IMG/VR virus record: IMGVR_UViG_3300028048_003180
Span: 1-64,000 of that record
Length of the DNA stretch: 64,000 nt
Direction: 5' to 3' (one strand)
DNA from: a virus
Taxonomy: Duplodnaviria; Caudoviricetes
Part shown: piece after piece, positions 1 through 64,000 of the stretch
Layout: each line of letters opens with the position of its first letter
Position numbering within the stretch: the stretch's first letter is position 1
Translations under genes and position numbers: made by a program
The notes under the pieces: model-generated
What the model was told of the DNA's origin: nothing
Database searches by the model: none
Seen by the model: the letters and a program-made list of their open reading frames with translations, nothing else

Positions 1-1155
1 ATGAGGGTTACGGAACCGTATACCATCTTTTTGAGGACGCTTACTTCTGGCAAGCAGGTCTATTACTATCAATTCCGAGACGAACAGGGGCACAGGTCAA
101 CCCCAAAATCCACCGGATGTACAACCTTATCGCAGGCAAGGCGGTTTTGCAACAAACTGTACAACGAAAATGCGTTTAGTGTAGTTTCATCGACAACGCT
201 TGAAAATTTCGCAAAGGATTTCTTTGCCCCAGACGGGGAATACTGCAAATGGAGGGCCGTAAGCAACAGGCCTCTCAAGCCAGAGACCGTAAGAAGGTAC
301 ACCCTTGCGCTTGAAAGCCATATACTGCCCTACTTCGGGTCTGTCAGGCTGGACAAGATAACTAGCGACATGTGCAAGAAATGGATTGTATGGGCTTCCG
401 AGAAGTGGCAGCCAAAGACGGTGAACAGCGCACAGGGAACGCTCAACCTGATATTTGAATCGGCAATAGACAAAGGGGTAATCCAGAAGAACCCTCTCCG
501 CCGCATAGGACTCCACAAGATAGACAGGAAGCACAGGGAGCTTCTGACTGTCAGCGAGATTGCCGGGCTTTACAACATGGCGTGGCCCAATGAAAGCCAA
601 AGGCAGGCGTTCCTCCTGTCGTGCGTTACGGGAATGAGGATAGGTGAAGTACTGGGGCTTATGAAAGAAGATGTGCGGAAGGGCTTTGTTAACGTCCACA
701 GGACCTATTCAGACAGGTTCGGCCTCCAGGAATCAACAAAAACCTACGTCAACAGGTATGTCCCTATACCCGGGGAGTTTCCGTTCCCGAAAACAAAAAG
801 CAAGTGGGTGTTCCCTGCAGAGAATGGAGAAGGCCCAGTTCAGGCCCATCAGATATACAAGTCATTCATTAAAAGATGTGCCGCTTTAGAAATTGACACA
901 AAGAGCCGAGGATTAACTATACACACCTTACGAAATTTCTTTATTTCATACCTTCAAGGTCAGAATGTGTCGGAATCAAAGATAAGGGCCGTTGCCGGGC
1001 ATTCTGACTCCACCATGACCGACGTGTACACATACTGGACCCCTGAGATGTTCCCGGAGGTGTACGAGGCGCAATTTAGGCTCTACAAGCAAATTACGGA
1101 GGCACAACAAGATGAACTACACGAAGTCACTCGACGTATCAGTCAACGAACTTGA
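1..1155 (+). CDS. int: Tyrosine recombinase / phage integrase
   Basis: Catalytic residues R (TGMRIGE), HxxR (HTLR), H (AGH), Y (TDVY); SAM-like core-binding region; N-terminal arm-binding segment. Confidence 0.93.
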   Translation: MRVTEPYTIFLRTLTSGKQVYYYQFRDEQGHRSTPKSTGCTTLSQARRFCNKLYNENAFSVVSSTTLENFAKDFFAPDGEYCKWRAVSNRPLKPETVRRYTLALESHILPYFGSVRLDKITSDMCKKWIVWASEKWQPKTVNSAQGTLNLIFESAIDKGVIQKNPLRRIGLHKIDRKHRELLTVSEIAGLYNMAWPNESQRQAFLLSCVTGMRIGEVLGLMKEDVRKGFVNVHRTYSDRFGLQESTKTYVNRYVPIPGEFPFPKTKSKWVFPAENGEGPVQAHQIYKSFIKRCAALEIDTKSRGLTIHTLRNFFISYLQGQNVSESKIRAVAGHSDSTMTDVYTYWTPEMFPEVYEAQFRLYKQITEAQQDELHEVTRRISQRT

Positions 1156-1888
1156 GGCGGCAAGGAACTACGCCGTAGAACTCACGAAGGACTACATCCC
1201 GTCCGGCAAGTCTGTGACGGACTTATTCTACTCTAAAGACCTGAAGGAAATAGAAGAAGGAATATCCAGACTCAACAAGGTTTCAGAAGCAACCTGGCTC
1301 CTGTCGGCAATGCTGATATACACCCTTGTGTTCGACAGGAACCTCTACCAGCAGTCTGGAAAGCCGTGGAGCATTTACGTTTCCGAAGCCCGCGAAAGAA
1401 TCGGGTTGTCCCAGCCCGAAATATCAGCCCAGATGTCGGCGGCACGCTTCTTCATTCGGCACTACGCCAAGCTGAAGAAGGCGAAATGGAAGCCCACGGG
1501 AAGCAACAGGAAGCTTGCCCGCGCAGAGTACGCATACGAAATTTCAGGCGACCTGGACGCAACTATAAAGCACCTGAAAGAAGACACCTTCGTGGAGTTC
1601 AAGGAGTGGTACTCCTTGTTCAACGTCCAGAAGGCCTTACCGCTTCCGACCGAAAACATACGGGAAGACATATCCGTTTCCCGGAAGGGAGTCCTCATTG
1701 ACGGCAAGGAGCTTTTTTCCGTCAACAAGGACATTCCAGAAGAAGAGAGGAACAGGTTCTGCGAGATTGCAGCCAAGGCATACACGCTGATAAAGAACGG
1801 CTACAAGCCGCTTATCATTGACGTATATGACGATAAAGAGGCAAAGTCACTCGTAAGGATGAGGGATGAAGCCAGAAAGAACCGTTAG
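1112..1888 (+). CDS. Hypothetical protein overlapping the integrase 3' end
   Basis: 258-aa ORF, RBS GGAGG upstream; no recognisable motif. Confidence 0.75.
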   Translation: MNYTKSLDVSVNELEAARNYAVELTKDYIPSGKSVTDLFYSKDLKEIEEGISRLNKVSEATWLLSAMLIYTLVFDRNLYQQSGKPWSIYVSEARERIGLSQPEISAQMSAARFFIRHYAKLKKAKWKPTGSNRKLARAEYAYEISGDLDATIKHLKEDTFVEFKEWYSLFNVQKALPLPTENIREDISVSRKGVLIDGKELFSVNKDIPEEERNRFCEIAAKAYTLIKNGYKPLIIDVYDDKEAKSLVRMRDEARKNR

Positions 1889-2268
1889 GCAGACACCGTG
1901 GACACCCATTTCGCCCTTTCCACTTCCAAGGCGTTAAGGGTGTCCTTTTCTTCTTTTGTCGCTGCCTTTGCCGTATGCTTCTTGATCAGCACCCCGGCAT
2001 GGCGGAGCTCGTCCGAAGCCATTTCCCTGAACTGAACGTCCCCCGTCTTCTTGTACATGTCATAATACTTTTTGGCACCGTCCAATTCCTCTTCTATGTC
2101 CCCATACATGGAAGTTTCCTTGCCTTCATGCAGTTTCTTTACCAAATCCCACATTTGCCCTATGAACAGGGCCTTCATGTATTCCCTGCTGTACGGGCTG
2201 TACGCAGTAAAGTCCACGTCTTCCAATGCATTCTTGAAGTCATGCTCAAGTTCCATTACGTCATTCAT
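1885..2268 (-). CDS. Ferritin-like four-helix protein (last gene of leftward cassette)
   Basis: EEELDGAKKY...MASDELRHA (ExxH-type motif); RBS GGAGAG before ATG at 2268. Confidence 0.55.
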   Translation of the reverse strand: MNDVMELEHDFKNALEDVDFTAYSPYSREYMKALFIGQMWDLVKKLHEGKETSMYGDIEEELDGAKKYYDMYKKTGDVQFREMASDELRHAGVLIKKHTAKAATKEEKDTLNALEVERAKWVSTVSA

Positions 2269-2321
2269 TTTTCTCTCTCCTAAAAAAAACGGGCGCACCC
2301 ATTACGGATGAGCCCTTGAAA

Positions 2322-2645
2322 TCACCTGCTCCGTTTCAGCGGAAGAAGTGCCTGAAAGTGCGACGGGTCATCAAACCACTGGACGCGCAGTATTGTCCTG
2401 CTTGTCAAAGGCAGGGGTCTATAGTAGTTCCCGTTGGGAGCCATTACAAAACCTGTCACGGTACCGTTGGTCACAGAAAGGGTAGTCCCGTCAGTCCCGG
2501 CAGGGATTGCCGTGAACAACCCTATGTCCATGACCTCTCCGGGCTTTATGTCAACGGTGGATGGCAACGTTATTGTCGTAGCCCCCGCAGCTGTAGTTAC
2601 CCCTGAAGCCCTGACCAGAACCGGAAAGTAGCAGTTGCAAGCCAT
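2322..2645 (-). CDS. Small beta-rich hypothetical protein
   Basis: RBS GAGGTGAG; Thr/Val-rich beta-strand pattern. Confidence 0.7.
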   Translation of the reverse strand: MACNCYFPVLVRASGVTTAAGATTITLPSTVDIKPGEVMDIGLFTAIPAGTDGTTLSVTNGTVTGFVMAPNGNYYRPLPLTSRTILRVQWFDDPSHFQALLPLKRSR

Positions 2646-2658
2646 AAACTCACCTCAC

Positions 2659-2690
2659 AAGGACGGCATTTATCGTGCCGTCCTTTTTTT
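2659..2690 (+). terminator. Intrinsic terminator-like hairpin with T-tail on + strand
   Basis: AAGGACGGCA-TTTATCG-TGCCGTCCTT running into a T7 run. Confidence 0.6.
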
Positions 2691-2743
2691 ATGTCAACAC
2701 CCATAAGGGCGGAAAAGTCACCTTAAAAGGGATTTGCCAGACC

Positions 2744-3424
2744 TTAAGCCGCAAAGAACGGATAAGGGCTGTAGCCTGCACCAAACGGACTTGGCACTGA
2801 ACCATAGTTGAGGTTCGGCTGGTACTTGACCACACCGCAAAGTGCGCGGTCGAGTTCAAGCTGGTTTACACGGCTCTGCAAAGCCTTGTTCTCAGCTTCA
2901 CAGAATTTGTCCAGAATCTTCTGTCCAATTGCCGTGACGGTTGCGTTTGTTGCAGCCGTGTTCATTGCGTTCTCATAGCGGCTCTGGCCGAAGCTTTCAG
3001 CCATCTGGAGCTTGAGTTCGCCGTTGAGCTGGCACTGGTTTGCGATAGCCTGGGCTACTCCTGCACCTACGCCCGCAACGTCACGTGCAAGTTCTGAATA
3101 CTTGTCGTTAAGGTTGTTGGCAAGGTCATGGTAGACCTGGTTTGCGGCAGCCACGCTCTGTGCCGTTCCGCTGTTGACTGCGGAGAGGATTTCCCTCTGG
3201 TTTGCCATAGCGTTCTGGTTGTCGAAACCGCGCTGCACTTCCGCAGAAGTCGCAAGGTTCTCGTAGCCAAGTGCATTGGCAAGTCCGTTACCGCCGAAGC
3301 CGAAACCGCCGTTGCCCATCAACAGGGCAAAGATGAGGAAGGCCCAGATGAAGCCCCCGCCACCGAAGCCCATGCAGTCCCCGCCGCCCATGCAGACGGG
3401 GGATGATGTTTCGATAGTTGCCAT
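2744..3424 (-). CDS. Gly-rich membrane segment plus coiled-coil protein
   Basis: GFGGGGFIWAFLIFALLMGNGGFGFGG followed by long Ala/Asn/Gln heptads; RBS AAGGAGG. Confidence 0.85.
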   Translation of the reverse strand: MATIETSSPVCMGGGDCMGFGGGGFIWAFLIFALLMGNGGFGFGGNGLANALGYENLATSAEVQRGFDNQNAMANQREILSAVNSGTAQSVAAANQVYHDLANNLNDKYSELARDVAGVGAGVAQAIANQCQLNGELKLQMAESFGQSRYENAMNTAATNATVTAIGQKILDKFCEAENKALQSRVNQLELDRALCGVVKYQPNLNYGSVPSPFGAGYSPYPFFAA

Positions 3425-3488
3425 AAACATCCTCCTTTATTAAGTTTTTAACAGGCTGACAGCCTGATTTCAGTTGTTAAGAAATACT

Positions 3489-3713
3489 TTACAACTGGAT
3501 TCCGAAATTAGACGCGAACTGCTTGATGTCAATCCCGCGCTCTTTAGCAAGGTTCATTGCGGTCTGCCTCAAGTCACCTTCGCTTTTGCCAGAAACCATT
3601 TCCTGCATTTTCTGGTACGCCTGCGGGTTTTGCTTCATCATCTGGCTCATTCTGTTCTGCAACTGCTGCTGGAGTGCCCCCATCGGGTTGCTTAGCATTT
3701 GAAACGGATTCAT
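3489..3713 (-). CDS. Small Met/Gln-rich helical protein
   Basis: MNPFQM...AKERGIDI; RBS AGGAGGG. Confidence 0.75.
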   Translation of the reverse strand: MNPFQMLSNPMGALQQQLQNRMSQMMKQNPQAYQKMQEMVSGKSEGDLRQTAMNLAKERGIDIKQFASNFGIQL

Positions 3714-4068
3714 TTAACCCTCCTAATATTCTCTCTATGTTTGAAAGCTTTTTGTTGACCTCCGCAAAAAGGTCTTCCTTTGGTTCCTGGACAGATTCCT
3801 CTATGGAGTAGCACAGGAACTCCGACAGGCCGTTGTTGCCTAGTTTCTTCAGGTAAAGCTTGCCCGTGTTCGTGTCTGCGAAAATGTTGTATGAAAGTGG
3901 CTCAATCATGGCTGCCTTAGCCTCGTCAATGCTTGTTACGAAGCGGCAGTTAATCTGGGGAGCCTGCGGCTGATGCGGAGGCGGGAACTGCACGTATGGC
4001 TGCGTGTACGCCTGCTGCGCATTGCGGAAATAGAAGTCATTAACCGGGTTCATCTGATATGGTTGCAT
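3574..4068 (-). CDS. Hypothetical protein with Pro/Gln/Tyr-rich N-terminus
   Basis: RBS AAGGAGG before ATG 4068; 3' end overlaps the next ORF by 140 bp. Confidence 0.75.
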   Translation of the reverse strand: MQPYQMNPVNDFYFRNAQQAYTQPYVQFPPPHQPQAPQINCRFVTSIDEAKAAMIEPLSYNIFADTNTGKLYLKKLGNNGLSEFLCYSIEESVQEPKEDLFAEVNKKLSNIERILGGLNESVSNAKQPDGGTPAAVAEQNEPDDEAKPAGVPENAGNGFWQKRR

Positions 4069-4166
4069 TGCTTCCTCCTTACGGGAATACAATACCACCG
4101 CATGAACTTTGAGTGACGTAAGATTTGTCTATTTTAAGCTGATAAAAAACGCAGGAAAAACGTATT

Positions 4167-4406
4167 TCATTCCATGCGCCGGATCAGGGAAATCTTTGCC
4201 CTGATTGCGCTGAGCTCATTCGTAATCACGCTCTTGCAGAATCCAAGTGTGTCCGCTATGAACCCCACGTCCTTTCTCTTCATGTAGTACATGTCGAAGA
4301 CTGCCTGCTGCCTTTCGCTGAGGACAATCTTGCCCAGCAGCCCGTCCACCTCAGAACGTGTTGCCGTCCTGAAGTAATCGTTGATGATTTTTACTGATTC
4401 TGACAT
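4167..4406 (-). CDS. Sigma-70 region-4-like HTH protein
   Basis: LSERQQAVFDMYY...IADTLGFCKSVITNEL pattern. Confidence 0.65.
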   Translation of the reverse strand: MSESVKIINDYFRTATRSEVDGLLGKIVLSERQQAVFDMYYMKRKDVGFIADTLGFCKSVITNELSAIRAKISLIRRME

Positions 4407-4444
4407 AAAACTCTCTCACCTTTTTTATTGTTCAGATTGCCAAC

Positions 4445-4473
4445 AGTCTATGGCAGGGTGATTTTTTTGGCTT
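4445..4473 (-). promoter_or_regulatory. A-tract promoter for the leftward cassette
   Basis: Minus strand AAGCCA-17 bp (A7 run)-TAGACT. Confidence 0.5.
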
Positions 4474-4550
4474 GAAAAGGCAATTATCGGAACTTTTTGA
4501 AAAAAAAATAAAAAAAATTGCTGAAATGGCGCATCTGCGCCATTTCAGTA

Positions 4551-4579
4551 TTGACCAATTAAAACAGATGTATTATATT
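4551..4579 (+). promoter_or_regulatory. Sigma-70 promoter of the replication operon
   Basis: TTGACC-17 bp-TATATT. Confidence 0.7.
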
Positions 4580-4607
4580 AAACACATAAACAACTGACAT
4601 TCAGGTT

Positions 4608-4714
4608 TGTCCATACCGAGCCGTATTGTCACAAGTGGGTTTTATTGTCGTTATCTCCGTAGTATGGGCGCAGGAAACTGCGTGGAGGTGGCGGCAATAA
4701 AGCCCATTTTTTTT
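4608..4714 (+). promoter_or_regulatory. Structured leader / putative attenuator upstream of the initiator gene
   Basis: 22-bp stem 4637-4658/4684-4705 with five G.U pairs, inner GAAA tetraloop, T8 tail. Confidence 0.6.
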
Positions 4715-4736
4715 ATCTGAGGAGATATAAAAATAC

Positions 4737-5672
4737 ATGAACCATTCTTTTAATACAAAAGTAGCAGAACTGTATGGCCTTGAAGAAGCGATTCTTCTTG
4801 AAAACATTTATTTCTGGTGCAAAAAGAACGAAACCAACAACAAGCTAACACAAGGAAAACCGTGGACATACAACACGGTCAAAGCCTTTAACTTGCAGTT
4901 CAAATATTTATCTCCTGCTATCATTACCAGGGCATTAAAGAATCTTGTCAAATACGAATTGATAGAGGTAGGGGAGTTTAATACGAATGCTTATGACCAT
5001 ACAAAATGGTATTGCATAACAAACAAGGCACGTTCCTTTTTTGAGGATACGGACAGCAGTTCAAGTTATGAAGACAACAAATCGGATTGCGAAAATAATA
5101 ATCCGATTTACGAAAATAACAGTTCGATTTGCGAAAATAGCAAATCGAATATGAAAAAGTCGCAAATCAATACAACAGATATAAACACAGATGGTAATAC
5201 AGGTGGTAATACAAATATAAATTCTCCCGGCGAACCGCCGGAGGGGGAAAACAAGGTCAAGCCTTGTGAAAAACCAAAGCCTAAAAAGGCAGATTCTTTT
5301 CCCCAAGAATACTACGACCAGATATACCAGGCATACCTTGAGAACTACAGGAAGCTTTATCCAGACAAGGGAGACCCTGACATAATGTATGGGTATCTGA
5401 ACAAGAGCATAAAAAATGCCCTAAAGACATACGGCTTTGAAAAGGTTCTTGAGGCAGTCAAGATTTCGGTAAACCACCAGTTCTTGCTGGACAATGGCTA
5501 TCCATTGTCCTTCATCTTCGGAAGCAAGGAATTGCCCATGCTGATTAACAGGACTTTCAGTACACAGCAGAAGTCTGGATATACTGGCAAGCCTTTTTAC
5601 AGGGGCTTTGATAAGGAAGCTCTGAACAGGAAAATATCCCTGCTTGACGGAGTGGAGGCAATTTATGAATGA
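4737..5672 (+). CDS. Phage replication initiator
   Basis: N-terminal HSFNTKVAELYGLEEAILLENIYFW winged-helix-type region; internal iteron-like repeats; precedes DnaC-like gene. Confidence 0.8.
   Translation: MNHSFNTKVAELYGLEEAILLENIYFWCKKNETNNKLTQGKPWTYNTVKAFNLQFKYLSPAIITRALKNLVKYELIEVGEFNTNAYDHTKWYCITNKARSFFEDTDSSSSYEDNKSDCENNNPIYENNSSICENSKSNMKKSQINTTDINTDGNTGGNTNINSPGEPPEGENKVKPCEKPKPKKADSFPQEYYDQIYQAYLENYRKLYPDKGDPDIMYGYLNKSIKNALKTYGFEKVLEAVKISVNHQFLLDNGYPLSFIFGSKELPMLINRTFSTQQKSGYTGKPFYRGFDKEALNRKISLLDGVEAIYE
5058..5222 (+). repeat. Iteron-like repeats (probable replication origin)
   Basis: CGAAAATA at 5090, 5111 and 5132 (21-bp period), then 12-bp AT-rich repeats 5169-5222. Confidence 0.6.
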
Positions 5673-6501
5673 CGAGATAAAGACACTTAGCTTTCCGACT
5701 TTTTCGGCTTTGAATGTTGAGGTTGTCAAAGAGTATGACACTCAAGTGGAATGTACGAAACACGGAATGTACGATGCACACGTAACACTTTATTCAGACG
5801 GTGAAGAATCAAAAACCAGATGTCCCAAGTGCATAGAGGAAGAGGTTGAGGCTGAGAGGGCTGAAAGGGAGAAGGCTAGGAAGATAGAGAATGACAAATA
5901 CTGCCACTCTCTTAACATACAACCTGAATATTATGACAAGATGATTTGGGATTACGAACCTAAAACTTTTTCACAAGAGAAGGCAAAGGAAGCTGTGCAG
6001 GATCTGATAAATAACAGGACGGGTAAGCTTATACTGTTAGGGGCCAATGGCGTGGGAAAAAGTTTACTGGCGAGTATTGCCACAAAATCACTAGGAGGAA
6101 GGATTTATACGATGTACGAAATCTCGACTATAATACGCCAGGCTTACACACAAAAGGCAACAAAGTCAGAGATGGAAATCGTAAAGGAACTGGCAAACCT
6201 TCCGTTCCTTGCCATTGATGAAGTGGGAAGAATTTCAAATACGGAAGCCGTTCAGAACTGGTTTTCATTCATCCTTGACCAAAGGCATACAAAAAAGCTG
6301 CCGACCATGCTTACGGGCAACCTGCACTTCAGAAAGAACTGCCCGGACAACGGATGCCCAAAATGCTTTGAGAACTACTTCGACGACGACATCTTAAGCC
6401 GTCTCAGGGAAGATACAACAATCGTTTTGATGAAAGGTCCTGACAAGAGGGCAGGACAAAACTTCAAGTTCTTTGCTGAACCAGAGGAGAAAAAATCTTG
6501 A
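5665..6501 (+). CDS. DnaC/IstB-like AAA+ helicase loader
   Basis: Walker A GANGVGKS, Walker B LAIDEVG, N-terminal CxxH/CxxC, ILSRL. Confidence 0.85.
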   Translation: MNDEIKTLSFPTFSALNVEVVKEYDTQVECTKHGMYDAHVTLYSDGEESKTRCPKCIEEEVEAERAEREKARKIENDKYCHSLNIQPEYYDKMIWDYEPKTFSQEKAKEAVQDLINNRTGKLILLGANGVGKSLLASIATKSLGGRIYTMYEISTIIRQAYTQKATKSEMEIVKELANLPFLAIDEVGRISNTEAVQNWFSFILDQRHTKKLPTMLTGNLHFRKNCPDNGCPKCFENYFDDDILSRLREDTTIVLMKGPDKRAGQNFKFFAEPEEKKS

Positions 6502-7109
6502 TTGAAAGAATTGAAGCATACTACGGCAAGGAACTCGGGAGCGAGGAAAAAAGATGGGCTGAGCAGAATCTTGGCGGACTGACAGGAGATTACCAAGACA
6601 AGTTCATGGACACGCTTGGCAACATCTGTAAAAAAGGAAAGGGATGCCCTGATATTTCCTCCATGTCAAAAGCCTTGCAAGCCGTAACCGGGAAAGCTCC
6701 GAGGGTTTACTTCTGGAGCGTCTGCCTTGAGTGCGGTACAGGATATGACTACCGCCTTGAGATGTGTCCAAAATGTTATGAGAAGGGGCTTAAATGTACG
6801 GACAAAGAGGTGAAGGTCTCTGACTTCCCGCCTCCAATGAACGTAATACGCTACAATAAGACGTTCCTGAGATACACGAACGAGAAAGGCCAGCGGGAAA
6901 TGTCCTGCTACAACTGCGAAGGCAGGAAGTTCAGCTACTGCTCAAACTTCGGCAACCCTAACTGGGACTGCCGTGACTACAGGAACTGCAAGTGCAATGC
7001 CTGCTGCTCAATGGAGAGAAGGTCAAATTCAAAGATGAAGGAACAGAAGGGAGAGAAGCATTACGCTGTCCCTTTAAGGGCTCAAAAACAAGAAATCCCC
7101 TTGCTTTAG
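6498..7109 (+). CDS. Cys-rich zinc-binding protein; last residues supplied by the IS left end
   Basis: Several CxxC motifs; removing the IS gives the ending PLRAVG-stop. Confidence 0.7.
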   Translation: MIERIEAYYGKELGSEEKRWAEQNLGGLTGDYQDKFMDTLGNICKKGKGCPDISSMSKALQAVTGKAPRVYFWSVCLECGTGYDYRLEMCPKCYEKGLKCTDKEVKVSDFPPPMNVIRYNKTFLRYTNEKGQREMSCYNCEGRKFSYCSNFGNPNWDCRDYRNCKCNACCSMERRSNSKMKEQKGEKHYAVPLRAQKQEIPLL

Positions 7110-8392
7110 CTGGGGGATGAATTGCGATTTTTATTTCTTAACTAATTTTATGGGAATGTGATTATGGCATACAGAGCATATAAATACAGAATCTATCCGA
7201 CTCAGAAACAGGCGGAGCTGATAAACAAAACTATCGGCTGCGCAAGATTCGTGTATAATGCCTTACTTGCTGATGCAAAGAAACAGTATAAGGAGACTGG
7301 TAAATCAAAGATTAAAACACCAGCTTCCCTAAAGAATGAATATGAATGGCTAAAAGAGGTTGACAGTCTTGCCTTATGCAATTCACAGCTTCATATTCAG
7401 ACGGCTTATAAAAACTTTTTCAATAAGACTGCAAGATTTCCAGAGTTTCATTCCAAACACAAAGGAAAACAGACTTATACTACAAATAGCGTGAATGGAA
7501 CAATCAGAATCGAAAAAGGAAAATTAAAACTTCCAAAGCTGGGATTTGTAAAGATTGTACTTCATAGATTTTGCAAAGGGGTTATTAAATCTGTAACTGT
7601 TCAAAGAACACCAACTAATAAATATTTTGTTTCCGTTCTTACAGAACAGACTCCAGAAGTTATTGAAAAAGATGTAACACAGGAAAAAGTTCTTGGAATA
7701 GATATGAGTTTCAAAGAACTTGCAGTATATTCAGACGGTACGAAAGCCAAATACCCGAAGTTCTACCGCAAAGCTCAGAGAAAACTCGCTCATGTACAGC
7801 GCAATTTCAGCCGCACAAAGGAAGGGTCTAAAAGACACGAAAAAGCGCGGCTTAGGGTTGCAAAAGTATTTGAGAAAATATCCAACCAGAGGAAAGATTT
7901 TCTTGATAAGGAGTCCGCACGAATAGCCAGGAAGTACGATGCTGTAGTAGTTGAAAAGCTCAATATGCGTGCTATGGCTAACCGAGGAATGAAGAACGGC
8001 AAGACAGTGAATGACATTGGCTTCGGTATGTTCAGGGATATGCTGAGGTATAAACTCGGCAGAAATCTCGGACAGCTGATTGAGGCTGATAAGTTCTATC
8101 CGTCTAGCCAGCTTTGTTCTAACTGCGGATTCAAAAATATTGCTGTGAAGAACCTTACTGTCCGTGAATGGGACTGCCCTCAGTGTGGCTTACATCACGA
8201 CAGAGACGTGAACGCGGCAATAAACCTTATGAAATATTATACCGTTGCAACGACGGGAATTGAAGCTCGTGGAGAAAAAGTAAGACCGATAGCGAATGTA
8301 CGTCGTACAAACACTAAAGGCATTTTCGATGAAGCGAGAAAAATTGTAGGTTAGAAACTATAAGCCCCCACCTTCAGGTGGGGGTAGTTGAC
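7078..8392 (+). mobile_element. IS200/IS605-family tnpB-only element, copy 1
   Basis: TTTAA 5' of a left-end hairpin ATCCCC...GGGGAT; right end AAGCCCCCACCTTCAGGTGGGGGTAGTTGAC; no tnpA. Confidence 0.85.
7164..8354 (+). CDS. tnpB: TnpB RNA-guided endonuclease
   Basis: RAYKYRIYP HTH; RuvC D (GIDM), E (VVEKL), D (HDRDVNAA); CxxC...CxxC zinc finger. Confidence 0.95.
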   Translation: MAYRAYKYRIYPTQKQAELINKTIGCARFVYNALLADAKKQYKETGKSKIKTPASLKNEYEWLKEVDSLALCNSQLHIQTAYKNFFNKTARFPEFHSKHKGKQTYTTNSVNGTIRIEKGKLKLPKLGFVKIVLHRFCKGVIKSVTVQRTPTNKYFVSVLTEQTPEVIEKDVTQEKVLGIDMSFKELAVYSDGTKAKYPKFYRKAQRKLAHVQRNFSRTKEGSKRHEKARLRVAKVFEKISNQRKDFLDKESARIARKYDAVVVEKLNMRAMANRGMKNGKTVNDIGFGMFRDMLRYKLGRNLGQLIEADKFYPSSQLCSNCGFKNIAVKNLTVREWDCPQCGLHHDRDVNAAINLMKYYTVATTGIEARGEKVRPIANVRRTNTKGIFDEARKIVG

Positions 8393-8617
8393 GGGCAGTT
8401 GGTTAAGGTTCTGGCTTCCGTGCGTTGCATGGGGTTTGAATACGGCAGCAATGCCGGGCATTGATTTGACGGCGTGGACAGACACGCAAGGAGTAACTCC
8501 AGTTACTTTCCGGCCTGCAAGGGGTGCACTCCGCGTCTCTCCTATGCCCTAGAATGGATTAACGCGACTAAGAGCGAAATGCACAAGCAGGCAACTTTGT
8601 TGGAGGTTTGAAAAAAA

Positions 8618-9058
8618 ATGAAAGAAGTAGAAGTAAAGTTTATTGCTTCTGACGGAGCAATCCCTCCTGTCTACAAGACAAAGGGAGCTGCCGGGGCCGA
8701 CGTCTGCGCATTGCTGGATAAAGACCTTGTACTCCGACGGGGGGAACGCGCAGCCGTACCGACAGGACTTTTCGTTGAGGTTCCTGAAGGCTACGAAATA
8801 CAGGTACGCCCAAGGAGCGGCCTTGCGTTCAAAAACGGAATCACCGTACTGAACACACCCGGAACAATAGACAGCGACTACCGCGGGGAACTCATGGTAA
8901 TCCTTGCAAACTTCGGCATGGAAGAGTTTACCGTAAAGAATGGAGACCGCATTGCTCAGGTTGTACTTGCTCCTGTATTACAGGCAGCGTTCGTACAGGC
9001 AGAGTCCCTTTCCCAGACTGAACGCGGGAAAGGTGGCCTCGGCAGTACGGGAGTATAA
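8618..9058 (+). CDS. dut: Trimeric dUTPase
   Basis: AGAD, RPRSGLA, GTIDSDYRGE, GDRIAQ, RGKGGLGSTG motifs. Confidence 0.97.
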   Translation: MKEVEVKFIASDGAIPPVYKTKGAAGADVCALLDKDLVLRRGERAAVPTGLFVEVPEGYEIQVRPRSGLAFKNGITVLNTPGTIDSDYRGELMVILANFGMEEFTVKNGDRIAQVVLAPVLQAAFVQAESLSQTERGKGGLGSTGV

Positions 9059-9085
9059 AGATTATCTTTTTTCAGGAGGAGATAT

Positions 9086-9343
9086 ATGAAAAAGGTAAAT
9101 GAAAAGAAGGCTGTAAAGGCCGAGAAGAAGGTGTCTAAGAGCGAGACAAGACGCTCTGCCGTACAGAAGAAGCCAGCTGCAAAGGCTGCAAAGCCAGTAA
9201 AGAAGGCCATCAGTGAAGACGAAGCTGCATTCGACAAGTTCCTTGAAAAGTACGATCCAAACCTCGCAAAGAGATGTGGACGCAACAAGCTGTACGGATT
9301 GTACCTTGCCGGGATTAAGAGAGGCAAGGCAGCAAAAAAGTAA
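9086..9343 (+). CDS. Lys/Ala-rich basic protein
   Basis: RBS AGGAGGA; histone-H1-like KKPAAKAAK composition. Confidence 0.75.
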   Translation: MKKVNEKKAVKAEKKVSKSETRRSAVQKKPAAKAAKPVKKAISEDEAAFDKFLEKYDPNLAKRCGRNKLYGLYLAGIKRGKAAKK

Positions 9344-9449
9344 ATAACCGGAAGGTACGACATTCGGTTAAAATAGCCGCCGTGCAAGGGGCTGACTAAT
9401 TCCTGCCTTATGGGTTTAGGTGAAGGGTTAGCGAAACAGCAAGCACGGA

Positions 9450-9537
9450 AGCCTGCCGGGCGGAGGTTCATAGGAGTGCAGAGCAGTAAAGAAGGTGTTC
9501 TGCTGAACCGCGGGGGGTCCGAGTCCCTCCACAGGCT
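9450..9537 (+). ncRNA. tRNA-like element A (no canonical anticodon arm)
   Basis: AGCCTG/CAGGCT acceptor-like stem; GGGGGG-TCCGAGT-CCCTCC T-arm-like hairpin. Confidence 0.35.
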
Positions 9538-9544
9538 GAGACTT

Positions 9545-9710
9545 GGGGCTTGCAACGAGGTTGCGGAAAGTTGCTGAGGTTCACTACAGGATTTTTTCTA
9601 GAAAATTCGTTTATGTCGTGAAGACCGTTCTGGTTGATTGTTATGTATGGGCGAGTGTACATTAGCTCAGAAAACAATCCCCTACGTGGAGTTCGATTCT
9701 CCTAAGCCCC
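9545..9710 (+). ncRNA. tRNA/tmRNA-like element B (166 nt)
   Basis: GGGGCTT/AAGCCCC acceptor-like stem; GGAG-TTCGATT-CTCC T-arm. Confidence 0.45.
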
Positions 9711-9860
9711 TTCGTTCATTTTGCATGAACTAGAGAGAACTTACTTTCGGATTCCGTGTAACTCTTGAAATAAAAAAGACCGGAAAGACCCTCAAACCCA
9801 TTATGAGATAATAGTGGTGTAGAATTGCGAGCAATCCGTACCCATGCGTTAAATGGGGTT

Positions 9861-9944
9861 TGGAAGCATTTGGAATCCAAGGAAATCCAATTAAGGAAAA
9901 ATGAGCACCATTCTTGGGAGGGGTTCGATTCCCCTGGCTTCCCA
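9861..9944 (+). ncRNA. tRNA-like element C
   Basis: GGAAGC/GCTTCC stem; AGGGG-TTCGATT-CCCCT T-arm; ends in CCA. Confidence 0.45.
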
Positions 9945-9945
9945 T

Positions 9946-10030
9946 ACTGTGTCGGATGGCAAATCCAAGATAACATGCCGTTGGCATGATGTTGTTAACT
10001 CCCCTCCCACCCATCCGACACAGTTTTTTT
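9946..10030 (+). terminator. Long hairpin with T-tail closing the non-coding block
   Basis: Perfect 14-bp inverted repeat ACTGTGTCGGATGG/CCATCCGACACAGT running into T7. Confidence 0.55.
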
Positions 10031-10043
10031 AATGGGGGTTGCC

Positions 10044-10295
10044 ATGTCTGAAAACTGGATAATCCTTCTTGGCGTAATATGCGCCAGAAATTATGAAGAG
10101 TTTGACAGGGCTTATTCATTGCTGAAGAGGGGCAAGAAAGCACCAAAAAAAAGTTCCGTTGACCTGTGGAAGGTCATAAGCGGGCAGATGCCAAGCCTTA
10201 ATTCGGAAGCATTGAAAAGGCTTTACGAAAGGAAAGGAAAAACAAAAAAAAACAGGAGGCGTTGCAATGAACCTTACTCCACTCCAGTATTATAA
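10044..10295 (+). CDS. Hypothetical protein
   Basis: ORF in a co-directional early cluster. Confidence 0.55.
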   Translation: MSENWIILLGVICARNYEEFDRAYSLLKRGKKAPKKSSVDLWKVISGQMPSLNSEALKRLYERKGKTKKNRRRCNEPYSTPVL

Positions 10296-10497
10296 GCTGG
10301 GAAAGACGAACGCAAGGAAAATACTTGGGCACGTAGCCCCATTGTGTTCCCTTGCGTCAAAAGAACTTTCTGTTGAAAGGATAAGGCAAATCTGCGGGGA
10401 CATATACCTTGCCGTAGACGAGTTCTTGGAACAGGTTGAGAAGTTTGAGCAAAGGAATAAGAAGGCTAAGGATGAAAGAAAGAATGAAGAAGCATGA
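10267..10497 (+). CDS. Hypothetical protein
   Basis: RBS AGGAGG. Confidence 0.65.
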   Translation: MNLTPLQYYKLGKTNARKILGHVAPLCSLASKELSVERIRQICGDIYLAVDEFLEQVEKFEQRNKKAKDERKNEEA

Positions 10498-10921
10498 GTT
10501 GCCTGAAAGGATGGAATTTGCCCGCACTCATACACAGGCAGAGTTTTGCAGGCGTTTCAATATAAAAGGAAGTGGAGCCTCAAACTTTTACAGAAGGTAC
10601 GGAATCCCCAACACTAAAAGATTTTTCAAGGAGTATTCCTTTGAGGAGATTGCCGAGTACGCAGTCAATCACACCACGATTGAAATTGCAGAGCACTTCA
10701 ACGCTTCAGAACGCAACTGCTCAGCATTCCTTACAAGGTACAAGCTTCCATACATAAAAAGAAAAAGGGGCCGCCCGGACACAACAAAAGTGGACAGGAA
10801 CGAGATGATCCAGTTCTTGCACCAAAAATATACCTGCGCTGCGATAGGGACTGTCTTCGGACTAACAAGGGAGCGCGTAAGGCAGATTTGCGGAGTCCAG
10901 GAGGAAGATGATGAGCTTTGA
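10472..10921 (+). CDS. Multi-HTH protein with C-terminal sigma-70 region 4.2 motif
   Basis: IGTVFGLTRERVRQI matches the region 4.2 recognition helix. Confidence 0.65.
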   Translation: MKERMKKHELPERMEFARTHTQAEFCRRFNIKGSGASNFYRRYGIPNTKRFFKEYSFEEIAEYAVNHTTIEIAEHFNASERNCSAFLTRYKLPYIKRKRGRPDTTKVDRNEMIQFLHQKYTCAAIGTVFGLTRERVRQICGVQEEDDEL

Positions 10922-11120
10922 CAAGTGGCAGCCCTTTGACAAATTCCCGGAAAAGCTTGACGAGGAAGTCTACCTCACCAACGGCAAGGACATAACAAGG
11001 GTCAAGTATGACAGAAAAAAGAAAGCATGGTCGTATGCAACGGCACTGATGTGGAACGCTACGCACTGGTGCAAAAAAAAAGACTTCGAGGTAATTTTCC
11101 CCAAAAAGGAGGAAGTGTGA
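10908..11120 (+). CDS. DUF551-like small protein
   Basis: WQPFDKFP...ATHW pattern. Confidence 0.55.
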   Translation: MMSFDKWQPFDKFPEKLDEEVYLTNGKDITRVKYDRKKKAWSYATALMWNATHWCKKKDFEVIFPKKEEV

Positions 11121-11263
11121 TGGCAAAACCAATGACAGGTTACACGAAATGCCCTAAATGCGGGCTTACAATATATGTCTGGAAGGATGAAGGGACGTGC
11201 TACGTGTGCGGCAAGGTAAGGGTAATAAGGGGTGCTAAGAAGTCCTCCCCTAAAGAAAATTGA
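11120..11263 (+). CDS. Small zinc-ribbon protein
   Basis: CPKCG...CYVCG; RBS AGGAGG; TGATG overlap. Confidence 0.6.
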   Translation: MAKPMTGYTKCPKCGLTIYVWKDEGTCYVCGKVRVIRGAKKSSPKEN

Positions 11264-11274
11264 AGGAGGAGTTT

Positions 11275-11391
11275 ATGGACAAGATGATGTTTGCCCATTG
11301 GTATTACGAAGATATGGCTATCCCCTTGGCGGGACTAATAATATCTTTCTGTTTCATAATGGCAATCTTGATACATTGGAGATTCAAATAA
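11275..11391 (+). CDS. 38-aa single-TM protein (not in ORF track)
   Basis: RBS AAGGAGGA; IPLAGLIISFCFIMAILI hydrophobic stretch. Confidence 0.5.
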   Translation: MDKMMFAHWYYEDMAIPLAGLIISFCFIMAILIHWRFK

Positions 11392-11486
11392 TATGAAGAC
11401 AAAGATAAACAAGAAGCACCTTTTGGAAGTTTTGTTTGTGAACATAATGAACAATTTGAGCCACTAGATACAGGAGAGATAGAAAA

Positions 11487-11807
11487 ATGACAGATGAAGA
11501 AATGGCAGTAAATTGGATTCGTTCACAAGGTTGGAGTGAGGAGAATTTACCGAGCGATGAGTTTGGGCAGATGCTTAAAGCCTATCTTGCAGGATTTAAA
11601 GAAGGCAGACCAAAGTGGCACATATTAGCAGAAGAACCTAACACTCTTCCAAAAGAAGGACAAAAAGTAAGAGTTCTTACAGAAGAAGGAGAAATCGAAG
11701 AATCGACTCTTTTTTATGATACATATTACGAAGAATTAGCTTGGTCTAATATTGGGCTTCTCAAAGTCTTTGCTTGGTGTGAAATACCAGAATACACGGA
11801 GGAGTAA
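11487..11807 (+). CDS. DUF551-like protein
   Basis: KWH...LP...VFAWCEIP. Confidence 0.6.
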   Translation: MTDEEMAVNWIRSQGWSEENLPSDEFGQMLKAYLAGFKEGRPKWHILAEEPNTLPKEGQKVRVLTEEGEIEESTLFYDTYYEELAWSNIGLLKVFAWCEIPEYTEE

Positions 11808-11810
11808 ATT

Positions 11811-12170
11811 ATGTTTGGAACAAGACTTCAAAGAATATCACCGGATATTGAAGAAACTAGAAAACTAGCAGAAAAACTTTTAGGAAAAAGATACAAATGT
11901 CTTTATTCCTATTACATTGAGGATGTAAGTGATGATGTATGTGCTTTTGAGTTAGGAAGCAGCAAGCGAAAACCATTAAGATTGTTCTTGCAGAAAGATA
12001 ATACTTTTTCGACTGCGGCAGGTTTCTCAAGGAAAAAATTTAAGACGAAGTTTTTTGCAAAATTAAAATTACGAAAATATAAGAATTGTATTCTTGTGCA
12101 ACGAATATTGTATCACTCTGTAAAAAAAGATTTTGAGGATTTTGTAGAAGAACTGAGGGTAATTGATTAA
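11811..12170 (+). CDS. Hypothetical protein (AT-rich)
   Basis: RBS GGAGGAG. Confidence 0.6.
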   Translation: MFGTRLQRISPDIEETRKLAEKLLGKRYKCLYSYYIEDVSDDVCAFELGSSKRKPLRLFLQKDNTFSTAAGFSRKKFKTKFFAKLKLRKYKNCILVQRILYHSVKKDFEDFVEELRVID

Positions 12171-12183
12171 CAAGGAGTAAATC

Positions 12184-12573
12184 ATGTTTGAGAAAGAAGC
12201 AGAAGAAAGAGCAAGAAAGCTTGAGGAAAGCCAAACTTTAGGTGTTTATGATAATGACGAAGATTATGCACGAGATAGCGGTTGGAACGATGGTGAAGTA
12301 GCAGGATATGAAGAAGGATTTATAGACGGTGCAGAGTTCGGTTATAACAAGGCGAACGAATGGCATTATCCGTCAAAGGGTGAACTTCCAAAAGACGGAG
12401 AAACCGTTTTCGTATGTAGGGATGATATGCAGATATGGACTGGAAATAGGCATTCAAAAAGAGAAAATTCTTATTTTTGGTATATACATAATCTGCATGG
12501 AGTCCTGTATAAAGATAGTGATATTTATGCTTGGAAAGAAATTGTGCCTCCAAAGGAGATAGAAAATGCGTGA
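12184..12573 (+). CDS. DUF551-like protein
   Basis: EWHYPSKGELP...YAWKEI. Confidence 0.6.
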   Translation: MFEKEAEERARKLEESQTLGVYDNDEDYARDSGWNDGEVAGYEEGFIDGAEFGYNKANEWHYPSKGELPKDGETVFVCRDDMQIWTGNRHSKRENSYFWYIHNLHGVLYKDSDIYAWKEIVPPKEIENA

Positions 12574-12859
12574 GTTTACACCAGAAGAAAAGGAACTGAT
12601 TGTCAATACAGAAATTACACCAGATTGTTTTGAAAAGTGGGAAGATTATCACTATGAAGAAATCGAACTTAAACATTTTCCGCACCCACATATTGAAGGG
12701 CAATTTTGTACGATAGCTTTATATCCTACATCTTGCTTTGAAAGTATGGCAAGAGATTGTGAAGCAGTCAGAAGAAAATATCTTCAAACAAAAAACGAGC
12801 ATTATTTTGATATTCTTGTCCGCTTGCTTCCTAACTCATACAAGGTGGTGAAACTATGA
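12566..12859 (+). CDS. Hypothetical protein
   Basis: RBS AAGGAG; coupled to both neighbours. Confidence 0.6.
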   Translation: MREFTPEEKELIVNTEITPDCFEKWEDYHYEEIELKHFPHPHIEGQFCTIALYPTSCFESMARDCEAVRRKYLQTKNEHYFDILVRLLPNSYKVVKL

Positions 12860-13029
12860 AATATTTAATATGGTTTTTACGTAGATTGTTCTGTAAGCGC
12901 GAATATAAAATTTGCCTTTATTTCCCAGAGGTAGGAAACATTACATGGAAAGCTCCCTGCCAAGATTGTTTTTTTAATACACTTGTTCAATGTGAAAAGT
13001 GTGGTAGATGCAAGGTGGCGAAACTATGA
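12856..13029 (+). CDS. Small Cys-rich protein (not in ORF track)
   Basis: ATGA overlaps at both ends; CQDC...CEKCG. Confidence 0.5.
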   Translation: MKYLIWFLRRLFCKREYKICLYFPEVGNITWKAPCQDCFFNTLVQCEKCGRCKVAKL

Positions 13030-13241
13030 CAGAAAAAGAAAAGAAAGATTATAACTATGTTATTGACCAACTTTGTGAAGCCCGAGAAATTATAGCTATT
13101 ATGATTTTTGAATATGAAAGTCGGAAAGGGCATTCATATTCTACAGTGATGAAAGGGAAAGAATTGCTGCGCAAAGGGGTGTTCAGTGATAACTTATCGA
13201 ATAGTTGGGCGAGAAAATCCCTTCCTTTAGGTAAGGGATAA
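13026..13241 (+). CDS. Hypothetical protein; C-terminus extended into the IS left end
   Basis: Removing the IS gives the ending FSDNL-stop. Confidence 0.55.
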   Translation: MTEKEKKDYNYVIDQLCEAREIIAIMIFEYESRKGHSYSTVMKGKELLRKGVFSDNLSNSWARKSLPLGKG

Positions 13242-14568
13242 ATCGCCCGTGGTTAATTAGGTTATTAAGGAGTTAAGTTATAACGATGAAGAATCTGGTG
13301 TTGAAAGTGAGAATATATCCGACTCAAGAACAGGCAGTCTTAATCAACAAGACATTAGGCTGTTGTCGTCAGGTATACAATATAATGCTCGCCTCACGCT
13401 TAGACTTCTACGACAGGAATATAAAGGACAGGGAGCTTACCAGGCAGGAGAAAACTGCAATCTATAAGTCATACAAAGCGCCTACAGAAAAAGAGCTGAA
13501 ACAGCAGTATGAGTACATGAAAGAGGTAAGTGCGGTTGCATTGCAGCAGTCTAGGCGTGACCAAGAAGGCGCATTTCAAAAATTCTTCAAAGGCCTTGCA
13601 AAGTTCCCGAAGTTCCACTCGAAGAAACAGAAGAATTCATTCAGGGAATTGAATTGCAAGTTCTTTTGGAACGCAAGAAGAATAACTCTTCCAAAAATTG
13701 GTGAGGTAAGGTTCAGGAATAGGGAACTTCCTAAGTGGCTCAGCGCAGATGATAAAGTCTGCAACATAACTGTAAGCAAGAATCCCAGCGGCCAGTATTA
13801 CGCAAGCATACTTTTTGAGGTGGCAGAGCAGCCTAAGCTTAAAAGCGAAAACCAAGCAGTAGGCTTAGACTTCTCTCCAGCTGATATGTATGTTTCGTCA
13901 TGCGGAACGACCGGAAAGGATTTTGGATATATACCGCAGAAGCAGGCACACCTTAAACAGCTTAGGAAGCTGGAAAGGCGGCTTGCAAGAAAGCAGAAAG
14001 GCTCAGGAAACCGTGAGAAGGCAAGGATTAAGGTTGCCAGGATGGAGCAGCATATCGCCGACTCAAGAAAAGACTGGATTGAGAAAGAATCTCTCAGGCT
14101 TGTCAGAAACTACAATGTCATAGGCATTGAGGATTTGACTACAAGGGGTCTTTTGAAGGCAAGCAGGAACGCAAGAAACTATGTTGACACGTCTTGGGGA
14201 ACATTTACAACGAGGCTTGAGGAGAAAGCAAAGCGTTACGGTTGTTCAGTCGTGAGGTCCGACAGGTTCTTTCCGAGTTCCAAACTCTGTCATATCTGCG
14301 GGTATAAAAAGACGGACTTGACGCTTTCAATGCGCCACTGGACATGCCCTGTATGTCATACGGAGCATAACCGTGACTTGAATGCGGCAATCAACCTGAA
14401 GAATAACGCGATTAAGATACTCAGGGAAGCTGAGGAATTTAGGTCTGCGGAGGGCGTTGAAGGATTGGTCAAGCAGGTTTTGGCTGAGTCTGGAGCGTCC
14501 GTTGAAACAGAAAGAGAAGTTTCGTGAGAACTCTCAAGATCCCCCTGCTTCAGCTGGGGGTACTTCAA
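13198..14568 (+). mobile_element. IS200/IS605-family tnpB-only element, copy 2
   Basis: TTAT 5' of left end; hairpin GGGCGA...ATCCCTT...AAGGGAT...TCGCCC; right end CCCCCTGCTTCAGCTGGGGGTACTTCAA. Confidence 0.85.
13286..14527 (+). CDS. tnpB: TnpB RNA-guided endonuclease
   Basis: KVRIYP; RuvC GLDF / IEDL / NRDLNAA; zinc finger. Confidence 0.95.
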   Translation: MKNLVLKVRIYPTQEQAVLINKTLGCCRQVYNIMLASRLDFYDRNIKDRELTRQEKTAIYKSYKAPTEKELKQQYEYMKEVSAVALQQSRRDQEGAFQKFFKGLAKFPKFHSKKQKNSFRELNCKFFWNARRITLPKIGEVRFRNRELPKWLSADDKVCNITVSKNPSGQYYASILFEVAEQPKLKSENQAVGLDFSPADMYVSSCGTTGKDFGYIPQKQAHLKQLRKLERRLARKQKGSGNREKARIKVARMEQHIADSRKDWIEKESLRLVRNYNVIGIEDLTTRGLLKASRNARNYVDTSWGTFTTRLEEKAKRYGCSVVRSDRFFPSSKLCHICGYKKTDLTLSMRHWTCPVCHTEHNRDLNAAINLKNNAIKILREAEEFRSAEGVEGLVKQVLAESGASVETEREVS

Positions 14569-14598
14569 GAGGACAGTTAAAGTGAGGACAGTTAAAGT
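14569..14598 (+). repeat. Perfect 15-bp tandem duplication abutting the IS right end
   Basis: GAGGACAGTTAAAGT x2. Confidence 0.95.
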
Positions 14599-14764
14599 AA
14601 GGGAAAAAGATTTTGAAGTAAATGAATATAGTTTGCGTGTGGAATGTCCGTACTGTAAAAACATATTTTATTTCTTTGTATATGAAAAATGGATTGACAA
14701 GGTGGATTGCTGTCCTAACTGCGGCAAGGAAATCTATGTAAAGAGCGAGGCTGAAAAACCATGA
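14582..14764 (+). CDS. Small zinc-ribbon protein
   Basis: CPYC...CPNCG; GTG start formed at the duplication junction. Confidence 0.65.
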   Translation: MRTVKVREKDFEVNEYSLRVECPYCKNIFYFFVYEKWIDKVDCCPNCGKEIYVKSEAEKP

Positions 14765-15006
14765 AAAAAGACGGAACTATTTATGTAAACGGAAAACCTT
14801 TGAAGGTTTCAGGTTCTTTGGATGTCACCGTTCAAAACTATGTTAAAATTCAAGACCCAAGAAAAGAGTTTAAGGAAAACCTTATAAACCATTTGGAAAA
14901 GGTTCAGTCCGAAAGCAGTACAATCTTGAGTACAAGGATTAAGCTGAACATCTCAAGGGAAGAGTTGGACTATATCGTATATTTATTAAGGAGAGAGCCA
15001 TTATGA
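14761..15006 (+). CDS. Hypothetical protein
   Basis: ATGA coupling. Confidence 0.6.
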   Translation: MKKDGTIYVNGKPLKVSGSLDVTVQNYVKIQDPRKEFKENLINHLEKVQSESSTILSTRIKLNISREELDYIVYLLRREPL

Positions 15007-15296
15007 TAACAATAGCAGTAAAAAAATCTTTTGACGAGGATTTGTATTTTGACGACAAATGGTACGTTCTTAAGGGGTGTATTACTGGGATAGTCAATCG
15101 CACTCCGCAGCATATTGACTGGCATAATCCTGACAATTCATACCCAGGTGAAGAAGATGTAGACGATAAGAGTGTCAGGACGGAGTTGGAATGTTTCGAG
15201 GTTGACGAGGACGGATATGAGAAAGAAATTCCAGTCCCTGATTTTGTACTGGACTATGCTATGGACCAGTTTTACACCAGCTACGAAGAAGAATAG
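15003..15296 (+). CDS. Acidic hypothetical protein
   Basis: ATGA coupling. Confidence 0.6.
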   Translation: MITIAVKKSFDEDLYFDDKWYVLKGCITGIVNRTPQHIDWHNPDNSYPGEEDVDDKSVRTELECFEVDEDGYEKEIPVPDFVLDYAMDQFYTSYEEE

Positions 15297-15300
15297 TTTC

Positions 15301-15335
15301 TTGCTTTGCTAAAAAAAAGACCATATCATTATCAT
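15301..15335 (+). promoter_or_regulatory. A-tract promoter of the lysis block
   Basis: TTGCTT-17-TATCAT or TTGCTA-18-TATCAT, with A8 run. Confidence 0.55.
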
Positions 15336-15368
15336 GTAGCAAAACTGGAAAACCGGAGGATTTGCTAT

Positions 15369-15812
15369 ATGATAATGAGTTACGCACAGCTCTTCTTCAA
15401 GAGTGCTGGCGGGACATCGTGCTATGCGGATTGCATTATCCGCCTTGCCTCAAGGATTACAAAAACAGAGCCTACACTCACCTACTACGCCAGCTGCTTC
15501 GAGAAAGGCATTGACGCTGGCTGCATAAGATTCAACAAGAAAAACTATCTGCAGGGGGACAATTTCTTCGTAGAAAAGCCTGCTGAATTCCTGTCCCTTC
15601 TTACTGGCAAAAGATTCACAGTAACACACGAGCCTGCATCCTACCGCTGCAAGGAAGGGGAATGGTACGTCAACTTCTGGGCAAAGACTGCCCAGCTTGG
15701 AAAGAACGGATCTGGACACTTCTGTCTTGACGACTATGACCCGTTGGACAAGTCTGCGACAAGGCTTAGCGGATTCGTATATTCCCGCCGCGTATTCCGC
15801 GAGGTAAAGTGA
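15369..15812 (+). CDS. Putative Cys-His peptidase-type endolysin (DUF261-like)
   Basis: SCY...GHF...YDPL; first gene of the membrane-protein cluster; RBS GGAGGA. Confidence 0.45.
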   Translation: MIMSYAQLFFKSAGGTSCYADCIIRLASRITKTEPTLTYYASCFEKGIDAGCIRFNKKNYLQGDNFFVEKPAEFLSLLTGKRFTVTHEPASYRCKEGEWYVNFWAKTAQLGKNGSGHFCLDDYDPLDKSATRLSGFVYSRRVFREVK

Positions 15813-15819
15813 GGTTTTG

Positions 15820-16200
15820 ATGTGGATGCGAATAAGATATGTTTTATTCTTTTTCTTTCCGGTTTTGCTGTCGGTTTTGCTGTCAGCGCAGGAATCGCAA
15901 TTTTCGTCTATATACGAAAGCTTAGACGTTATAGACAGGAGAACGGAGACCTTAGAAGACAGCTTGAATGCAGCAATAGAGAAATTGAACAGTACGGAAG
16001 CCAAATATCAGCAATCCGAAGAGACCTTGAAGGCTGTAAATCAGAGCTTGCAGCAGGCCTTGACAGCATCACAGGAATTAGAGACGCGAGCAAGGCAATC
16101 AGAGAGCAAGTTAAGATTCTGGAGAAATACGTCAGTGATACTGGGCGTGTCTACGGTAATCTCGGTGGGAACTCTGGTTCTGATACTTAAAAACAAGTGA
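15820..16200 (+). CDS. Spanin-like protein: signal peptide, coiled coil, C-terminal TM
   Basis: YVLFFFFPVLLSVLLSA signal; heptads; VILGVSTVISVGTLVLIL tail. Confidence 0.55.
   Translation: MWMRIRYVLFFFFPVLLSVLLSAQESQFSSIYESLDVIDRRTETLEDSLNAAIEKLNSTEAKYQQSEETLKAVNQSLQQALTASQELETRARQSESKLRFWRNTSVILGVSTVISVGTLVLILKNK
15822..16190 (+). CDS. Inner-spanin-like protein embedded in another frame
   Basis: N-terminal TM followed by coiled coil; lies wholly inside 15820-16200. Confidence 0.55.
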   Translation: MDANKICFILFLSGFAVGFAVSAGIAIFVYIRKLRRYRQENGDLRRQLECSNREIEQYGSQISAIRRDLEGCKSELAAGLDSITGIRDASKAIREQVKILEKYVSDTGRVYGNLGGNSGSDT

Positions 16201-16207
16201 GGTATGT

Positions 16208-16405
16208 ATGTACAGTATTTTAGTGAAGAGCGGGAACAATGCGTTCCAGTATGTAAAGGGGGAAGACGGCCAGCCTTTCAAGGGTGACGACATGGAAACA
16301 AAGGAAAAGGTTCGTGAGCTTATGGAAGACAAACCCATCGGAAACATCGTGGTCGTAAAGAACACCATCCTTACGGTTGACCTGACTATCGAAGACGAGG
16401 TTTAA
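16208..16405 (+). CDS. Hypothetical protein
   Basis: RBS GAGGT. Confidence 0.65.
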   Translation: MYSILVKSGNNAFQYVKGEDGQPFKGDDMETKEKVRELMEDKPIGNIVVVKNTILTVDLTIEDEV

Positions 16406-16406
16406 G

Positions 16407-16820
16407 ATGGAAGTATTGAAGCTGGTTATTTTCATTCTGGCTACGGCGGTCATGGAAGGAATGGTAATTGTATCACCGGAAGTGTCTCAGGACGTGGCCA
16501 TATTCTACGTGTCCATACTGTCCTCTTATCTTGGGCTGGACATTTGGGCAATGATACAGAAGACGGCTTCCCTTCCAAGCGGGGAGTTCAAGAGCATAAA
16601 CATACACCGTTACCTTGTAAGTGCGGGCAGCTATGTCGTGCTGCTTGGGACTGCCTTCTTTATGAAGGCAAAGTATGGGTATGACTACGGCACCATGTAT
16701 TCGACATTCGTTGCCGCACTGTTCCTAATGGCTACAATCCTGATAGGCGGACTTGAGGGAAACAAGATAGCAACAAACTATGAAAAGAAGGACGAAAAGC
16801 CTTCGGAGGAAACTTTATGA
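16407..16820 (+). CDS. Four-TM membrane protein, holin candidate
   Basis: Four hydrophobic segments and a charged C-tail. Confidence 0.55.
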   Translation: MEVLKLVIFILATAVMEGMVIVSPEVSQDVAIFYVSILSSYLGLDIWAMIQKTASLPSGEFKSINIHRYLVSAGSYVVLLGTAFFMKAKYGYDYGTMYSTFVAALFLMATILIGGLEGNKIATNYEKKDEKPSEETL

Positions 16821-17161
16821 GAAAGAACCTTCTCACAATCATCGGTATCGTAATTGTGGTTGCAGGTGCTGCCGTAAGCACTTTTGCAAAATTCCCGCTT
16901 GCTGACATTACAGGCCTTGCATCGGTAATGTTCGGAGCAGGCCTTGCCTGTGCTGCCACTTGGTCCAAAAGGGACAAGGAAAAGCCCGTGTGGATGAGTG
17001 TACTCTCCATCGTACTGGTAGCTGGGGGCGCATTTTTGCTTGGATTCTGCGGTTTTGCCGAGTCAACCATGACCACAATCATCACCAGCGTGGCAGGCCT
17101 TGTCGCAATCCTTCTGGGACTTCTTGCCCAGGGCATAGGCTTCAAGAACAAGGCAAGCTGA
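16817..17161 (+). CDS. Four-TM membrane protein, holin candidate
   Basis: Four hydrophobic segments and a basic C-tail; ATGA coupling region. Confidence 0.55.
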   Translation: MRKNLLTIIGIVIVVAGAAVSTFAKFPLADITGLASVMFGAGLACAATWSKRDKEKPVWMSVLSIVLVAGGAFLLGFCGFAESTMTTIITSVAGLVAILLGLLAQGIGFKNKAS

Positions 17162-17179
17162 CAAAAGCCTTCTATTTTT

Positions 17180-17215
17180 GAGGGGGTGCCCTTTTCGGGT
17201 ACCCTCTTTTTTTTT
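17180..17215 (+). terminator. Intrinsic terminator after the lysis block
   Basis: GAGGGGGTGCCC...GGGTACCCTC plus T-run. Confidence 0.75.
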
Positions 17216-17396
17216 AGATCCTTCCTGTTTTCAGGGATATTAGGGCATACCTTTCGGGAAGGCTGTATTTCCTCCCCTGTATGTCCTTGAGGTCAAACTC
17301 TTCATAGTTGTCCTCCCCTTCGTTTCCTACTGCTATCTTGATGGGAATGTCATCAGGGTATTGTGAAAGCCTGTCAATAAGACCTTTTTTTGTCAT
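17214..17396 (-). CDS. Small hypothetical protein, opposite orientation
   Basis: RBS AGGAGGA; possible own promoter TTGCCC-17-TTTAAT. Confidence 0.6.
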   Translation of the reverse strand: MTKKGLIDRLSQYPDDIPIKIAVGNEGEDNYEEFDLKDIQGRKYSLPERYALISLKTGRI

Positions 17397-17456
17397 TTCA
17401 ATCCTCCTGTAAATGCAAACTCTATTAAACCTCTTTTTCGGATTTTGGGCAAGTTT

Positions 17457-17484
17457 TTGCTAAAAAAATGATTTTCCATAAAGT
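17457..17484 (+). promoter_or_regulatory. A-tract promoter of the packaging operon (probably leaderless)
   Basis: TTGCTA-16-TAAAGT; ATG after an 8-nt gap with no SD. Confidence 0.55.
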
Positions 17485-17492
17485 CTTTTCTC

Positions 17493-17933
17493 ATGGGCTA
17501 CATTATTAATACACCTTCATGCACGAACAGTGACAGGGGCATAAAGCCCCAGCAGTCATTTGCCTCAACAAAAAGATGGCTTTCAAATGCCTTTTACCAG
17601 GAACTCAACCGCCATGCGGAGACGGCTTCCGGGGACTACAAGACCAAAGCCCAGCTTATGATAGAAGGCATTGTTGACATGGCCATAGACCCTGAAAAGG
17701 ATGATTACGTAAAGCTTGCGGCATCCAAGTTCATCATAGAGCACCTTGAGGGCAAGGCTGGGGTTGCACAGGAAGAACACAAGGAAACCATGCCTAAGAT
17801 GGTAATCCAGATTGACAAGGTTGACGCAACCATAATCAACAACAATGCGGCAATCAATACAAACCCTGAGCCAAAGTCTGACATTGCGGAGGAAATAGTT
17901 TCTGAAGAAATGTCAGGGGAGGATGAGGAATAA
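17493..17933 (+). CDS. Terminase small subunit (probable)
   Basis: Directly upstream of TerL (TAATG overlap); AASKFIIEHLEGK motif. Confidence 0.65.
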   Translation: MGYIINTPSCTNSDRGIKPQQSFASTKRWLSNAFYQELNRHAETASGDYKTKAQLMIEGIVDMAIDPEKDDYVKLAASKFIIEHLEGKAGVAQEEHKETMPKMVIQIDKVDATIINNNAAINTNPEPKSDIAEEIVSEEMSGEDEE

Positions 17934-19210
17934 TGGCGGACGAAAGGGTTGTGCACGTTACCGCTCCGCAGGGCGAGATAATGTGCTGCAAGAAGAGGTT
18001 CCGCATAGTCAACGCAGGAAGGCGTTTCGGCAAGTCATTCCTCTCAGGCTACGAAATGCTCATGCAGGCGGTCAACAAGAAGGGCTCGAGCGTAGTTTAC
18101 GTTGCCCCTACCCTTCCCGACGCGAGGAACATCATGTGGAGGGGGTGGCTCAAGGAGCATGTACCGCAGGCATACCTGACAAAATCCAATGAGCAGATGA
18201 TGTACATGGAGTTCAAGAACGGCTCCTTCATACGGCTTGCCTCTGCGACTGACCCTGATTCTGTCCGTGGTACGGGTATAGACCTTCTTGTTATAGACGA
18301 GGCCGCGATGATTCAGTCAGGCGACCTCTGGCAGACTGTCCGCCCTAACCTTTCGGACAAATGGCATGACGGGCGGGCACTTATAATTTCAACCCCAAAG
18401 GGCTACAACTGGTTCTACGACCTCTTTGAAGCTGCAAAGCATGATGACGAATGGGGCTGGTTCCAGTACACGACCATACAGGGCGGAAACGTAGACCCGA
18501 AGGAAATCGAGTCCGCCAAGAAAACGATGTCAAGGAAGATGTTCGAGCAGGAGTACCTTGCGTCTTTCGAGACCATGAGCAACCGTGTCTACTTCAACTA
18601 TGACAAGGACAAGAACTCCATTTCAATGCAGGACTGGTATGGAGCGGAAAAGACGGACATCCACGTAGGCATAGACTTCAACGTAAACCCTATGACGGCA
18701 ACGATCTGGGCAATAGACAAGGACCCTGAGCACAATGAGATTGCAGTCTGCTTCGACGAGATTGTTGACAGAAACTCCGATACACAGGCCCTTGCTGATG
18801 AGATTAAGAGAAGGTACCCCGCCTGCCGCGTCAACTGCTACCCTGACCCGACCTGCCGCAAGAGGCAGACGAATGCAGTCGGCGGCGTTACTGACATGGA
18901 CATCCTCCAGAGGAACGGCTTTGACGTGTTCGTTCCCTATGCACCATACGCAACGAGGGACAAGTTCAACTGCGTCAACACAAACCTTTGCAATGCCACC
19001 GGGTTCAGGCGGCTGTACATAGCCTTCGGAAGATGCCCTGAACTCAGGAAGTCTTGGGACGGCTACACATACAAGGACAAGCAGGGTGTAAGCGAGCCGG
19101 ACAAGTCCGGGGGACTGGACCACGTATCGGACTCTGCTGCCTACTTCATAAATTACAAATTCCCGATTAGGGACAGGACTTTGGGAAGGCCTGTCATTCT
19201 CGGAATGTAG
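17933..19210 (+). CDS. terL: Terminase large subunit
   Basis: AGRRFGKS Walker A, LVIDEAA Walker B, ISTPKG, GIDFN and DHVSD nuclease acids. Confidence 0.95.
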   Translation: MADERVVHVTAPQGEIMCCKKRFRIVNAGRRFGKSFLSGYEMLMQAVNKKGSSVVYVAPTLPDARNIMWRGWLKEHVPQAYLTKSNEQMMYMEFKNGSFIRLASATDPDSVRGTGIDLLVIDEAAMIQSGDLWQTVRPNLSDKWHDGRALIISTPKGYNWFYDLFEAAKHDDEWGWFQYTTIQGGNVDPKEIESAKKTMSRKMFEQEYLASFETMSNRVYFNYDKDKNSISMQDWYGAEKTDIHVGIDFNVNPMTATIWAIDKDPEHNEIAVCFDEIVDRNSDTQALADEIKRRYPACRVNCYPDPTCRKRQTNAVGGVTDMDILQRNGFDVFVPYAPYATRDKFNCVNTNLCNATGFRRLYIAFGRCPELRKSWDGYTYKDKQGVSEPDKSGGLDHVSDSAAYFINYKFPIRDRTLGRPVILGM

Positions 19211-19218
19211 GAGGAACT

Positions 19219-20781
19219 ATGGTTACTGAATACCATCCTTATGTTTTGAAAATGGGTGCAAAATGGAAGCTTATCCGTGACTTTGTTGCGGGCGAGCATG
19301 AGATAAAGATGGCTGGGCCTGCCTACCTGCCGATGAAGAGCGGCCAGACGAAGGATGATTACGACAAGTACAAGGCAAGGGCAAAGCCGGGGGACTACAC
19401 CGACCAGGCCCTCAAGTCCATGCACGGGCTCATTTTCCGCCGCACTCCTGTCGTCGAAAAGCCTGATGACGAGCAGCTTGACCTTATTCTGAGCAACTTT
19501 GACCGGGAAGGCTCTTCCCTTTATCAGTTTGCCTCTGACGTTGCAATGGACAACATGCAGACGACCTTCGGGGGAATCCTCGTTGACATGCCGAAGAGTG
19601 AGGGTGTCGTGACTGTGTATGACGCGAAGATGAAGGGAATCCGCCCTTATGCAAGGTATTACCCTGCAGAAAGCATAGTCAACTGGAAGTACAGGGACGT
19701 TAACGGCGTAAGCCAGCTTTCCCTCGTAGTCCTGATTGAGATGGTTGATTCTGAGTCGGGCGATGAATTCAGCCACAACCTTGTCCCCCAGTACAGGGTG
19801 CTTGCGCTTGACGAATCAGGCTACTACCACGTAAGGGTTTTCAGGGAGTTTGACAATTCCGGGAAAAAGACTTTTGAGCAGGTCTCTGACGACTATGTTA
19901 CGATTAGGGGTGAACATATCAAGTACATTCCTTTTGAATTCCTTCCTTTCAAGACACCGGAAAAACCCATGCTTTACGGCCTTGCAGAGCTTCACAAGCA
20001 CTACTACATGCAGTCCGCTGACTATGAGAACGGTGTCCACTGCACGACAATCCCTACAGGTTATGTTACCGGGTATACGCTCGGAAAGAAGCCAGACGGC
20101 TCACCCGAAGAAATCCGTCTTGGGGCTGACTCGTTCCTTAATTTCCCTGATGAGTCTGCAAGGGTCGGTACGCTCGTGTTTGCAGGCGAAGGATTGAACC
20201 ACAGTGAACAGGCACTTGCAAAGACGGCAGAGGAGATAGGTGTCCTCGGCACAAGGGCAATATCCCCTGACAAGGCGATGTCGGAAACAAAGGATGCCGC
20301 CCAGATACACAGGCAGGGGGAGAACTCAAAGCTTGCCACATACGCAAGGAACCTTGCGGAGAAGTTCACGAAGGTATTCCAGATAATGAGCGACTGGGTG
20401 GGTGCAGGAGGCCGCGTCAACATAGAGTTCAACGTTGACTTCGACACAATCGCGTTTGACCCGAATGCAATCAATGCCATTGCAAACCTTTCAAGGGACG
20501 GACGCTACCCGCTCCCATACGTCTACGAAGCACTCAAGAAGGGAGAGTACCTCCCGAACAACTGTACGCTTGAGCAGTTCATTATGCTCATCTCAATTGA
20601 AGCAGCAGGCGTTCCTCCTATCGACGAGTTCAACCTCTACCAGCAGATGCGTGAGGGCAAGAAGATTACAGTCCCGGCATCAAAGCCTCTTGCTGACGAC
20701 AGCGGAATGGAAGAGGAAGAAGATGAAGATGATGAAGACGAGGAAAAGAAAAAGCCGGAAGACAAGGAAGGGGATGAGTGA
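19219..20781 (+). CDS. Portal protein (DUF4055-like)
   Basis: Position after TerL; YLP...YDKYKARA; HYYMQSADYE. Confidence 0.85.
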   Translation: MVTEYHPYVLKMGAKWKLIRDFVAGEHEIKMAGPAYLPMKSGQTKDDYDKYKARAKPGDYTDQALKSMHGLIFRRTPVVEKPDDEQLDLILSNFDREGSSLYQFASDVAMDNMQTTFGGILVDMPKSEGVVTVYDAKMKGIRPYARYYPAESIVNWKYRDVNGVSQLSLVVLIEMVDSESGDEFSHNLVPQYRVLALDESGYYHVRVFREFDNSGKKTFEQVSDDYVTIRGEHIKYIPFEFLPFKTPEKPMLYGLAELHKHYYMQSADYENGVHCTTIPTGYVTGYTLGKKPDGSPEEIRLGADSFLNFPDESARVGTLVFAGEGLNHSEQALAKTAEEIGVLGTRAISPDKAMSETKDAAQIHRQGENSKLATYARNLAEKFTKVFQIMSDWVGAGGRVNIEFNVDFDTIAFDPNAINAIANLSRDGRYPLPYVYEALKKGEYLPNNCTLEQFIMLISIEAAGVPPIDEFNLYQQMREGKKITVPASKPLADDSGMEEEEDEDDEDEEKKKPEDKEGDE

Positions 20782-20972
20782 TGGAATGCGAGGATGAGTT
20801 TTCCAAGCTCATAAACAAATCCCTTGGCCTTGCCCAGAACGTTGACAGGAGCAAGCTCGACGAAGATGTTCTGGAGCAGGTCGCAAGGAGGGAGAACCTT
20901 GTCCGTGTCCTGGAGTCAAGGGGTAAGACCCCCTCCGAGATAAGGCGGTTCATTAAGGAGAAATTCTTTTGA
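20778..20972 (+). CDS. Small hypothetical protein
   Basis: Coupled between portal and MuF. Confidence 0.55.
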   Translation: MMECEDEFSKLINKSLGLAQNVDRSKLDEDVLEQVARRENLVRVLESRGKTPSEIRRFIKEKFF

Positions 20973-22390
20973 CTTACGACGAATACTTTGACAGGTACAC
21001 GAAGCACCTCATAGACACTGAGTTTTACGCACAGTCTTGGGAGAACAGACTCAACTCCCTTACCGAAAGGGTCAAGAAGCGGCTCAAGGACGTAATGGAA
21101 GGGTATGGCGTAATCACGTCAAAAGGCAAGTACCTCCAGTTTGCGAAGGAAGTGTCGGAAGCCATAGACAGTGAGGTTGACCCGTTCGCAAAGCTGTTTG
21201 ACAGGGAGGAAAGGAAGCAGTCGGAGAAGGAATCGGACTGGCTCGGAAAGCTGCTCAAGGCTTTTTTAGGGATAACGGCTGTCATGGCTGCGATGAACTG
21301 GAGAAAGCTCAAATCCCAGCCTTTCGGAAAGTACAAGGACAGGAAGGATTTCTTTGAATCCTACAAGACCAAGATGGAGAAGGCAGTAACGCTCCCTGCA
21401 TGGTCTTCCTATATCTTCGGAAGCGGCCTTTCGACGGTCAGTGCCGAGATGGACAGGACGTTCAATAAGATAGGCAAGGAAGCCGGGGCTGATGCACACC
21501 TTTCGGTCACTGCAAACCAGAGGAACACCCAGAGGCTCTTGCTTGAAGACTTGAGGGGGACGTCATACGTCTACGTTGCAATTCTTGACGATAAGACGTG
21601 TCCTGTCTGCGGCGTATACTCAGGCACTGTCTATGACGACCTTACGGAAGCTCCCCTTCTTCCAATCCATTACAGCTGTAGGTGCTACTACCTGCCAATA
21701 AAGAAGGGTGACAAGTTCAGGCAGCCAAGCTATAGCGAGTGGTTTGAAAGGCAGAGTGAGGAAGTCAAGAGGAAGATTCTCGGCCCGGCAAGGTTCAGGC
21801 TCTACAAGTCCGGTGTCCAGTTCAGCGAGTTCACCTCGAAGGGGCATAAGCTGACGCTGCAGGAACTGTTTAGCGACAAGGTTGCCCTGTCAAAGCCGAA
21901 GGTGCCATACGGAATGGGATGGGAGACGGAAAGAATTACAAAGTCAGCCTCAGTCCATATAGCAAAAGAACGCATTGCAGACGGTACAAAAGATCCTCTT
22001 GTCTACAGTTCCGACAAGATGATGGCGAAGACTCTTGCAAGGGAAACAGGAAAGGATGTTTGGCTTCTGTCAGAAAGAAACAAAGGGAGTGTAAATCCAG
22101 ATGCTTTTATTGACGGACGGACTATAGAGTTTAAGCATGTAAGGGGAGGCAGAAGAAAAGTAGGATTAAATGCCTGCCGTTCATTGCTTCAGTCAGAAAA
22201 TGTATTTTTGTATGTAGAACAAAATATACCTGAAAAGTCTTGTTTAAGCGCGATAAAAGGTGCTTTGTACAACACTCGCCAACAGGCAGTAAAAAACAAA
22301 ATACAGTTTATTGAACCTAATCCAGATGGATTAATTTTTATTTATACAGAGGGAAAGCTGAGTCAGTTTACTTGGAAGGATGTACTTTAA
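20969..22390 (+). CDS. MuF (SPP1 gp7-like) head protein fused to a C-terminal PD-(D/E)xK nuclease resembling the CdiA tRNase domain
   Basis: AILDDKTCPVC...PIHYSCRC MuF motif; C-terminal NPDAFIDGRTIEFK. Confidence 0.8.
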   Translation: MTYDEYFDRYTKHLIDTEFYAQSWENRLNSLTERVKKRLKDVMEGYGVITSKGKYLQFAKEVSEAIDSEVDPFAKLFDREERKQSEKESDWLGKLLKAFLGITAVMAAMNWRKLKSQPFGKYKDRKDFFESYKTKMEKAVTLPAWSSYIFGSGLSTVSAEMDRTFNKIGKEAGADAHLSVTANQRNTQRLLLEDLRGTSYVYVAILDDKTCPVCGVYSGTVYDDLTEAPLLPIHYSCRCYYLPIKKGDKFRQPSYSEWFERQSEEVKRKILGPARFRLYKSGVQFSEFTSKGHKLTLQELFSDKVALSKPKVPYGMGWETERITKSASVHIAKERIADGTKDPLVYSSDKMMAKTLARETGKDVWLLSERNKGSVNPDAFIDGRTIEFKHVRGGRRKVGLNACRSLLQSENVFLYVEQNIPEKSCLSAIKGALYNTRQQAVKNKIQFIEPNPDGLIFIYTEGKLSQFTWKDVL

Positions 22391-22454
22391 AAAAAATCCG
22401 GGGAGCTAAGCTCCCCTTCGGCTACCCAGCAAGAGACTAGCTCTTACCCGGTTA
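22389..22454 (-). ncRNA. Putative ~66-nt structured small RNA convergent on the MuF-nuclease gene
   Basis: Promoter TTGACT-17-TATTAT (22489-22461), two hairpins, T8 tail. Confidence 0.5.
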
Positions 22455-22500
22455 ATTATTATAATATTGTAAATATGCCTAACAGTCAAGGAAAAAACAG

Positions 22501-22538
22501 TCAAAAATAAAAAAAAATCCCCAAGTAAAAACTTGGGG
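22501..22538 (-). terminator. Terminator of the 22550-22921 gene
   Basis: CCCCAAGT/ACTTGGGG hairpin with T-run on the minus strand. Confidence 0.7.
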
Positions 22539-22549
22539 CATCACTTTTG

Positions 22550-22921
22550 CTATTTACCCGGGACAGGCTCTAAGGTTACGGTATTGTTGTCAAGGGATTT
22601 TATCACAAACGTTCTTTCTACAGGCCAGTTTCCATCGAATTGCAACAGTTCAATCTCATCTCCGACTTTAATAATGTAAGTAAATGTTACGTCAGACGAA
22701 TTGATTTGCATTTCGTACAAACCCTTAGAGTCACCGGGAACCTTGGCTATCTTTGCTACAAATGGAGCAGATTTATTTTTTAAATATTTAAATCCTGATG
22801 GTAAATACCAAGTAGTCTGCTTCCCTTCATTGCTACCTGCGAGTTCTCCAGTTTTCCATGTCAAACCGAATGAAAAGCTGCAAATCATTGACACAACAAA
22901 CAAGATAATAATCTTTTTCAT
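22550..22921 (-). CDS. Secreted protein, AT-rich moron
   Basis: MKKIIILFVVSMICSFSFG signal peptide; RBS AGGAG; own terminator. Confidence 0.75.
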   Translation of the reverse strand: MKKIIILFVVSMICSFSFGLTWKTGELAGSNEGKQTTWYLPSGFKYLKNKSAPFVAKIAKVPGDSKGLYEMQINSSDVTFTYIIKVGDEIELLQFDGNWPVERTFVIKSLDNNTVTLEPVPGK

Positions 22922-23043
22922 CTTTTCTTTCTCCTAAAAAAATAGTTTTAAGTATTCTTTTATATTATATTATTAGTTTTATTATTTTTCAATATGTTTT
23001 TTTTAAGTCAACAAAAACAAAGATGGGGAGTCAGTCATTTTCT

Positions 23044-23072
23044 TTGCCAAAAAAAAATACCGTATCTAAGAT
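23044..23072 (+). promoter_or_regulatory. A-tract promoter
   Basis: TTGCCA-17-TAAGAT, A9 run. Confidence 0.6.
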
Positions 23073-23123
23073 ATTTTTCAGAGATACTGGGTAGATTGTC
23101 ACTAGGCCCAAGGAGGTATATCA

Positions 23124-23348
23124 ATGATTTGGCAGGATTACATAGCCTACCCGGACGATAATGTGCCGGACATAGGGAGCATTGAGCCAATTAGCAATGA
23201 CAATGGCGTAAGGGAATACCGCCTCCTTGCAGTAGACCTGGACAAACTTAATTCTACAGTTACATATTGCGGCGACGGCTCTACGGCTTACGTGACCGAC
23301 ACTGGTGCCATCTACATGTTCCAGGACGGGACATGGTATGAAATGTAA
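23124..23348 (+). CDS. Small virion-accessory protein
   Basis: GSTAYVTDTGAIYMF...W motif; RBS AAGGAGG. Confidence 0.65.
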   Translation: MIWQDYIAYPDDNVPDIGSIEPISNDNGVREYRLLAVDLDKLNSTVTYCGDGSTAYVTDTGAIYMFQDGTWYEM

Positions 23349-23360
23349 GGGGGTGGCCCG

Positions 23361-24485
23361 ATGGATGTCGTTACCCTGGCTGTGGCCAAAAAATATTGTG
23401 ATGATTCGATACTGGGAACGGCTGGCCCTATAAGGGGAAAGCCCTGTACAATCAGCTCCATAGAACCCATTGAGGGCGGGAACAAGGTTACGTACCTCTG
23501 GACGGACAATGCAGGCTCAACCCGCACGTCGGTAATGATTGTCATGGACGGTCAGGACGGGTCTGACGTTACCGCCATAGAGATAGACGAGAACAACCAT
23601 TTCGTATTCACTTTCAGTGACGGAAGGACTATAGACGGCGGGGAGGTTCCCTGCGTGGACTCTGCCGACAAGGTTGCCTACGAGAACGAGGGGCACCCGG
23701 AAATAGAAACGGTCAAGGATGCCTTGGACGCTGCCCTTCTTGGCGGTGCGAACCTTCAGAACCCGATAACGGTTTCAAACCCTGTGGGCTCTGCAACAAG
23801 CGGTAAGACCTATGCAAAGGGAACCCCGCTTGAGACGCTCATAAAAGACATGCTCGTAAAGGAAGTAGCCCCAGGCCTTACGCTTACAATCCAGCCTGCG
23901 ACAACCCTTTATGACGTTGTGGAGGACACAGTGTCAGCCGTGCTTATGAAGGCAGCCGTAACAAAGAACACTTACGACTTGTCAAAGGTGGACTTCTACC
24001 TTGACGGTGCCCTCAAGCATACGGAGAATATTTCTACACCCGGCACATACCAGTTCAACATGACGTGGACGCTGCCGACAAACTCAAACTTCACGCTCAA
24101 GGCAGTTGTTGCCGACCGCAAGCCGGGAGTGCCGATGAGCACTTCAAAGGAAATAGCGGTCAAATTCGTGGGCAAGTCATACTATGGAACCGTTGACTCC
24201 ACTGTTGGAGAGCCTACGGAGGCAATCATAAAGTCGCTTCAGAACAGGACGCTCAAGGACACGAAGAACCTTACCTACAGCGGAATCAATATGGACTACG
24301 GAAAGGTTGTTTACGCCTACCCTGCTTCCTTTGGCAACCTAAGCTCAATCAAGGACGAAATCAATAATTTTTCATACATCGAGTCCTTTACGAAGTATGC
24401 AAAGCAAATTGACGGCATAGCATATAATGTATATGTCCAGAATGAGCCAACTCAGGCAATAGATGTCCAACTTGTGTTTAGATAA
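23361..24485 (+). CDS. Virion accessory / fibre-like protein
   Basis: Ig-like region; C-terminal YYG...YAYPASFG domain shared with 25860-27560. Confidence 0.65.
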   Translation: MDVVTLAVAKKYCDDSILGTAGPIRGKPCTISSIEPIEGGNKVTYLWTDNAGSTRTSVMIVMDGQDGSDVTAIEIDENNHFVFTFSDGRTIDGGEVPCVDSADKVAYENEGHPEIETVKDALDAALLGGANLQNPITVSNPVGSATSGKTYAKGTPLETLIKDMLVKEVAPGLTLTIQPATTLYDVVEDTVSAVLMKAAVTKNTYDLSKVDFYLDGALKHTENISTPGTYQFNMTWTLPTNSNFTLKAVVADRKPGVPMSTSKEIAVKFVGKSYYGTVDSTVGEPTEAIIKSLQNRTLKDTKNLTYSGINMDYGKVVYAYPASFGNLSSIKDEINNFSYIESFTKYAKQIDGIAYNVYVQNEPTQAIDVQLVFR

Positions 24486-24502
24486 TAAGGAATTGAGGAG
24501 TA

Positions 24503-25870
24503 ATGGATAAGATTTCGTTTGAAGAAAAGAAAAAGACTTTACAAATAGAATCTCGAATAGCCGATTATGTTGATTTTATTGGGGAAAGAAACGTAAAAGG
24601 TAGGTGGTACATTGTAATTAAATGTAAAGCCTGTGGAGAAGAATTTGTAAGAAATTATTTTGATTTGATGAAAATGAAATCATGTCCTGCATGTTTCAAG
24701 AACTCAAGATTATCTTCGGAAATAAACTTTTTAAGATTATTCAAGAAAAATAAAAATTGGAAAGATATTGAACTGAAAAGTTCTTTTGTAAATTCGGTAA
24801 CTCCAATTTCTTGTAAGTGTAAAGTTTGCGGATATGAGTGGCATTCTATGCCAAATAACTTACTCGTTCATGGCTGTATAAAATGTGCTTCAAAAAAGAA
24901 GGGAGTAAATAATATAATCCCATTCTCTGTTTATGAAAAAGAATTAAAAACCAAATTTCCGAATATTATCTGCACAAAATATGTATCTAACAAAAGTCCA
25001 GAAAACACTTTTATATGCACCAAACATAATTATGTCTTTCAAAAATCATTGTATTTAGTTTTACGAGAGAAAAATGGAGGATGCGATTATTGTCATTCTG
25101 AGAATGAATCAATAAAAAAGGCATCTTCGGCTGAGGAATTTTCTGCAAAATTAAACAAACTTTCAAAAACTCTAATTCTGAACTCGGATTATAAAAATAG
25201 TAAATCTAAAGTTCAAATCAAATGTACGGATTGCGGAATGATTAATTATGTAATACCTAATCAGATATTATCAAGACCTAAGTGTATTTATTGCTCTGAT
25301 GGATTGTCTTTTCCTAACAAATTTATTCGAGGTTTTTTCAAGCAAATAAAAACAGACTATATCGAGTTTGAGTATTCTCCAAAATGGGTGAAAGGAAGAA
25401 GTTATGATGTTTATTTTGAGTTAGGAAATGAAAAATTTATAGTAGAAATGGATGGTAAACAGCATTATGAGGGATGGAGAAGACAAGGAGCCGAACTTCA
25501 GCGCAGTATTGATATGTTAAAAGACAAACTTGCAGAAGAACATAATATTAAAATGATACGGATTGACTGTTCTAGTCAAAGGCTCATCCCTCAAAACATA
25601 AAGGAAAGTTGTTTGTCGGATATTTTTGATTTATCAACCATTGATTTTGAAGAATGTAACAGATTTGCATTTTCAAGTTTGATGAAGATTATTTGTAAAG
25701 AGTATGATAATTCTCGAAGTACAATAAAGGAATTGGCTGCAAAATATGGACTTAGTTCTGGAACTGTAAAAAACTATCTTCGTTTCGGAACTGACAATCA
25801 CTTTTGCAATTACAAAAAAAAAGATTCATTAATAAGATATAGATCGAAGGAGGTAAAATATGGCAATTAG
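24503..25870 (+). CDS. Free-standing homing-endonuclease-like protein
   Basis: Repeated CxxC zinc ribbons, then DVYF...IVEMDGKQHY (Vsr/DUF559-type); strongly AT-rich. Confidence 0.75.
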   Translation: MDKISFEEKKKTLQIESRIADYVDFIGERNVKGRWYIVIKCKACGEEFVRNYFDLMKMKSCPACFKNSRLSSEINFLRLFKKNKNWKDIELKSSFVNSVTPISCKCKVCGYEWHSMPNNLLVHGCIKCASKKKGVNNIIPFSVYEKELKTKFPNIICTKYVSNKSPENTFICTKHNYVFQKSLYLVLREKNGGCDYCHSENESIKKASSAEEFSAKLNKLSKTLILNSDYKNSKSKVQIKCTDCGMINYVIPNQILSRPKCIYCSDGLSFPNKFIRGFFKQIKTDYIEFEYSPKWVKGRSYDVYFELGNEKFIVEMDGKQHYEGWRRQGAELQRSIDMLKDKLAEEHNIKMIRIDCSSQRLIPQNIKESCLSDIFDLSTIDFEECNRFAFSSLMKIICKEYDNSRSTIKELAAKYGLSSGTVKNYLRFGTDNHFCNYKKKDSLIRYRSKEVKYGN

Positions 25871-27560
25871 TTTATTATCTAACCTCTCTATAAATGCAAA
25901 ATTGCCAAATGTTACTCGTGACCAATTTGAGACTTTAGAGGGGATGGTATCATTTTCAGAAAATTACCTCCCTGATATGTACGATTCCTTCTGTCTTGAA
26001 GATGGAAAAAAGTACCGTTTCAACCGTTCTAATCCTGTTGACCCTGTTTACGGCAAATGGAGGGAAATAACAGGTGGCGGTGGTGGCGACCTCTCTTCCT
26101 ACTACACAAAGACCGAGACCAATACCCTCCTTGACGGCAAGGTTGACGTGGAGGCAGGGAAAGGCCTTTCCTCCAATGACTTTACTGCAGAGGAGAAGAC
26201 AAAGCTCGCAGGACTTGAGAACTATGACGACACAGCACTTGACGCTAGGGTTGCCGCAAACAGGACTGACATCAACACCCTCAACGGCGGTGTGGAAATA
26301 ACGGGTTCGGTAGACAGGAAGGTGAACTCGTGCCTTACAGCAAGCAAGACATACACCGACACGAGCATACAGAACGCAATCAACCAGACTGCAATAGTCT
26401 GCGACGAGAAGCCGACCATAAGCGGAACCACCATAACGTACTACCAGGGCGGGGTCGAGAAAACCGTAACGTCAGACAACAAGACGAAGTTCTACTACAC
26501 CGCGTCCGGCACGAACTACTCGACGATATGGATTGAAGGGACTGAGTTTACGGACACGCTTGCGAGCGTAAACTTCTCGGACTATGTATCAAAGACCAAC
26601 GACGTGACATCAGAATACACGGGGTCAGACCCCGACAAGACGAAGGTTCCCGACATAGGGGCACTGGACGACCTCAAGGCTCTCATTGACGACGACCTTG
26701 ACGACAAGGTGGGGGTCGAGGACGTTGACTCAAGCGTTACTGCAGGAAGCAGCAACCCTGTGCAGTCATCTGCCCTTTACTCAAAATTTGCAGAAAAGGT
26801 GGACATTCAGCAGGGAACGCTCAATGAAGGGAAAGTCCTTAAAGTCAATAATGAAGGAAACCTTGTACTTGCAGACCCAAGCGCACTGGGCGGCGACGCT
26901 TCGGGCGTGAGCTACACTAATGCGGAGTTCGCAAGCCTTGACAACGTTAAGAAGGCCCTGGACAGCCTGTTTGCGAAGGTCTACTACGTTGAGCCTAAGA
27001 TTAACAGCTTCACCATGACACCAAGTACGGCTGAGTACGAGGTCGGCCAGACAGTCAGTGAGGTTTCTTTCGCATGGGCATACAACAAGGACGTTGTCTC
27101 ACAGACGCTCACGGACTGCACGCTTGCGGACAATACGGTAAGGACGGCGACATACTCAACACCAATCAGCTCAAACAAGACGTTCACGCTTACTGCAAGC
27201 GACGGTGAGAAGTCCGTTACGGCAAGCAAGAGCATTTCGTTCAAGCATAAGATTTACTGGGGAAGCAGTGCTACTACGGCAGACTTCACATCTGCCTTCA
27301 TACTGGGTCTGAGCGGGAAGAAGTTTGCAACAGGGTATAAGGGAAGCTACTCAATGACAGTCGGTTCGGGAGAGTACGGCTACCTCTGCTACCCAAGTTC
27401 ATGGGGTAACGTTTCAAGTTGGTGGATAGGTGGTTTCGAGGTCACGACGACAGACTGCGGAACAATATCGTTCACCAATGCAAGCGGAAACACCACTACA
27501 TTTAGAATAACAAGGACTTCAAAGCCAGGTTTGGGTTCTATAACCGCAGAAGTCAAATAA
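25860..27560 (+). CDS. Fibre / head-decoration-like protein
   Basis: GKGLSSNDFTAEEKTKLAGL fibre motif; C-terminal YWG...YLCYPSSWG domain. Confidence 0.65.
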   Translation: MAISLLSNLSINAKLPNVTRDQFETLEGMVSFSENYLPDMYDSFCLEDGKKYRFNRSNPVDPVYGKWREITGGGGGDLSSYYTKTETNTLLDGKVDVEAGKGLSSNDFTAEEKTKLAGLENYDDTALDARVAANRTDINTLNGGVEITGSVDRKVNSCLTASKTYTDTSIQNAINQTAIVCDEKPTISGTTITYYQGGVEKTVTSDNKTKFYYTASGTNYSTIWIEGTEFTDTLASVNFSDYVSKTNDVTSEYTGSDPDKTKVPDIGALDDLKALIDDDLDDKVGVEDVDSSVTAGSSNPVQSSALYSKFAEKVDIQQGTLNEGKVLKVNNEGNLVLADPSALGGDASGVSYTNAEFASLDNVKKALDSLFAKVYYVEPKINSFTMTPSTAEYEVGQTVSEVSFAWAYNKDVVSQTLTDCTLADNTVRTATYSTPISSNKTFTLTASDGEKSVTASKSISFKHKIYWGSSATTADFTSAFILGLSGKKFATGYKGSYSMTVGSGEYGYLCYPSSWGNVSSWWIGGFEVTTTDCGTISFTNASGNTTTFRITRTSKPGLGSITAEVK

Positions 27561-27581
27561 AGACAGAGAGGAGAAACGGAT

Positions 27582-28697
27582 ATGTCCATAAAATTAGCTG
27601 ATACGCTGGCTCCGATGGGAGACTTTCCCGCCGTAGAGTCAGACAATGTTGATATAACGATAGATGGAAGCCCAAAGTCTCTGCAGCAGGCTTATGAAGA
27701 CGGAGACTTGGGTGGTGGCGGTTCCTCCATACAGGTTGAGACAATGCCCGCGGCATCCGCTGAAAATGTCGGAAAGATAGTCCAGTATGTAGGTGAAACT
27801 GGTTCATATGAACACGGATGCTTCTATGAATGTAAGGATGAAAGCGGTAGTTATGTATGGAGATATATATCAACCGTTAAGAATGGAGTATTTTATACCA
27901 ACGATAATATAATCGATTCTACATTATATCCTGTTGGCTCAGTTGCTGTTTATACAGGTGAGCCACTTTGGGGATTGTTCAAAGGACACCACTACGAATA
28001 TGTGGAAGATACCACTTTGACAACCTATAAGTTCAATGGAACTAAGAATGGGGAAACTCTTTCATTCTTCCTAGCCAACAAGGAACTTGAAGTTGGTTCT
28101 GCATTGGTTAGAATTTCTGACGGATATATTGTATCTTATGTTTCAGCTGTAAATGGAACTACTATTACTGTTCAAGGCAGAACCTATACAGAAACTTTTA
28201 CTGATGTTGTAGAAACTGGTGAAACAGAAGAAGTAGCATCATATACAGGTTGGATTGACATTGGCGGTGGTGGAAGTGATGGTGGAGAAGAAGGAACCTC
28301 AATCTTCTATGGCACAATGGATGAATGGGATGCACTCTCAACTGATGCAAAGAAGCAGTATGACTACATGGCTGATGATAATGCTGGTGGTAGTTATATA
28401 GACACTTATTCTACAAATGAAGTAAAGACAAACAAAGTTTGGATTGATGACAAGCCAATTTACAGAATAGTAGTTACAGCTACAGCGGGTGCTGGTCCAT
28501 CTAGTTGGGGTTGGGCAATATCTCAGGCTGACTTCAATAGCATCGGAATTGACAATATTACATTTGCTGGAATAGTTGCTGACGGCTTGCAGTTTATGCC
28601 TGTAGGAGTCAATAAATCAAATGGATTCTTCCCAATGGTTGGTATGATTCTGACAGGGCAAAGAATTGTTCTTGAATACACCAAGACAACGGATTAA
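27582..28697 (+). CDS. Fibre-like protein
   Basis: YSTNEVKTNKVWIDDKPIYR...LEYTKTTD C-terminal domain. Confidence 0.65.
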   Translation: MSIKLADTLAPMGDFPAVESDNVDITIDGSPKSLQQAYEDGDLGGGGSSIQVETMPAASAENVGKIVQYVGETGSYEHGCFYECKDESGSYVWRYISTVKNGVFYTNDNIIDSTLYPVGSVAVYTGEPLWGLFKGHHYEYVEDTTLTTYKFNGTKNGETLSFFLANKELEVGSALVRISDGYIVSYVSAVNGTTITVQGRTYTETFTDVVETGETEEVASYTGWIDIGGGGSDGGEEGTSIFYGTMDEWDALSTDAKKQYDYMADDNAGGSYIDTYSTNEVKTNKVWIDDKPIYRIVVTATAGAGPSSWGWAISQADFNSIGIDNITFAGIVADGLQFMPVGVNKSNGFFPMVGMILTGQRIVLEYTKTTD

Positions 28698-28710
28698 GGA
28701 GGACTAGATT

Positions 28711-29766
28711 ATGGCTTTATACAAAGTAGATTCAGATACAGCAGATTTGACTAAGGTGGCAGGGGGAACTCTCTATGCCGACTTGCCAATTGGTTCTTGG
28801 ATAAAGAATGATATGGCAACGATTCCTTCTGGATTCTTGAAAGAAGGAGATACAATCTCTCAGAGTGAATATCCAGAGTTGTATGCAAAATACGGCTCTA
28901 CTGTTCCATATAAAGCAGATACAAGTGAATTGAGTGGGTGGGAAACAAGCGACTTCACAAACAACACAGATAAGATAATGCCTTATGATGGTGTTGGTAT
29001 GGTATCTAACGGTAATGACACAGAGGTCACTATTACAGTTAATAAGGTTGTAATTGGAAGAGATTCTGGTAGGTCTACTTATTCTAATTCTAGTATGTTT
29101 TTTCAATTCAAAAAGAATGATGTAATAAAATTTAGTGTTATAAACGGGAATATAACTAACCAAAAAGTTGCATACTACAAAAAATCGCTTATAGTTAAAG
29201 CAAAACACACACCTGTTCCTGCTGACTTTTTAGATGCGGTAGACGATATTATTAAAGATACTACTGTAGATGCAGTTACTAATGGAGATATGAATCCTAT
29301 TACAAGTAACGCAGTATATGATGAATTTAAAAGAGTGCAATCTCAAACTTATGAATGTTCTGGTTATCTAATTAACAGTATTGCAGGCGAGATTGAGGGA
29401 TACGGACGTGCAACAGTAACTTTAAAAGATGGAGTAGCTGAAATAAAATTTTCAGCTAGAATACATACAAATACTATGTCGTCTACGTTTAGATGGGGAT
29501 TAAATAGAGATTTATTACGTACTTTATTACCTAATTTACCAAATATAACTCCGATAGGCAATTATTCTAATTTACAGTTTTTCGCTGGAACTGGTGCTGT
29601 TTTAGTTGACCTTATGGGTTATGGTGCTATGGCTTCAGCTGACAACCAATTTTGGGTACCAGCAAGAATGTATCAAATAAATGGAAGCACTGGTGTTTGG
29701 GGTTCTGACCAATTTCCAACTAATTCCTATATTACAGGTACTGTATACGGAATATATACAGCATAA
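28711..29766 (+). CDS. Fibre-like protein with tail-collar-like N-terminus
   Basis: PIGSW...IPSGFL...YPELYA; AT-rich variable C-terminus. Confidence 0.6.
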   Translation: MALYKVDSDTADLTKVAGGTLYADLPIGSWIKNDMATIPSGFLKEGDTISQSEYPELYAKYGSTVPYKADTSELSGWETSDFTNNTDKIMPYDGVGMVSNGNDTEVTITVNKVVIGRDSGRSTYSNSSMFFQFKKNDVIKFSVINGNITNQKVAYYKKSLIVKAKHTPVPADFLDAVDDIIKDTTVDAVTNGDMNPITSNAVYDEFKRVQSQTYECSGYLINSIAGEIEGYGRATVTLKDGVAEIKFSARIHTNTMSSTFRWGLNRDLLRTLLPNLPNITPIGNYSNLQFFAGTGAVLVDLMGYGAMASADNQFWVPARMYQINGSTGVWGSDQFPTNSYITGTVYGIYTA

Positions 29767-29809
29767 TTAAAAGGACTTTTGCTATACAACGACAACTATG
29801 ACTGATATT

Positions 29810-29835
29810 AAGGCACGGTGAAAAAGCCGTGCCTT
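29810..29835 (+). terminator. Terminator hairpin whose T-tail is displaced by IS copy 3
   Basis: AAGGCACGG/CCGTGCCTT. Confidence 0.55.
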
Positions 29836-31189
29836 TAGGTAGGGGATGAATCGCCTGTGGTTAAATTAGATTATTAAGGAGTTAAGTTATAACGATGAAG
29901 AATCTGGCGTTGAAAGTGAGAATATATCCGACTCAGGAACAGTCAGTCTTAATCAACAAGACTTTGGGCTGTTGTCGTCAGGTATACAATATAATGCTCG
30001 CCTCACGCTTAGACTTCTACGACAGGAATATAAAGGACAGAGAGCTTACCAGGCAGGAGAAAACTGCAATCTACAAGTCATACAAAGCGCCTACAGAAAA
30101 AGAGCTGAAACAGCAGTATGAGTACATGAAAGAGGTAAGTGCGGTTGCATTGCAGCAGTCTAGGCGTGACCAAGAAGGCGCATTTCAAAAATACTTCAAA
30201 GGCCTTGCAAAGTTTCCAAAGTTCCACTCAAAAAAACAGAAGAACTCTTACCGTGAAGTAAATGTAAATAACAACTGCAAGTTCTTTTGGAACGCAAGAA
30301 GAATAACTCTTCCAAAAATTGGTGAGGTAAGGTTCAGGAATAGGGAACTTCCTAAGTGGCTCAGCGAAGATGATAAGGTCTGCAACATAACTGTAAGCAA
30401 GAATCCCAGCGGCCAGTATTACGCGAGCATACTTTTTGAGGTGGCAGAGCAGCCTAAGCTTAAAAGCGAAAACCAAGCAGTAGGCTTAGACTTCTCTCCA
30501 TCTGATATGTATGTTTCGTCATGCGGAACGACCGGAAAGGATTTTGGATATATACCGCAGAAGCAGGCACACCTTAAACAGCTTAGGAAGCTGGAAAGGC
30601 GGCTTGCAAGAAAGCAGAAAGGCTCAGAAAACCGTGAGAAGGCAAGGATTAAGGTCGCAAAGATGGAGCAGCATATAGCCGACTCAAGGAAAGACTGGAT
30701 TGAGAAAGAATCTCTCAGGCTTGTCAGAAACTGCAATGTCATAGGCATTGAGGATTTGACTATAAGGGGTCTTTTGAGGGCAAGCAGGAACGCAAGAAAC
30801 TATGTTGACACTTCGTGGGGAATGTTTACAACGAGGCTTGAGGAAAAAGCAAAGCGTTACGGTTGTTTCGTTGTGAAGTCCGACAGATTCTTTCCGAGTT
30901 CCAAACTCTGTCATATCTGCGGGTATAAAAAGACGGACTTGACGCTTTCAATGCGCCACTGGACATGCCCTGTATGTCATACAGAGCATAACCGTGACTT
31001 GAATGCGGCAATCAACCTGAAGAATAACGCGATTAAGATACTCAGGGAAGCTGAGGAATTTAGGTCTGCGGAGGGCGTGGAAGGATTGGTCAAACAAGCT
31101 TTGGCTGAGTCTGGAGCGTCCGTTGAAACAGAAAGAGAAGTTTCGTGAGAACTCTCAGAATCCCCCTGCTTCAGCTGGGGGTACTTCAA
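29832..31189 (+). mobile_element. IS200/IS605-family tnpB-only element, copy 3 (left end truncated)
   Basis: Near-identical to copy 2 from CCTTTAGG onward; same right end ...GTACTTCAA. Confidence 0.85.
29895..31148 (+). CDS. tnpB: TnpB RNA-guided endonuclease
   Basis: Close paralog of 13286-14527; RuvC D/E/D intact. Confidence 0.95.
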   Translation: MKNLALKVRIYPTQEQSVLINKTLGCCRQVYNIMLASRLDFYDRNIKDRELTRQEKTAIYKSYKAPTEKELKQQYEYMKEVSAVALQQSRRDQEGAFQKYFKGLAKFPKFHSKKQKNSYREVNVNNNCKFFWNARRITLPKIGEVRFRNRELPKWLSEDDKVCNITVSKNPSGQYYASILFEVAEQPKLKSENQAVGLDFSPSDMYVSSCGTTGKDFGYIPQKQAHLKQLRKLERRLARKQKGSENREKARIKVAKMEQHIADSRKDWIEKESLRLVRNCNVIGIEDLTIRGLLRASRNARNYVDTSWGMFTTRLEEKAKRYGCFVVKSDRFFPSSKLCHICGYKKTDLTLSMRHWTCPVCHTEHNRDLNAAINLKNNAIKILREAEEFRSAEGVEGLVKQALAESGASVETEREVS

Positions 31190-31211
31190 TTTAAATTTCT
31201 TTGCGCATTTT

Positions 31212-31240
31212 TTGCTAAAAAAAAATTCACTTCATAAGAT
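31212..31240 (+). promoter_or_regulatory. A-tract promoter of the capsid operon
   Basis: TTGCTA-17-TAAGAT, A9 run. Confidence 0.6.
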
Positions 31241-31309
31241 TGCTCTAAGGCTGGGGAAACTGTACGCAGGCGCGTAAGCCCGGCCACTTAACAATGCAGG
31301 AGCATAAAC

Positions 31310-32104
31310 ATGATTACAGTGGAAGAATTTCTCAAGACCGTAGCAGGCGATACGGAAGAACCTACTGAAACACAGAGGAAGCTGGCACAGAGTCTTTTTG
31401 ACATGTATGACAAGGACGTACAGGGCCTCAAGGTCACTAACGCCCAGCTCAAGGAAGAAAAGACTAAGGAAGTGGAGAAGTACAGGGCTGAAAAGGCAAA
31501 GCTGGAGGAAGCTTCAAAATCCTTCGAGGAGCAGCTCAAGGCTGCCCAGGAACAGATTGCGAAGAACAACCCGGACGATGCAAAGCAGTATTACAACACG
31601 CAACTTGCCAACGTCGAAGCAAGCTACAAGGCACAGATTGCCGAAAGGGACAAGGCTCTCAGTGAGAAGCTGGAACTCATTAAGCAGTATGAGCGCAAGG
31701 ACTTGCTCCGCTCTCAGGAAGTGGAGTTCGACAGGGAAATCAGGAAGACTTCGGCTGACCCAAAGACCTACGACTGGATAAAGACGTTGGTTCTCGGCGA
31801 AAACGGAGACCGCTTCATGCCACATGAAACAAGCGAAGGAACTATGTTCTGGGCTACTGACAACAGTGGCGAGACCATATCCAACCGCATAGACAAAATT
31901 CTGAACTCGGACGCAGGAAAAAGATTCTGTACGTTCAACTCTTCTGGAGCCGGAGCGGAAGGCGGCACAAAGAGCGGGCTTGCAGGGCCTAACCCGTTCA
32001 AGACAGGGGACATTACGGCCCAGATGGAACTCTACCGTAAGGACCCTGAAAAATACAGGCAGATGGAGGCAGTTGCTAATATGGCAACAGCTGCAAATGC
32101 CTAA
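31310..32104 (+). CDS. Head scaffolding protein
   Basis: Coiled coil, SSGAGAEGG linker, NPF...QMELYRKDPEKY end; precedes capsid gene. Confidence 0.8.
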   Translation: MITVEEFLKTVAGDTEEPTETQRKLAQSLFDMYDKDVQGLKVTNAQLKEEKTKEVEKYRAEKAKLEEASKSFEEQLKAAQEQIAKNNPDDAKQYYNTQLANVEASYKAQIAERDKALSEKLELIKQYERKDLLRSQEVEFDREIRKTSADPKTYDWIKTLVLGENGDRFMPHETSEGTMFWATDNSGETISNRIDKILNSDAGKRFCTFNSSGAGAEGGTKSGLAGPNPFKTGDITAQMELYRKDPEKYRQMEAVANMATAANA

Positions 32105-32122
32105 CAAAAGGAGACTTAACCT

Positions 32123-33061
32123 ATGGCTTATACAAAAATCAGCGACCTTATCGTACCAGAGATTTTCACCAAGTACATGATTCAGGAAAGCGTTGACAAG
32201 AACGCTTTCATCAAGTCTGGCATTGCGGCTCCCGACCCTGCAGTAAACATTACTGCTGGCGGTACAACCGTAAACGTGCCGTTCTTTGAATCTCTTGACG
32301 CTGAAGATGAAATCATCACCGAAGACGGAGCAACAACTATTAACAGCATCAGTGCTGCAAAGGACGTTGCTGCTGTACTCGCACGTACAGTAGGCTTCGG
32401 TGCAACAGACCTTTCACGCCTGTTCTCTGGAGCAGACCCGATGAAGGCAATTATTGCCCAGCTCGGAAACCTTTGGGCAAAACGCTTCACAGAGGTAATC
32501 AAGAATGTCCTCAAGGGTATCTTTGGCGTTGCAGCATTGTCAGACAACGTTCTTGACAACTCTACACATGACCTCAGCGCAGGCGTAATGACAGACGCAA
32601 TGTACCTTCTTGGCGACAACTCTGAAAAGGTTTCTGCCATCGCAATGCACTCCAAGGTACTTGCAAAGCTCAAGAAGCTTGACATCCTTGACCGCAACAC
32701 GTTCATGCCGTCTGCAATGCCCACTGACTATCAGACATACATGGGCCGCCGCGTAATCGTTGACGACACACTCGCCGCAACAAGTGACGTGTACCCAATC
32801 TACCTCTTCGGTAACGGTGCTATCGCATTCAATGAAAACCCTGAGCTTGCAACAGTTGAAACTGACCGCGACATAGTTGAACACAAGGATGTACTCGTAA
32901 CAAACCGCGTATTCACAATGCATCCTCGCGGAGTCAAGTGGATTGGCACAGCAGCAGGCGAAACACCTGTCAATGCAGAACTTGCAACATCTACAAACTG
33001 GGAACTCGTAGAGAACCCGAAGAACGTCAAGATTGCATGTGTCAAGACACTTATATCTTAA
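32123..33061 (+). CDS. Major capsid protein
   Basis: TKISDLIVPEIF, GGTTVNVPFF, YMGRRVIVDD, MHPRGVKW. Confidence 0.9.
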   Translation: MAYTKISDLIVPEIFTKYMIQESVDKNAFIKSGIAAPDPAVNITAGGTTVNVPFFESLDAEDEIITEDGATTINSISAAKDVAAVLARTVGFGATDLSRLFSGADPMKAIIAQLGNLWAKRFTEVIKNVLKGIFGVAALSDNVLDNSTHDLSAGVMTDAMYLLGDNSEKVSAIAMHSKVLAKLKKLDILDRNTFMPSAMPTDYQTYMGRRVIVDDTLAATSDVYPIYLFGNGAIAFNENPELATVETDRDIVEHKDVLVTNRVFTMHPRGVKWIGTAAGETPVNAELATSTNWELVENPKNVKIACVKTLIS

Positions 33062-33070
33062 GGAGACCTT

Positions 33071-33322
33071 ATGGGACTGACCGCTTTTAATGCCATGCGG
33101 AGACGCAAGGCTGCAAAGGCGGCAGAGCTTAAGAAACAGGCTGAACCTGCAAAGAAGGCTGACCCTGAAAAACAGGAACTGCCTTCCAAGCAGGAGCAGG
33201 CTGCAAAGGAAAGCGCTGCCGTGAAGGAAGAAAAGGCTGAGTCTGAAAAGAAGGAGCAGCCCTCACAGAAGAACAACAAGAAGCAGGCTCCAAAAGAACC
33301 TGCTGAACAGCCGGAAGGCTAA
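33071..33322 (+). CDS. Lys/Glu-rich small protein
   Basis: MGLTAFNAMRR; RBS AAGGAG. Confidence 0.7.
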   Translation: MGLTAFNAMRRRKAAKAAELKKQAEPAKKADPEKQELPSKQEQAAKESAAVKEEKAESEKKEQPSQKNNKKQAPKEPAEQPEG

Positions 33323-33333
33323 GGCAAAGGACT

Positions 33334-33915
33334 ATGGCGGAAGTAGAGACAAAGACATCAACGTTCAACATTGACCTGATAGTTGAGGACGGCAGGGGTG
33401 TACCCAACGCCAACTCCTATGTCTCTACGGAGTACGCCGACGCCTTCGCGAAGAACCGGAATTACGACACCTGGCTCACGCAGTCCAACTACGTGAAGCG
33501 GGCTGCCGTAATAAAGGCGATGGATTATGTTGACAACATATTCAACTGGAAGGGAAGGAAGAAGTACCGCGACCAGCCCCTGTGCTTCCCCCGCGTTGAC
33601 ATAATCGACGGTGACGGGTTCGACCGTTCAGGTGAGATTCCTGAAGGACTGAAGAAGGCAGTCTGCGAGGCGGCCTTCTATGTGGTTGACCAGTACACCC
33701 TTTTCGGGAAGCAGGACCCGAACGGCCCTCTTGCCAAGGAAAGGAAGAAGGCTGACGTTGCGGAAATAGAGATTGAAAGGAAGTTCTTCACTAAGGATGA
33801 GGTTCAGCTTGACTACACAAGTGCGTTCCAGGCTTTGGACAGGTTCCTCAAGGGACTTTACTGGGACGCAAACGACAAGGCCTGTGTGAACCATAGGGCC
33901 GTCTGGAGCAACTGA
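33334..33915 (+). CDS. Head-tail adaptor (DnaT_2-like family)
   Basis: LIVEDGRGVPNANSYVS...QPLCFPR. Confidence 0.8.
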   Translation: MAEVETKTSTFNIDLIVEDGRGVPNANSYVSTEYADAFAKNRNYDTWLTQSNYVKRAAVIKAMDYVDNIFNWKGRKKYRDQPLCFPRVDIIDGDGFDRSGEIPEGLKKAVCEAAFYVVDQYTLFGKQDPNGPLAKERKKADVAEIEIERKFFTKDEVQLDYTSAFQALDRFLKGLYWDANDKACVNHRAVWSN

Positions 33916-34313
33916 TGGCAACTGACTGGAAGAAATTTGCAGATGACATAAGGAAGGGTGTTCTTGAGGAGCTCGGCGGGAAGCGCGGCAACATTACCGT
34001 GTCCGTTCCTGACGGATCATCCACCCGCTCAAAGACGGGCAAGAAGATTCCTGCAACAGTGACGCTCTACAAGGGTACTGCCGTAATGGGCAAGTACAAC
34101 TCTGAGTTCCCCTCCACTACTGAAACAATCATACAGGCTGGCGACGTAAAGTTCGTCGCACAGTTTGAAGACCCGTCTTTCATGCCCTCTGAAAAGAAGG
34201 ACGAGACGATAACGTTCGGCGGGGTAAGCTACAAGATAATTAACGTCGGGCAGGTGGCTCCTGACGGCGTGACCAACGTTGTGTTCGTGATACAGGCACG
34301 AAGGGTCAACTAA
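33915..34313 (+). CDS. Head-closure / neck protein
   Basis: Position; IQAGDVK...YKIINV...PDG. Confidence 0.65.
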   Translation: MATDWKKFADDIRKGVLEELGGKRGNITVSVPDGSSTRSKTGKKIPATVTLYKGTAVMGKYNSEFPSTTETIIQAGDVKFVAQFEDPSFMPSEKKDETITFGGVSYKIINVGQVAPDGVTNVVFVIQARRVN

Positions 34314-36049
34314 TGGCCTCAAGAAACAAAGTTGTAAATCGCTTAAGAAAACAGGCAAGCATAAAAGTCAACGTCAACATGACGCCTGAAATGCAGGGGT
34401 TGCTCAAGGGAAAGCTTCCGGGCAAAGGGAAGGAAAGCCCTGTCTCGAAGGCTGTTGAGCAGGGCATGGCAGAGGCCGTCAAGAAGTCGAACGTTGCGAA
34501 GCTTGCAAGCAATGCAGTCAACAAGGCGATAAGGGACATAGTTAAAAAGGGTTCAAGGAAAAGAAGCGGTGAGTCCACCCCTAAAGGCCCGCTCGTAACG
34601 ACAAAGCACATAGACTGGAAGAAATCAAAGAAGGCTTCAGGCCCTGTCTCTGCAACAATGAACCTTGGGGTTACTTCAAGCAAGGCAAAGGACAGGGTGT
34701 GGGCGGCCGCAAAGCTCTTTTATCAGATCGTTGCGAACACCCCATTGGATGAAGACTATGAATATACAAGGCAGCCCAAGAAGAAATCGTCAAAGGAAAT
34801 CAGGGAAAAGAAGGCGTTCAAGTTTGTAAGAGGTGAAGACGGGCTTATGAAGGTTGTCCCTGTTGATGTGGTCAAGCCAGCTTACAAGGCATTCCATAAG
34901 GCGGATGAGCATGTCACTAGGAACAACTGGATTCTCAAGTTGACTACAACAAGGGGAATGACTGAGTTCAAGTCAGGCTCACTCGGAATAAACTTTGACC
35001 AGCCTTCGGATTCTGGATGGACTGCCGTTGCTGACCAGATAAGGGCCGTTACAGGACGCTACAAGCCTACGGACGTTGAGATTGTGAACAACGACCCCTA
35101 CATAGACGTGCTTGAATACGGACGGTACAACTCCACTTCAACAGAAAAGCATCAGGGTGCAATGTACCAGCACGGTACGGTAGGCGGATATTCTGTCCAG
35201 GCCCCAAGGGGAATAATGCGCGTCGCTGCGAGCCAGCTCAACAACCTCCAGCTTGACGCGGACAGGGACAACAAGGGCGTAATCTCTGACAGTATGCTCA
35301 GTGCGATTCCGAAGGTGACGCTCAAGCTCAATTCTGACAACCTTGCTGACTATGCTCCTGTAGATGAAGTTGTGAAGAATGCCGCAAGGACTGCGGAAGA
35401 GAACGGGGAGTTCATCTCCGAACGCCAGATGGGTGAAATCTTTATGAGCGACAAGCCTACCGTAGACGTAGTGATAAAGAAAAGTGAAAAGGCGGCAAAG
35501 GCTTCAAACAGGTACAGGTTCAAGAAGCAAACAAATACGGACAAAGTGGCTGAGGCTTTATTCAAGGAAGTTCAAAAAGTTTCAAAAGTCATATCAAGAC
35601 GGGAACGCGCAGAAAACCGTGCGCTAAAGGAGATTTGGAGTGATCAGATGACAGCTGTAAGAGCAGCGGGAAAATTGGAATCAGGATTGGATAAAGAGAT
35701 TGAAAATGAGTTGAAGATAATCCTGAAAAGTCAAAAAACAAGCGTGTCAAAGGCTGTTAAAGAGAAGAAGCCACCAAAGCCAGCGGAGACAAATGTAATA
35801 AAAGAAAATTACTACCTGTTTGAAATACCCAACAAAGACTTTGCAATCATTGTTGAAGACAACGGAGAAATGTACAGATACGCACTGGATGATGCGAAGT
35901 ACGCAAGCTACGGCAAGAAAGAAGACTTCAAGAAGAACATCAAGTTTATGAAAGATGAAGTCTTCCTGAAGGCATTGAAAGGAATGCTTACAGAAGAAGA
36001 GCTTTACTCTGCTGATGAAGAATCCCTTATCAAACTTACGGAGGATTAA
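34313..36049 (+). CDS. Extended neck / tail-completion protein
   Basis: TPLD, NNDPYIDVLEYG, YSVQAPRGIMR core with long basic extensions. Confidence 0.6.
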   Translation: MASRNKVVNRLRKQASIKVNVNMTPEMQGLLKGKLPGKGKESPVSKAVEQGMAEAVKKSNVAKLASNAVNKAIRDIVKKGSRKRSGESTPKGPLVTTKHIDWKKSKKASGPVSATMNLGVTSSKAKDRVWAAAKLFYQIVANTPLDEDYEYTRQPKKKSSKEIREKKAFKFVRGEDGLMKVVPVDVVKPAYKAFHKADEHVTRNNWILKLTTTRGMTEFKSGSLGINFDQPSDSGWTAVADQIRAVTGRYKPTDVEIVNNDPYIDVLEYGRYNSTSTEKHQGAMYQHGTVGGYSVQAPRGIMRVAASQLNNLQLDADRDNKGVISDSMLSAIPKVTLKLNSDNLADYAPVDEVVKNAARTAEENGEFISERQMGEIFMSDKPTVDVVIKKSEKAAKASNRYRFKKQTNTDKVAEALFKEVQKVSKVISRRERAENRALKEIWSDQMTAVRAAGKLESGLDKEIENELKIILKSQKTSVSKAVKEKKPPKPAETNVIKENYYLFEIPNKDFAIIVEDNGEMYRYALDDAKYASYGKKEDFKKNIKFMKDEVFLKALKGMLTEEELYSADEESLIKLTED

Positions 36050-36053
36050 CCAA

Positions 36054-36545
36054 ATGGAAAAAGAAAAGACATTGCTCACGGATACATACATCGAAAAGAA
36101 GCTAAAAAAATACTTTCGTGATAACTTGCCTCAATACGTGGAGGGGCCAGATGCGTGGAAAATCAACTGGTCTCCCAACATAGCGTTTACGAGGCCTGAT
36201 GACCTGTACTGGCTTGACCTGTTCTTCATTCCAGGGGAGCCGTTCCAGCAGGAACTCGGCAACTGGGGTAGGAACCGCTGGTCAGGAATATTGCAGGTCA
36301 ATATATGCACACCAAAGTCTGAGGTCACGGTCGAGGACGGCATAGACACAGACGAAGATGACGATTTCGGCACGTCCGCTATGGACCGCTGCTACAACGA
36401 CATAGCAGAGGTCTTCAAGCGCGGCGTTGTATTTGACGGCATAAGAATCCACAAGTGCTACCGCAACACTTCCGCATTGCAGGTGTACGACGACTTCTGT
36501 GCCCTGCCCGTCACAATCGAGTGGCAGGCAGACTTAAGCAACTAA
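36054..36545 (+). CDS. Tail terminator (DUF4128-like)
   Basis: GILQVNICTP...PVTIEW; precedes the tail tube gene. Confidence 0.7.
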   Translation: MEKEKTLLTDTYIEKKLKKYFRDNLPQYVEGPDAWKINWSPNIAFTRPDDLYWLDLFFIPGEPFQQELGNWGRNRWSGILQVNICTPKSEVTVEDGIDTDEDDDFGTSAMDRCYNDIAEVFKRGVVFDGIRIHKCYRNTSALQVYDDFCALPVTIEWQADLSN

Positions 36546-36560
36546 CGGAGGACTATTGCT

Positions 36561-39005
36561 ATGGCATATTCTATAGCAGATGCAGAACCTACCTTTGACC
36601 TCCCCGCTGGTTCGGCGAGCGACTTCTACCTGAGCCGCGAAATCAACGACCGCGAGGACGACAACAATGGCAAGACTGTTAAAAAACACGGGCTTTGGAG
36701 ATACCCATTCCTCACCCGTAGAACTGGTGATTCCCTTGTCGGTACAAACGAGCAGATTAACAGCTCTGAGTTCCGCCACGGACGCACCGCAGCGAAAGTC
36801 AAGCTTGGCAACGCTTCATCAAGCGGAAACCTTGACCTTGAGCTTTCCCCTGAAACCTTTGACGACCAGCTTGAGGGCGTGTTCCGCGACAAGTTCGTTC
36901 GCTTCTTCCATGACGGCCAGAAGGACTTGATTACCAAGGACTACATGACACCGAAGGGTTACATCCACGTCAACGGTGACGACGGCACCTACAACCAGTG
37001 GTACGACTCCACTAAGGAAGGCAAGCGCGTTACACAGGTTCCTCTTTTCTATACAGGAAATGAGGCTGGCACAGAGGAAGATCCATTCGGACTTATCAAG
37101 GTTAGCCCTGAAAAGCTGAACAACCGTTCAGTCAACCCTCTCGGAAAGTTCATTGCACACGAGCTCCATATCGGTAACACTCCGGTAAAATACTCTGCCC
37201 TTTCACGCATCCCGATTACTGAGAAGGCAATCCGCCTCCAGAATTTCCGCCATGTTGAAATGGGCGAACTGAACCTCAACGTTGCAGTAAATGCAATCGT
37301 AACTGGTTCATTCAGCATGAACGGTTCCAACAACCCTGACTACTACACTGAGTCAGCCGAAAAAGGCAAGATCCGCATGGCAGACCAGATGTACGACAAG
37401 AAGGTTATGGCAACAGGAGCCACTGAGGACTTCTACTCAACTGACTACCGTGACGCAGCTGAACGCTTCGTAGCCGCAGCCCGCAACACAACAAAGTCAA
37501 CTGACACTGACCAGTTCACAGCCCTCGACGGTTTCTTGTACGTAAACGGACACCAGCTCCAGTTTGCATCCGCACTTACAATGGACCTGAACAACAACCT
37601 TCAGGCCATCAACGCAATCTTCGTCAAGAATGCGATTGCAAACCTCTCCCCTTCACTTGCAGTTACAGGCAACATCACTGCCTACTTCACTGACGGTGAA
37701 AAGGACGGTACAGGCAAGAAGTACGGAGCCGACGACCTTAAGAACCTTGCAAGCCAGAACAAGGACACTGAAATCCTCTACGCCTTCATCGACAAGGAAG
37801 ACCCCGAGGTTATCTACTTGTTCCAGGTATTCAAGGCAACAATATCCGCACCTACCGAAACGAAGGATGCCGAGAGCCCAATCAGCCTCGATCTGCCCTA
37901 CACCTCTTACGGTGAAATGGCAGTACGCCTCCTCCGCCTTGCCATTCCGAAGATTTCATTCATCGACATGGACATGGGCGGCATGATTGACGGCGGCGAC
38001 ATGACCAAGCTGGACGTAACGCTCATTCCGAACGTTCCGCTCGACAAGGAAGCACCCGCAGTTGCAGAAGGCATATTCTCCGACAAGGATTACATCGACA
38101 GTGCAAACACAAACGGTCTCTACGTATTCAATGACGCAGAGTTCACAGTATATGACGCAGACGGAAACAAGCTTGAGAACGAAGTTACTGTTGACACCTC
38201 GACACTCGCCATCGGCGCAGACGGAGAGATTACTGCAACACTCAACTTCGGAACGGCTCTTGAAGTAGGCCAGACCGTAAAGGTCAAGCTTACCGTAAAC
38301 GGCACAAACCGTGAGGCCGGAAAGGAAGTCGCACCTGACATTCCTTACCTCCGCATGGGCGACGCATACAAGGAAAGCCTCTACAAAGCTGGCTACGTTG
38401 CAGTACAGGCAGGCGACACAATCAATGTGCTCACTGCGAAGGGTGCTGGGGACACTGCTGAGGATGACCTCATCTACAAGTCTTACGCTGCAATGTCAGC
38501 AGACGACATCAAGGTTGAGTCTTCCGACGACGCAGTTGCATCCGTATCTGGCGCAGTGGTTACAATCGGAAGCTCTGTTGCCGAAGGCGCAAAGGCTACA
38601 ATCACCGTAACCTCAAAGTATGACAAGGGCGTATTCCTTGCCTTTGACGTACAGGTTGGCGGCGAACCTGCCCCTGGCCCTGGACCAGACCCAACACCTG
38701 ACCCTGTAGACGCACAGGCTCCGACATTCAGCGAAACCCTTGAAGATGTCTCTTACGAGACAACTGATACAGCAACACCTCTCAATGGTGCAGCAACAGT
38801 ATCTGACGGCGGAACAGTCACCTACCAGTGGTATAAGGATGACGTTGCAATCGAAGGTGCAACAAGTGCTGAATACACACCTGACATCACAACCGAAGGC
38901 GAGTTCGTGTATAAGGTCGTTGCGACCAACACGAATGCTTCTGCAACTGGGGCTACTACTGCAACAGCAAACCAGAGCTGTACAGTAACCGTAGTGGGAG
39001 CCTAA
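36561..39005 (+). CDS. Major tail tube protein with C-terminal Ig-like domains
   Basis: SSEFR...GNLDLELS tube motif; Pro-rich linker; TYQWYKD Ig domain. Confidence 0.8.
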   Translation: MAYSIADAEPTFDLPAGSASDFYLSREINDREDDNNGKTVKKHGLWRYPFLTRRTGDSLVGTNEQINSSEFRHGRTAAKVKLGNASSSGNLDLELSPETFDDQLEGVFRDKFVRFFHDGQKDLITKDYMTPKGYIHVNGDDGTYNQWYDSTKEGKRVTQVPLFYTGNEAGTEEDPFGLIKVSPEKLNNRSVNPLGKFIAHELHIGNTPVKYSALSRIPITEKAIRLQNFRHVEMGELNLNVAVNAIVTGSFSMNGSNNPDYYTESAEKGKIRMADQMYDKKVMATGATEDFYSTDYRDAAERFVAAARNTTKSTDTDQFTALDGFLYVNGHQLQFASALTMDLNNNLQAINAIFVKNAIANLSPSLAVTGNITAYFTDGEKDGTGKKYGADDLKNLASQNKDTEILYAFIDKEDPEVIYLFQVFKATISAPTETKDAESPISLDLPYTSYGEMAVRLLRLAIPKISFIDMDMGGMIDGGDMTKLDVTLIPNVPLDKEAPAVAEGIFSDKDYIDSANTNGLYVFNDAEFTVYDADGNKLENEVTVDTSTLAIGADGEITATLNFGTALEVGQTVKVKLTVNGTNREAGKEVAPDIPYLRMGDAYKESLYKAGYVAVQAGDTINVLTAKGAGDTAEDDLIYKSYAAMSADDIKVESSDDAVASVSGAVVTIGSSVAEGAKATITVTSKYDKGVFLAFDVQVGGEPAPGPGPDPTPDPVDAQAPTFSETLEDVSYETTDTATPLNGAATVSDGGTVTYQWYKDDVAIEGATSAEYTPDITTEGEFVYKVVATNTNASATGATTATANQSCTVTVVGA

Positions 39006-39081
39006 TACGGAAATGAAGGCTGGCGGCTTGCCTTAAAAGCCGCATTCACCTACTGGCGGAGGAAACACCAGATGTTCCAAA

Positions 39082-39114
39082 GGGGGCGGGACTATAAAAA
39101 GCCCCCTGTTTTTT
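39082..39114 (+). terminator. Terminator after the tail tube gene
   Basis: GGGGGC...GCCCCC plus T-run. Confidence 0.55.
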
Positions 39115-39137
39115 AGAACCAACAAAAGGACATTCTT

Positions 39138-39554
39138 ATGGAAAACACAATCGACATTGCCTCATTCTTCACGAAGAAGAACGAGGAGGAAGGCATTTGG
39201 TATGAGCCGAAGGTCGAAGGACGCGGCATAGGCATTGAGTTCAAGCTTCTCGGAAAGGCAAGCGACGCAAACACAATCGCAAGCGAAGTCTATGAAAAGG
39301 AGACTGACGAGGCTTCCAAAGAGAAGGATGCGGTCAAGCGCAGGGACAAGAACGACAAGGCACTCGCAAAGCGCATTGCCGCAGTCGTTACGGACGTGAG
39401 GGCAACCGAAGGGAATACGGTGTTCATTGAAGGCAAGCCTTTGACGTACTCAAGGGAGACAGTAGAGTACATCCTCCTCCAGTCATCCGTAATCAGTGAG
39501 GACATTCTCAGGGCGTTCATCGAGCGTGAAAATTTTATGACGAAGAAGCATTGA
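39138..39554 (+). CDS. Tail assembly chaperone (G-like)
   Basis: Between tube and tape measure; slippery site near the 3' end. Confidence 0.75.
   Translation: MENTIDIASFFTKKNEEEGIWYEPKVEGRGIGIEFKLLGKASDANTIASEVYEKETDEASKEKDAVKRRDKNDKALAKRIAAVVTDVRATEGNTVFIEGKPLTYSRETVEYILLQSSVISEDILRAFIERENFMTKKH
39530..39536 (+). other. -1 programmed frameshift site A-AAT-TTT
   Basis: In-frame X XXY YYZ heptamer; the -1 frame reads on without a stop into 39551-40036. Confidence 0.75.
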
Positions 39555-40036
39555 AATCAGCCGTCCGGCAATACTTCTTCTTATACTGGCCCCACTCCGT
39601 CAAGAAGCAGACCAGGGACGGCAAGACAGGAAAGGTCCGCGAGGAGACGGAGACAGGGATAAGGAACTCCGACAGGAGGGACTTCCTCAAGTCTAAGTTC
39701 GGCGAGGAGAAATGGAACAACCTCGTCAAGAACGATTCACACTATAAGCAGTACAAGGAGCCGGAGGTTCCCAACGGCTGCAGGTGGATATTCAACCAGT
39801 TCCTGTACATATACTTCAACTCAGGGTTCAGCCCGATGAGCGGTGCCTCCATGATGACGTTCCAGAGTCTTAACGACTATGTGATGTGCATGGGCGCACC
39901 GCTTACGATTGCTGAAAAAAAATTAATACTCAAAATGAAAGGATGGGCGGGCGAGGTCATTGCAGACTTCGACAAGAAGCCCGACAAGAAAGGAGCGCAG
40001 AATGACGGAAAAGAAGGCCGTAAAGAAGGAAGCTAA
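39551..40036 (+). CDS. Tail chaperone frameshift extension (T-like)
   Basis: -1 frame relative to 39138; TTG start without clear SD. Confidence 0.7.
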   Translation: MKSAVRQYFFLYWPHSVKKQTRDGKTGKVREETETGIRNSDRRDFLKSKFGEEKWNNLVKNDSHYKQYKEPEVPNGCRWIFNQFLYIYFNSGFSPMSGASMMTFQSLNDYVMCMGAPLTIAEKKLILKMKGWAGEVIADFDKKPDKKGAQNDGKEGRKEGS

Positions 40037-40460
40037 GAAGACCCCTGCAAAGGGAAAAGTCATTGAGATTACGAAGTTCTTCAACATCACGAGGGAGAAG
40101 GAAGGCGTATGGTACGAGCCCAAGATAAACGGGGTTCCCCTTGGCCTTGAACTCAAGGTCCTCGGCCCGGCGGCAGAGGCCGTAAGGAAGGCTTCCGTAG
40201 AGTACGACAAGGCACACGAAAAGGTAGAGGAGCTTTTCAAGAAGGAGCCCGGCAAGGCTTTGGACATGGAGCAGGAGGCCCTTGCAAAGAGGGCTGCCGC
40301 CTGTGTCGTTGGCATAAGGGGAAAGGACGGGAATACAATCACCATTGACGGCAAGCCACTCGTGTTCTCTGATGAGTTTGCGGAACGCCTGTTCTTTGAG
40401 AACGGGGACATAACCGGGGACGTGCTTGCAGCCTCTCTGGACGGCAACCTGTTCAAATAA
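40002..40460 (+). CDS. Second tail-chaperone paralog
   Basis: FF...EGVWYEPKING matches FF...EGIWYEPKVEG; RBS AAGGAG. Confidence 0.75.
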   Translation: MTEKKAVKKEAKKTPAKGKVIEITKFFNITREKEGVWYEPKINGVPLGLELKVLGPAAEAVRKASVEYDKAHEKVEELFKKEPGKALDMEQEALAKRAAACVVGIRGKDGNTITIDGKPLVFSDEFAERLFFENGDITGDVLAASLDGNLFK

Positions 40461-40506
40461 CATACTGCACGTAACCTTGAAATAAAACTGTTGGAGGAGT
40501 GGAATC

Positions 40507-43500
40507 ATGGCAGACATAGAATTAAACCTTAACGGCAATATTGTAAACCAGTTCAAGGCATTGGCGAAGGAAGCCAGTGAAGCACAGAAGTCCATCGAAA
40601 GGCTCAAGAAGCAGATGGAGTCCATGACGGCCAAAGGTTCCCCTGCCTTCAACAGCAAGACAAGCCAGATACTGTCATCTACAAGCTTTAGCTCCATACA
40701 AGACTTGTTTGCCGAAATCAAGTCAAACAAGCTTATGGGTGCGCCTGGAGGAACCCAGACGGCACAAGCTGCAAAACAGCTTACAAATCTCCGCAATATA
40801 CTGAAAAGCGTAGGCAACAAGGAACTCCAGGAAGACATAGGCGGCGTAACGGGACGAATAGATAACGTCGTAAGGGCGATGAGCGGAAAAGCTCCGGGAA
40901 AGAACCCTTTGTCGCAGGTTATGATACCTGACGCTCAGCTCAAGGGGCATGAAGAGGAGATAAAGAAGTCCATACTTGGAATCTCCGACTACATCATAAA
41001 GCTTGAGAAGTCACTTACTGGAATAAACAGTGTTGCTCAAAAAGAGTACAAAAAGGCAAACCCCAGCAAGACTGCCGCAGGAACGAAGATAAGAGGCAAG
41101 GACTTCTCGTACGACTACGACCGCTACCAGAGTGACGCAAAGTATGCAAAGCAGGTTGACGAGCTCAAGCTGTACTACCAGAGGAAAGCCGACAACTATG
41201 GAGACATAGGAAAGTCTGCCCTTCAAAATGCCGCATTGAAGGGTACGAAAGTTTTCGGAGGAACAAACGGAAACTACAATGGATTCTGGAGTGAATTGGC
41301 ACAAGGCTTCAAGAACGGCATAAATGAAGGCTTGAAGGACTTTGACATCGGAGAGCTTCTCAGCAACACCATAAAGAAAGGTGGAAAGTCAAGAAGACAG
41401 AACAAGGTTCTCGACAAGTTCGGCTACGACTCTGAATTTATCCTTGACACTCAGGCTGCAATGAAGACTAAGAGTTTCCAGCAGTTTGCCAAACAACAGA
41501 GGGAAAAGTTCGGCGACCTTGGAAAACAAATGACTGACAGGGATATAATGAGGGGTGCTACAAAGAAAGACAGGGCAAACCTCCTTAAGCAGATAAAAGG
41601 AAACAAGGAAATAGACTTCTCCCAGCTAACCAAAGGTGACAAGTCAAAAGTGTTTGCAGGTCTTGTAAATAACAAGGGTGCTACATCAATGATGGGTGGC
41701 CTAAAGCTGGGAGGTGTGTTCCTTACCGCTGCGGCAGGAGTGGGAAAACTTGCCGAGGTAGCGGGAAAATTAGGGACCGAAGCGTTAAAAGCCTATGAAG
41801 GTGTCCAGCAGCTCCAGACCCAGTTGGGCGTTGTATTCGGAAGTACAGTACAGTCTGACAAAATGTTCAGCCAGATTGAGGGGTATGCAAAAAAATCCCC
41901 GTTCGGCGTTGAGAACATGACACAGCAGGCTATCCTGCTTAAACAGTCTGGCGTGTACGCATCAGAACTTATGGACACCATGAAGCGCATAGGAGACATA
42001 TCTTCAGGCAACAACGAAAAGATGAAGTCTATCTCTGAAGTATATGCCAGGGTCATGTCGTCCCAGAGGGTTACAGCCCGTGACATGAGGCAACTTTCCA
42101 CTGCCGGGGTCCCGTCCTACTCTGCCCTTGCAGATGCTATGGGCGTAGAAAGAGGGCTTGTAAGGGGAAAACTTCAAAGGGGAGAAGTTTCAGCCGTTGA
42201 CTTTCAGAAAATGATCGAGAGGCTGACGGACAAGGGCGGAATGTTCTACGGAGCGACAAGCAAGGGTGCAGAAACGTTTGCCGCAAGGAAGCAAAATCTT
42301 GCTGACTCAAAACAGATGGCCATGTCCAGCCTTGGAGACCTTCTTACAAGACTGGGTTCTTCAACCGGGCAGTCAAGGGACGGCTGGTATGCAGGCGTAT
42401 TAGGATGGCTTGAGGGTATTTACAACGGAATCGAAGAGGTCGCTGCGAATACTGCCAAAGAAAAAGATGTTGAAGCCCCTGATAAAATTCTGGAAGAAAT
42501 CAAAAAGAGGGAGGATATACTCCGCGACCCGACAAACAGTGCGGATGTCAATGCGGGCACTATTGGCGGGCAAATCAAGCTGATGAATGAAATTGAAGAC
42601 CTGAAAAAACAGCTTCCTGCCGCCTACGCAAAAGCATTTAGCTCAGGCTCTGACCTTTATGAGAGGGAAAAGAGAAAGGGCGGCTCTGTCTACAACTTGT
42701 TCCAACAGGGTACAGGGGCAAATTTTGAGGTCAGGGACAAGTGGGGACAGATTGATGAGGAAGCAACGAAAAAAAAGATAAAGGAGCAATACGAATATTA
42801 TAAAAGACAGTCCGATTATCATTATTTCGCAAAAGCGGATGTTGGCACTCCCGGATATTTTACAGATTTGTATGAAAACTATGCAAAGCACTCTGGTGTA
42901 ACCCGCTTGGACCAAAACAAGGTTAGCAAGCTTCAGGCAGCGGGATTTGGAGACGAGAGTGCGGGTCTGGGCTTGGAAGATATTATCAAAAGCTTCGAGG
43001 AATCTATTCATCCTGCAAAGTATGCTGTCGAATATTATTTCTCGTCCCTTATTCAAGCAACACAGGAAGGAGCTGACGACTTAAACCATCAGATAGAGAA
43101 TGTAAAGGACACGTTTACAAAAAGTGGAGAGGTTAATTTTGGGAAAACCGGACTGGAAGGGTACGGCGCACAGCACCTTATGACCGCCGCAAGGGATGAC
43201 TACCAGAACAACAGTCCTGTATACCAGATGTCATGGAAAGACCAGAAAGCTTACTGGGATGAGCAGGCAAAGAAGGAAATTGAGCTATACTCATCAAAAA
43301 CAAAAAAAGGAAAGGACGAGAACGGCAACGACATATATGACATGTCCGGCCTGACTGCAGAGGAAATGCAGAGGGCAAGGGAGCTTCTTATGACTTCCCA
43401 TGAGGACATAAGCTTGTTGGCCCACCCGGAAAATGCAATGGCGGACGGCGAGCTTACTGACCAAGCAATGGAAGAGGTGGAGATTCTCCGCAAAAACATA

Positions 43501-46500
43501 GAGGAGCTTGGAAAGGTTGCCGAAAACTCCGGCGGGGAAGAAGTCTTTGGCCCGTTTATGAACAATCTTGAGGAGCTGAAAAAACTGCTTGGCCCTGATT
43601 TTGGAAAGGATGCAAAAAATAACTTGCAGGACCTGTCTCGGATGTTCAGCGAAGGGCTAGTGGGAAGCCTTAATACCCAGCTTGAGAATGCAAATATTCC
43701 GCCTGAAGTGAAGGCCAAGCTTCAGGCTATGAAAAACAACACTCTGGCAGCGACACAGACGAAGACATACAATGACGACACTTCATATATCAACCGCCGA
43801 AAGCAGGCTTCCTTGAGGGCTCATGTTTTGTCCAACGTAACGGGAGTCTCAGCAGAACGTGTTGCAAACTCAAAAGAATCATCCGTTATGAACGCCTACC
43901 TCAACAATTTCTCACAGAGGCAGACATTCGCACAGCTTGGAAAGGTTCTCATGCAGAACGGAGCGGAGCTTAAGGATGTTGCAAGGGCAATGCAGGAAGG
44001 CAAGAACGGCCAGAAGTACGGAATGTATGACTGGAACAAGTCAACGTCTTCCATAGAGGAGCAGGCGGCGCAGAAGAACGTAGCCACACAAGAAGCACTC
44101 ATTTCGGCATACCAGCAGCAGATAGACGCATTGCAGGAGCTTACGGTAGGAAGCATAGCAACAAGGGACCAGTGGGACAACCTCGGCTCTCTGTCTGCCC
44201 AGCTTGGCGTTGCATTTGAGCTTTCTGCAAAGACACTTGCGGACGGTACAGTGCAGTTCACTGACGCTACGATACAGTCTGCACATAAGATGATGGAAGA
44301 GCTGAACCTTAAGAAGTTCAACCAGCAGATGAGCACGATACTTAACAGTACCATAGACAAAATCAGGGGAGAGCAACGCGATACAGGGTTTAAGTCTATG
44401 GTCATATCAGGAGGCGTTCCCTCAATAGGCCGTGTAAAGACGGCTGACGTGGAATCCTACGCTGGTGTTATGTCGGCTCAGGCCAAAGAAATTAGCAAAA
44501 CAGATAAAACCACGCTTGTTAACTCTCTGCTTGAAAAATCAAGAAGTGTTTATAGCTCAGAAAAAGAGGCAAAGGCGGCTGCGGAAATATTTACAAAAGC
44601 TCTTGGCGATGAAGCAAAAAAGATTGCTGTAAAGGAAAATGTAAGGGCTGCTTATTCGGGCGGACCGGCAAGTTTCAGTTCGGTAGATAAGTTGGCAAAG
44701 GAAAGAATGCGGGCAGATTTTGAGAAGACAAAATTGGATCCTAAAGAATTCAAGGATTGGGCCTTGCAAAAAGTTAATTGGGGAGATAGAAACCAGTCAT
44801 TATATAACAAGTATTATGCTTTAGCCTTGAGAGATTCAGGATATAAAAACTGGCCCACGATTAACGTAGAAAGAAATTTCACCCCGGGAAATACAAGTGC
44901 AAGTGGTACTAACTTCCGCCTTGCCTCTGTGAATGGACAAAAAGAGTCCGCATACATAAAGGAAAGTATGTCAGAAAAGCTCGATAAAGGTTACGGATTG
45001 GAAGGCTTTTCTAAAAAAGACGCAGAGGATTTGGTTGATAAGATACTCTCGGCATTGGATGCAGGAAGCCTGCCGAAAGAGTACGAGGGGTTATTTCTTG
45101 TTCTTACAGGACTTCAAGGGGAAGCTGAAGGTCTCAAGGCCGTCATAGAGGATAATACTCAGGCACAGATTAAGAATGCGGCAACACAAGAGGTTTTTGC
45201 ACACAATGAAAAACTGTTTGACTTCCTCGGCTCAAAAGGCGTGTTGGGAGAAGAGGCAAAGACCTTGGAAAACAGCAAGGCTTTCTCTGAAATGAACCCT
45301 AACAATCCTCTCCTCCATAAAATTAACAATCCATTCCAAGATGAGCTGCTTGAATTCAATGGAATGGACAGGAATGTAAACTACAAGACTTACAGGAGAC
45401 GGCGCGTTGGTGACATGATGGACCTTTCAATGAGCGACAAAAATGGAAATGGGCTTCTTGATGAGGACGAAACGGCAAATAAGCTGAAGGCAGACAAAGA
45501 GACCCATGCGGCAATGAGGGATTATCTTACCAACGGGATGGGAAAAAGGTTTGCCAAGGGACTCTATAAAAATGCTCCTGATGAGATAAAGAAAGAACTT
45601 GGTTCTAATTATGGGGAATTCCAGGAAAAGCTCAAAGGAATGAATGACACTGAACTTGACGACCTGTTTAGTCATTTCAAAGGAGGAGAAGGAGCCTTTG
45701 ACGGTGTAAAGGCAAGCCTTGAGGAAGTCATCGCAAAAATGCAGGAAGCTGGTGAGCATTCTGCAATATTCCAAGACAAACTGACGCAGCTTGGAAACTC
45801 AATAAAAGATGAGGCTCTTGGTGGGGCAATGAACGCGCTCAATACAGGCTTCACAAAAGCCGGAGACTTAGCCTACAAGCTCCAGAACAACCTCATAGAA
45901 GGTGCTGACGCTACAATGGAAATGAAGAAAACCCTCGCGGGTGTAGCGGCAACCATGCTCCAGAACATAGGCTCGACAATGACTGACACAGGCCTTAAGA
46001 TTGCAGGAGGAGCTGCAATGGATAGGAACTGGGGTATGGTTGCAGCAGGCCTTGCCCTCGCGGTTGCTGGTGGCGCGGCATCCTTCGGCGGTGGTATGCT
46101 AAGTGCCTTTGCAAGCGACAACAACAAAGGCAATAGTGACGAGGCGGAAGACCAGCTTGCAAGGCTTGAGGACTTAAAGGACAACCTTGCTGAGCTTCTC
46201 AAGCAGGCAAAGGACGATGCCATCTACTACGAGACCAACATGAGGAACAAGCAGGCTCTCGTATTCAATGACGCACTATCAAGCACGAGCGTTAACGATG
46301 CCATCATCACTCCTAGGGGTGTAGTAAATACTGCTCCTGATGACTACATCATGGCCATGAAGGACCCGACTCAGCTTATGGGAAAGGGAGACGGCGGAAC
46401 CAACGTAAGCTTCTCAATCGTCAATGAATCGGGCACTCCGATGACCGTCACAGGCTCCGAGACAAGGCAGAACGGAGACACGACCGAGATAACGGCAATC

Positions 46501-46599
46501 GTCAACGCCATAGTACAGAAGTCCATGAATGACGGTGAGTATGACGACGTTATGGCGGGTATGCAGCTCAGACAGAGGGGAAGCCAGATTTCTTCCTAG
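40507..46599 (+). CDS. Tape measure protein
   Basis: 2030 aa helical; AKKSPF...LGDI-type tape-measure core. Confidence 0.92.
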   Translation: MADIELNLNGNIVNQFKALAKEASEAQKSIERLKKQMESMTAKGSPAFNSKTSQILSSTSFSSIQDLFAEIKSNKLMGAPGGTQTAQAAKQLTNLRNILKSVGNKELQEDIGGVTGRIDNVVRAMSGKAPGKNPLSQVMIPDAQLKGHEEEIKKSILGISDYIIKLEKSLTGINSVAQKEYKKANPSKTAAGTKIRGKDFSYDYDRYQSDAKYAKQVDELKLYYQRKADNYGDIGKSALQNAALKGTKVFGGTNGNYNGFWSELAQGFKNGINEGLKDFDIGELLSNTIKKGGKSRRQNKVLDKFGYDSEFILDTQAAMKTKSFQQFAKQQREKFGDLGKQMTDRDIMRGATKKDRANLLKQIKGNKEIDFSQLTKGDKSKVFAGLVNNKGATSMMGGLKLGGVFLTAAAGVGKLAEVAGKLGTEALKAYEGVQQLQTQLGVVFGSTVQSDKMFSQIEGYAKKSPFGVENMTQQAILLKQSGVYASELMDTMKRIGDISSGNNEKMKSISEVYARVMSSQRVTARDMRQLSTAGVPSYSALADAMGVERGLVRGKLQRGEVSAVDFQKMIERLTDKGGMFYGATSKGAETFAARKQNLADSKQMAMSSLGDLLTRLGSSTGQSRDGWYAGVLGWLEGIYNGIEEVAANTAKEKDVEAPDKILEEIKKREDILRDPTNSADVNAGTIGGQIKLMNEIEDLKKQLPAAYAKAFSSGSDLYEREKRKGGSVYNLFQQGTGANFEVRDKWGQIDEEATKKKIKEQYEYYKRQSDYHYFAKADVGTPGYFTDLYENYAKHSGVTRLDQNKVSKLQAAGFGDESAGLGLEDIIKSFEESIHPAKYAVEYYFSSLIQATQEGADDLNHQIENVKDTFTKSGEVNFGKTGLEGYGAQHLMTAARDDYQNNSPVYQMSWKDQKAYWDEQAKKEIELYSSKTKKGKDENGNDIYDMSGLTAEEMQRARELLMTSHEDISLLAHPENAMADGELTDQAMEEVEILRKNIEELGKVAENSGGEEVFGPFMNNLEELKKLLGPDFGKDAKNNLQDLSRMFSEGLVGSLNTQLENANIPPEVKAKLQAMKNNTLAATQTKTYNDDTSYINRRKQASLRAHVLSNVTGVSAERVANSKESSVMNAYLNNFSQRQTFAQLGKVLMQNGAELKDVARAMQEGKNGQKYGMYDWNKSTSSIEEQAAQKNVATQEALISAYQQQIDALQELTVGSIATRDQWDNLGSLSAQLGVAFELSAKTLADGTVQFTDATIQSAHKMMEELNLKKFNQQMSTILNSTIDKIRGEQRDTGFKSMVISGGVPSIGRVKTADVESYAGVMSAQAKEISKTDKTTLVNSLLEKSRSVYSSEKEAKAAAEIFTKALGDEAKKIAVKENVRAAYSGGPASFSSVDKLAKERMRADFEKTKLDPKEFKDWALQKVNWGDRNQSLYNKYYALALRDSGYKNWPTINVERNFTPGNTSASGTNFRLASVNGQKESAYIKESMSEKLDKGYGLEGFSKKDAEDLVDKILSALDAGSLPKEYEGLFLVLTGLQGEAEGLKAVIEDNTQAQIKNAATQEVFAHNEKLFDFLGSKGVLGEEAKTLENSKAFSEMNPNNPLLHKINNPFQDELLEFNGMDRNVNYKTYRRRRVGDMMDLSMSDKNGNGLLDEDETANKLKADKETHAAMRDYLTNGMGKRFAKGLYKNAPDEIKKELGSNYGEFQEKLKGMNDTELDDLFSHFKGGEGAFDGVKASLEEVIAKMQEAGEHSAIFQDKLTQLGNSIKDEALGGAMNALNTGFTKAGDLAYKLQNNLIEGADATMEMKKTLAGVAATMLQNIGSTMTDTGLKIAGGAAMDRNWGMVAAGLALAVAGGAASFGGGMLSAFASDNNKGNSDEAEDQLARLEDLKDNLAELLKQAKDDAIYYETNMRNKQALVFNDALSSTSVNDAIITPRGVVNTAPDDYIMAMKDPTQLMGKGDGGTNVSFSIVNESGTPMTVTGSETRQNGDTTEITAIVNAIVQKSMNDGEYDDVMAGMQLRQRGSQISS

Positions 46600-46602
46600 T
46601 TT

Positions 46603-46631
46603 TTGCTAAAAAAAAGCCGGGGGATTACAGT
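46603..46631 (+). promoter_or_regulatory. A-tract promoter of the tail-tip operon (probably leaderless)
   Basis: TTGCTA-17-TACAGT; ATG after an 8-nt gap with no SD. Confidence 0.6.
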
Positions 46632-46639
46632 CAGTCATT

Positions 46640-47398
46640 ATGAAGATAGTAGACTGGCCCTCCGGCGTAAACAGGATAGTCCTTAACGAAGCCTCACTTT
46701 CACTGGCAGAGAACGGCGTAGAATCTGACAAGAGCGACAACGGCTCTGAAGTGTCCCGCCTCAAGGCTTCGGGCACTCCAGACAGGTTCCAGGTCTCAAT
46801 GTACTTCTCAAACTCCAGGACTGACTCTTTCTACAGGAACCACACGGATGCCTTGGGAAACCATTACACCGAATGGAAGAAATGGTCGGACTGGTTCAAA
46901 TTCGTAACCATGAACGGTATGCACCCGTTCTACTTCTCCGACATACAGAAGCCTGACGGCGGCGCAAAGATATACAAGATTTCAAGCGGAGGCCTGCCTC
47001 ACGGAACTCCAGCCGGAGAGTACGTCAAGGTCACAATGACATGGATTGAGGTTTTCAACGAGTACATCACCGTCCAGCAGGAAGAGACGCTGGCTGACTC
47101 AATCGACATAAACCCTGGCATGATAGACCTCCGTTTTACTGAAAAGCCGGAGGAGACACCCAAGCTGGAAGATTTCAGGGACGCAGAGGGCAACCCGCTG
47201 TCGGAGTTCTCCGTTGACGACGGGCAGACATGGAGCCCGCTTGTGCTCAATGAGATTGACTATGACGGCCAGAAGTCGGCAATCCTCTACTACGATTCCG
47301 GCATGACGGCAATAGACGGCCAGACCTACTACGTAAGGCTCAAGTACAAGGACGGCGGCTGGATAACAAACGCCTTTACTTACTGTGCGGAGGAATAG
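46640..47398 (+). CDS. Distal-tail-like protein
   Basis: First gene after tape measure; WP...GMHPFYF pattern. Confidence 0.55.
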   Translation: MKIVDWPSGVNRIVLNEASLSLAENGVESDKSDNGSEVSRLKASGTPDRFQVSMYFSNSRTDSFYRNHTDALGNHYTEWKKWSDWFKFVTMNGMHPFYFSDIQKPDGGAKIYKISSGGLPHGTPAGEYVKVTMTWIEVFNEYITVQQEETLADSIDINPGMIDLRFTEKPEETPKLEDFRDAEGNPLSEFSVDDGQTWSPLVLNEIDYDGQKSAILYYDSGMTAIDGQTYYVRLKYKDGGWITNAFTYCAEE

Positions 47399-47401
47399 AA
47401 G

Positions 47402-47971
47402 ATGGCAGACCCTGTAAGACACTTTTCAAATTATGTGCTGGACTCTTCGGCACAGGAATCGGATTCGACGTTCCTTCCCGTCCTTATAGACATAAGGCAC
47501 AGCGGAATCTACTGGGGCCCTGACGCAGGCGGTGAGACCTCTCAGGAAAACGGACACTTGAGGCTTGTCAATGACGTAAGGGGGCTTAGATTCAAGGGGG
47601 ACTCCCCTGCTCCGCTCTGGTATGCTCCCTGTACTTTCTCATTCAAACCCGGCAAGGACGACGGCAAGAACAAGGCGAATGCAAGCGTAACAATTTCGGC
47701 TGCTGACTCAAGGATTATAGAAGTCATAAGGAGCATAGAGGAAGATTTGACATGCCAGGTCGTTGCCCTCTATGCGAAGGTAAAGAACGCAGAGGGTGGC
47801 ATCTCATATACGTTCACGAAGATATATGGCAAGGAGTTTGAGATGACCTCCGTAAACTGGGACGGCATTTCTGCCCAGTGGACGTTGAACCCTGACAGTA
47901 CGCTGGACATGAACACTCCAAGGGACAAAGGCTCATTGTTCAGGTTTCCGTCCGTAATGGTGAAGGTGTAG
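47402..47971 (+). CDS. Tail tip protein (DUF1833-like)
   Basis: IRH...LRLVND...FRFPS; position. Confidence 0.6.
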   Translation: MADPVRHFSNYVLDSSAQESDSTFLPVLIDIRHSGIYWGPDAGGETSQENGHLRLVNDVRGLRFKGDSPAPLWYAPCTFSFKPGKDDGKNKANASVTISAADSRIIEVIRSIEEDLTCQVVALYAKVKNAEGGISYTFTKIYGKEFEMTSVNWDGISAQWTLNPDSTLDMNTPRDKGSLFRFPSVMVKV

Positions 47972-47975
47972 CGGC

Positions 47976-48359
47976 ATGGTGGACATATCTGACCTTCTTG
48001 GGGTGCGATACAGGGAGCACGGCAGGAGTACTGACGGCTTTGACTGCTACGGATTTGCCATCGAAGTTGGCAAGAGGTTCGGTTATGAGCTCCCGGATTT
48101 TGACTATATAAGGCACTCTGACCCTTTGTTTGAGGACAAGAGTTCACGGCTTATTGAGGAAGGGTTCGGGAGGAAGATTCCTGTTCCGGTGGAAGGTGCA
48201 ATCCTTCTCTTCCAGAACGTGTGCGGAATGAAGAACCACATCGGAATATACATGGGTGACGGACTGTTTGCCCATTGCGGGAAGGAAGGCAGCAGCATGG
48301 AGCGTCTTTGCGACTGGAAGGACAAGCTTGGAGGTATCTACTTATGGCAAAAGTTATAG
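47976..48359 (+). CDS. NlpC/P60 tail assembly protein
   Basis: GFDCYG...HIGIY...FAH. Confidence 0.9.
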   Translation: MVDISDLLGVRYREHGRSTDGFDCYGFAIEVGKRFGYELPDFDYIRHSDPLFEDKSSRLIEEGFGRKIPVPVEGAILLFQNVCGMKNHIGIYMGDGLFAHCGKEGSSMERLCDWKDKLGGIYLWQKL

Positions 48360-51300
48360 TATTCAATGACATATTCGACACAAGAGACACCAACGTAATA
48401 GACGTAGAGAAGGTTCAGACGGTAAGGGACGTACTGTACGAGGGCAAGTACAATGTTCGTGACTACAGTTCCCAAGTGGAGGTCTATGACCCTGACACGG
48501 GGGAAACATCATACCTTGCCATAAAGGATGACGGCGGACAGGCACTCAACGTCTGCGTCAAGGTCAACGGGCTTGTGAAGGACCTGTCATACGAGATACA
48601 GCCAGCTGATGCGGTAGTCGTAGAGATACTGCCCGCTTCATCAGTGAGCAAGACCATCGAGGGAACCCTCGGTACTATATTCACAGTGGTCGGCGGCCTT
48701 GCGATGGCAGTGGGAGCTGCAATGCTCACTGTGGGAACGGGCGGTATAGGACTTGCGGTTGGACTTATGGTTGCCGGTGGACTCCTTGTCGCAGCCGGAA
48801 CCTACATGATTATGGATTCCCTTAAGTTCGACTATCCCGATGAGCAGAAGGCAGGCAAGAGCCTGACGGAAGAGCAGAGGAAAAAACTTGAAGGCGCGAC
48901 CAACCAGAACCTTATTGACATGCCGTTCCCTGTGGTGGTCGGCAAGATTGACGTTACCCCGTACACGGTGGGTACGCAGTACAACGAGCTTGTGTACAAT
49001 GGCAGTAGCTGGGACGAATTCTTCGGAAGCAGGATGAGGACGACCCAGCTCCTTGCAATAGGCTACGCACCCCTCCTCCTCAAGGACATTAAGTTTGACG
49101 AGCTTGTGTCAGCCCACAACAACAACAACATACTGAACGGCGAACTCTCGTACCTTAATAATGACAACGACGTTCCCGGACACAGGCCCTCCACGTTCAA
49201 CGGCAAGCCGCAGGTGGCTGACATTGAATCCAAGTGGAGGGGCAACAAGGTAAGGATGGAGATTTCCCAGTTCGGAAGGGACAGGAGTATATATCCGTTC
49301 ACCGTCAAGCAGCAGAAGGTTGACGCTCCACTCCTCTATTGCTATGACGGACAGTATGCCGAGGTTGCCAATGACAGGCACATATCATGGCAGGGGGCAT
49401 CGCTCCAGTGCGGCATGAGGACCAACACCATAAGGTTCTCAGACGGAATTCCCTACAAGGTGGTGGTCGGCATTGACATACCGGGCGGCCTTTGGGAAGC
49501 CAACAACATAAAGGAAAAGACCGACACAAGGTATTCAAAGATACCAATGAACCTTGTCGTTCAGTGGAGGCCTGTCTACAAGTACATATCTGACAACGGG
49601 CTTGACTCTGCGGGTGCCGCCGGTGACGTTTATGACCGCAACAGGGACGGCTACGGAGTCCTCAGATATTCAGGATGGAGGAATTTCTCCGGCACGTCAT
49701 ACCTTGACGGAAAGTGGGCTGGCCCGGTCAAGCAGTGTACGTACACGGGCAACTCCCTGTCCTACTTCGTCTACAAGGACGGCAACACCCCGGCCTACAG
49801 GGACGGTTATTACGGTTACTTCGTAAACAACAGCGGATACACGCTCACGGGAACGTTCCATAAGGTCCAGAAAAAGACTGACGAGGCCACCCTTTACAGG
49901 GAAAAATTTCTTTCCCTCATAAGGGACTGGGAAAGGCAGCATACGACAAGGGAAAGCTACATTAATGCCATATCTCCGACAAAGGGGTACGTCACGGTGG
50001 TCAACGAGGACGGCACCAGGGCGGTCATGCCGTACCAGGCTTACTGGAAGAGCTATATATACCCGGAGATAAAGGAGTCCGTCCCTGATTCCGTCCGCCT
50101 CAGCCTTGAGGACCAGGCCCGTACATACGCAAGGAACAAGGTGGCCTCGCAGGATGCCGACTGGTGCGCCAGCCACCAGAACTACAACAACGGGACGACG
50201 TGGCACAAGATGTCGTCACAGGAGATTATCGACTACAGTAATGCGGGCAAACTCAACGTGTCCTTTCATAATGAAAAGCAGAAGACTTGGGTCGGTCCCG
50301 GTAACTATATCGGAGCACCCCAAGGCTACTGGCATACTGAAACGGTCAGAGTCTACGACTACTCGAGCGCAAGTTCCGACGTTTTAATCCAGAACGGTGT
50401 TCCTTACGCTCAGGACAACCCCTATGCGAATTCAATCGCCCAGATAGAGGTAAATGCAAACAAGGGCCTTTCGGCAGGAACGGGAGCCAACAGCAACCCG
50501 ACATGGTTCGGGGTGAGGTGCTTCTCGCTCGGCGAGTTCTCGCTTGGCAAGACGTTCTACCAGAGGGACATGTCGGAACCGAACTTCCAGTCAGCCCTTA
50601 ATATTGGTGCGAATGACGTTGACAATGCAAAGGACGAGATGCGCTTCGAGATTTGTGCGGAGCTCACCCAAGAGGACATCCTTGACCTCCTGAACAGGAA
50701 CCCAAGGTCCATAAGGGCCGGGGAAGACGGAGAGGTGCCTGAGCTTCTGGGCAAGACGAACTGCATCATAGACTCAATCCAGGTCCGCGTGGTAAGGCTT
50801 ACCCCCTGCTATATCGACAACAACAGCGGGGAGATTAAGTACAAATACTCCGATGTCGTCAAGTGGAGCTACTTGAGGACGTACTGCCTTGACAAGCAGA
50901 GGCTCCTTGACAGCATAGACAACAAGACGGAGGATGCCATAGTCGGCGGCAAGGCAGTCAAGATTGCCCCTATAGACTGCTCCCTTGAGACGTTCGACAG
51001 TAGGGACCCGGACATACATGAGTACCCGACGTGGAACACATGGGACATACTTTCGTTCCGTTCCGTCCCTGTGGCAAAGGAGGACGAGGAGAAGCTGTGC
51101 CTCCTTGGGGTCGAGGCCGAGCCTGACCCGCTGGGTGTCATGTCCGACAGTCTGAACAAGATAAGCCTTACGGCCCATGCCGTCACGCCGTCACTGAGGT
51201 CGAACTACATACGCTATTGGTATACGGATGGCATTGGCTATTGGAAATATGACTCCTACGACACCCTTGAGACGAAGGATTCAGAGGAGCTTTACCTCAC

Positions 51301-54300
51301 GTTCTCCCAGAGGGACTTCAGGTGGAAGCGCACTACTGCGGAGGAATTTACGGAAACACCCAAGTCCGTGCTCAAGAAGAACGGGACTACCCGCGTAGGA
51401 TACTACTTCTCTGAAATGCACAACGCATGGGACAAAAAGTGGTTCCCGGCAAAGATTGAGAAGCGGCAGTGCATACAGTACATAACGGATGCCAACGGTG
51501 AGATAGTCTACAATGAGGCAGGAGACCCGCTCATAGAGATGACGAGGGACGGCAACGACTGGATTCCGTTCATTTACAAGGAGATGGCGAGGAATACCGA
51601 CTCCCTGGGAAGGTGGGTTGCAAGCAATGCGTTCCTCAGAACGTTCACGGAGCAGAACTCCATCGGGCAGCTTTTGGGGTTTGCCTGCGGGCAGAGCCTT
51701 GGCAGGAATGCCTACTTCTACAATTCGCTCAACGACGACAAGTTCATACGGTACTGGTACGACGACGTATCAAAGGGAAAATACTACTACTTCGACACGG
51801 ACGACACCGTGCTTGACCTGGAGCACAAGCCTGTATGGAGCGATGAGGGTGACCCTTATGACCTCCCGCAGTGGACTTATGACGGATGGGCGGAAGGTTC
51901 GGAAATAGAGTTCCGCTCCGCCTCACTTACAGAAATCGGCAGCGGTTATTACTACAGCATAAGGAAGGCAGACAACGCCTTCAACATGATGGCCCTCAAG
52001 GAAGCCTTTGAATATACGGAGGCTATAGACATAGGAAAAAGTGCGGTGGGCCCCATCCCGTACAAGTGCAACATGTACATAACGAACCAGCAGAAGGCAC
52101 TCGCGCTAATGCAGACAATTCTTGTCACCGCGAGGGCGTTCTGGTTCTTCGATGAATACGGACGCTTCGAGGTTCACAACGACAAGCCCAAAAAGAACCC
52201 TGTCCTTATGATAACGGACGAGAACTCCCTCCAGTCGTCGAATACGAGGGACTTTTCAAGGGGAATAGCAGGCTACCACATTACGTTCCAGGATGAGTCC
52301 AACGGATTCCAGACGGGGGAAGTCTACGTACTGAGGGAGGGGCAGACAAGGAACTCCCATACAAGGGATATAATTGACCAGACGATAAACGGCGTTACGA
52401 ACGCGGAGCAGGCATGGTGCCTTGGCGCATACATGCTTGCCTGTTCCATAACCCAGAAGGAGTCATGGTCAAGGAAGCTCAACCATGTAGGCGGAAGCCT
52501 GACGATAGGCTCGCTTGTCTCCGTCCAGAGCTCAACCCTTATGATAGGGACTGACACTTCGGGAAGGATTGTAAGGCTTATAGAGGACGAGAATTTCATC
52601 TACGGGTTCATCTGCGACCTCACCTATGACTACAGGGAAGAGTATGGGCAGAATGGCGAGAACGTACAGGGATGCTCCATCTTCCAGGCAGGGGCAAAGA
52701 GTCACTCAAAGGTTGTAACTCTCAGGTTTGCCAGTGCCGCACAACAGCAGCAGGGAATAACGGTGGAAACGGAGGACCCAGAATACGCAATCAACAGCGG
52801 AACATACGCAAACCTTAAGGGTCAGACGAATCTGGTACTCTTTGAAAAGAAAATAATTAAGCAGACGGAGCGGGAGCTTGAGCAGGGGAATGACGAGGAG
52901 ACGGGAACCAAGGTGTTCACCCAGTTCATTCCAAAGCCGGGGGACGTGGTTGCCTTCGGCAACGTAGGCACAATCACGAAGCTTGGTGTCGTCTACCAGC
53001 TTTCCTTTGACGAAAAGCACCATGTAACTGCCGGGATTTACCCCTATTACGAATCAATCTACCATGCAGGACGCTCACTCCCTGTACTGGAATCGTCCAT
53101 GACGAAGCTTCCAAGGAACGACAATGCCCCTGTAGACTTTAGTGCGACATTCTCTGACGTAAGCGCAGCCATAGACGAGGCGAATAAGAATACGGCGGCC
53201 GCAATAAACGGGCTTGTGAATGGAGGCGGTGACAGCAGTGCCGTGCCTGATGCCCCTGTAATGCTTGAGGCAAAGGCCTTTGAAAAGGAGATTCTGCTTA
53301 AGGCCCGTGCTGACGGTGCAGGCCTTAAGAACAGTGTGGTTGAAGTTGACTGGCAGCTGTTTAAGTGGACACCTGACGTAGAGACTGCGGACGAGAACTT
53401 GTGGGACTGGGAGGACGCGGGCACGACACCTACGCTTAGCGGGGAGTATGTGTTTGACAGGGACACTGACGGCTATCCTGAAAGGGAGGACCTGAACGGG
53501 ACTGAATCTGCCTGGTTCTTCAGGTGCCGGATAAAGAATCAGTACGGGAATGACTCTGAATGGAGCCGCAAGATGGCGGTGCAGACCTACAGGTATGGCA
53601 CTTGGCTGCTCGGTGCGCCCGCAATAGTGCCGAGAGTTACCAGCAGGTGTGTTACGCTGAAACTTTCCCAGCCACCAAGGGCGGGGGACAGGGAGCAGTA
53701 CGGAACCGTTCGCTACAGGATTGAGGTAATGCGCCCTGACATTGATGAAAATTACTTCAAGCCTTCTATTGACCTCAACCCATATGCTGCAGAGGAGAAC
53801 TACAAGGACGGTGAGGGATATGTCATAAGCGACGGTACGTACATACAGGTGATGCCTCTCAAGGGACAGGATTCAGAACTAATAGAAAACACGTTGTACA
53901 TGTTCCGCGTAACGGCAGAGAATGAGACCAGTATATCTGAGAGTTCCGTTATAAATGTAATCACTGAATGTGACTCTATACGCGACATAGTGAAGGCCCG
54001 TGAGACTGCAAAGGAAGCCTACATATCACAGCTTTCCGCAATCAGCGCGAACATGGGGTGCATATCAAGCGGTTCTTTCAACGGCTCGGACACAAACTTT
54101 TGGGAGCTTTCCTCTTTTATTGATGATTTTAATGTAAACCATCATGAGGGGGCATTCCGGGTAGGAGGAGTGGACGAATTTCTGCATGTAATTCCTGTTG
54201 ACGAGGATGGTAATGACATAACGAGTGATACCCCCGTTTCTGTTGAACCCGCATCGTACCGCATTGAATTTCAGATCGGCAACTTCAAGGTAAAGTCAGA

Positions 54301-54895
54301 CCAGACGAACTTTATCAACGAACTTACCATATACAACGACAAAGACTATTCAGAGCGGCTCTGCGTGTCATACACAGGCTTGCTCAGGCAGGTTCTGCCG
54401 GGGGCAACGTCACCGGACGACTGGGGGAATGCCGCACCCGGAAGCATAACAAGCGTACCTTTCGCAAAGGCGACAAAGGAGGGGAACGCCTGCTTTACAA
54501 ACGTCCCTATTGAAGAGCTTCCGGCTACAAAGCGGTTCGTTACTGGCACCCAGTCGGCCTACAACCTTCAGGATACGGTGACTGACATATACGGGCAGAA
54601 CCCTGAGAATTTAGTCCTTGACCAGGCCAACCTCATAAACACGGCAGAAGGTTGCCCTGTGCTTGTTAATGAAGGAGTCCCCGTCACAAAAGCCTACGAG
54701 GGGGAGATAAAGATAGACAAGGAAAGCAAGTACGTTGCTTACTGGAATAAGGGTGGGGTCAGGTGTGATTCAGGAACCGCAAGGAGCGTATTCGAGGCGG
54801 CAAGAGAAGCCTGGCGAGCCAGCAGGAGTACGGAATGGGGACTGACACAAGAACAGGCCAGCACACTTGACCTTGAAGACATGGAGGAATTATGA
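48344..54895 (+). CDS. Tail tip / host-specificity protein (lambda I+J-like)
   Basis: Ubiquitin-like N-terminus, Gly-rich TM, PFPVVVG, FN3-like regions, LSAISANMG. Confidence 0.8.
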   Translation: MAKVIVFNDIFDTRDTNVIDVEKVQTVRDVLYEGKYNVRDYSSQVEVYDPDTGETSYLAIKDDGGQALNVCVKVNGLVKDLSYEIQPADAVVVEILPASSVSKTIEGTLGTIFTVVGGLAMAVGAAMLTVGTGGIGLAVGLMVAGGLLVAAGTYMIMDSLKFDYPDEQKAGKSLTEEQRKKLEGATNQNLIDMPFPVVVGKIDVTPYTVGTQYNELVYNGSSWDEFFGSRMRTTQLLAIGYAPLLLKDIKFDELVSAHNNNNILNGELSYLNNDNDVPGHRPSTFNGKPQVADIESKWRGNKVRMEISQFGRDRSIYPFTVKQQKVDAPLLYCYDGQYAEVANDRHISWQGASLQCGMRTNTIRFSDGIPYKVVVGIDIPGGLWEANNIKEKTDTRYSKIPMNLVVQWRPVYKYISDNGLDSAGAAGDVYDRNRDGYGVLRYSGWRNFSGTSYLDGKWAGPVKQCTYTGNSLSYFVYKDGNTPAYRDGYYGYFVNNSGYTLTGTFHKVQKKTDEATLYREKFLSLIRDWERQHTTRESYINAISPTKGYVTVVNEDGTRAVMPYQAYWKSYIYPEIKESVPDSVRLSLEDQARTYARNKVASQDADWCASHQNYNNGTTWHKMSSQEIIDYSNAGKLNVSFHNEKQKTWVGPGNYIGAPQGYWHTETVRVYDYSSASSDVLIQNGVPYAQDNPYANSIAQIEVNANKGLSAGTGANSNPTWFGVRCFSLGEFSLGKTFYQRDMSEPNFQSALNIGANDVDNAKDEMRFEICAELTQEDILDLLNRNPRSIRAGEDGEVPELLGKTNCIIDSIQVRVVRLTPCYIDNNSGEIKYKYSDVVKWSYLRTYCLDKQRLLDSIDNKTEDAIVGGKAVKIAPIDCSLETFDSRDPDIHEYPTWNTWDILSFRSVPVAKEDEEKLCLLGVEAEPDPLGVMSDSLNKISLTAHAVTPSLRSNYIRYWYTDGIGYWKYDSYDTLETKDSEELYLTFSQRDFRWKRTTAEEFTETPKSVLKKNGTTRVGYYFSEMHNAWDKKWFPAKIEKRQCIQYITDANGEIVYNEAGDPLIEMTRDGNDWIPFIYKEMARNTDSLGRWVASNAFLRTFTEQNSIGQLLGFACGQSLGRNAYFYNSLNDDKFIRYWYDDVSKGKYYYFDTDDTVLDLEHKPVWSDEGDPYDLPQWTYDGWAEGSEIEFRSASLTEIGSGYYYSIRKADNAFNMMALKEAFEYTEAIDIGKSAVGPIPYKCNMYITNQQKALALMQTILVTARAFWFFDEYGRFEVHNDKPKKNPVLMITDENSLQSSNTRDFSRGIAGYHITFQDESNGFQTGEVYVLREGQTRNSHTRDIIDQTINGVTNAEQAWCLGAYMLACSITQKESWSRKLNHVGGSLTIGSLVSVQSSTLMIGTDTSGRIVRLIEDENFIYGFICDLTYDYREEYGQNGENVQGCSIFQAGAKSHSKVVTLRFASAAQQQQGITVETEDPEYAINSGTYANLKGQTNLVLFEKKIIKQTERELEQGNDEETGTKVFTQFIPKPGDVVAFGNVGTITKLGVVYQLSFDEKHHVTAGIYPYYESIYHAGRSLPVLESSMTKLPRNDNAPVDFSATFSDVSAAIDEANKNTAAAINGLVNGGGDSSAVPDAPVMLEAKAFEKEILLKARADGAGLKNSVVEVDWQLFKWTPDVETADENLWDWEDAGTTPTLSGEYVFDRDTDGYPEREDLNGTESAWFFRCRIKNQYGNDSEWSRKMAVQTYRYGTWLLGAPAIVPRVTSRCVTLKLSQPPRAGDREQYGTVRYRIEVMRPDIDENYFKPSIDLNPYAAEENYKDGEGYVISDGTYIQVMPLKGQDSELIENTLYMFRVTAENETSISESSVINVITECDSIRDIVKARETAKEAYISQLSAISANMGCISSGSFNGSDTNFWELSSFIDDFNVNHHEGAFRVGGVDEFLHVIPVDEDGNDITSDTPVSVEPASYRIEFQIGNFKVKSDQTNFINELTIYNDKDYSERLCVSYTGLLRQVLPGATSPDDWGNAAPGSITSVPFAKATKEGNACFTNVPIEELPATKRFVTGTQSAYNLQDTVTDIYGQNPENLVLDQANLINTAEGCPVLVNEGVPVTKAYEGEIKIDKESKYVAYWNKGGVRCDSGTARSVFEAAREAWRASRSTEWGLTQEQASTLDLEDMEEL

Positions 54896-57800
54896 GCTAC
54901 GAAGTAACATTAGGCAATTATCAGAGCGTAATTGGTGCGCTCCCTGCAAATACAGCATCCACCCCTTATGATGTCGTCATTACGGATGGGGAAAACTTGG
55001 CTCCTAATGTCTTAAGGCCTGTGCAAGCGGCGAAAAGATATGTCAATTTGAGTTTTACCCCGGCAACAGTTGAAAGTGATAGCATCCGTAATCTCTTTAG
55101 AGCAGGCAGTGTCACCTTGTACCTCGTATCATGCGACATGTCAAATCTGGACCTCTCGAACGTTACGGACGCGGTTTCTATGTTTGGGAACGTCAGTCTA
55201 AAAACTGTAGTCTTGCCGCCTATGGAGAATTTAACTACGGCAGCCGAAATGTTTTCTTGGTGTGACTCCCTTGAAAGCATTACTTTGCCTGCCATGCCTG
55301 AAGTTACTAATGTGGGCGGCATGTTCCAAGTCTGTCGTGCACTCAAAAACATTACTTTGCCTGCTACTATGCCTAAAGTTACAGCGGCATACAGTATGTT
55401 CCAGGGGTGTGAATCCCTTGAAAGCATTACTTTGCCTGCCATGCCTGAAGTTACTAATGTGAAGGGTATGATTTTACAGTGTTCCGCCCTTAAAAAAGTT
55501 GACATATCAGGGCTCGCCTCAGGAACAAATACGGAAAACCTATTTCGGCTTTGCCCGGCCCTTAAGGAAATAACGGTAGCTACCACCAATTACGAAACTT
55601 ACGTAAGTGCATTGGATGAAAATACTGCGGCAACGCCCTATGACGTAATTATTGCAGATGATACATTCGACGGTGATGTTCTTTTAAATGATATTTTTTC
55701 TTCTATGGTGCAAAGTGGAAGGTTCGTGAAGATTTCTTTTAGTGGAGGAACTTTTGGTGGTTTTACATTATGTTCAGATTATGCTTATCCAGAATCTGAC
55801 TACTTGATAGAATGTGACATGTCATCAATGGCTTGCACGAACCTAATTTATGTTCAGGGTTTTCGCAACTGTAAAAACTTAAAGAAAGTAAAGATGCCTA
55901 ATATTACATCATCAGCCCCATGTACCGCAAATGGATGTTTTTTTGGTTGCGCTTCTCTTACTGAGGTAGAGTTTTTACCAGCAAACTTCGATTTAACTCA
56001 AGACATGTTTTCTCTTTGCAGTTCCCTCGAGCAAGTCGATTTGTCAAAAATACAATTAAAAGATACGGGACGTATGTTCCAAAATTGCACAGCCCTTAAG
56101 GACGTAGTTTTGCCAGATTTGTCAAGTGTATCTTCTGCTGCGTCCATGTTTGTTCGTTGTAGTAATCTTGTCACGGTAGATATATCAACATTAACTGCAG
56201 CCGCTAATGTCTATGATCTTTTTCTTGGTTGCTCCTCGCTTAAAACGGTAGTGTTGCCCGCAAGTATGGCGTCAACGAATGCTAAAGGTATGTTCTACGG
56301 TTGTAGTAGCCTTGAGGATATTACGCTGCCTGTTATGCCTGAAGTTACTAATGCGAATGAAATGTTTTATCGGTGCTCTGCACTCAAGACTGCTGACGTA
56401 TCAGGGATTGCGGCAACTGCAGATGTTTCCAATATATTTCAGGAGTGTACGGTCCTTGAGGAGATAACGGTTACTACAGTCAATTATGAAACAATAGTAA
56501 GTGCATTGAATGAAAACACTGCGGCTACTCCTTATGGCATCGTAATATCAGACGGGGAAAACCTTAGGCCTTCTGCCATGAAGGTGGATGAGACGGGAAG
56601 GTACGTCAACCTAGGTTTTAGGCCAGCCGTTGTTGAAAGACAAGACATTGAAAGTCTTTTCGATTACAACAGCACAATAACTCATCAGTATCTTATATCA
56701 TGCGACATGTCGAACCTTGACATGTCAAATGTTACGTATGCAAAAGGTGCATTCCATTCAAACAAAGGGTTAAAAACTGTTGTCATGCCGTCCTTAAGAA
56801 ATGTATGGAATTCAGCGGAGATGTTCTTAGGGTGTAATGCACTTGAAAACGTTACACTTCCTGACATGTCTAAAGTTACTGATGCAGTAAGCATGTTTTA
56901 CAACTGTCGTTCACTTGAACACGTAGACATAGGGACATTCAGAAAACTGGAAGATGCATTAAATATGTTTTGCAGCTGTCATTCCCTTGTAGAAATTGAC
57001 GCGACAAACCTTACGGAACTCACCGATGCAGAGAGTATGTTCGCAGATTGTGGAGCACTTGAAAACGTTACACTTCCTGACATGTCTAAAATTACTAAAG
57101 CATCATATATGTTTCAAGAATGCCTTTCTCTTGAAAGCATAGACTTATCTCCATTAGAAAATGTCGTAAATGCACGCAGTATGTTTTTTAAATCAGGAAT
57201 TACAACCGTAAACATTTCGGGGATGAACAACCTTAAATATGCAGCAAATATGTTCAAGCAATGTGCTTCCCTGGAAAGCGTTGATATTTCTGGTATGGAA
57301 AATGTTGAGGATGCAGAGGAGATGTTCGCCGTCTGCGAAGCGTTGACGCATGTAAACATATCTGGAATGGGAAACGTTACAAATGCCACAGGTATGTTCT
57401 TTGGAGACCAGACCCTTGAGTCAGCTAATTTGACAAGCCTAGTGAGTGCAACTAATGGAGATGGTATGTTTTCCTCCTGTGTCAGCCTAGAAGAGGTTTC
57501 AGTTCCGCCCGCGTTAACCAACGTCAACGGGTTGTTTATGAACTGTCCAGACTTGACTACCGTAAAAAATTTCAAATGGGATTTCTCCAATATGGAGAAT
57601 ACAACCAACTGTTTTTCCGGCTGCTCCTCCCTTACCCACCTATACTATTACTCTGACAACGACCCTGCCCTTATAATTCCTAATGACGACTGGCTTCTTT
57701 ATTATAAGGGGGGGGCGTCAGCCTCTGAGGGATATACCCTTACGGCTTACGACAGGAAAGGGAATGTGGTACTCTCGGAATCTCTTGGCAGGCCGCAGAT

Positions 57801-58479
57801 TCACCCTATAGGACAGACAAACTCCCTGTTATTCGACACACAGCCAATAGATTGTGCAAACATCATAAAGTCGCCCTACCTCTTCGGAATAAATGACGGC
57901 AAGACGCTGGACGCTGCGGGCGGGACCCTTGCCATACTTGCAAAGGACACTGACAAGATAGTTACGAACATATTTGAAAGCAAGGCTATAAGGGATATGG
58001 TGAGCAACATCACCCCGGCAGGTATAATCCAGATGTACGGCGGAACTACGGCTCCTGAAGGATGGCTCTTTTGTAACGGAGAGGAAGTCCCTACGGCCCA
58101 ATATCCGAGGCTGTACGCCGCAATAGGGAATACGTATGGAACTCCGAAGACGACGGGGAACTTTGTCCTTCCTGATTTCCGCGAATGCGTACCTGTCGGA
58201 GCAGGACAAAGCAACAGGTCAGCCATATCAACCCATGATGTATTCAGCCTCGGCCAATACAAGAATGACTGTATACAGAACATCACTGGATGGGGCACAG
58301 GAACCCCCGTTAATTCTAGTGGTGGGGGAGCATTTTATAGTGACCCGGTAGACTTTGGTGGTTTTGGAGGTGGAAATTACCGTTTTAAGCAGTTACTGTT
58401 CGATGCCTCCCGCCAAGTCCGTACCAGCTCAGTAACACGAACTAAACAGATTGGTACAAACTACATCATTAAGTATTAA
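54892..58479 (+). CDS. Tail fibre with BspA-type leucine-rich repeats and C-terminal tail-collar domain
   Basis: Many MFxxCxxLxxxxL repeats; PAGIIQMYGG...GWLFCNG...LPDFR...NYIIKY. Confidence 0.85.
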   Translation: MSYEVTLGNYQSVIGALPANTASTPYDVVITDGENLAPNVLRPVQAAKRYVNLSFTPATVESDSIRNLFRAGSVTLYLVSCDMSNLDLSNVTDAVSMFGNVSLKTVVLPPMENLTTAAEMFSWCDSLESITLPAMPEVTNVGGMFQVCRALKNITLPATMPKVTAAYSMFQGCESLESITLPAMPEVTNVKGMILQCSALKKVDISGLASGTNTENLFRLCPALKEITVATTNYETYVSALDENTAATPYDVIIADDTFDGDVLLNDIFSSMVQSGRFVKISFSGGTFGGFTLCSDYAYPESDYLIECDMSSMACTNLIYVQGFRNCKNLKKVKMPNITSSAPCTANGCFFGCASLTEVEFLPANFDLTQDMFSLCSSLEQVDLSKIQLKDTGRMFQNCTALKDVVLPDLSSVSSAASMFVRCSNLVTVDISTLTAAANVYDLFLGCSSLKTVVLPASMASTNAKGMFYGCSSLEDITLPVMPEVTNANEMFYRCSALKTADVSGIAATADVSNIFQECTVLEEITVTTVNYETIVSALNENTAATPYGIVISDGENLRPSAMKVDETGRYVNLGFRPAVVERQDIESLFDYNSTITHQYLISCDMSNLDMSNVTYAKGAFHSNKGLKTVVMPSLRNVWNSAEMFLGCNALENVTLPDMSKVTDAVSMFYNCRSLEHVDIGTFRKLEDALNMFCSCHSLVEIDATNLTELTDAESMFADCGALENVTLPDMSKITKASYMFQECLSLESIDLSPLENVVNARSMFFKSGITTVNISGMNNLKYAANMFKQCASLESVDISGMENVEDAEEMFAVCEALTHVNISGMGNVTNATGMFFGDQTLESANLTSLVSATNGDGMFSSCVSLEEVSVPPALTNVNGLFMNCPDLTTVKNFKWDFSNMENTTNCFSGCSSLTHLYYYSDNDPALIIPNDDWLLYYKGGASASEGYTLTAYDRKGNVVLSESLGRPQIHPIGQTNSLLFDTQPIDCANIIKSPYLFGINDGKTLDAAGGTLAILAKDTDKIVTNIFESKAIRDMVSNITPAGIIQMYGGTTAPEGWLFCNGEEVPTAQYPRLYAAIGNTYGTPKTTGNFVLPDFRECVPVGAGQSNRSAISTHDVFSLGQYKNDCIQNITGWGTGTPVNSSGGGAFYSDPVDFGGFGGGNYRFKQLLFDASRQVRTSSVTRTKQIGTNYIIKY
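58238..58289 (+). repeat. Left 52-bp inverted repeat inside the fibre gene
   Basis: ATGTATTCAGCCTCGGCCAATACAAGAATGACTGTATACAGAACATCACTGG. Confidence 0.95.
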
Positions 58480-58753
58480 TACTTTATAATGTAATTTATA
58501 CCCAACTCCTTTGTTCTGGTAACTGAACTTGTCCTTACATTTCTAGAAGCGTCAAAGCTAACAAGTCTTCGAGTTCTGGCGTCATCGTTCATAGTAACTT
58601 TAGGGCTCGTATACTCAAGGTCAGTAAGAGAAAAAGCTCCGTAAGGCTCAAAACCAAAAGGAATATTAGCACTGCCTCCCATGCCGTACATCTTAAATCC
58701 GCCAGTGATGTTCTGTATACAGTCATTCTTGTATTGGCCGAGGCTGAATACAT
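58476..58753 (-). other. Silent alternative fibre C-terminus
   Basis: VFSLGQYKNDCIQNITG + different middle + RTSSVTRTK...NYIIKY-stop. Confidence 0.9.
58702..58753 (-). repeat. Right 52-bp inverted repeat
   Basis: Exact reverse complement of 58238-58289. Confidence 0.95.
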
Positions 58754-58779
58754 TTTTTTTTGCTTGACATTGGGATTCT

Positions 58780-58808
58780 TTGCAAAAAAAATACCACAAT
58801 CTTATGAT
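58780..58808 (+). promoter_or_regulatory. A-tract promoter (probably leaderless)
   Basis: TTGCAA-17-TATGAT; ATG after a 6-nt gap. Confidence 0.6.
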
Positions 58809-58814
58809 GGTCTT

Positions 58815-59786
58815 ATGCTATCAATAGTAGTTTTGTTTTGTGAGAAAGACATGTGGCATATACCGGGACTGGTACGCCACATGAAGGAAACCTTCAAGGA
58901 TGAGTACGAGCTTGTGCTTATAGACAACAGGAAGGACAAATCTACGCCTCCGCCTGACGTAGGATGGCCAGTCTATGAGGCATCAGGGGACGGGACTTTC
59001 GAGGGGCGCAGGTTCTCACTGACGAAATGCAGGGGAAAATACGTCTGGTTCGTGGATGCGGACGACATAACCCTTGACTGGAGCGGTTTTGTAGACCTTG
59101 ACAGTCAGGATGCGGACTTCCTGTTCTTCAATGCGGCGGAGCTCAGGGATGAAAGGTTCGGGCCTATGTACAGCGGTGACATTCCTACATTCCTCATGCA
59201 GCAGGGGGATGTACTCCATGAGGATATAAGGCTTGAAGTGAACCTGGATTCGTTCCTTCACGTGTACCTCCCGCTCTGGAACAAGTTCATAAGGCTTGAT
59301 TTTGCAAGGCGGGTCTATGACATGGTGCCTCCCCTTCCCTCTGTCACAGACCACGAAGACTCCCTTATGAGCGCAATGCTCCTCAAACATGCAGAGTCTG
59401 TTTCTGACTGGACGGACAAGACCATTTACATCTATGACTCAAGGACAAGCACTTCATCGGTTGGAACGTCTCAGACGGTCGCGAAGTATAAGGCACTGAA
59501 CAAGGGGCAGCAGAGGCTGCTGGAGTTTGCAAAGGGACACTTTACGGAGAAGGAGTGGTCAGACCTTGGCCTTGACCTGTATTTCTACGGTGACTATTAC
59601 TGGAGGTTCCGGAAAATCCAGTCCTTGCCGGAGAAAGTGGAGGTCTTGAGGTTTATTACCGAAGAGTTCAGTTATGAGAACATACTGGGAATGCTGAAGT
59701 TTGCAGAGCAGTTTGACGAGTACAACCGCCGGATTATCATGGAAAGGTGTATCACCCGTTACTGCCTGAAGGATGTAAAGTTCTAA
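58815..59786 (+). CDS. Glycosyltransferase family 2
   Basis: LSIVV...ELVLIDN...GKYVWFVDADD, LWNKF, ED. Confidence 0.85.
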   Translation: MLSIVVLFCEKDMWHIPGLVRHMKETFKDEYELVLIDNRKDKSTPPPDVGWPVYEASGDGTFEGRRFSLTKCRGKYVWFVDADDITLDWSGFVDLDSQDADFLFFNAAELRDERFGPMYSGDIPTFLMQQGDVLHEDIRLEVNLDSFLHVYLPLWNKFIRLDFARRVYDMVPPLPSVTDHEDSLMSAMLLKHAESVSDWTDKTIYIYDSRTSTSSVGTSQTVAKYKALNKGQQRLLEFAKGHFTEKEWSDLGLDLYFYGDYYWRFRKIQSLPEKVEVLRFITEEFSYENILGMLKFAEQFDEYNRRIIMERCITRYCLKDVKF

Positions 59787-60439
59787 ATCGTCCTGCTGAG
59801 GACTCCCAGTACGCGCCCTACCACCATGAACCTGCACTTGTCATACTCGTCAAGCCTTACCGTGTAAGGGGGGTACCTTGTGTTGTCGCAGGCAACGCTC
59901 GTTTCATGGGGAAGTTGCGAAAGCCTTTTCACTGAAACCTGTCCGCCAAGGCTTACCGCATATAGCCCGTTGGCCGTAACTGCTGACGTTTCGGAGCATA
60001 TAACAACGGAGCCGTTGGGAATCGTAGGTTCCATGTAGTCGCCTGAGACCCGGACGCATACCTTGGAGCCGGACGTGGACTCAAGCCATTCGGGTGCAGG
60101 AATCCAGAGTGCCGCCTTCCGCGGGGGAAACAGTTCGTCTGAAAGGACAGGCACGAAAGTCCCGCTTTCAGAGCCGCTGCCTCCTATGACCACAACCCTG
60201 TTGTCTTTCCCTTCAAGAAGGAACTCAACGGAGGTGTCCAGTATCTTGGATATTCTGAGGACTGTATGGGAGTTCGGGTATGAAGCCTGGTGCTTCCAGT
60301 CGGAGAATACGTTTGAGTTAAGTCCGGCCTGCCTTATGAGCTCATTTTTCGTCATGTTCTTGTCATGCAGGAGTTTCTCTATACGCACGATAAACTCCGG
60401 CGGCAGCCTTTCCTTTTTTTGTTTGTGATTTGTTTCCAT
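59783..60439 (-). CDS. CI-like repressor (XRE HTH + S24 domain with GDYM in place of GDSM)
   Basis: HTH LIRQAGLNSNVFSDWK; VSGDYMEPTI...VKRL. Confidence 0.85.
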   Translation of the reverse strand: METNHKQKKERLPPEFIVRIEKLLHDKNMTKNELIRQAGLNSNVFSDWKHQASYPNSHTVLRISKILDTSVEFLLEGKDNRVVVIGGSGSESGTFVPVLSDELFPPRKAALWIPAPEWLESTSGSKVCVRVSGDYMEPTIPNGSVVICSETSAVTANGLYAVSLGGQVSVKRLSQLPHETSVACDNTRYPPYTVRLDEYDKCRFMVVGRVLGVLSRTI

Positions 60440-60445
60440 AAGGAT

Positions 60446-60474
60446 ATATTAGCGCGGCAAGAAACAAAATGCAA
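60446..60474 (-). promoter_or_regulatory. Leaderless repressor promoter
   Basis: TTGCAT-17-TAATAT, 6-nt gap to ATG. Confidence 0.65.
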
Positions 60475-60478
60475 CCAT

Positions 60479-60523
60479 CAAGGAAAAACTTGACTTATAC
60501 AAGATTTTACGTTATCCTATAAT
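60479..60523 (+). promoter_or_regulatory. Divergent promoter with possible operator
   Basis: TTGACT-17-TATCCT; TCAAG-N6-CTTGA overlaps the -35. Confidence 0.45.
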
Positions 60524-60567
60524 TAGTCATATCTTGATATATTTCATTATATTATGAGGTTTTTGTT

Positions 60568-60741
60568 ATGGAGAAAAAGGACTATAATATCATTTTGACC
60601 GTAAAGGACGTGGCGGAGCTCTTCAAGGTTGAGGAGCAGACCGTCTACCACTGGGCCAACAACGGAACCCTGCCGTCCTTCAAGATAGGCAAGGTCATCC
60701 GTTTCAGAAGGAATGAAATATTTGGAATGCTTGATATTTAA
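60568..60741 (+). CDS. Excisionase/Cro-like HTH_17 protein (not in ORF track)
   Basis: MEKKDYNIILTVKDVAELFKVEEQTVYHWANNGTLPSFKIGKVIRF; RBS GAGGT. Confidence 0.85.
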   Translation: MEKKDYNIILTVKDVAELFKVEEQTVYHWANNGTLPSFKIGKVIRFRRNEIFGMLDI

Positions 60742-60753
60742 GGAAGGGGCATT

Positions 60754-60978
60754 ATGGACAAGTGGACGGACAATCCTGAAGACAGGACGGTGGATGCCAT
60801 CACGAGGCGTTACAAGGTGTGCAGGAAACGCACGGAGGCACTTTGCAAAAAGCACGGAGGGGATGATTTTTCAGAACCCTTGCCCGGTCAACAACCCCCA
60901 CCTAAAGGAAGGGGCTTGCAAAAGCCCTTGTTGACTAGACCAAGTGCTTCGGGCACTACGTTATCCGTGAATACATAG
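60754..60978 (+). CDS. Small protein whose 3' end is interrupted by the omega-RNA element
   Basis: RBS AAGGGG; residues after EPLP derive from the element. Confidence 0.45.
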   Translation: MDKWTDNPEDRTVDAITRRYKVCRKRTEALCKKHGGDDFSEPLPGQQPPPKGRGLQKPLLTRPSASGTTLSVNT

Positions 60979-61140
60979 GCACCAGTGGATGTTCGGTCTA
61001 GTCCACTGCTCTGCGGTACATGGTTAAACAGTTCTGAGGGGTAGGAACAGTGCTGTGTACTTAAAACCACGGAATAACATCGTCTAAGACCGCAAACAGA
61101 CCTGGGTAAGTCTGAGCCGGTTCTTGTTACCGGCTGTTAA
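60887..61140 (+). ncRNA. IscB-type omega (HEARO) RNA scaffold
   Basis: GTCAACAACCCC...GTTGACTAGAC...CTACGTT...GGCACC...GGATG...CTAGTCC...CTCTGCG...GTTAAACAG...AAACC...ATAACAT blocks. Confidence 0.8.
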
Positions 61141-61217
61141 ACTGCCTAATTTTTACAGGAGGTAAAAAGGTGCTCCTCCTCCAGCTAAAGCAAGGGGTTT
61201 CCGCACCTTAATTTGCA
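60887..61217. mobile_element. Non-coding IS200/IS605-type element carrying only an omega/HEARO RNA
   Basis: Both terminal hairpins resemble the ends of IS copy 1 in reverse orientation; followed by ATAAA; no iscB. Confidence 0.8.
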
Positions 61218-61224
61218 ATAAACG

Positions 61225-61257
61225 AAAGCCGTGGGTTGGTTCCTGCGGCTTTTTTTT
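61225..61257 (+). terminator. Intrinsic terminator
   Basis: AAAGCCGTGGG...CCTGCGGCTTT plus T-run. Confidence 0.75.
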
Positions 61258-61350
61258 GTTACTGAGCCTTAGCTACAGACTTGTAAAAACTTGGCAATAT
61301 AAGAAAGTTTCTTGACTTTATAAAGATTTTTCTGGTAATATATTAAAGTA

Positions 61351-61572
61351 ATGCCACTCCTTAAAATAACAATTCCTTGGAAAACTGCCGGAAGCAAGAA
61401 GAAAATTCGCGAGAGTACAGTCCTTGACGGGGTATTCAACATAGAAAGCCCGTCCGGGAAGTCCGTCTGGTTCAAGCGGGCTGGCAGCAGGTGGCTTTGT
61501 TACTGCGGGAGGGCAAGATTCTTTGACAGCATGACGGGCCTGCTTGAGTGGGCTGATTCTTTTCTGGAGTAG
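61351..61572 (+). CDS. Hypothetical protein
   Basis: Preceded by TTGACT-18-TAATAT at 61312-61341. Confidence 0.5.
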   Translation: MPLLKITIPWKTAGSKKKIRESTVLDGVFNIESPSGKSVWFKRAGSRWLCYCGRARFFDSMTGLLEWADSFLE

Positions 61573-61576
61573 ATTT

Positions 61577-61918
61577 GTGAAACAGAAGAAGACTGAGAAG
61601 CTTTATAAGGAAATCGTAAAGAAAGAGATTGACGGCGGCATGACCTGCGAGGAGGTCGTAAAAAAATACCCGGTGTCAATGTACTATGCGCGGAAATGGT
61701 CGAACGACGTATACCACAAGAAAGACCTGAACCACTATGTACGCGACAGGTACAAGTGGGTTGTGGACGAGTTCAGCATAAAGCTCGCAGGCTCTCTTGC
61801 TGACGAGCTTCCAGTCTGCATCCAGGAAGACATAACGGACGAGATGTGGGAACGGTGGAACGGGGTTATAAAGCAGAGCCTTTATGACTTCTCTAAGGAA
61901 ATAATCAAGAAAAACTAA
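61577..61918 (+). CDS. Hypothetical HTH-like protein
   Basis: GMTCEEVVKKYPVS...RKW; RBS GGAG. Confidence 0.55.
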   Translation: MKQKKTEKLYKEIVKKEIDGGMTCEEVVKKYPVSMYYARKWSNDVYHKKDLNHYVRDRYKWVVDEFSIKLAGSLADELPVCIQEDITDEMWERWNGVIKQSLYDFSKEIIKKN

Positions 61919-61936
61919 TATACACAGGAGATTTTT

Positions 61937-62359
61937 ATGTCAAAGAACACAAACATGGTTGTCGTGTCAGGCAACATCGTAAGGGACGTCGAGCTCAATG
62001 AGTCACAGACTTTAATCCGCTTCTGCATTGCGAACTCCGAGTCAGTGAAGAAGGACGGCAAGTGGGAGGAGTACACCAACTACTTCGACATCAAGGGATT
62101 CGGCGGTACCGTAAAGCTTGCACCTTACCTTGTGAAAGGTACTAAGGTAATCGTTACCGGATCACTCCATCAGGACAGATGGGAGAAGGACGGCCAGAAG
62201 AACAGCCGCATTGTCATTAACTGTAGCAGCCTTGAGTTCGGAGGCAACGGAAAGAAGAAGGCTGAAAGCCAGGATGAAGGTGCACCAGCCGGGAGTTCAG
62301 GAAGCGGAGAGTTCAAAGAAGACCTCCCCTGGGATGAAAACGAAGATATTCCCTTCTAA
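61937..62359 (+). CDS. ssb: Single-stranded DNA-binding protein
   Basis: VSGNIVRD, KGTKVIVTGSL, acidic EDIPF tail. Confidence 0.95.
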   Translation: MSKNTNMVVVSGNIVRDVELNESQTLIRFCIANSESVKKDGKWEEYTNYFDIKGFGGTVKLAPYLVKGTKVIVTGSLHQDRWEKDGQKNSRIVINCSSLEFGGNGKKKAESQDEGAPAGSSGSGEFKEDLPWDENEDIPF

Positions 62360-62439
62360 TTCTGATGATGAATACGCGCCGCTGAAGGTTCTCGTAAAAG
62401 CCTTCGGCGGCACAATAACTGACAGTCCGCGAGGTTTCA

Positions 62440-62712
62440 ATGGGTTTTGACAAGAGAGAAGTAAGACGCTGTATCAGGTACACAAAGAACATTCCTGCCG
62501 CTATGGTCCTGTACATTGCAAGGAACGGATGCAACGGATTCAAGTGCAGGGGATGTCCCGTTGGCACTGTCTGCGACCACAGGCCAGTCAACTCAAGGGA
62601 TTATGCTGCCGCCCTTCTTTTAGAGATAAAGAAGCGGTACAGCCTTTGGGGAAGGGTCAAAAGATTCCTTAAAGGGCTGAAGAAAAAAATATTCAGGAAG
62701 GCAAGCGCATGA
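62440..62712 (+). CDS. Small Cys-rich protein
   Basis: CNGFKCRGCPVGTVC; RBS GAGGT. Confidence 0.55.
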   Translation: MGFDKREVRRCIRYTKNIPAAMVLYIARNGCNGFKCRGCPVGTVCDHRPVNSRDYAAALLLEIKKRYSLWGRVKRFLKGLKKKIFRKASA

Positions 62713-63491
62713 TGGCGGTTTTTGCCCAGAGGGTAACGTTCATACTGAACAAGAAGTGCAATGCCCACTGCCCGTTCTGCATACAGCATAGCATGAAAGG
62801 CCTGGAAGATTTACCTGATGACGAGATTTTCAGCAACTTCATTAAGTGTATTGACCATATAGAGGGGATTACCAACATAAACGTGCAGCTCATGGGTGGA
62901 GAGCCTACGCTGTGGAGCCCCTACCTTATCCACAAGATACAGGACAGGCTTGAGAAGTATGAAAGGTACATGATATTTACCAACGGTGCAGACAAAAACT
63001 CCGAGTGGTACAAGGACAAGAAGGCTCTTTTCCTGTGGCACGTCACTGACTGGGACGACGTGAGGGTGCTTGAGTGGAAGGACAATGAGCAGCCGAAAAT
63101 AGTAGTTACGCACAAGAACATAGACAGGCTTGAGGAGTTCCTCGAGGTGAATTATAGGCTCAACAGGGAGAGGGGTATAACAATCTCTCCATGCGTGGAG
63201 TCAGGGGAACTGACCGCGACCCCGGAGGACATCATAAGGATAGCGGAGCTTCAGGTAAAGACGGAGAGCCGCTACAAGAACATGGTGCTTCTTGCCGAGT
63301 GCTTAAAAAGGGGCAATATGGGCAACTGGAGACAGGCCTGCAAGAGATTCGAGACGACATGGAACGTTGACTGCCAGACAATGACGGTAGAGCCATGCTG
63401 CGGCAACAACTACGAGAGGAAACTTTACCCCCTTGAGGAGTTCACAGGTCAGAAACCGGAAGACTGCGGGAACTGTGTGTACGCTCTTTAG
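62709..63491 (+). CDS. Radical SAM protein
   Basis: CNAHCPFC, MGGEPTL, FTNG, C-terminal Cys cluster. Confidence 0.9.
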   Translation: MMAVFAQRVTFILNKKCNAHCPFCIQHSMKGLEDLPDDEIFSNFIKCIDHIEGITNINVQLMGGEPTLWSPYLIHKIQDRLEKYERYMIFTNGADKNSEWYKDKKALFLWHVTDWDDVRVLEWKDNEQPKIVVTHKNIDRLEEFLEVNYRLNRERGITISPCVESGELTATPEDIIRIAELQVKTESRYKNMVLLAECLKRGNMGNWRQACKRFETTWNVDCQTMTVEPCCGNNYERKLYPLEEFTGQKPEDCGNCVYAL

Positions 63492-63492
63492 G

Positions 63493-63521
63493 TTGGCAAA
63501 AAAAATAAATGCGTTTACGCT
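63493..63521 (+). promoter_or_regulatory. A-tract promoter
   Basis: TTGGCA-17-TACGCT, A8 run. Confidence 0.5.
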
Positions 63522-63540
63522 CCGATAAACGGAGGCTTTT

Positions 63541-64000
63541 ATGGCTAAGGAAATAAAGACAGAAGACAGGAAGTTCATAAAATACTGGCTGAAGCACACT
63601 GAGGCCCCTGTCACAAGGACGACACTGGGAACTGGTGCGGTGGAAGTGAGTGTCGGTGACATTACCGAGACTACATACTGGTACCATGAAAGTACGGACG
63701 AAATCCCGAACAGTTTTGTTGACGATATAATCACTACAGGGAAGGACTGCAAGGGCACCGTTGACGAAAAGTTCTGGACTCAGACAGATGAGGAAACCTA
63801 CGCGGCTGAAACCCTCACTTCCATAAGGGAGGACGTGTGGCAGATTAACACCGACAAAGTGACTGACACGGAAGGGGTTCTTGACGTTGAGTATACGCAT
63901 GAATACTCATGGAGCACCTACGACGGGACTAAGGACGTTGAGTACAGAGTTGCAGGAGTCTGCAAGGACTGCAAGTTCTACAAGCCGAACACAGAGATTC
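63541..64000 (+). CDS. Hypothetical protein, runs off the window end
   Basis: RBS GGAGG; MAKEIKTEDRKFIKYWLKH... open to 64000. Confidence 0.7.
   Translation, partial: MAKEIKTEDRKFIKYWLKHTEAPVTRTTLGTGAVEVSVGDITETTYWYHESTDEIPNSFVDDIITTGKDCKGTVDEKFWTQTDEETYAAETLTSIREDVWQINTDKVTDTEGVLDVEYTHEYSWSTYDGTKDVEYRVAGVCKDCKFYKPNTEI

Follow-up and report, generated by a model that had tools for sequence, protein, structure and literature searches.

A convergent small-RNA gene in the immunity slot of a phage MuF-nuclease cassette: a candidate RNA antitoxin

Described toxin cassettes and RNA antitoxins

Polymorphic toxins (CDI, Rhs, T6SS/T7SS effectors and MuF toxins) are found and annotated by the common rule that a small immunity protein comes after the toxin domain. 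In MuF polymorphic toxins an N-terminal MuF module, encoded beside portal and terminase genes, carries a swappable C-terminal toxin domain that is common to other polymorphic-toxin families, and the cassettes are gained and lost between sister phages (Jamet et al. 2017, PMC5576092). The toxin domains named in that study include the 1026b CdiA-2 class (cd13442) (PMC5576092). CdiA-CT of Burkholderia pseudomallei 1026b (PDB 4G6V), which has a PD-(D/E)xK fold and an NPD motif, cleaves the acceptor stem of tRNA-Ala and is neutralised by the protein CdiI through occlusion of the active site (PMC9086364).

Other toxins are countered by small RNAs. The B. subtilis prophage pairs bsrG/SR4 and yonT/SR6 combine a small hydrophobic peptide toxin with a short, structured, convergently transcribed antisense RNA, which has its own promoter and terminator, is complementary to the toxin transcript in its 3′ part and either overlaps the toxin coding region or acts on the ribosome-binding site (PMC3834814, PMC5848175, PMC6562991). 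The E. coli rac prophage encodes the small stand-alone DNase RalR, from a different family, and a small RNA, RalA, that counters it (PMC4041452). In type III ToxIN a nuclease toxin is neutralised by a directly bound RNA, and ToxI-type antitoxins consist of tandem repeats located upstream on the strand of the toxin and processed by it (PMC4147584). In the phage AbiF/RCd22 pair of C. difficile, direct binding of a single non-repeat phage RNA suffices for neutralisation of a nuclease toxin, which belongs to the Abi_2/AbiD/F family, itself linked to ancestral Cas13 (bioRxiv 10.1101/2025.04.15.648962).

The locus described here lies in the window, the whole 64,000-nucleotide stretch of phage DNA that was analysed. 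It shares with MuF toxins the module, its gene neighbourhood, the exchangeable toxin domain and the cassette-like gain and loss. Unlike in MuF toxins, no conserved ORF follows and a convergent small-RNA gene occupies the slot. The nuclease domain has the fold and the NPD motif of 1026b CdiA-CT at 17-18% sequence identity, whereas a phage head protein would take the place of the type V secretion protein as delivery module, and the presumed neutraliser is an RNA instead of a protein. Prophage-type location, convergent transcription and complementarity to the toxin mRNA in its 3′ part recall bsrG/SR4 and yonT/SR6. In contrast to these pairs, the toxin is a nuclease domain ending a 473-aa structural protein, and the overlap of the RNA is limited to the stop codon and the 3′ UTR, with no complementarity to the start region. 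A phage-borne nuclease opposed by a small RNA is also the arrangement of RalR/RalA. Direct binding, as in ToxIN and AbiF, is tentatively proposed here for an RNA that is non-repeat, convergent and downstream. The toxins are also of different folds; ToxN is not known to be a PD-(D/E)xK enzyme, and AbiF belongs to the Abi_2/AbiD/F family. Lambda OOP, a precedent for a cis-antisense phage RNA, is likewise short, convergent, equipped with its own promoter and terminator and overlapping a 3′ end, that of cII; it differs in targeting a lysis-lysogeny regulator, in its substantial coding overlap and in standing outside any toxin cassette. We found no PD-(D/E)xK toxin with an RNA antitoxin in the literature searched, and we know of none.

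Judged from sequence, the cassette belongs to the polymorphic-toxin type already known, and the RNA in the immunity slot would be its new element. Positions 21872-22489 would form a two-part toxin cassette made of the MuF-fused nuclease and a convergent RNA of ~65 nt. This RNA would have its own strong σ70-type promoter and terminator and would take the slot usual for a protein immunity gene.

The MuF-nuclease fusion and its surroundings

The fusion gene and the sequences inserted with its 3′ part comprise the following features.

20969-21871, plus strand: MuF/head-morphogenesis module, aa 1-301 (PHROG 241 'head morphogenesis', E 8e-28)
21872-22390, plus strand: CdiA-CT(1026b)-like PD-(D/E)xK nuclease domain, aa 302-473, with the stop codon 22388-22390 (AF2 model, Foldseek, VIA)
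21872-23037, no strand assigned: low-GC inserted block with nuclease domain, RNA gene and 123-aa gene (blastn breakpoints, GC)
22550-22921, minus strand: gene of a 123-aa protein with N-terminal signal peptide and its own promoter at 22992-22964 (ORF and promoter scan)

The ORF (20969-22390, plus strand; 473 aa; TAA stop; motif NPDAFIDGRTIEFK) directly follows the genes of the terminase (17933-19210) and the DUF4055 portal protein (19219-20781), and its N-terminal MuF domain is thereby situated within a phage head-gene cluster, as in MuF polymorphic toxins. The Pfam Phage_Mu_F match was weak (E 0.009, under the cut-off). Homology with the 308-aa MuF protein of two sister phages, L045 and L046, stops at 21871. 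The last ~170 residues form the nuclease domain, for which the AF2 model reached a pLDDT of 92.5. The best Foldseek match of the model was 4g6v_A (prob 1.0), which was also the best VIA match (Z 11.3, rmsd 3.1, 122 of 132 residues aligned; runner-up entry Z 5.8). Pfam CdiA_C (PF18451) was found in 8 of 13 family members with a best E of 2e-7, and P0022 is assigned PF18451 in a precomputed table; the domain of the window itself scored 21.5 bits, below the gathering cut-off of 26.6. In the PD...ExK motif D74 and K85 were invariant among 13 sequences, E65 and N72 nearly so, and position 83 was E or D. The model and the Pfam matches of the relatives indicate a fold shared with other polymorphic-toxin families. 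A MuF-nuclease fusion of CdiA-type PD-(D/E)xK class had been proposed from the sequence alone; the PHROG 241 match, the agreement of Foldseek and VIA and the conserved catalytic residues bear this out. On the structural model, the gene is a MuF protein fused in frame to a CdiA-CT-type PD-(D/E)xK nuclease with predicted tRNase activity.

Homologous domains were found on three different head-protein backbones and in stand-alone genes. IMG/VR scans with the nuclease domain, the family alignment and two distant members gave no matches, nor did tblastn of the domain against GenBank phages. A DNA search of GenBank phages had no match to the window, and all portal matches in these phages were below 31% identity.

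The inserted block replaces 25 bp of sister phage L045. The blastn breakpoints were 21871/23038 against L045 and 21871/23039 against L046, and the GC content was 0.36 within 22001-23000 compared to ~0.51 in the flanks. The block sits at an insertion hot spot for additional genes.

No plus-strand ORF is located between the MuF stop codon and the minus-strand gene 22550-22921, which agrees with the sequence-only reading that no same-strand ORF follows; the slot is filled by the convergent small-RNA gene. The small ORF (<150 aa) that usually stands immediately downstream in MuF toxins was absent from the window, and the 11 loci compared had no downstream ORF family in common. Protection might instead be conferred by a protein, namely the product of a 64-aa ORF, of the 123-aa gene, of a 77-aa ORF or of a distant phage or host gene, with the RNA being incidental. 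The 77-aa ORF speaks for such a protein, as it is an additional plus-strand ORF downstream of the RNA in L002, whose nuclease is 99% identical; it is missing from the window, though the nuclease is intact there. The 64-aa ORF (20778-20972) occurs in the nuclease-less L045 and L046 and is absent in L003-L005. The 123-aa product carries a signal peptide, had no Pfam match and, among the nuclease loci, occurs in the window and L002 alone; by this comparison its gene is part of the inserted block of this phage and lies outside the conserved module. Neither 20778-20972 nor 22550-22921, the two candidates for protein protection that the first reading had named against its own proposal, therefore tracks the nuclease. 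Furthermore, an all-against-all comparison of ORFs of at least 25 aa, covering 0.9 kb upstream and 1.5 kb downstream of the nuclease genes at 11 loci, revealed no ORF family common to these surroundings other than the portal and shadow ORFs over the RNA itself. Immunity by a protein is highly improbable on these data, although a gene farther away may conceivably confer it.

The convergent small-RNA gene and its linkage to the nuclease domain

The putative RNA gene and its control elements are arranged as follows.

22484-22489, minus strand: -35 box TTGACT (promoter scan; TTGNNN kept in register in 10 of 10 loci)
22461-22466, minus strand: -10 box TATTAT, spacer 17 nt (promoter scan, locus comparison)
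22389-22453, minus strand: predicted small RNA of ~62-65 nt (covariance-model match 22386-22457(-), 81.9 bits)
22424-22452, minus strand: stem-loop 1 with 3 bp, 1x1 mismatch, 8 bp and 5-nt loop; conserved G.U pairs (fold)
22417-22423, minus strand: single-stranded linker AGCCGAA (consensus GACCGAA)
22389-22416, minus strand: intrinsic terminator with hairpin GGGGAGC-TTA-GCTCCCC (22416-22400), GGA and T8 (22396-22389) (terminator scan)
22519-22538, both strands: bidirectional terminator-like hairpin

Promoter, both hairpins and the T8 tail overlapping the MuF stop codon were recovered where the sequence-only reading had seen them. The promoter of the window matches the σ70 consensus at 10 of 12 positions, and its conservation suggests σ70-type use. 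A 15-bp duplication of the -35 region was observed. The RNA probably starts near A22453/A22452 and ends within the T-run. Folding of the minus strand (76 nt) yielded -29.1 kcal/mol (z = -3.3), a value reached by 0 of 200 shuffles. The 108.7-kb record holds a single strong match to the covariance model. Rfam cmscan of 20000-24000 with E up to 10 assigned no family to the RNA; the only match close by was sub-threshold, terminator-like and located at 22510-22563. A search for ToxI-like tandem repeats in the RNA was negative. A peptide encoded in the RNA was considered and rejected, as neither an AUG nor a ribosome-binding site is present and the cross-locus 'ORF' similarities lie on inconsistent strands.

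Promoter, RNA and terminator were present 3′ of homologous nuclease domains (41-62% identity) at nine further independent loci, including two other MuF-type backbones and one stand-alone non-MuF gene. The DUF4055-portal/MuF backbone with nuclease and RNA is represented by the window and L002-L005. The RNA was also found 3′ of Phage_min_cap2 genes in L040/41 (60 bits), 3′ of a 176-aa gene in L043 (51 bits) and beside the nuclease of L042 (51 bits; backbone not typed), one extra locus from JGI metagenomes. Diverged copies reside 3′ of a Phage_Mu_F gene in L034 (19.4 bits, E 6e-5) and 3′ of a 196-aa gene in L044 that stands alone, away from any head module. At each locus the RNA was the best model match and had the expected place and strand. 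No such RNA was detected at L038, the most distant homologue examined (31% identity), and the convergent RNA in L037 and L047 appears to be different. The sample of about ten independent loci is small because the nuclease domain is rare, with 36 cluster representatives among 1.84 billion proteins. IMG/VR scans with two RNA patterns found nothing.

The promoters match at 8-11 of 12 positions and keep a fixed register in all ten loci, while the spacer sequence varies. The -10 boxes of the other loci read TATCAT, TATAAT, CATAAT, TACACT, TAGAAT, TATAGT, TACAGT or TATATT, at a constant distance to the RNA. The covariance-model match has its end in the T-tail, and in nine loci out of ten it overlaps the stop codon (3-6 nt). 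Alignment of seven divergent RNA copies displayed pairing in 97.1% of the pair cells and compensatory changes at 10 of 20 pairs. Helix 1 accounts for 13 pairs, 6 of them with compensatory changes (97.8% of cells paired), and helix 2, the terminator, for 7 pairs, 4 of them with such changes. Neither the pairing nor the covariation score was equalled in any of 500 shuffles; in slid controls ~50% of the cells paired. The stem-loop 1 architecture also occurs in L003, L043, L034 and L044. Loops differ in sequence and length, while the G.U pairs and the unpaired CCGAA linker are kept, the latter in 6 of 7 aligned RNAs despite saturated flanks. Since 31 paired cells are G.U, the minus strand has 135 of 139 cells paired and the plus strand 107 of 139. 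By this alignment the conserved G.U pairs fit the minus strand only, and an RNA from the plus strand was rejected on these counts and on its weaker fold (z = -1.5). The RNA copies had a mean identity of 66%; for synonymous third positions the value was 45% and for flanking non-coding DNA 46%, a comparison by which the RNA is under purifying selection.

These data bear on the most sceptical explanation, a chance promoter-like site beside ordinary terminators and no RNA gene at all. AT-rich DNA commonly contains sites resembling promoters and terminators, and the region has 7 promoter-like sites where 3.9 are expected. However, promoter register, covarying structure and stop-codon position are kept in ten loci with saturated synonymous sites, and their protein identities of 41-62% indicate that they are not recent copies of one sequence. 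In addition, a degenerate RNA pattern search of genome contigs returned 28 unrelated loci, all due to chance, with 0 covariance-model matches among them. A chance arrangement is extremely improbable. The conserved promoter and covarying RNA 3′ of homologous nuclease domains, which had been suggested as a check, were sought and found, and by comparative criteria the convergent small-RNA gene is real, with its transcription predicted.

The hairpin at 22519-22538 marks the end of the 123-aa gene transcript on the minus strand and is the first plus-strand terminator candidate after MuF. No plus-strand terminator was detected between stop codon and RNA promoter in the window, L004, L034, L040 and L044. 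The MuF mRNA should therefore read through the RNA gene.

The two sister phages (portal identity 97% for L045 and 95% for L046) encode a MuF protein without the nuclease domain and lack the RNA. In terms of sequence they are a natural deletion control, in which the RNA is co-inherited with the nuclease domain and not with the phage backbone. The RNA could nevertheless regulate the cassette as a cis-antisense RNA, or insulate it, without a protective role. It would then tune the 3′ end stability of the MuF/late transcript or buffer convergent transcription at a moron hot spot, and the nuclease would have no need of immunity, being inactive until ejection or tolerated in lytic growth. Full complementarity to the read-through plus-strand transcript, the use of the site by inserted genes, the bidirectional terminator that immediately precedes the RNA promoter in both the window and L034, and the precedent of 3′-overlapping antisense RNAs in B. 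subtilis prophages (PMC5848175, PMC3834814) are consistent with such a role. In contrast, the RNA tracks the nuclease on three head-protein backbones and in one non-phage-head context, it is absent at the same site in the nuclease-less sister phages, and cis-antisense or insulating functions need neither a conserved unpaired motif nor wobble pairs. Taken together, a purely regulatory or insulating RNA is quite unlikely.

Proposed role and mode of action of the RNA

Recurrence, covariation, co-inheritance, absence from the sister phages and the lack of a common protein ORF make an antidote the best reading of the RNA. The RNA is probably the antidote of the nuclease, which means that immunity would be carried by RNA. 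Of the original proposal of an RNA antitoxin for a virion-delivered nuclease, the fusion, the RNA gene and their co-inheritance stand, and the antitoxin is the explanation best supported; for the cassette we infer transcription, toxicity, neutralisation, mode of action and virion delivery. The domain may be inactive until capsid release, which would make immunity unnecessary and argues against the need for an antidote.

The same linkage and conservation would also be expected if the RNA were a working partner of the nuclease, i.e. a processed substrate, a specificity or guide cofactor, or packaged and ejected cargo. A 1:1 complex with structured RNA is described for relatives of the domain (PMC9086364), and in ToxIN the RNA partner is processed by the toxin itself (PMC4147584). 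Against a partner, the RNA has no variable guide-like segment, its variation being limited to compensated helices and short loops, and the convergent layout with an independent constitutive-type promoter suits an antidote better than a cofactor gene. To our knowledge, no PD-(D/E)xK nuclease of the CdiA-CT class has an RNA cofactor. We regard a working partner as very unlikely.

For the antidote, two modes are considered. The favoured one, put forward tentatively, is type III-like direct binding of the RNA to the nuclease domain. An abundant, stable and structured RNA would occupy the domain as a pseudo-substrate and block its activity. Producing cells and lysogens could continue to make and assemble MuF-toxin, whose activity would be limited to places where the RNA is missing. 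The other mode, which appears rather unlikely, is type I-like or lambda-OOP-like antisense pairing, in which the RNA would pair with the fully complementary 3′ UTR and cause decay of the toxin mRNA. The lack of a plus-strand terminator from the stop codon to the RNA promoter supports antisense pairing. We favour direct binding because conservation extends to the CCGAA linker and the G.U pairs but not to the loops, and because an antidote acting by mRNA decay would also cost the phage MuF protein, on which it depends.

With direct binding, it is conceivable, though somewhat doubtful, that this is the first polymorphic-toxin cassette with an RNA immunity factor, the RNA acting as pseudo-substrate at the active site of a CdiA-CT-type tRNase. 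It may mimic the acceptor helix of tRNA, as a long helix with conserved G.U pairs would be followed by a single-stranded ...ACC/GCC-GAA tail. ARAGORN reported no tRNA or tmRNA within the window, so that the mimicry has no model-based support. The toxin would be silent in producers and lysogens, and virion-delivered MuF-toxin would act in new cells until the incoming genome expresses the RNA.

If true, PD-(D/E)xK nucleases and presumed virion-borne proteins would join the targets of RNA antitoxins. The RNA would then represent a new antitoxin class directed at PD-(D/E)xK toxins, and phages would have a novel means of carrying immunity. The RNA would be a natural inhibitor of a tRNase-like enzyme, and 'orphan' toxin domains without an immunity ORF may have their immunity hidden in non-coding DNA. 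The module is compact (~620 bp) and thus amenable to direct testing, and the covariance model built from these loci can be used to find further members in viromes.

With respect to the established antitoxin types, the RNA is, as in type I systems, complementary to the toxin mRNA, whose 3′ end is predicted. Duplexes of the RNA with the start region of the nuclease-bearing genes were no better than those of shuffles (z -2.0 to +1.4, 9 loci). The toxin is a soluble nuclease domain of ~170 aa and not the small hydrophobic peptide that is typical, if not universal, for type I. Unlike the tandem repeats of type III systems, which lie upstream on the same strand, the RNA is single-copy, convergent and downstream.

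The MuF-nuclease gene and its convergent small-RNA gene

The window is part of a 108.7-kb IMG/VR provirus record. Its MuF-nuclease ORF follows, in gene order, a terminase gene, a portal gene and a small ORF, and is faced by a predicted small-RNA gene on the opposite strand.

Features of the locus
17933-19210: terminase gene
19219-20781: DUF4055 portal gene
between the portal gene and ORF 20969-22390: 64-aa ORF
20969-22390: MuF-nuclease ORF, 473 aa, TAA stop at 22388-22390; residues 1-301, MuF/head-morphogenesis module; last ~170 residues, nuclease domain (E...NPD...ExK)
22396-22389, minus: T8 run, overlapping the TAA stop
22416-22400, minus: terminator hairpin of the small RNA (mechanical scan)
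7 nt between terminator and stem-loop, minus: linker
22452-22424, minus: long stem-loop of the small RNA (predicted fold)
22466-22461, minus: -10 box TATTAT, 17 nt from the -35 box
22489-22484, minus: -35 box TTGACT (mechanical scan)
22519-22538, flagged on both strands: second terminator-like hairpin, terminating the minus-strand gene 22550-22921
22550-22921, minus: gene of a 123-aa protein that begins with a signal peptide and matches no family; promoter 22992-22964 (11/12, near-consensus), bidirectional terminator

The sequence-only reading had described a MuF protein fused to a CdiA-type PD-(D/E)xK domain, opposed by a promoter, two hairpins and a T8 tail overlapping the stop codon. Mechanical scans reproduced the promoter, the terminator hairpin and the T8 run, and the fusion was borne out by a PHROG 241 match of the N-terminal module (E 8e-28; Pfam Phage_Mu_F matched weakly) and by the structure of the C-terminal domain. 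The minus strand of the small RNA had a fold energy of -29.1 kcal/mol (z -3.3), while the plus strand folded less well. Flanked by two terminators, with gene 22550-22921 ended upstream, the small RNA would thus be an independent unit. A 15-bp tandem duplication (2.1 copies, 22481-22512) doubles the -35 box TTGACT of its promoter; in L002, whose nuclease is 99% identical, the second copy is degenerate.

The nuclease domain is rare: among 1.84 billion cluster representatives, phmmer found just 36 relatives. D74 and K85 never vary in an alignment of 13 sequences, and E65 and N72 hardly do. Pfam CdiA_C matched eight of these 13 members (best E 2e-7); the window domain scored 21.5 bits, under the cut-off of 26.6. 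The confident AlphaFold model (pLDDT 92.5) had as its top structural match by far 4g6v_A, the CdiA-CT toxin of B. pseudomallei 1026b (Foldseek probability 1.0; VIA Z 11.3, rmsd 3.1 Å over 122/132 residues; next entry Z 5.8), in agreement with a PDB-sequence profile search and the ESM Atlas. The 1026b toxin cuts the acceptor stem of tRNA-Ala, and its immunity protein blocks the active site by occlusion (PMC9086364). MuF proteins carrying a 1026b-class domain are an already known kind of polymorphic toxin, of which the window protein, judged from its modelled fold, is a new member. P0008, a 308-aa relative without a locus (56% identity in the nuclease domain), starts with an intein-like C-terminal block (...VLHNC), which suggests a MuF-nuclease gene split by an intein.

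Conservation of the RNA gene

The element was found directly after the stop codon in L002 (99% domain identity) and in three further loci, L003-L005 (50-56%). A first covariance model, built from these copies and then used on further loci, matched after a Phage_min_cap2-type gene (L040/L041, 60 bits), on a contig from a JGI metagenome (L042, 51 bits) and after a 176-aa gene (L043, 51 bits). There was one strong match in the whole provirus record and none at 28 unrelated genome loci. Over seven distinct RNA sequences, standard pairs made up 97.1% of pair cells, compensatory double changes occurred in 10 of 20 pairs, and none of 500 shuffles matched the observed pairing or covariation; sliding the partners lowered pairing to about 50%. 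G.U accounted for 31 pair cells, with one U.G pair invariant and three others nearly invariant. Of 139 cells, 135 pair when the minus strand is read and 107 when the plus strand is, which settles the strand of the predicted transcript as minus.

With filters off, a second model placed its top match at the expected position and strand in L034 (19.4 bits, E 6e-5), L044 and L037. The RNAs of L034 and L044 fold like the window RNA, with helices of 3 bp and 8-9 bp on either side of a 1x1 mismatch, followed by a short linker and the terminator. The sequence-only reading had proposed looking for a conserved promoter and a covarying RNA after homologous nuclease domains, and both were found. Promoters were present in 10/10 loci, with 8-11 of 12 positions agreeing with the consensus. 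Their spacers vary in sequence, and the -10 box ends 1-2 nt ahead of the first model position in all ten; in nine, the match has its end in the T-tail, with a 3-6 nt overlap of the stop codon. Mean nucleotide identity of the RNA was 66% versus 45% at synonymous third positions and 46% in adjoining non-coding DNA, both saturated. By these comparisons the RNA gene is conserved, specific to one strand and structured, and it has a predicted strong promoter and a terminator of its own. Strong Shine-Dalgarno sites and the conserved -35/-10 boxes point to a host that uses promoters of the sigma-70 type.

The nuclease family is small, and at its greatest divergence the RNA is altered (L037, L047); beside the distant homologue L038 it was not detected. 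At L037:3881-3952 (-), next to a 35%-identity nuclease, the promoter/terminator layout is that of the window and the body is different, containing GAGTTCGAGTCTC, a tRNA T-loop-like motif. At L047:780-878 the distant homologue is P0022 (Pfam CdiA_C); across its stop codon lies a hairpin with a T-run on the minus strand, structured sequence follows, and the contig stops short of any visible promoter.

Linkage to the nuclease domain and candidate immunity proteins

The nuclease domain occurs on three head-protein backbones (DUF4055-portal/MuF, Phage_min_cap2 and Phage_Mu_F with Portal_Mu) and on stand-alone genes, and the RNA is present with all of them. In L044 a stand-alone nuclease gene lies outside head modules, with a T5orf172 gene on one side and a Lon-like protease gene on the other. 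Domain and RNA are both absent from the sister phages L045 and L046 (portals 97% and 95% identical), whose 308-aa MuF ends where the nuclease domain starts. The breakpoints are sharp: in place of 25 bp of L045, the window has 21872-23037, a segment of GC 0.36 with the nuclease domain, the RNA gene and the 123-aa gene. Comparative genomics shows that the RNA and the CdiA-CT-like nuclease domain are inherited together, the RNA occupying the site where an immunity gene is normally found.

Where MuF meets the next late gene there is an insertion hot spot: besides the window segment, L046:6639-7399 holds another insert of 761 bp with a 208-aa ORF, and at L002:2030-2355 the RNA promoter and the 123-aa gene are separated by an additional 77-aa ORF that has a terminator of its own. 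In related phages a TTGCTAAAAAAA(A)T motif repeatedly precedes genes downstream of the cassette (L003:3320-3335; L004:4690-4705 and 4995-5010; L005:3193-3208). Distant stand-alone homologues lie in defence-like neighbourhoods, at L044:456-3872 and in the P0024 contigs (no DNA), in the latter with a Cas3-like HD-helicase gene immediately downstream.

Protection by a protein of 20778-20972 or 22550-22921, named at the outset as evidence against an RNA antitoxin, is not borne out, as neither gene tracks the nuclease. The 64-aa ORF is kept in the nuclease-less L045 and L046 and missing from L003-L005. The 123-aa product carries a signal peptide and was found just in the window and L002; its gene looks like an accessory gene of the lysogenic-conversion type. 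The 77-aa ORF of L002, beyond the RNA promoter, is missing from the window, where the nuclease is intact. All-against-all comparison of ORFs of at least 25 aa around the nuclease genes of 11 loci revealed as common only the portal and shadow frames over the RNA. Immunity from such a neighbouring protein or from a gene far off in the genome, taken together, appears very improbable.

Possible modes of an RNA antidote

From its position and co-inheritance, the small RNA is probably an antidote to the nuclease. It might act as an antisense RNA by pairing with the 3′ UTR of the toxin mRNA, in a manner resembling lambda OOP. B. subtilis prophages have type I pairs with such a 3′ overlap (PMC3834814, PMC5848175). 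Alternatively, it could bind the nuclease directly, as in type III antitoxins (PMC4147584) and the phage AbiF/RCd22 pair (bioRxiv 10.1101/2025.04.15.648962). The logic is partly common to polymorphic-toxin cassettes, type III and type I systems, but the immunity ORF of the first, the repeat and strand features of the second and the typical small-peptide toxin of the third are absent here. No described system in which a convergent RNA fills the immunity slot beside a toxin domain was found in the literature searched, and we know of none. The comparative signal for the pairing is strong, and the module lends itself to direct testing.

Between stop codon and RNA promoter no plus-strand terminator was detected in the window, L004, L034, L040 and L044, where candidates sit just past the promoter; full complementarity between the RNA and the 3′ UTR of the toxin mRNA is therefore expected. 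Both modes fit; we tentatively favour direct binding by a small margin over the antisense mode, and each taken alone is less likely than not. The loops vary in sequence and length, yet a CCGAA linker that stays unpaired and several wobble pairs are kept, a conservation that complementarity alone does not demand. No complementarity of the RNA to start regions was found, and relatives of the enzyme bind structured RNA (PMC9086364). That stem-loop 1 with its 3′ tail looks like a tRNA acceptor helix is speculation; Rfam and ARAGORN gave no support for it. Direct binding is also favoured because loss of the mRNA would take away MuF, which is needed for head assembly, and a block at the protein level would let the MuF fusion be produced and assembled.

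Follow-up and report, generated by a model that had tools for sequence, protein, structure and literature searches.

At the 3' end of a tail-fibre gene, the viral DNA studied here carries a short segment held between two inverted repeats. Does this segment form a switch that would exchange the tip of the fibre, and if so, what would turn it? The initial annotation of the window (the whole stretch analysed, 64,000 nt, corresponding to positions 1 to 64,000 of the 108.7-kb IMG/VR record IMGVR_UViG_3300028048_003180) had proposed a minimal host-range switch driven in trans by the integrase, a host recombinase or homologous recombination.

Two fibre tips between inverted repeats

The left arm (58238-58289) and the right arm (58702-58753) are each 52 nt long, 100% complementary to one another and separated by 412 nt, and together they bracket a putative invertible unit of 516 bp including the arms (58238-58753), as described in the initial annotation. 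Allowing up to three mismatches, the 52-nt arm matched exactly two places in the window (0 expected from shuffles). The pair is the sole inverted repeat longer than 17 nt in the 108.7-kb record when arms within 10 kb of each other are considered, and the 20-mers of the repeat, searched with up to three mismatches, had no further match in the record or in the host flanks examined. The palindrome pointed out earlier, CTGTATACAG (10 bp), is indeed present in the 52-nt repeat; as chance alone predicts about one per 25 such repeats, we gave it no weight.

The fibre gene (54892-58479, plus strand, 1195 aa) runs through the left arm into tip A (58290-58479, plus strand, stop at 58477-58479), the variable head and returning C-terminal strand that are currently expressed. 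The arm itself encodes (D)VFSLGQYKNDCIQNITG and, based on the repeat search and codon comparison, is the presumed crossover region. Read on the minus strand, the right arm opens into tip B (58476-58701, stop at 58476-58478) in the same frame as the arm-encoded VFSLGQYKNDCIQNITG; translation and homology to the fibre P0021 identify tip B as a silent alternative head with an intact frame. Both tips share the ending NYIIKY*, and their stops overlap tail to tail at 58476-58479 inside AAGTATTAATACTT. The in-frame exchange of two C-termini suggested at first is thus borne out by both translations. The arrangement is asymmetric in size, with a 1195-aa gene converging on a cassette of 91 codons that has no 5' part of its own and has the inverted repeat in common with the gene.

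Homology stops precisely at the outer edge of the right arm. In the interval beyond it (58754-58808), a T9 run abuts the arm and is succeeded by the promoter region, with promoter-like hexamers, of the next gene, which is GT2-like (58851-59786). If the fibre transcript read through, it would hold a 52-bp stem closed just before the U-run. A terminator scan gave nothing that accounts for the 52-nt repeat.

Comparing the codons of the two arms, we observed that 16 of 16 complete codons inside the repeat are identical. Outside the repeat, the tips have 31 identical residues and use the same codon at only 10 of them, and their nucleotide identity is about 52%; the synonymous sites of the tips are therefore saturated. 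At the outside rate, 16 identical codons out of 16 would be expected with p ~1e-8, so that the DNA itself, beyond the protein, is kept or homogenised. Judged by codon usage, this conservation is as expected of a putative recombination substrate. The reading frame of tip B stays open over 91 codons, free of stops and frameshifts, and over 90 residues its product is 60% identical to a segment that lies inside P0021, a fibre of another phage, and is expressed there. It therefore encodes a real domain variant. When fibres or fragments bearing tip B were sought, only the window's own 71-aa ORF and one 60% relative were retrieved.

The 1195-aa fibre is built of BspA-type LRR/DUF285 repeats (Pfam LRR_5, 2.3e-58; DUF285, 5.1e-31) and has a phage tail collar domain at its C-terminus (Collar, PF07484, 1.8e-19, residues 1044-1100). 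The constant N-terminal half of the collar domain is encoded upstream of the crossover region (58021-58237, plus strand). The structure of the fibre tip was modelled as a monomer from a 23-sequence alignment. Confidence was high for the collar half (pLDDT >90) and the last strand, YIIKY (about 87), and low for the variable middle or head (<50). For this model, Foldseek placed two structures of T4 gp12 at the top, namely the protein within the baseplate (5IV5, E 6.3e-5) and the receptor-binding domain on its own (1OCY, E 6.7e-5). In this model the gp12-like fold is assigned to the collar domain; the variable head is of low confidence, and for its fold we propose nothing beyond the gp12 match. 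By its modelled position, the exchanged piece corresponds to the receptor-binding head of T4 gp12. Each cassette comprises this head together with the last strand, running back to the collar; this accounts for the conservation at the ends of tips A and B. The head of gp12 carries an HxH metal-binding motif on the threefold axis (His445/His447; PMC3004832). The motif, which many relatives also have, is absent from both tips in the window, which read QNITG, and the heads of a related family described below (L043) read Q-x-H-x-H.

The fibre shaft (54892-57900 of the window) is of the BspA-type LRR/DUF285 kind, and a 1023-aa LRR_5 protein is encoded by the host within a few kb of the attachment site (L012:5131-8202). 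The phage fibre and the host surface protein may have a common repeat ancestry.

If the segment is a switch, a reciprocal crossover within the 52-bp repeats would flip the 516 bp, so that the constant part of the fibre would lose tip A and carry tip B, fused in frame, in its place. Both tips replace the receptor-binding part distal to the collar, and the two states would therefore have two adsorption specificities.

Related loci in other lineages

We screened about 100 loci encoding related collar domains in all six frames and found the tail-to-tail layout in three further lineages (L055; L101/L102; L040/L042/L043). In all lineages the crossover region, like the silent heads, falls at the same protein position, around GQ[FY]K[DN]D, and the cassettes are packed stop to stop. 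More distant relatives of the fibre (P0004, P0006 and P0007) showed neither a reversed cassette nor a repeat.

Two of the lineages are further loci in which a single spare tip occurs and no invertase is seen. The first, on the provirus fragment L055 (2073-2620), has one silent head between arms that agree at 81% over 58 nt. The gene after it is tail-assembly-chaperone-like, and a recombinase was absent from the 29 kb examined. The second, on the identical metagenome contigs L101 and L102 (L101:3971-4496), also has one silent head, with arms 73% alike over 77 nt, followed by the same chaperone-like gene and then by host genes. In both, the arms hold a perfect core of 17-19 nt (AAYATCGCTTCTGTCGA), while neighbouring synonymous sites differ. 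In its sequence, this core looks like a short site-specific core. Across the relatives, perfect cores measured only 16-22 nt.

In the third lineage (L040/L042/L043), two to four intact silent heads lie in a row, each starting with CGGTCGGACAGTTTAAGGA (VGQFKD) right after the preceding stop. The largest array, on L043 (IMGVR_UViG_3300031998_000456, 5232-7077), consists of five collar/HxH heads, one expressed and four silent, all of them intact. Directly 3' of this array a 228-aa protein of the Resolvase family is encoded (PF00239, E 4.3e-34), whose best solved match is 4M6F, a chain titled DNA-invertase. L040 and L043 are 99.8% identical as far as the crossover site and unrelated beyond it, where they carry different heads, and in L042 one cassette between two sites is missing. 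These differences show that the sites of this family have been used. Within each of the near-identical pairs L101/L102 and L042/L043, the orientation was the same.

Searches for further copies of the locus itself returned little. A scan of genome contigs recovered only remote collar proteins (Bradyrhizobium, Chitinophaga and an alphaproteobacterium), and exact scans of viral and metagenome contigs for the repeat core gave 0 matches. The locus is covered by one assembly, plus an identical IMG/VR copy, and queries with the fibre or with the gene downstream of it led to the same ENA contig only. The host contig is k141_223054 in ENA, and the source sample has the ENA analysis number ERZ27252073. 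The same integrase or methylase also occurs in the runs and samples SRR7971123, SRR11059933, SRR8442993, JGI 3300026525 and 3300037691. From the shared layout, the switch would be one of a family of cassette switches of the collar head that recurs between lineages and, in at least one of them, has a serine DNA invertase adjacent.

Candidate catalysts

The record is a provirus. A 25-bp direct repeat, the att core, is located at the 3' end of a tRNA-Lys(CTT), with one copy 88-112 nt upstream of window position 1 (L012:9889-9913) and the other about 2.2 kb beyond the record's end (L024:6876-6900). With att copies at both ends, the prophage is therefore complete and measures about 111 kb (record 108.7 kb). 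The tRNA-Lys sits in a His-Arg-Lys tRNA cluster. NCBI MAG records assign the proteins of the host flanks to Treponema sp.

Among site-specific recombinases, the record encodes one tyrosine integrase (PF00589, 1-1155). Neither PF00239 (Resolvase) nor the IS110/Piv-type families PF01548 and PF02371 gave a match in the 108.7 kb, and no invertase was found among the called genes in about 17 kb of host flanks. The initial annotation had seen no invertase adjacent to the cassette, which holds prophage-wide, and had proposed to look for an invertase and similar sites in the rest of the genome; neither was found in the 108.7-kb record. An IS110/Piv-type invertase was rejected as the catalyst, as no such protein is present in the record. 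Next to the putative switch, genes encode a weakly GT2-like protein and an S24 repressor. The integrase is the only recombinase in the window, as had been stated, to which two TnpB genes should be added. TnpB proteins (OrfB_IS605/Cas12f-like) are encoded three times in all, at 7158-8354 and 13286-14527 of the window and at 65824-67125 of the whole record (G000), and TnpA was not among the genes examined. A 1272-aa protein on the minus strand (record G000, 67184-70999; L021:3184-6999) is interrupted by an intein that carries a homing-endonuclease domain of the LAGLIDADG kind.

Outside the window, at 72595-73269 of the record, the prophage encodes an Erf/Rad52-like annealase (PF04098, 2.6e-21; phrog_1097 'Erf-like ssDNA annealing protein', 4.9e-61). 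It adjoins an SbcD-like phosphoesterase in a recombination module (record G000, 71269-73269; L021:7269-9269). Two SSB genes are present, one in the window (61937-62359) and one near the right end.

Judged from these sequences, the locus is likely to be a working switch that exchanges the receptor-binding head of the fibre by DNA inversion. In its favour are a perfect repeat that is the only one of its kind in the record, an intact tip B and the recurrence of the layout in relatives; against it stand the one orientation observed, in the single assembly covering the locus and its identical copy, and the like orientation within each of the pairs L101/L102 and L042/L043. Of the host-range switch first proposed, the switch itself gains from the layout in three lineages, one of them with a serine invertase, from the DNA-conserved repeat and from the intact tip B, whereas the integrase as its driver loses ground. 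We infer both that flipping occurs and what catalyses it.

The crossover would most likely be catalysed by a site-specific invertase supplied in trans, from the Treponema host or from a co-resident element. We rank such an enzyme first among the catalysts, although only tentatively. Where an enzyme is visible, in L043, it is a serine invertase; the orphan relatives keep only short cores; and both trans-acting invertases and orphan loci have been documented (PMC6109161; PMC9881135). On the other hand, neither the 111-kb prophage nor about 17 kb of host flanks encodes an invertase, and the DNA examined holds no second site, though one might be expected of a global invertase. The 52-nt perfect repeat is also longer than a typical invertase site, and homology-driven exchange would fit it equally well. 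The explanation as a whole, a two-state inversion of the fibre tip by an invertase in trans, has in our estimate slightly less than an even chance of being correct.

A recombinase-independent route is the next to be considered and, though rather unlikely, has several observations on its side. The Erf/Rad52-like annealase of the phage during replication, or host RecA, would act on the 52-bp repeats and produce inversion at low frequency. Recombination driven by annealases works with about 35-50 nt of homology. The phage has its annealase beside an SbcD-like nuclease as well as two SSBs, and the prophage holds no invertase. The arms are identical wherever homology is possible, with a sharp drop at both edges, which is the pattern of gene conversion, and the perfect cores of the relatives reach only 16-22 nt. 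In published work, some inversions survived deletion of the nearby recombinase (PMC9881135). Yet the only enzyme visible, in one lineage, is a serine invertase; relatives with arms 73-81% identical cannot use homology but nevertheless retain the layout; and long perfect repeats also occur with site-specific systems. That there are invertase-less fibre-tip switches, flipped through the annealase or RecA on a perfect repeat of about 50 nt, long enough for efficient recombination by an annealase, rather than by a site-specific recombinase, seems to us, from sequence, still somewhat less probable; if true, they would form a distinct, homology-programmed class of phage phase variation.

The segment could also be a frozen relic, in which an ancestral switch run by an invertase lost this enzyme and became locked on tip A before tip B decayed. 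A complete prophage encoding no invertase and the single orientation observed are both consistent with such a loss. However, all 91 codons of tip B are free of stops and frameshifts and the 52 nt of the repeat match perfectly, although synonymous sites of the two tips are saturated; any loss must therefore have been very recent. We regard a relic as unlikely.

Far less probable is an additional role in which the prophage tyrosine integrase (1-1155) would invert the segment. It is the sole site-specific recombinase in the record, and there is a precedent in Rin, a phage-encoded tyrosine invertase (PMC6109161). Nevertheless, the 25-bp att core with 200 nt on each side has no 8-mer in common with the repeat, and 7-mers in common occur at chance level. 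The att core in tRNA-Lys thus resembles the repeat no more than by chance, and the integrase, named as a possible driver at first, is disfavoured. An assembly artefact, by fold-back or a chimeric join, is highly improbable even though a single metagenome assembly is the source, because the cassettes differ (about 52% nucleotide identity) and are each a homologous reading frame, the 52-nt repeat is shorter than the assembler k of 141, and the same layout occurs at independent loci from other samples.

Lying in a complete prophage, with a 52-nt perfect repeat, an annealase and no invertase, the locus is well suited to telling a borrowed enzyme from homology-driven exchange.

Comparison with known inversion systems

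Mu Gin, P1 Cin and p15B Min are the classical serine-invertase switches of tail fibres. The Mu G/Gin, P1 C/Cin and p15B Min systems resemble the locus in having inverted repeats in the 3' part of the fibre gene and a constant N-terminal part with alternative C-termini. They have an invertase of the Resolvase family beside or within the segment, an adjacent one being found also in the relative L043, whereas the Treponema prophage has no such gene. Its segment measures 0.5 kb and holds no assembly-chaperone genes, compared to about 3 kb in the Mu/P1 type, and it differs from Mu, P1 and p15B in swapping a gp12-like collar/head and in having a spirochaete host. The gix site may have CCTCGG in common with the 52-nt repeat, a likeness that is no more than a lead. 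Systems of the Gin/Cin/Hin/Min type use 26-bp crossover sites with a 2-bp core, together with a recombinational enhancer and Fis (PMC4513852).

A closer match in size is found in the Bifidobacterium prophages 689b-1 and Bb423phi2, where an invertible locus of about 500 bp has no flanking recombinase and a trans-acting invertase has been proposed (Mavrich et al., 2018, PMC6109161). It is like the present locus in its length of about 0.5 kb, in combining the 3' end of a structural gene with a small reversed gene and in having no recombinase at its flanks. There, the repeat is 8 bp long and both orientations were seen between relatives, while here the repeat is 52 bp, one orientation was seen, and the protein family is another. 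The Rin shufflon of Bifidobacterium prophages, which is served by a tyrosine invertase, has C-terminal cassettes of 95-100 residues (PMC6109161), similar in size to the fibre tips described here. That a tiny cassette with no invertase beside it is unusual, as the initial annotation held, was therefore overstated; Rin cassettes of 95-100 residues and an invertase-less locus of about 500 bp had both been published in 2018 (PMC6109161).

Gene-altering programmed inversions were reported from bacterial genomes with recombinase genes enriched nearby and with tail fibres as an enriched class of targets (Milman et al., 2023, PMC9881135). The confirmed targets include a PF07484 collar protein and a PilV/phage-tail-collar fusion gene confirmed by long reads (PMC9881135). 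The likeness to our locus lies in a long expressed gene that faces a truncated silent copy and has an inverted repeat in common with it; those cases are from bacterial genomes with recombinases nearby, whereas the present one concerns a phage fibre with none. In Treponema denticola, hsdS inversions have been studied by experiment (PMC7672463), which we count in favour of an invertase acting in trans.

The L043 array is alike in the domain concerned, the crossover position (GQFKDD), the tail-to-tail overlapping stops and the last strand. It differs in its four silent heads, compared to one here, its imperfect repeats of 22-48 nt, the retained HxH motif and the serine invertase immediately downstream. 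We found no published description of this five-head array.

With this locus, tail-fibre inversion switches would be known also from a large prophage of gut or rumen Treponema, in which hardly any phages have been characterised, and the gp12/collar receptor-binding head emerges as a recurrent switching unit in several unrelated phage lineages. For the prediction of host range from metagenomes, the findings mean that an annotated fibre would be only one of the tips that can be displayed. Among the known tail-fibre inversion switches, the locus counts as a real and probably functional orphan. Particular to it are a complete prophage that carries no invertase, the spirochaete host, the exchange of a gp12-type head and an unusually long perfect repeat.
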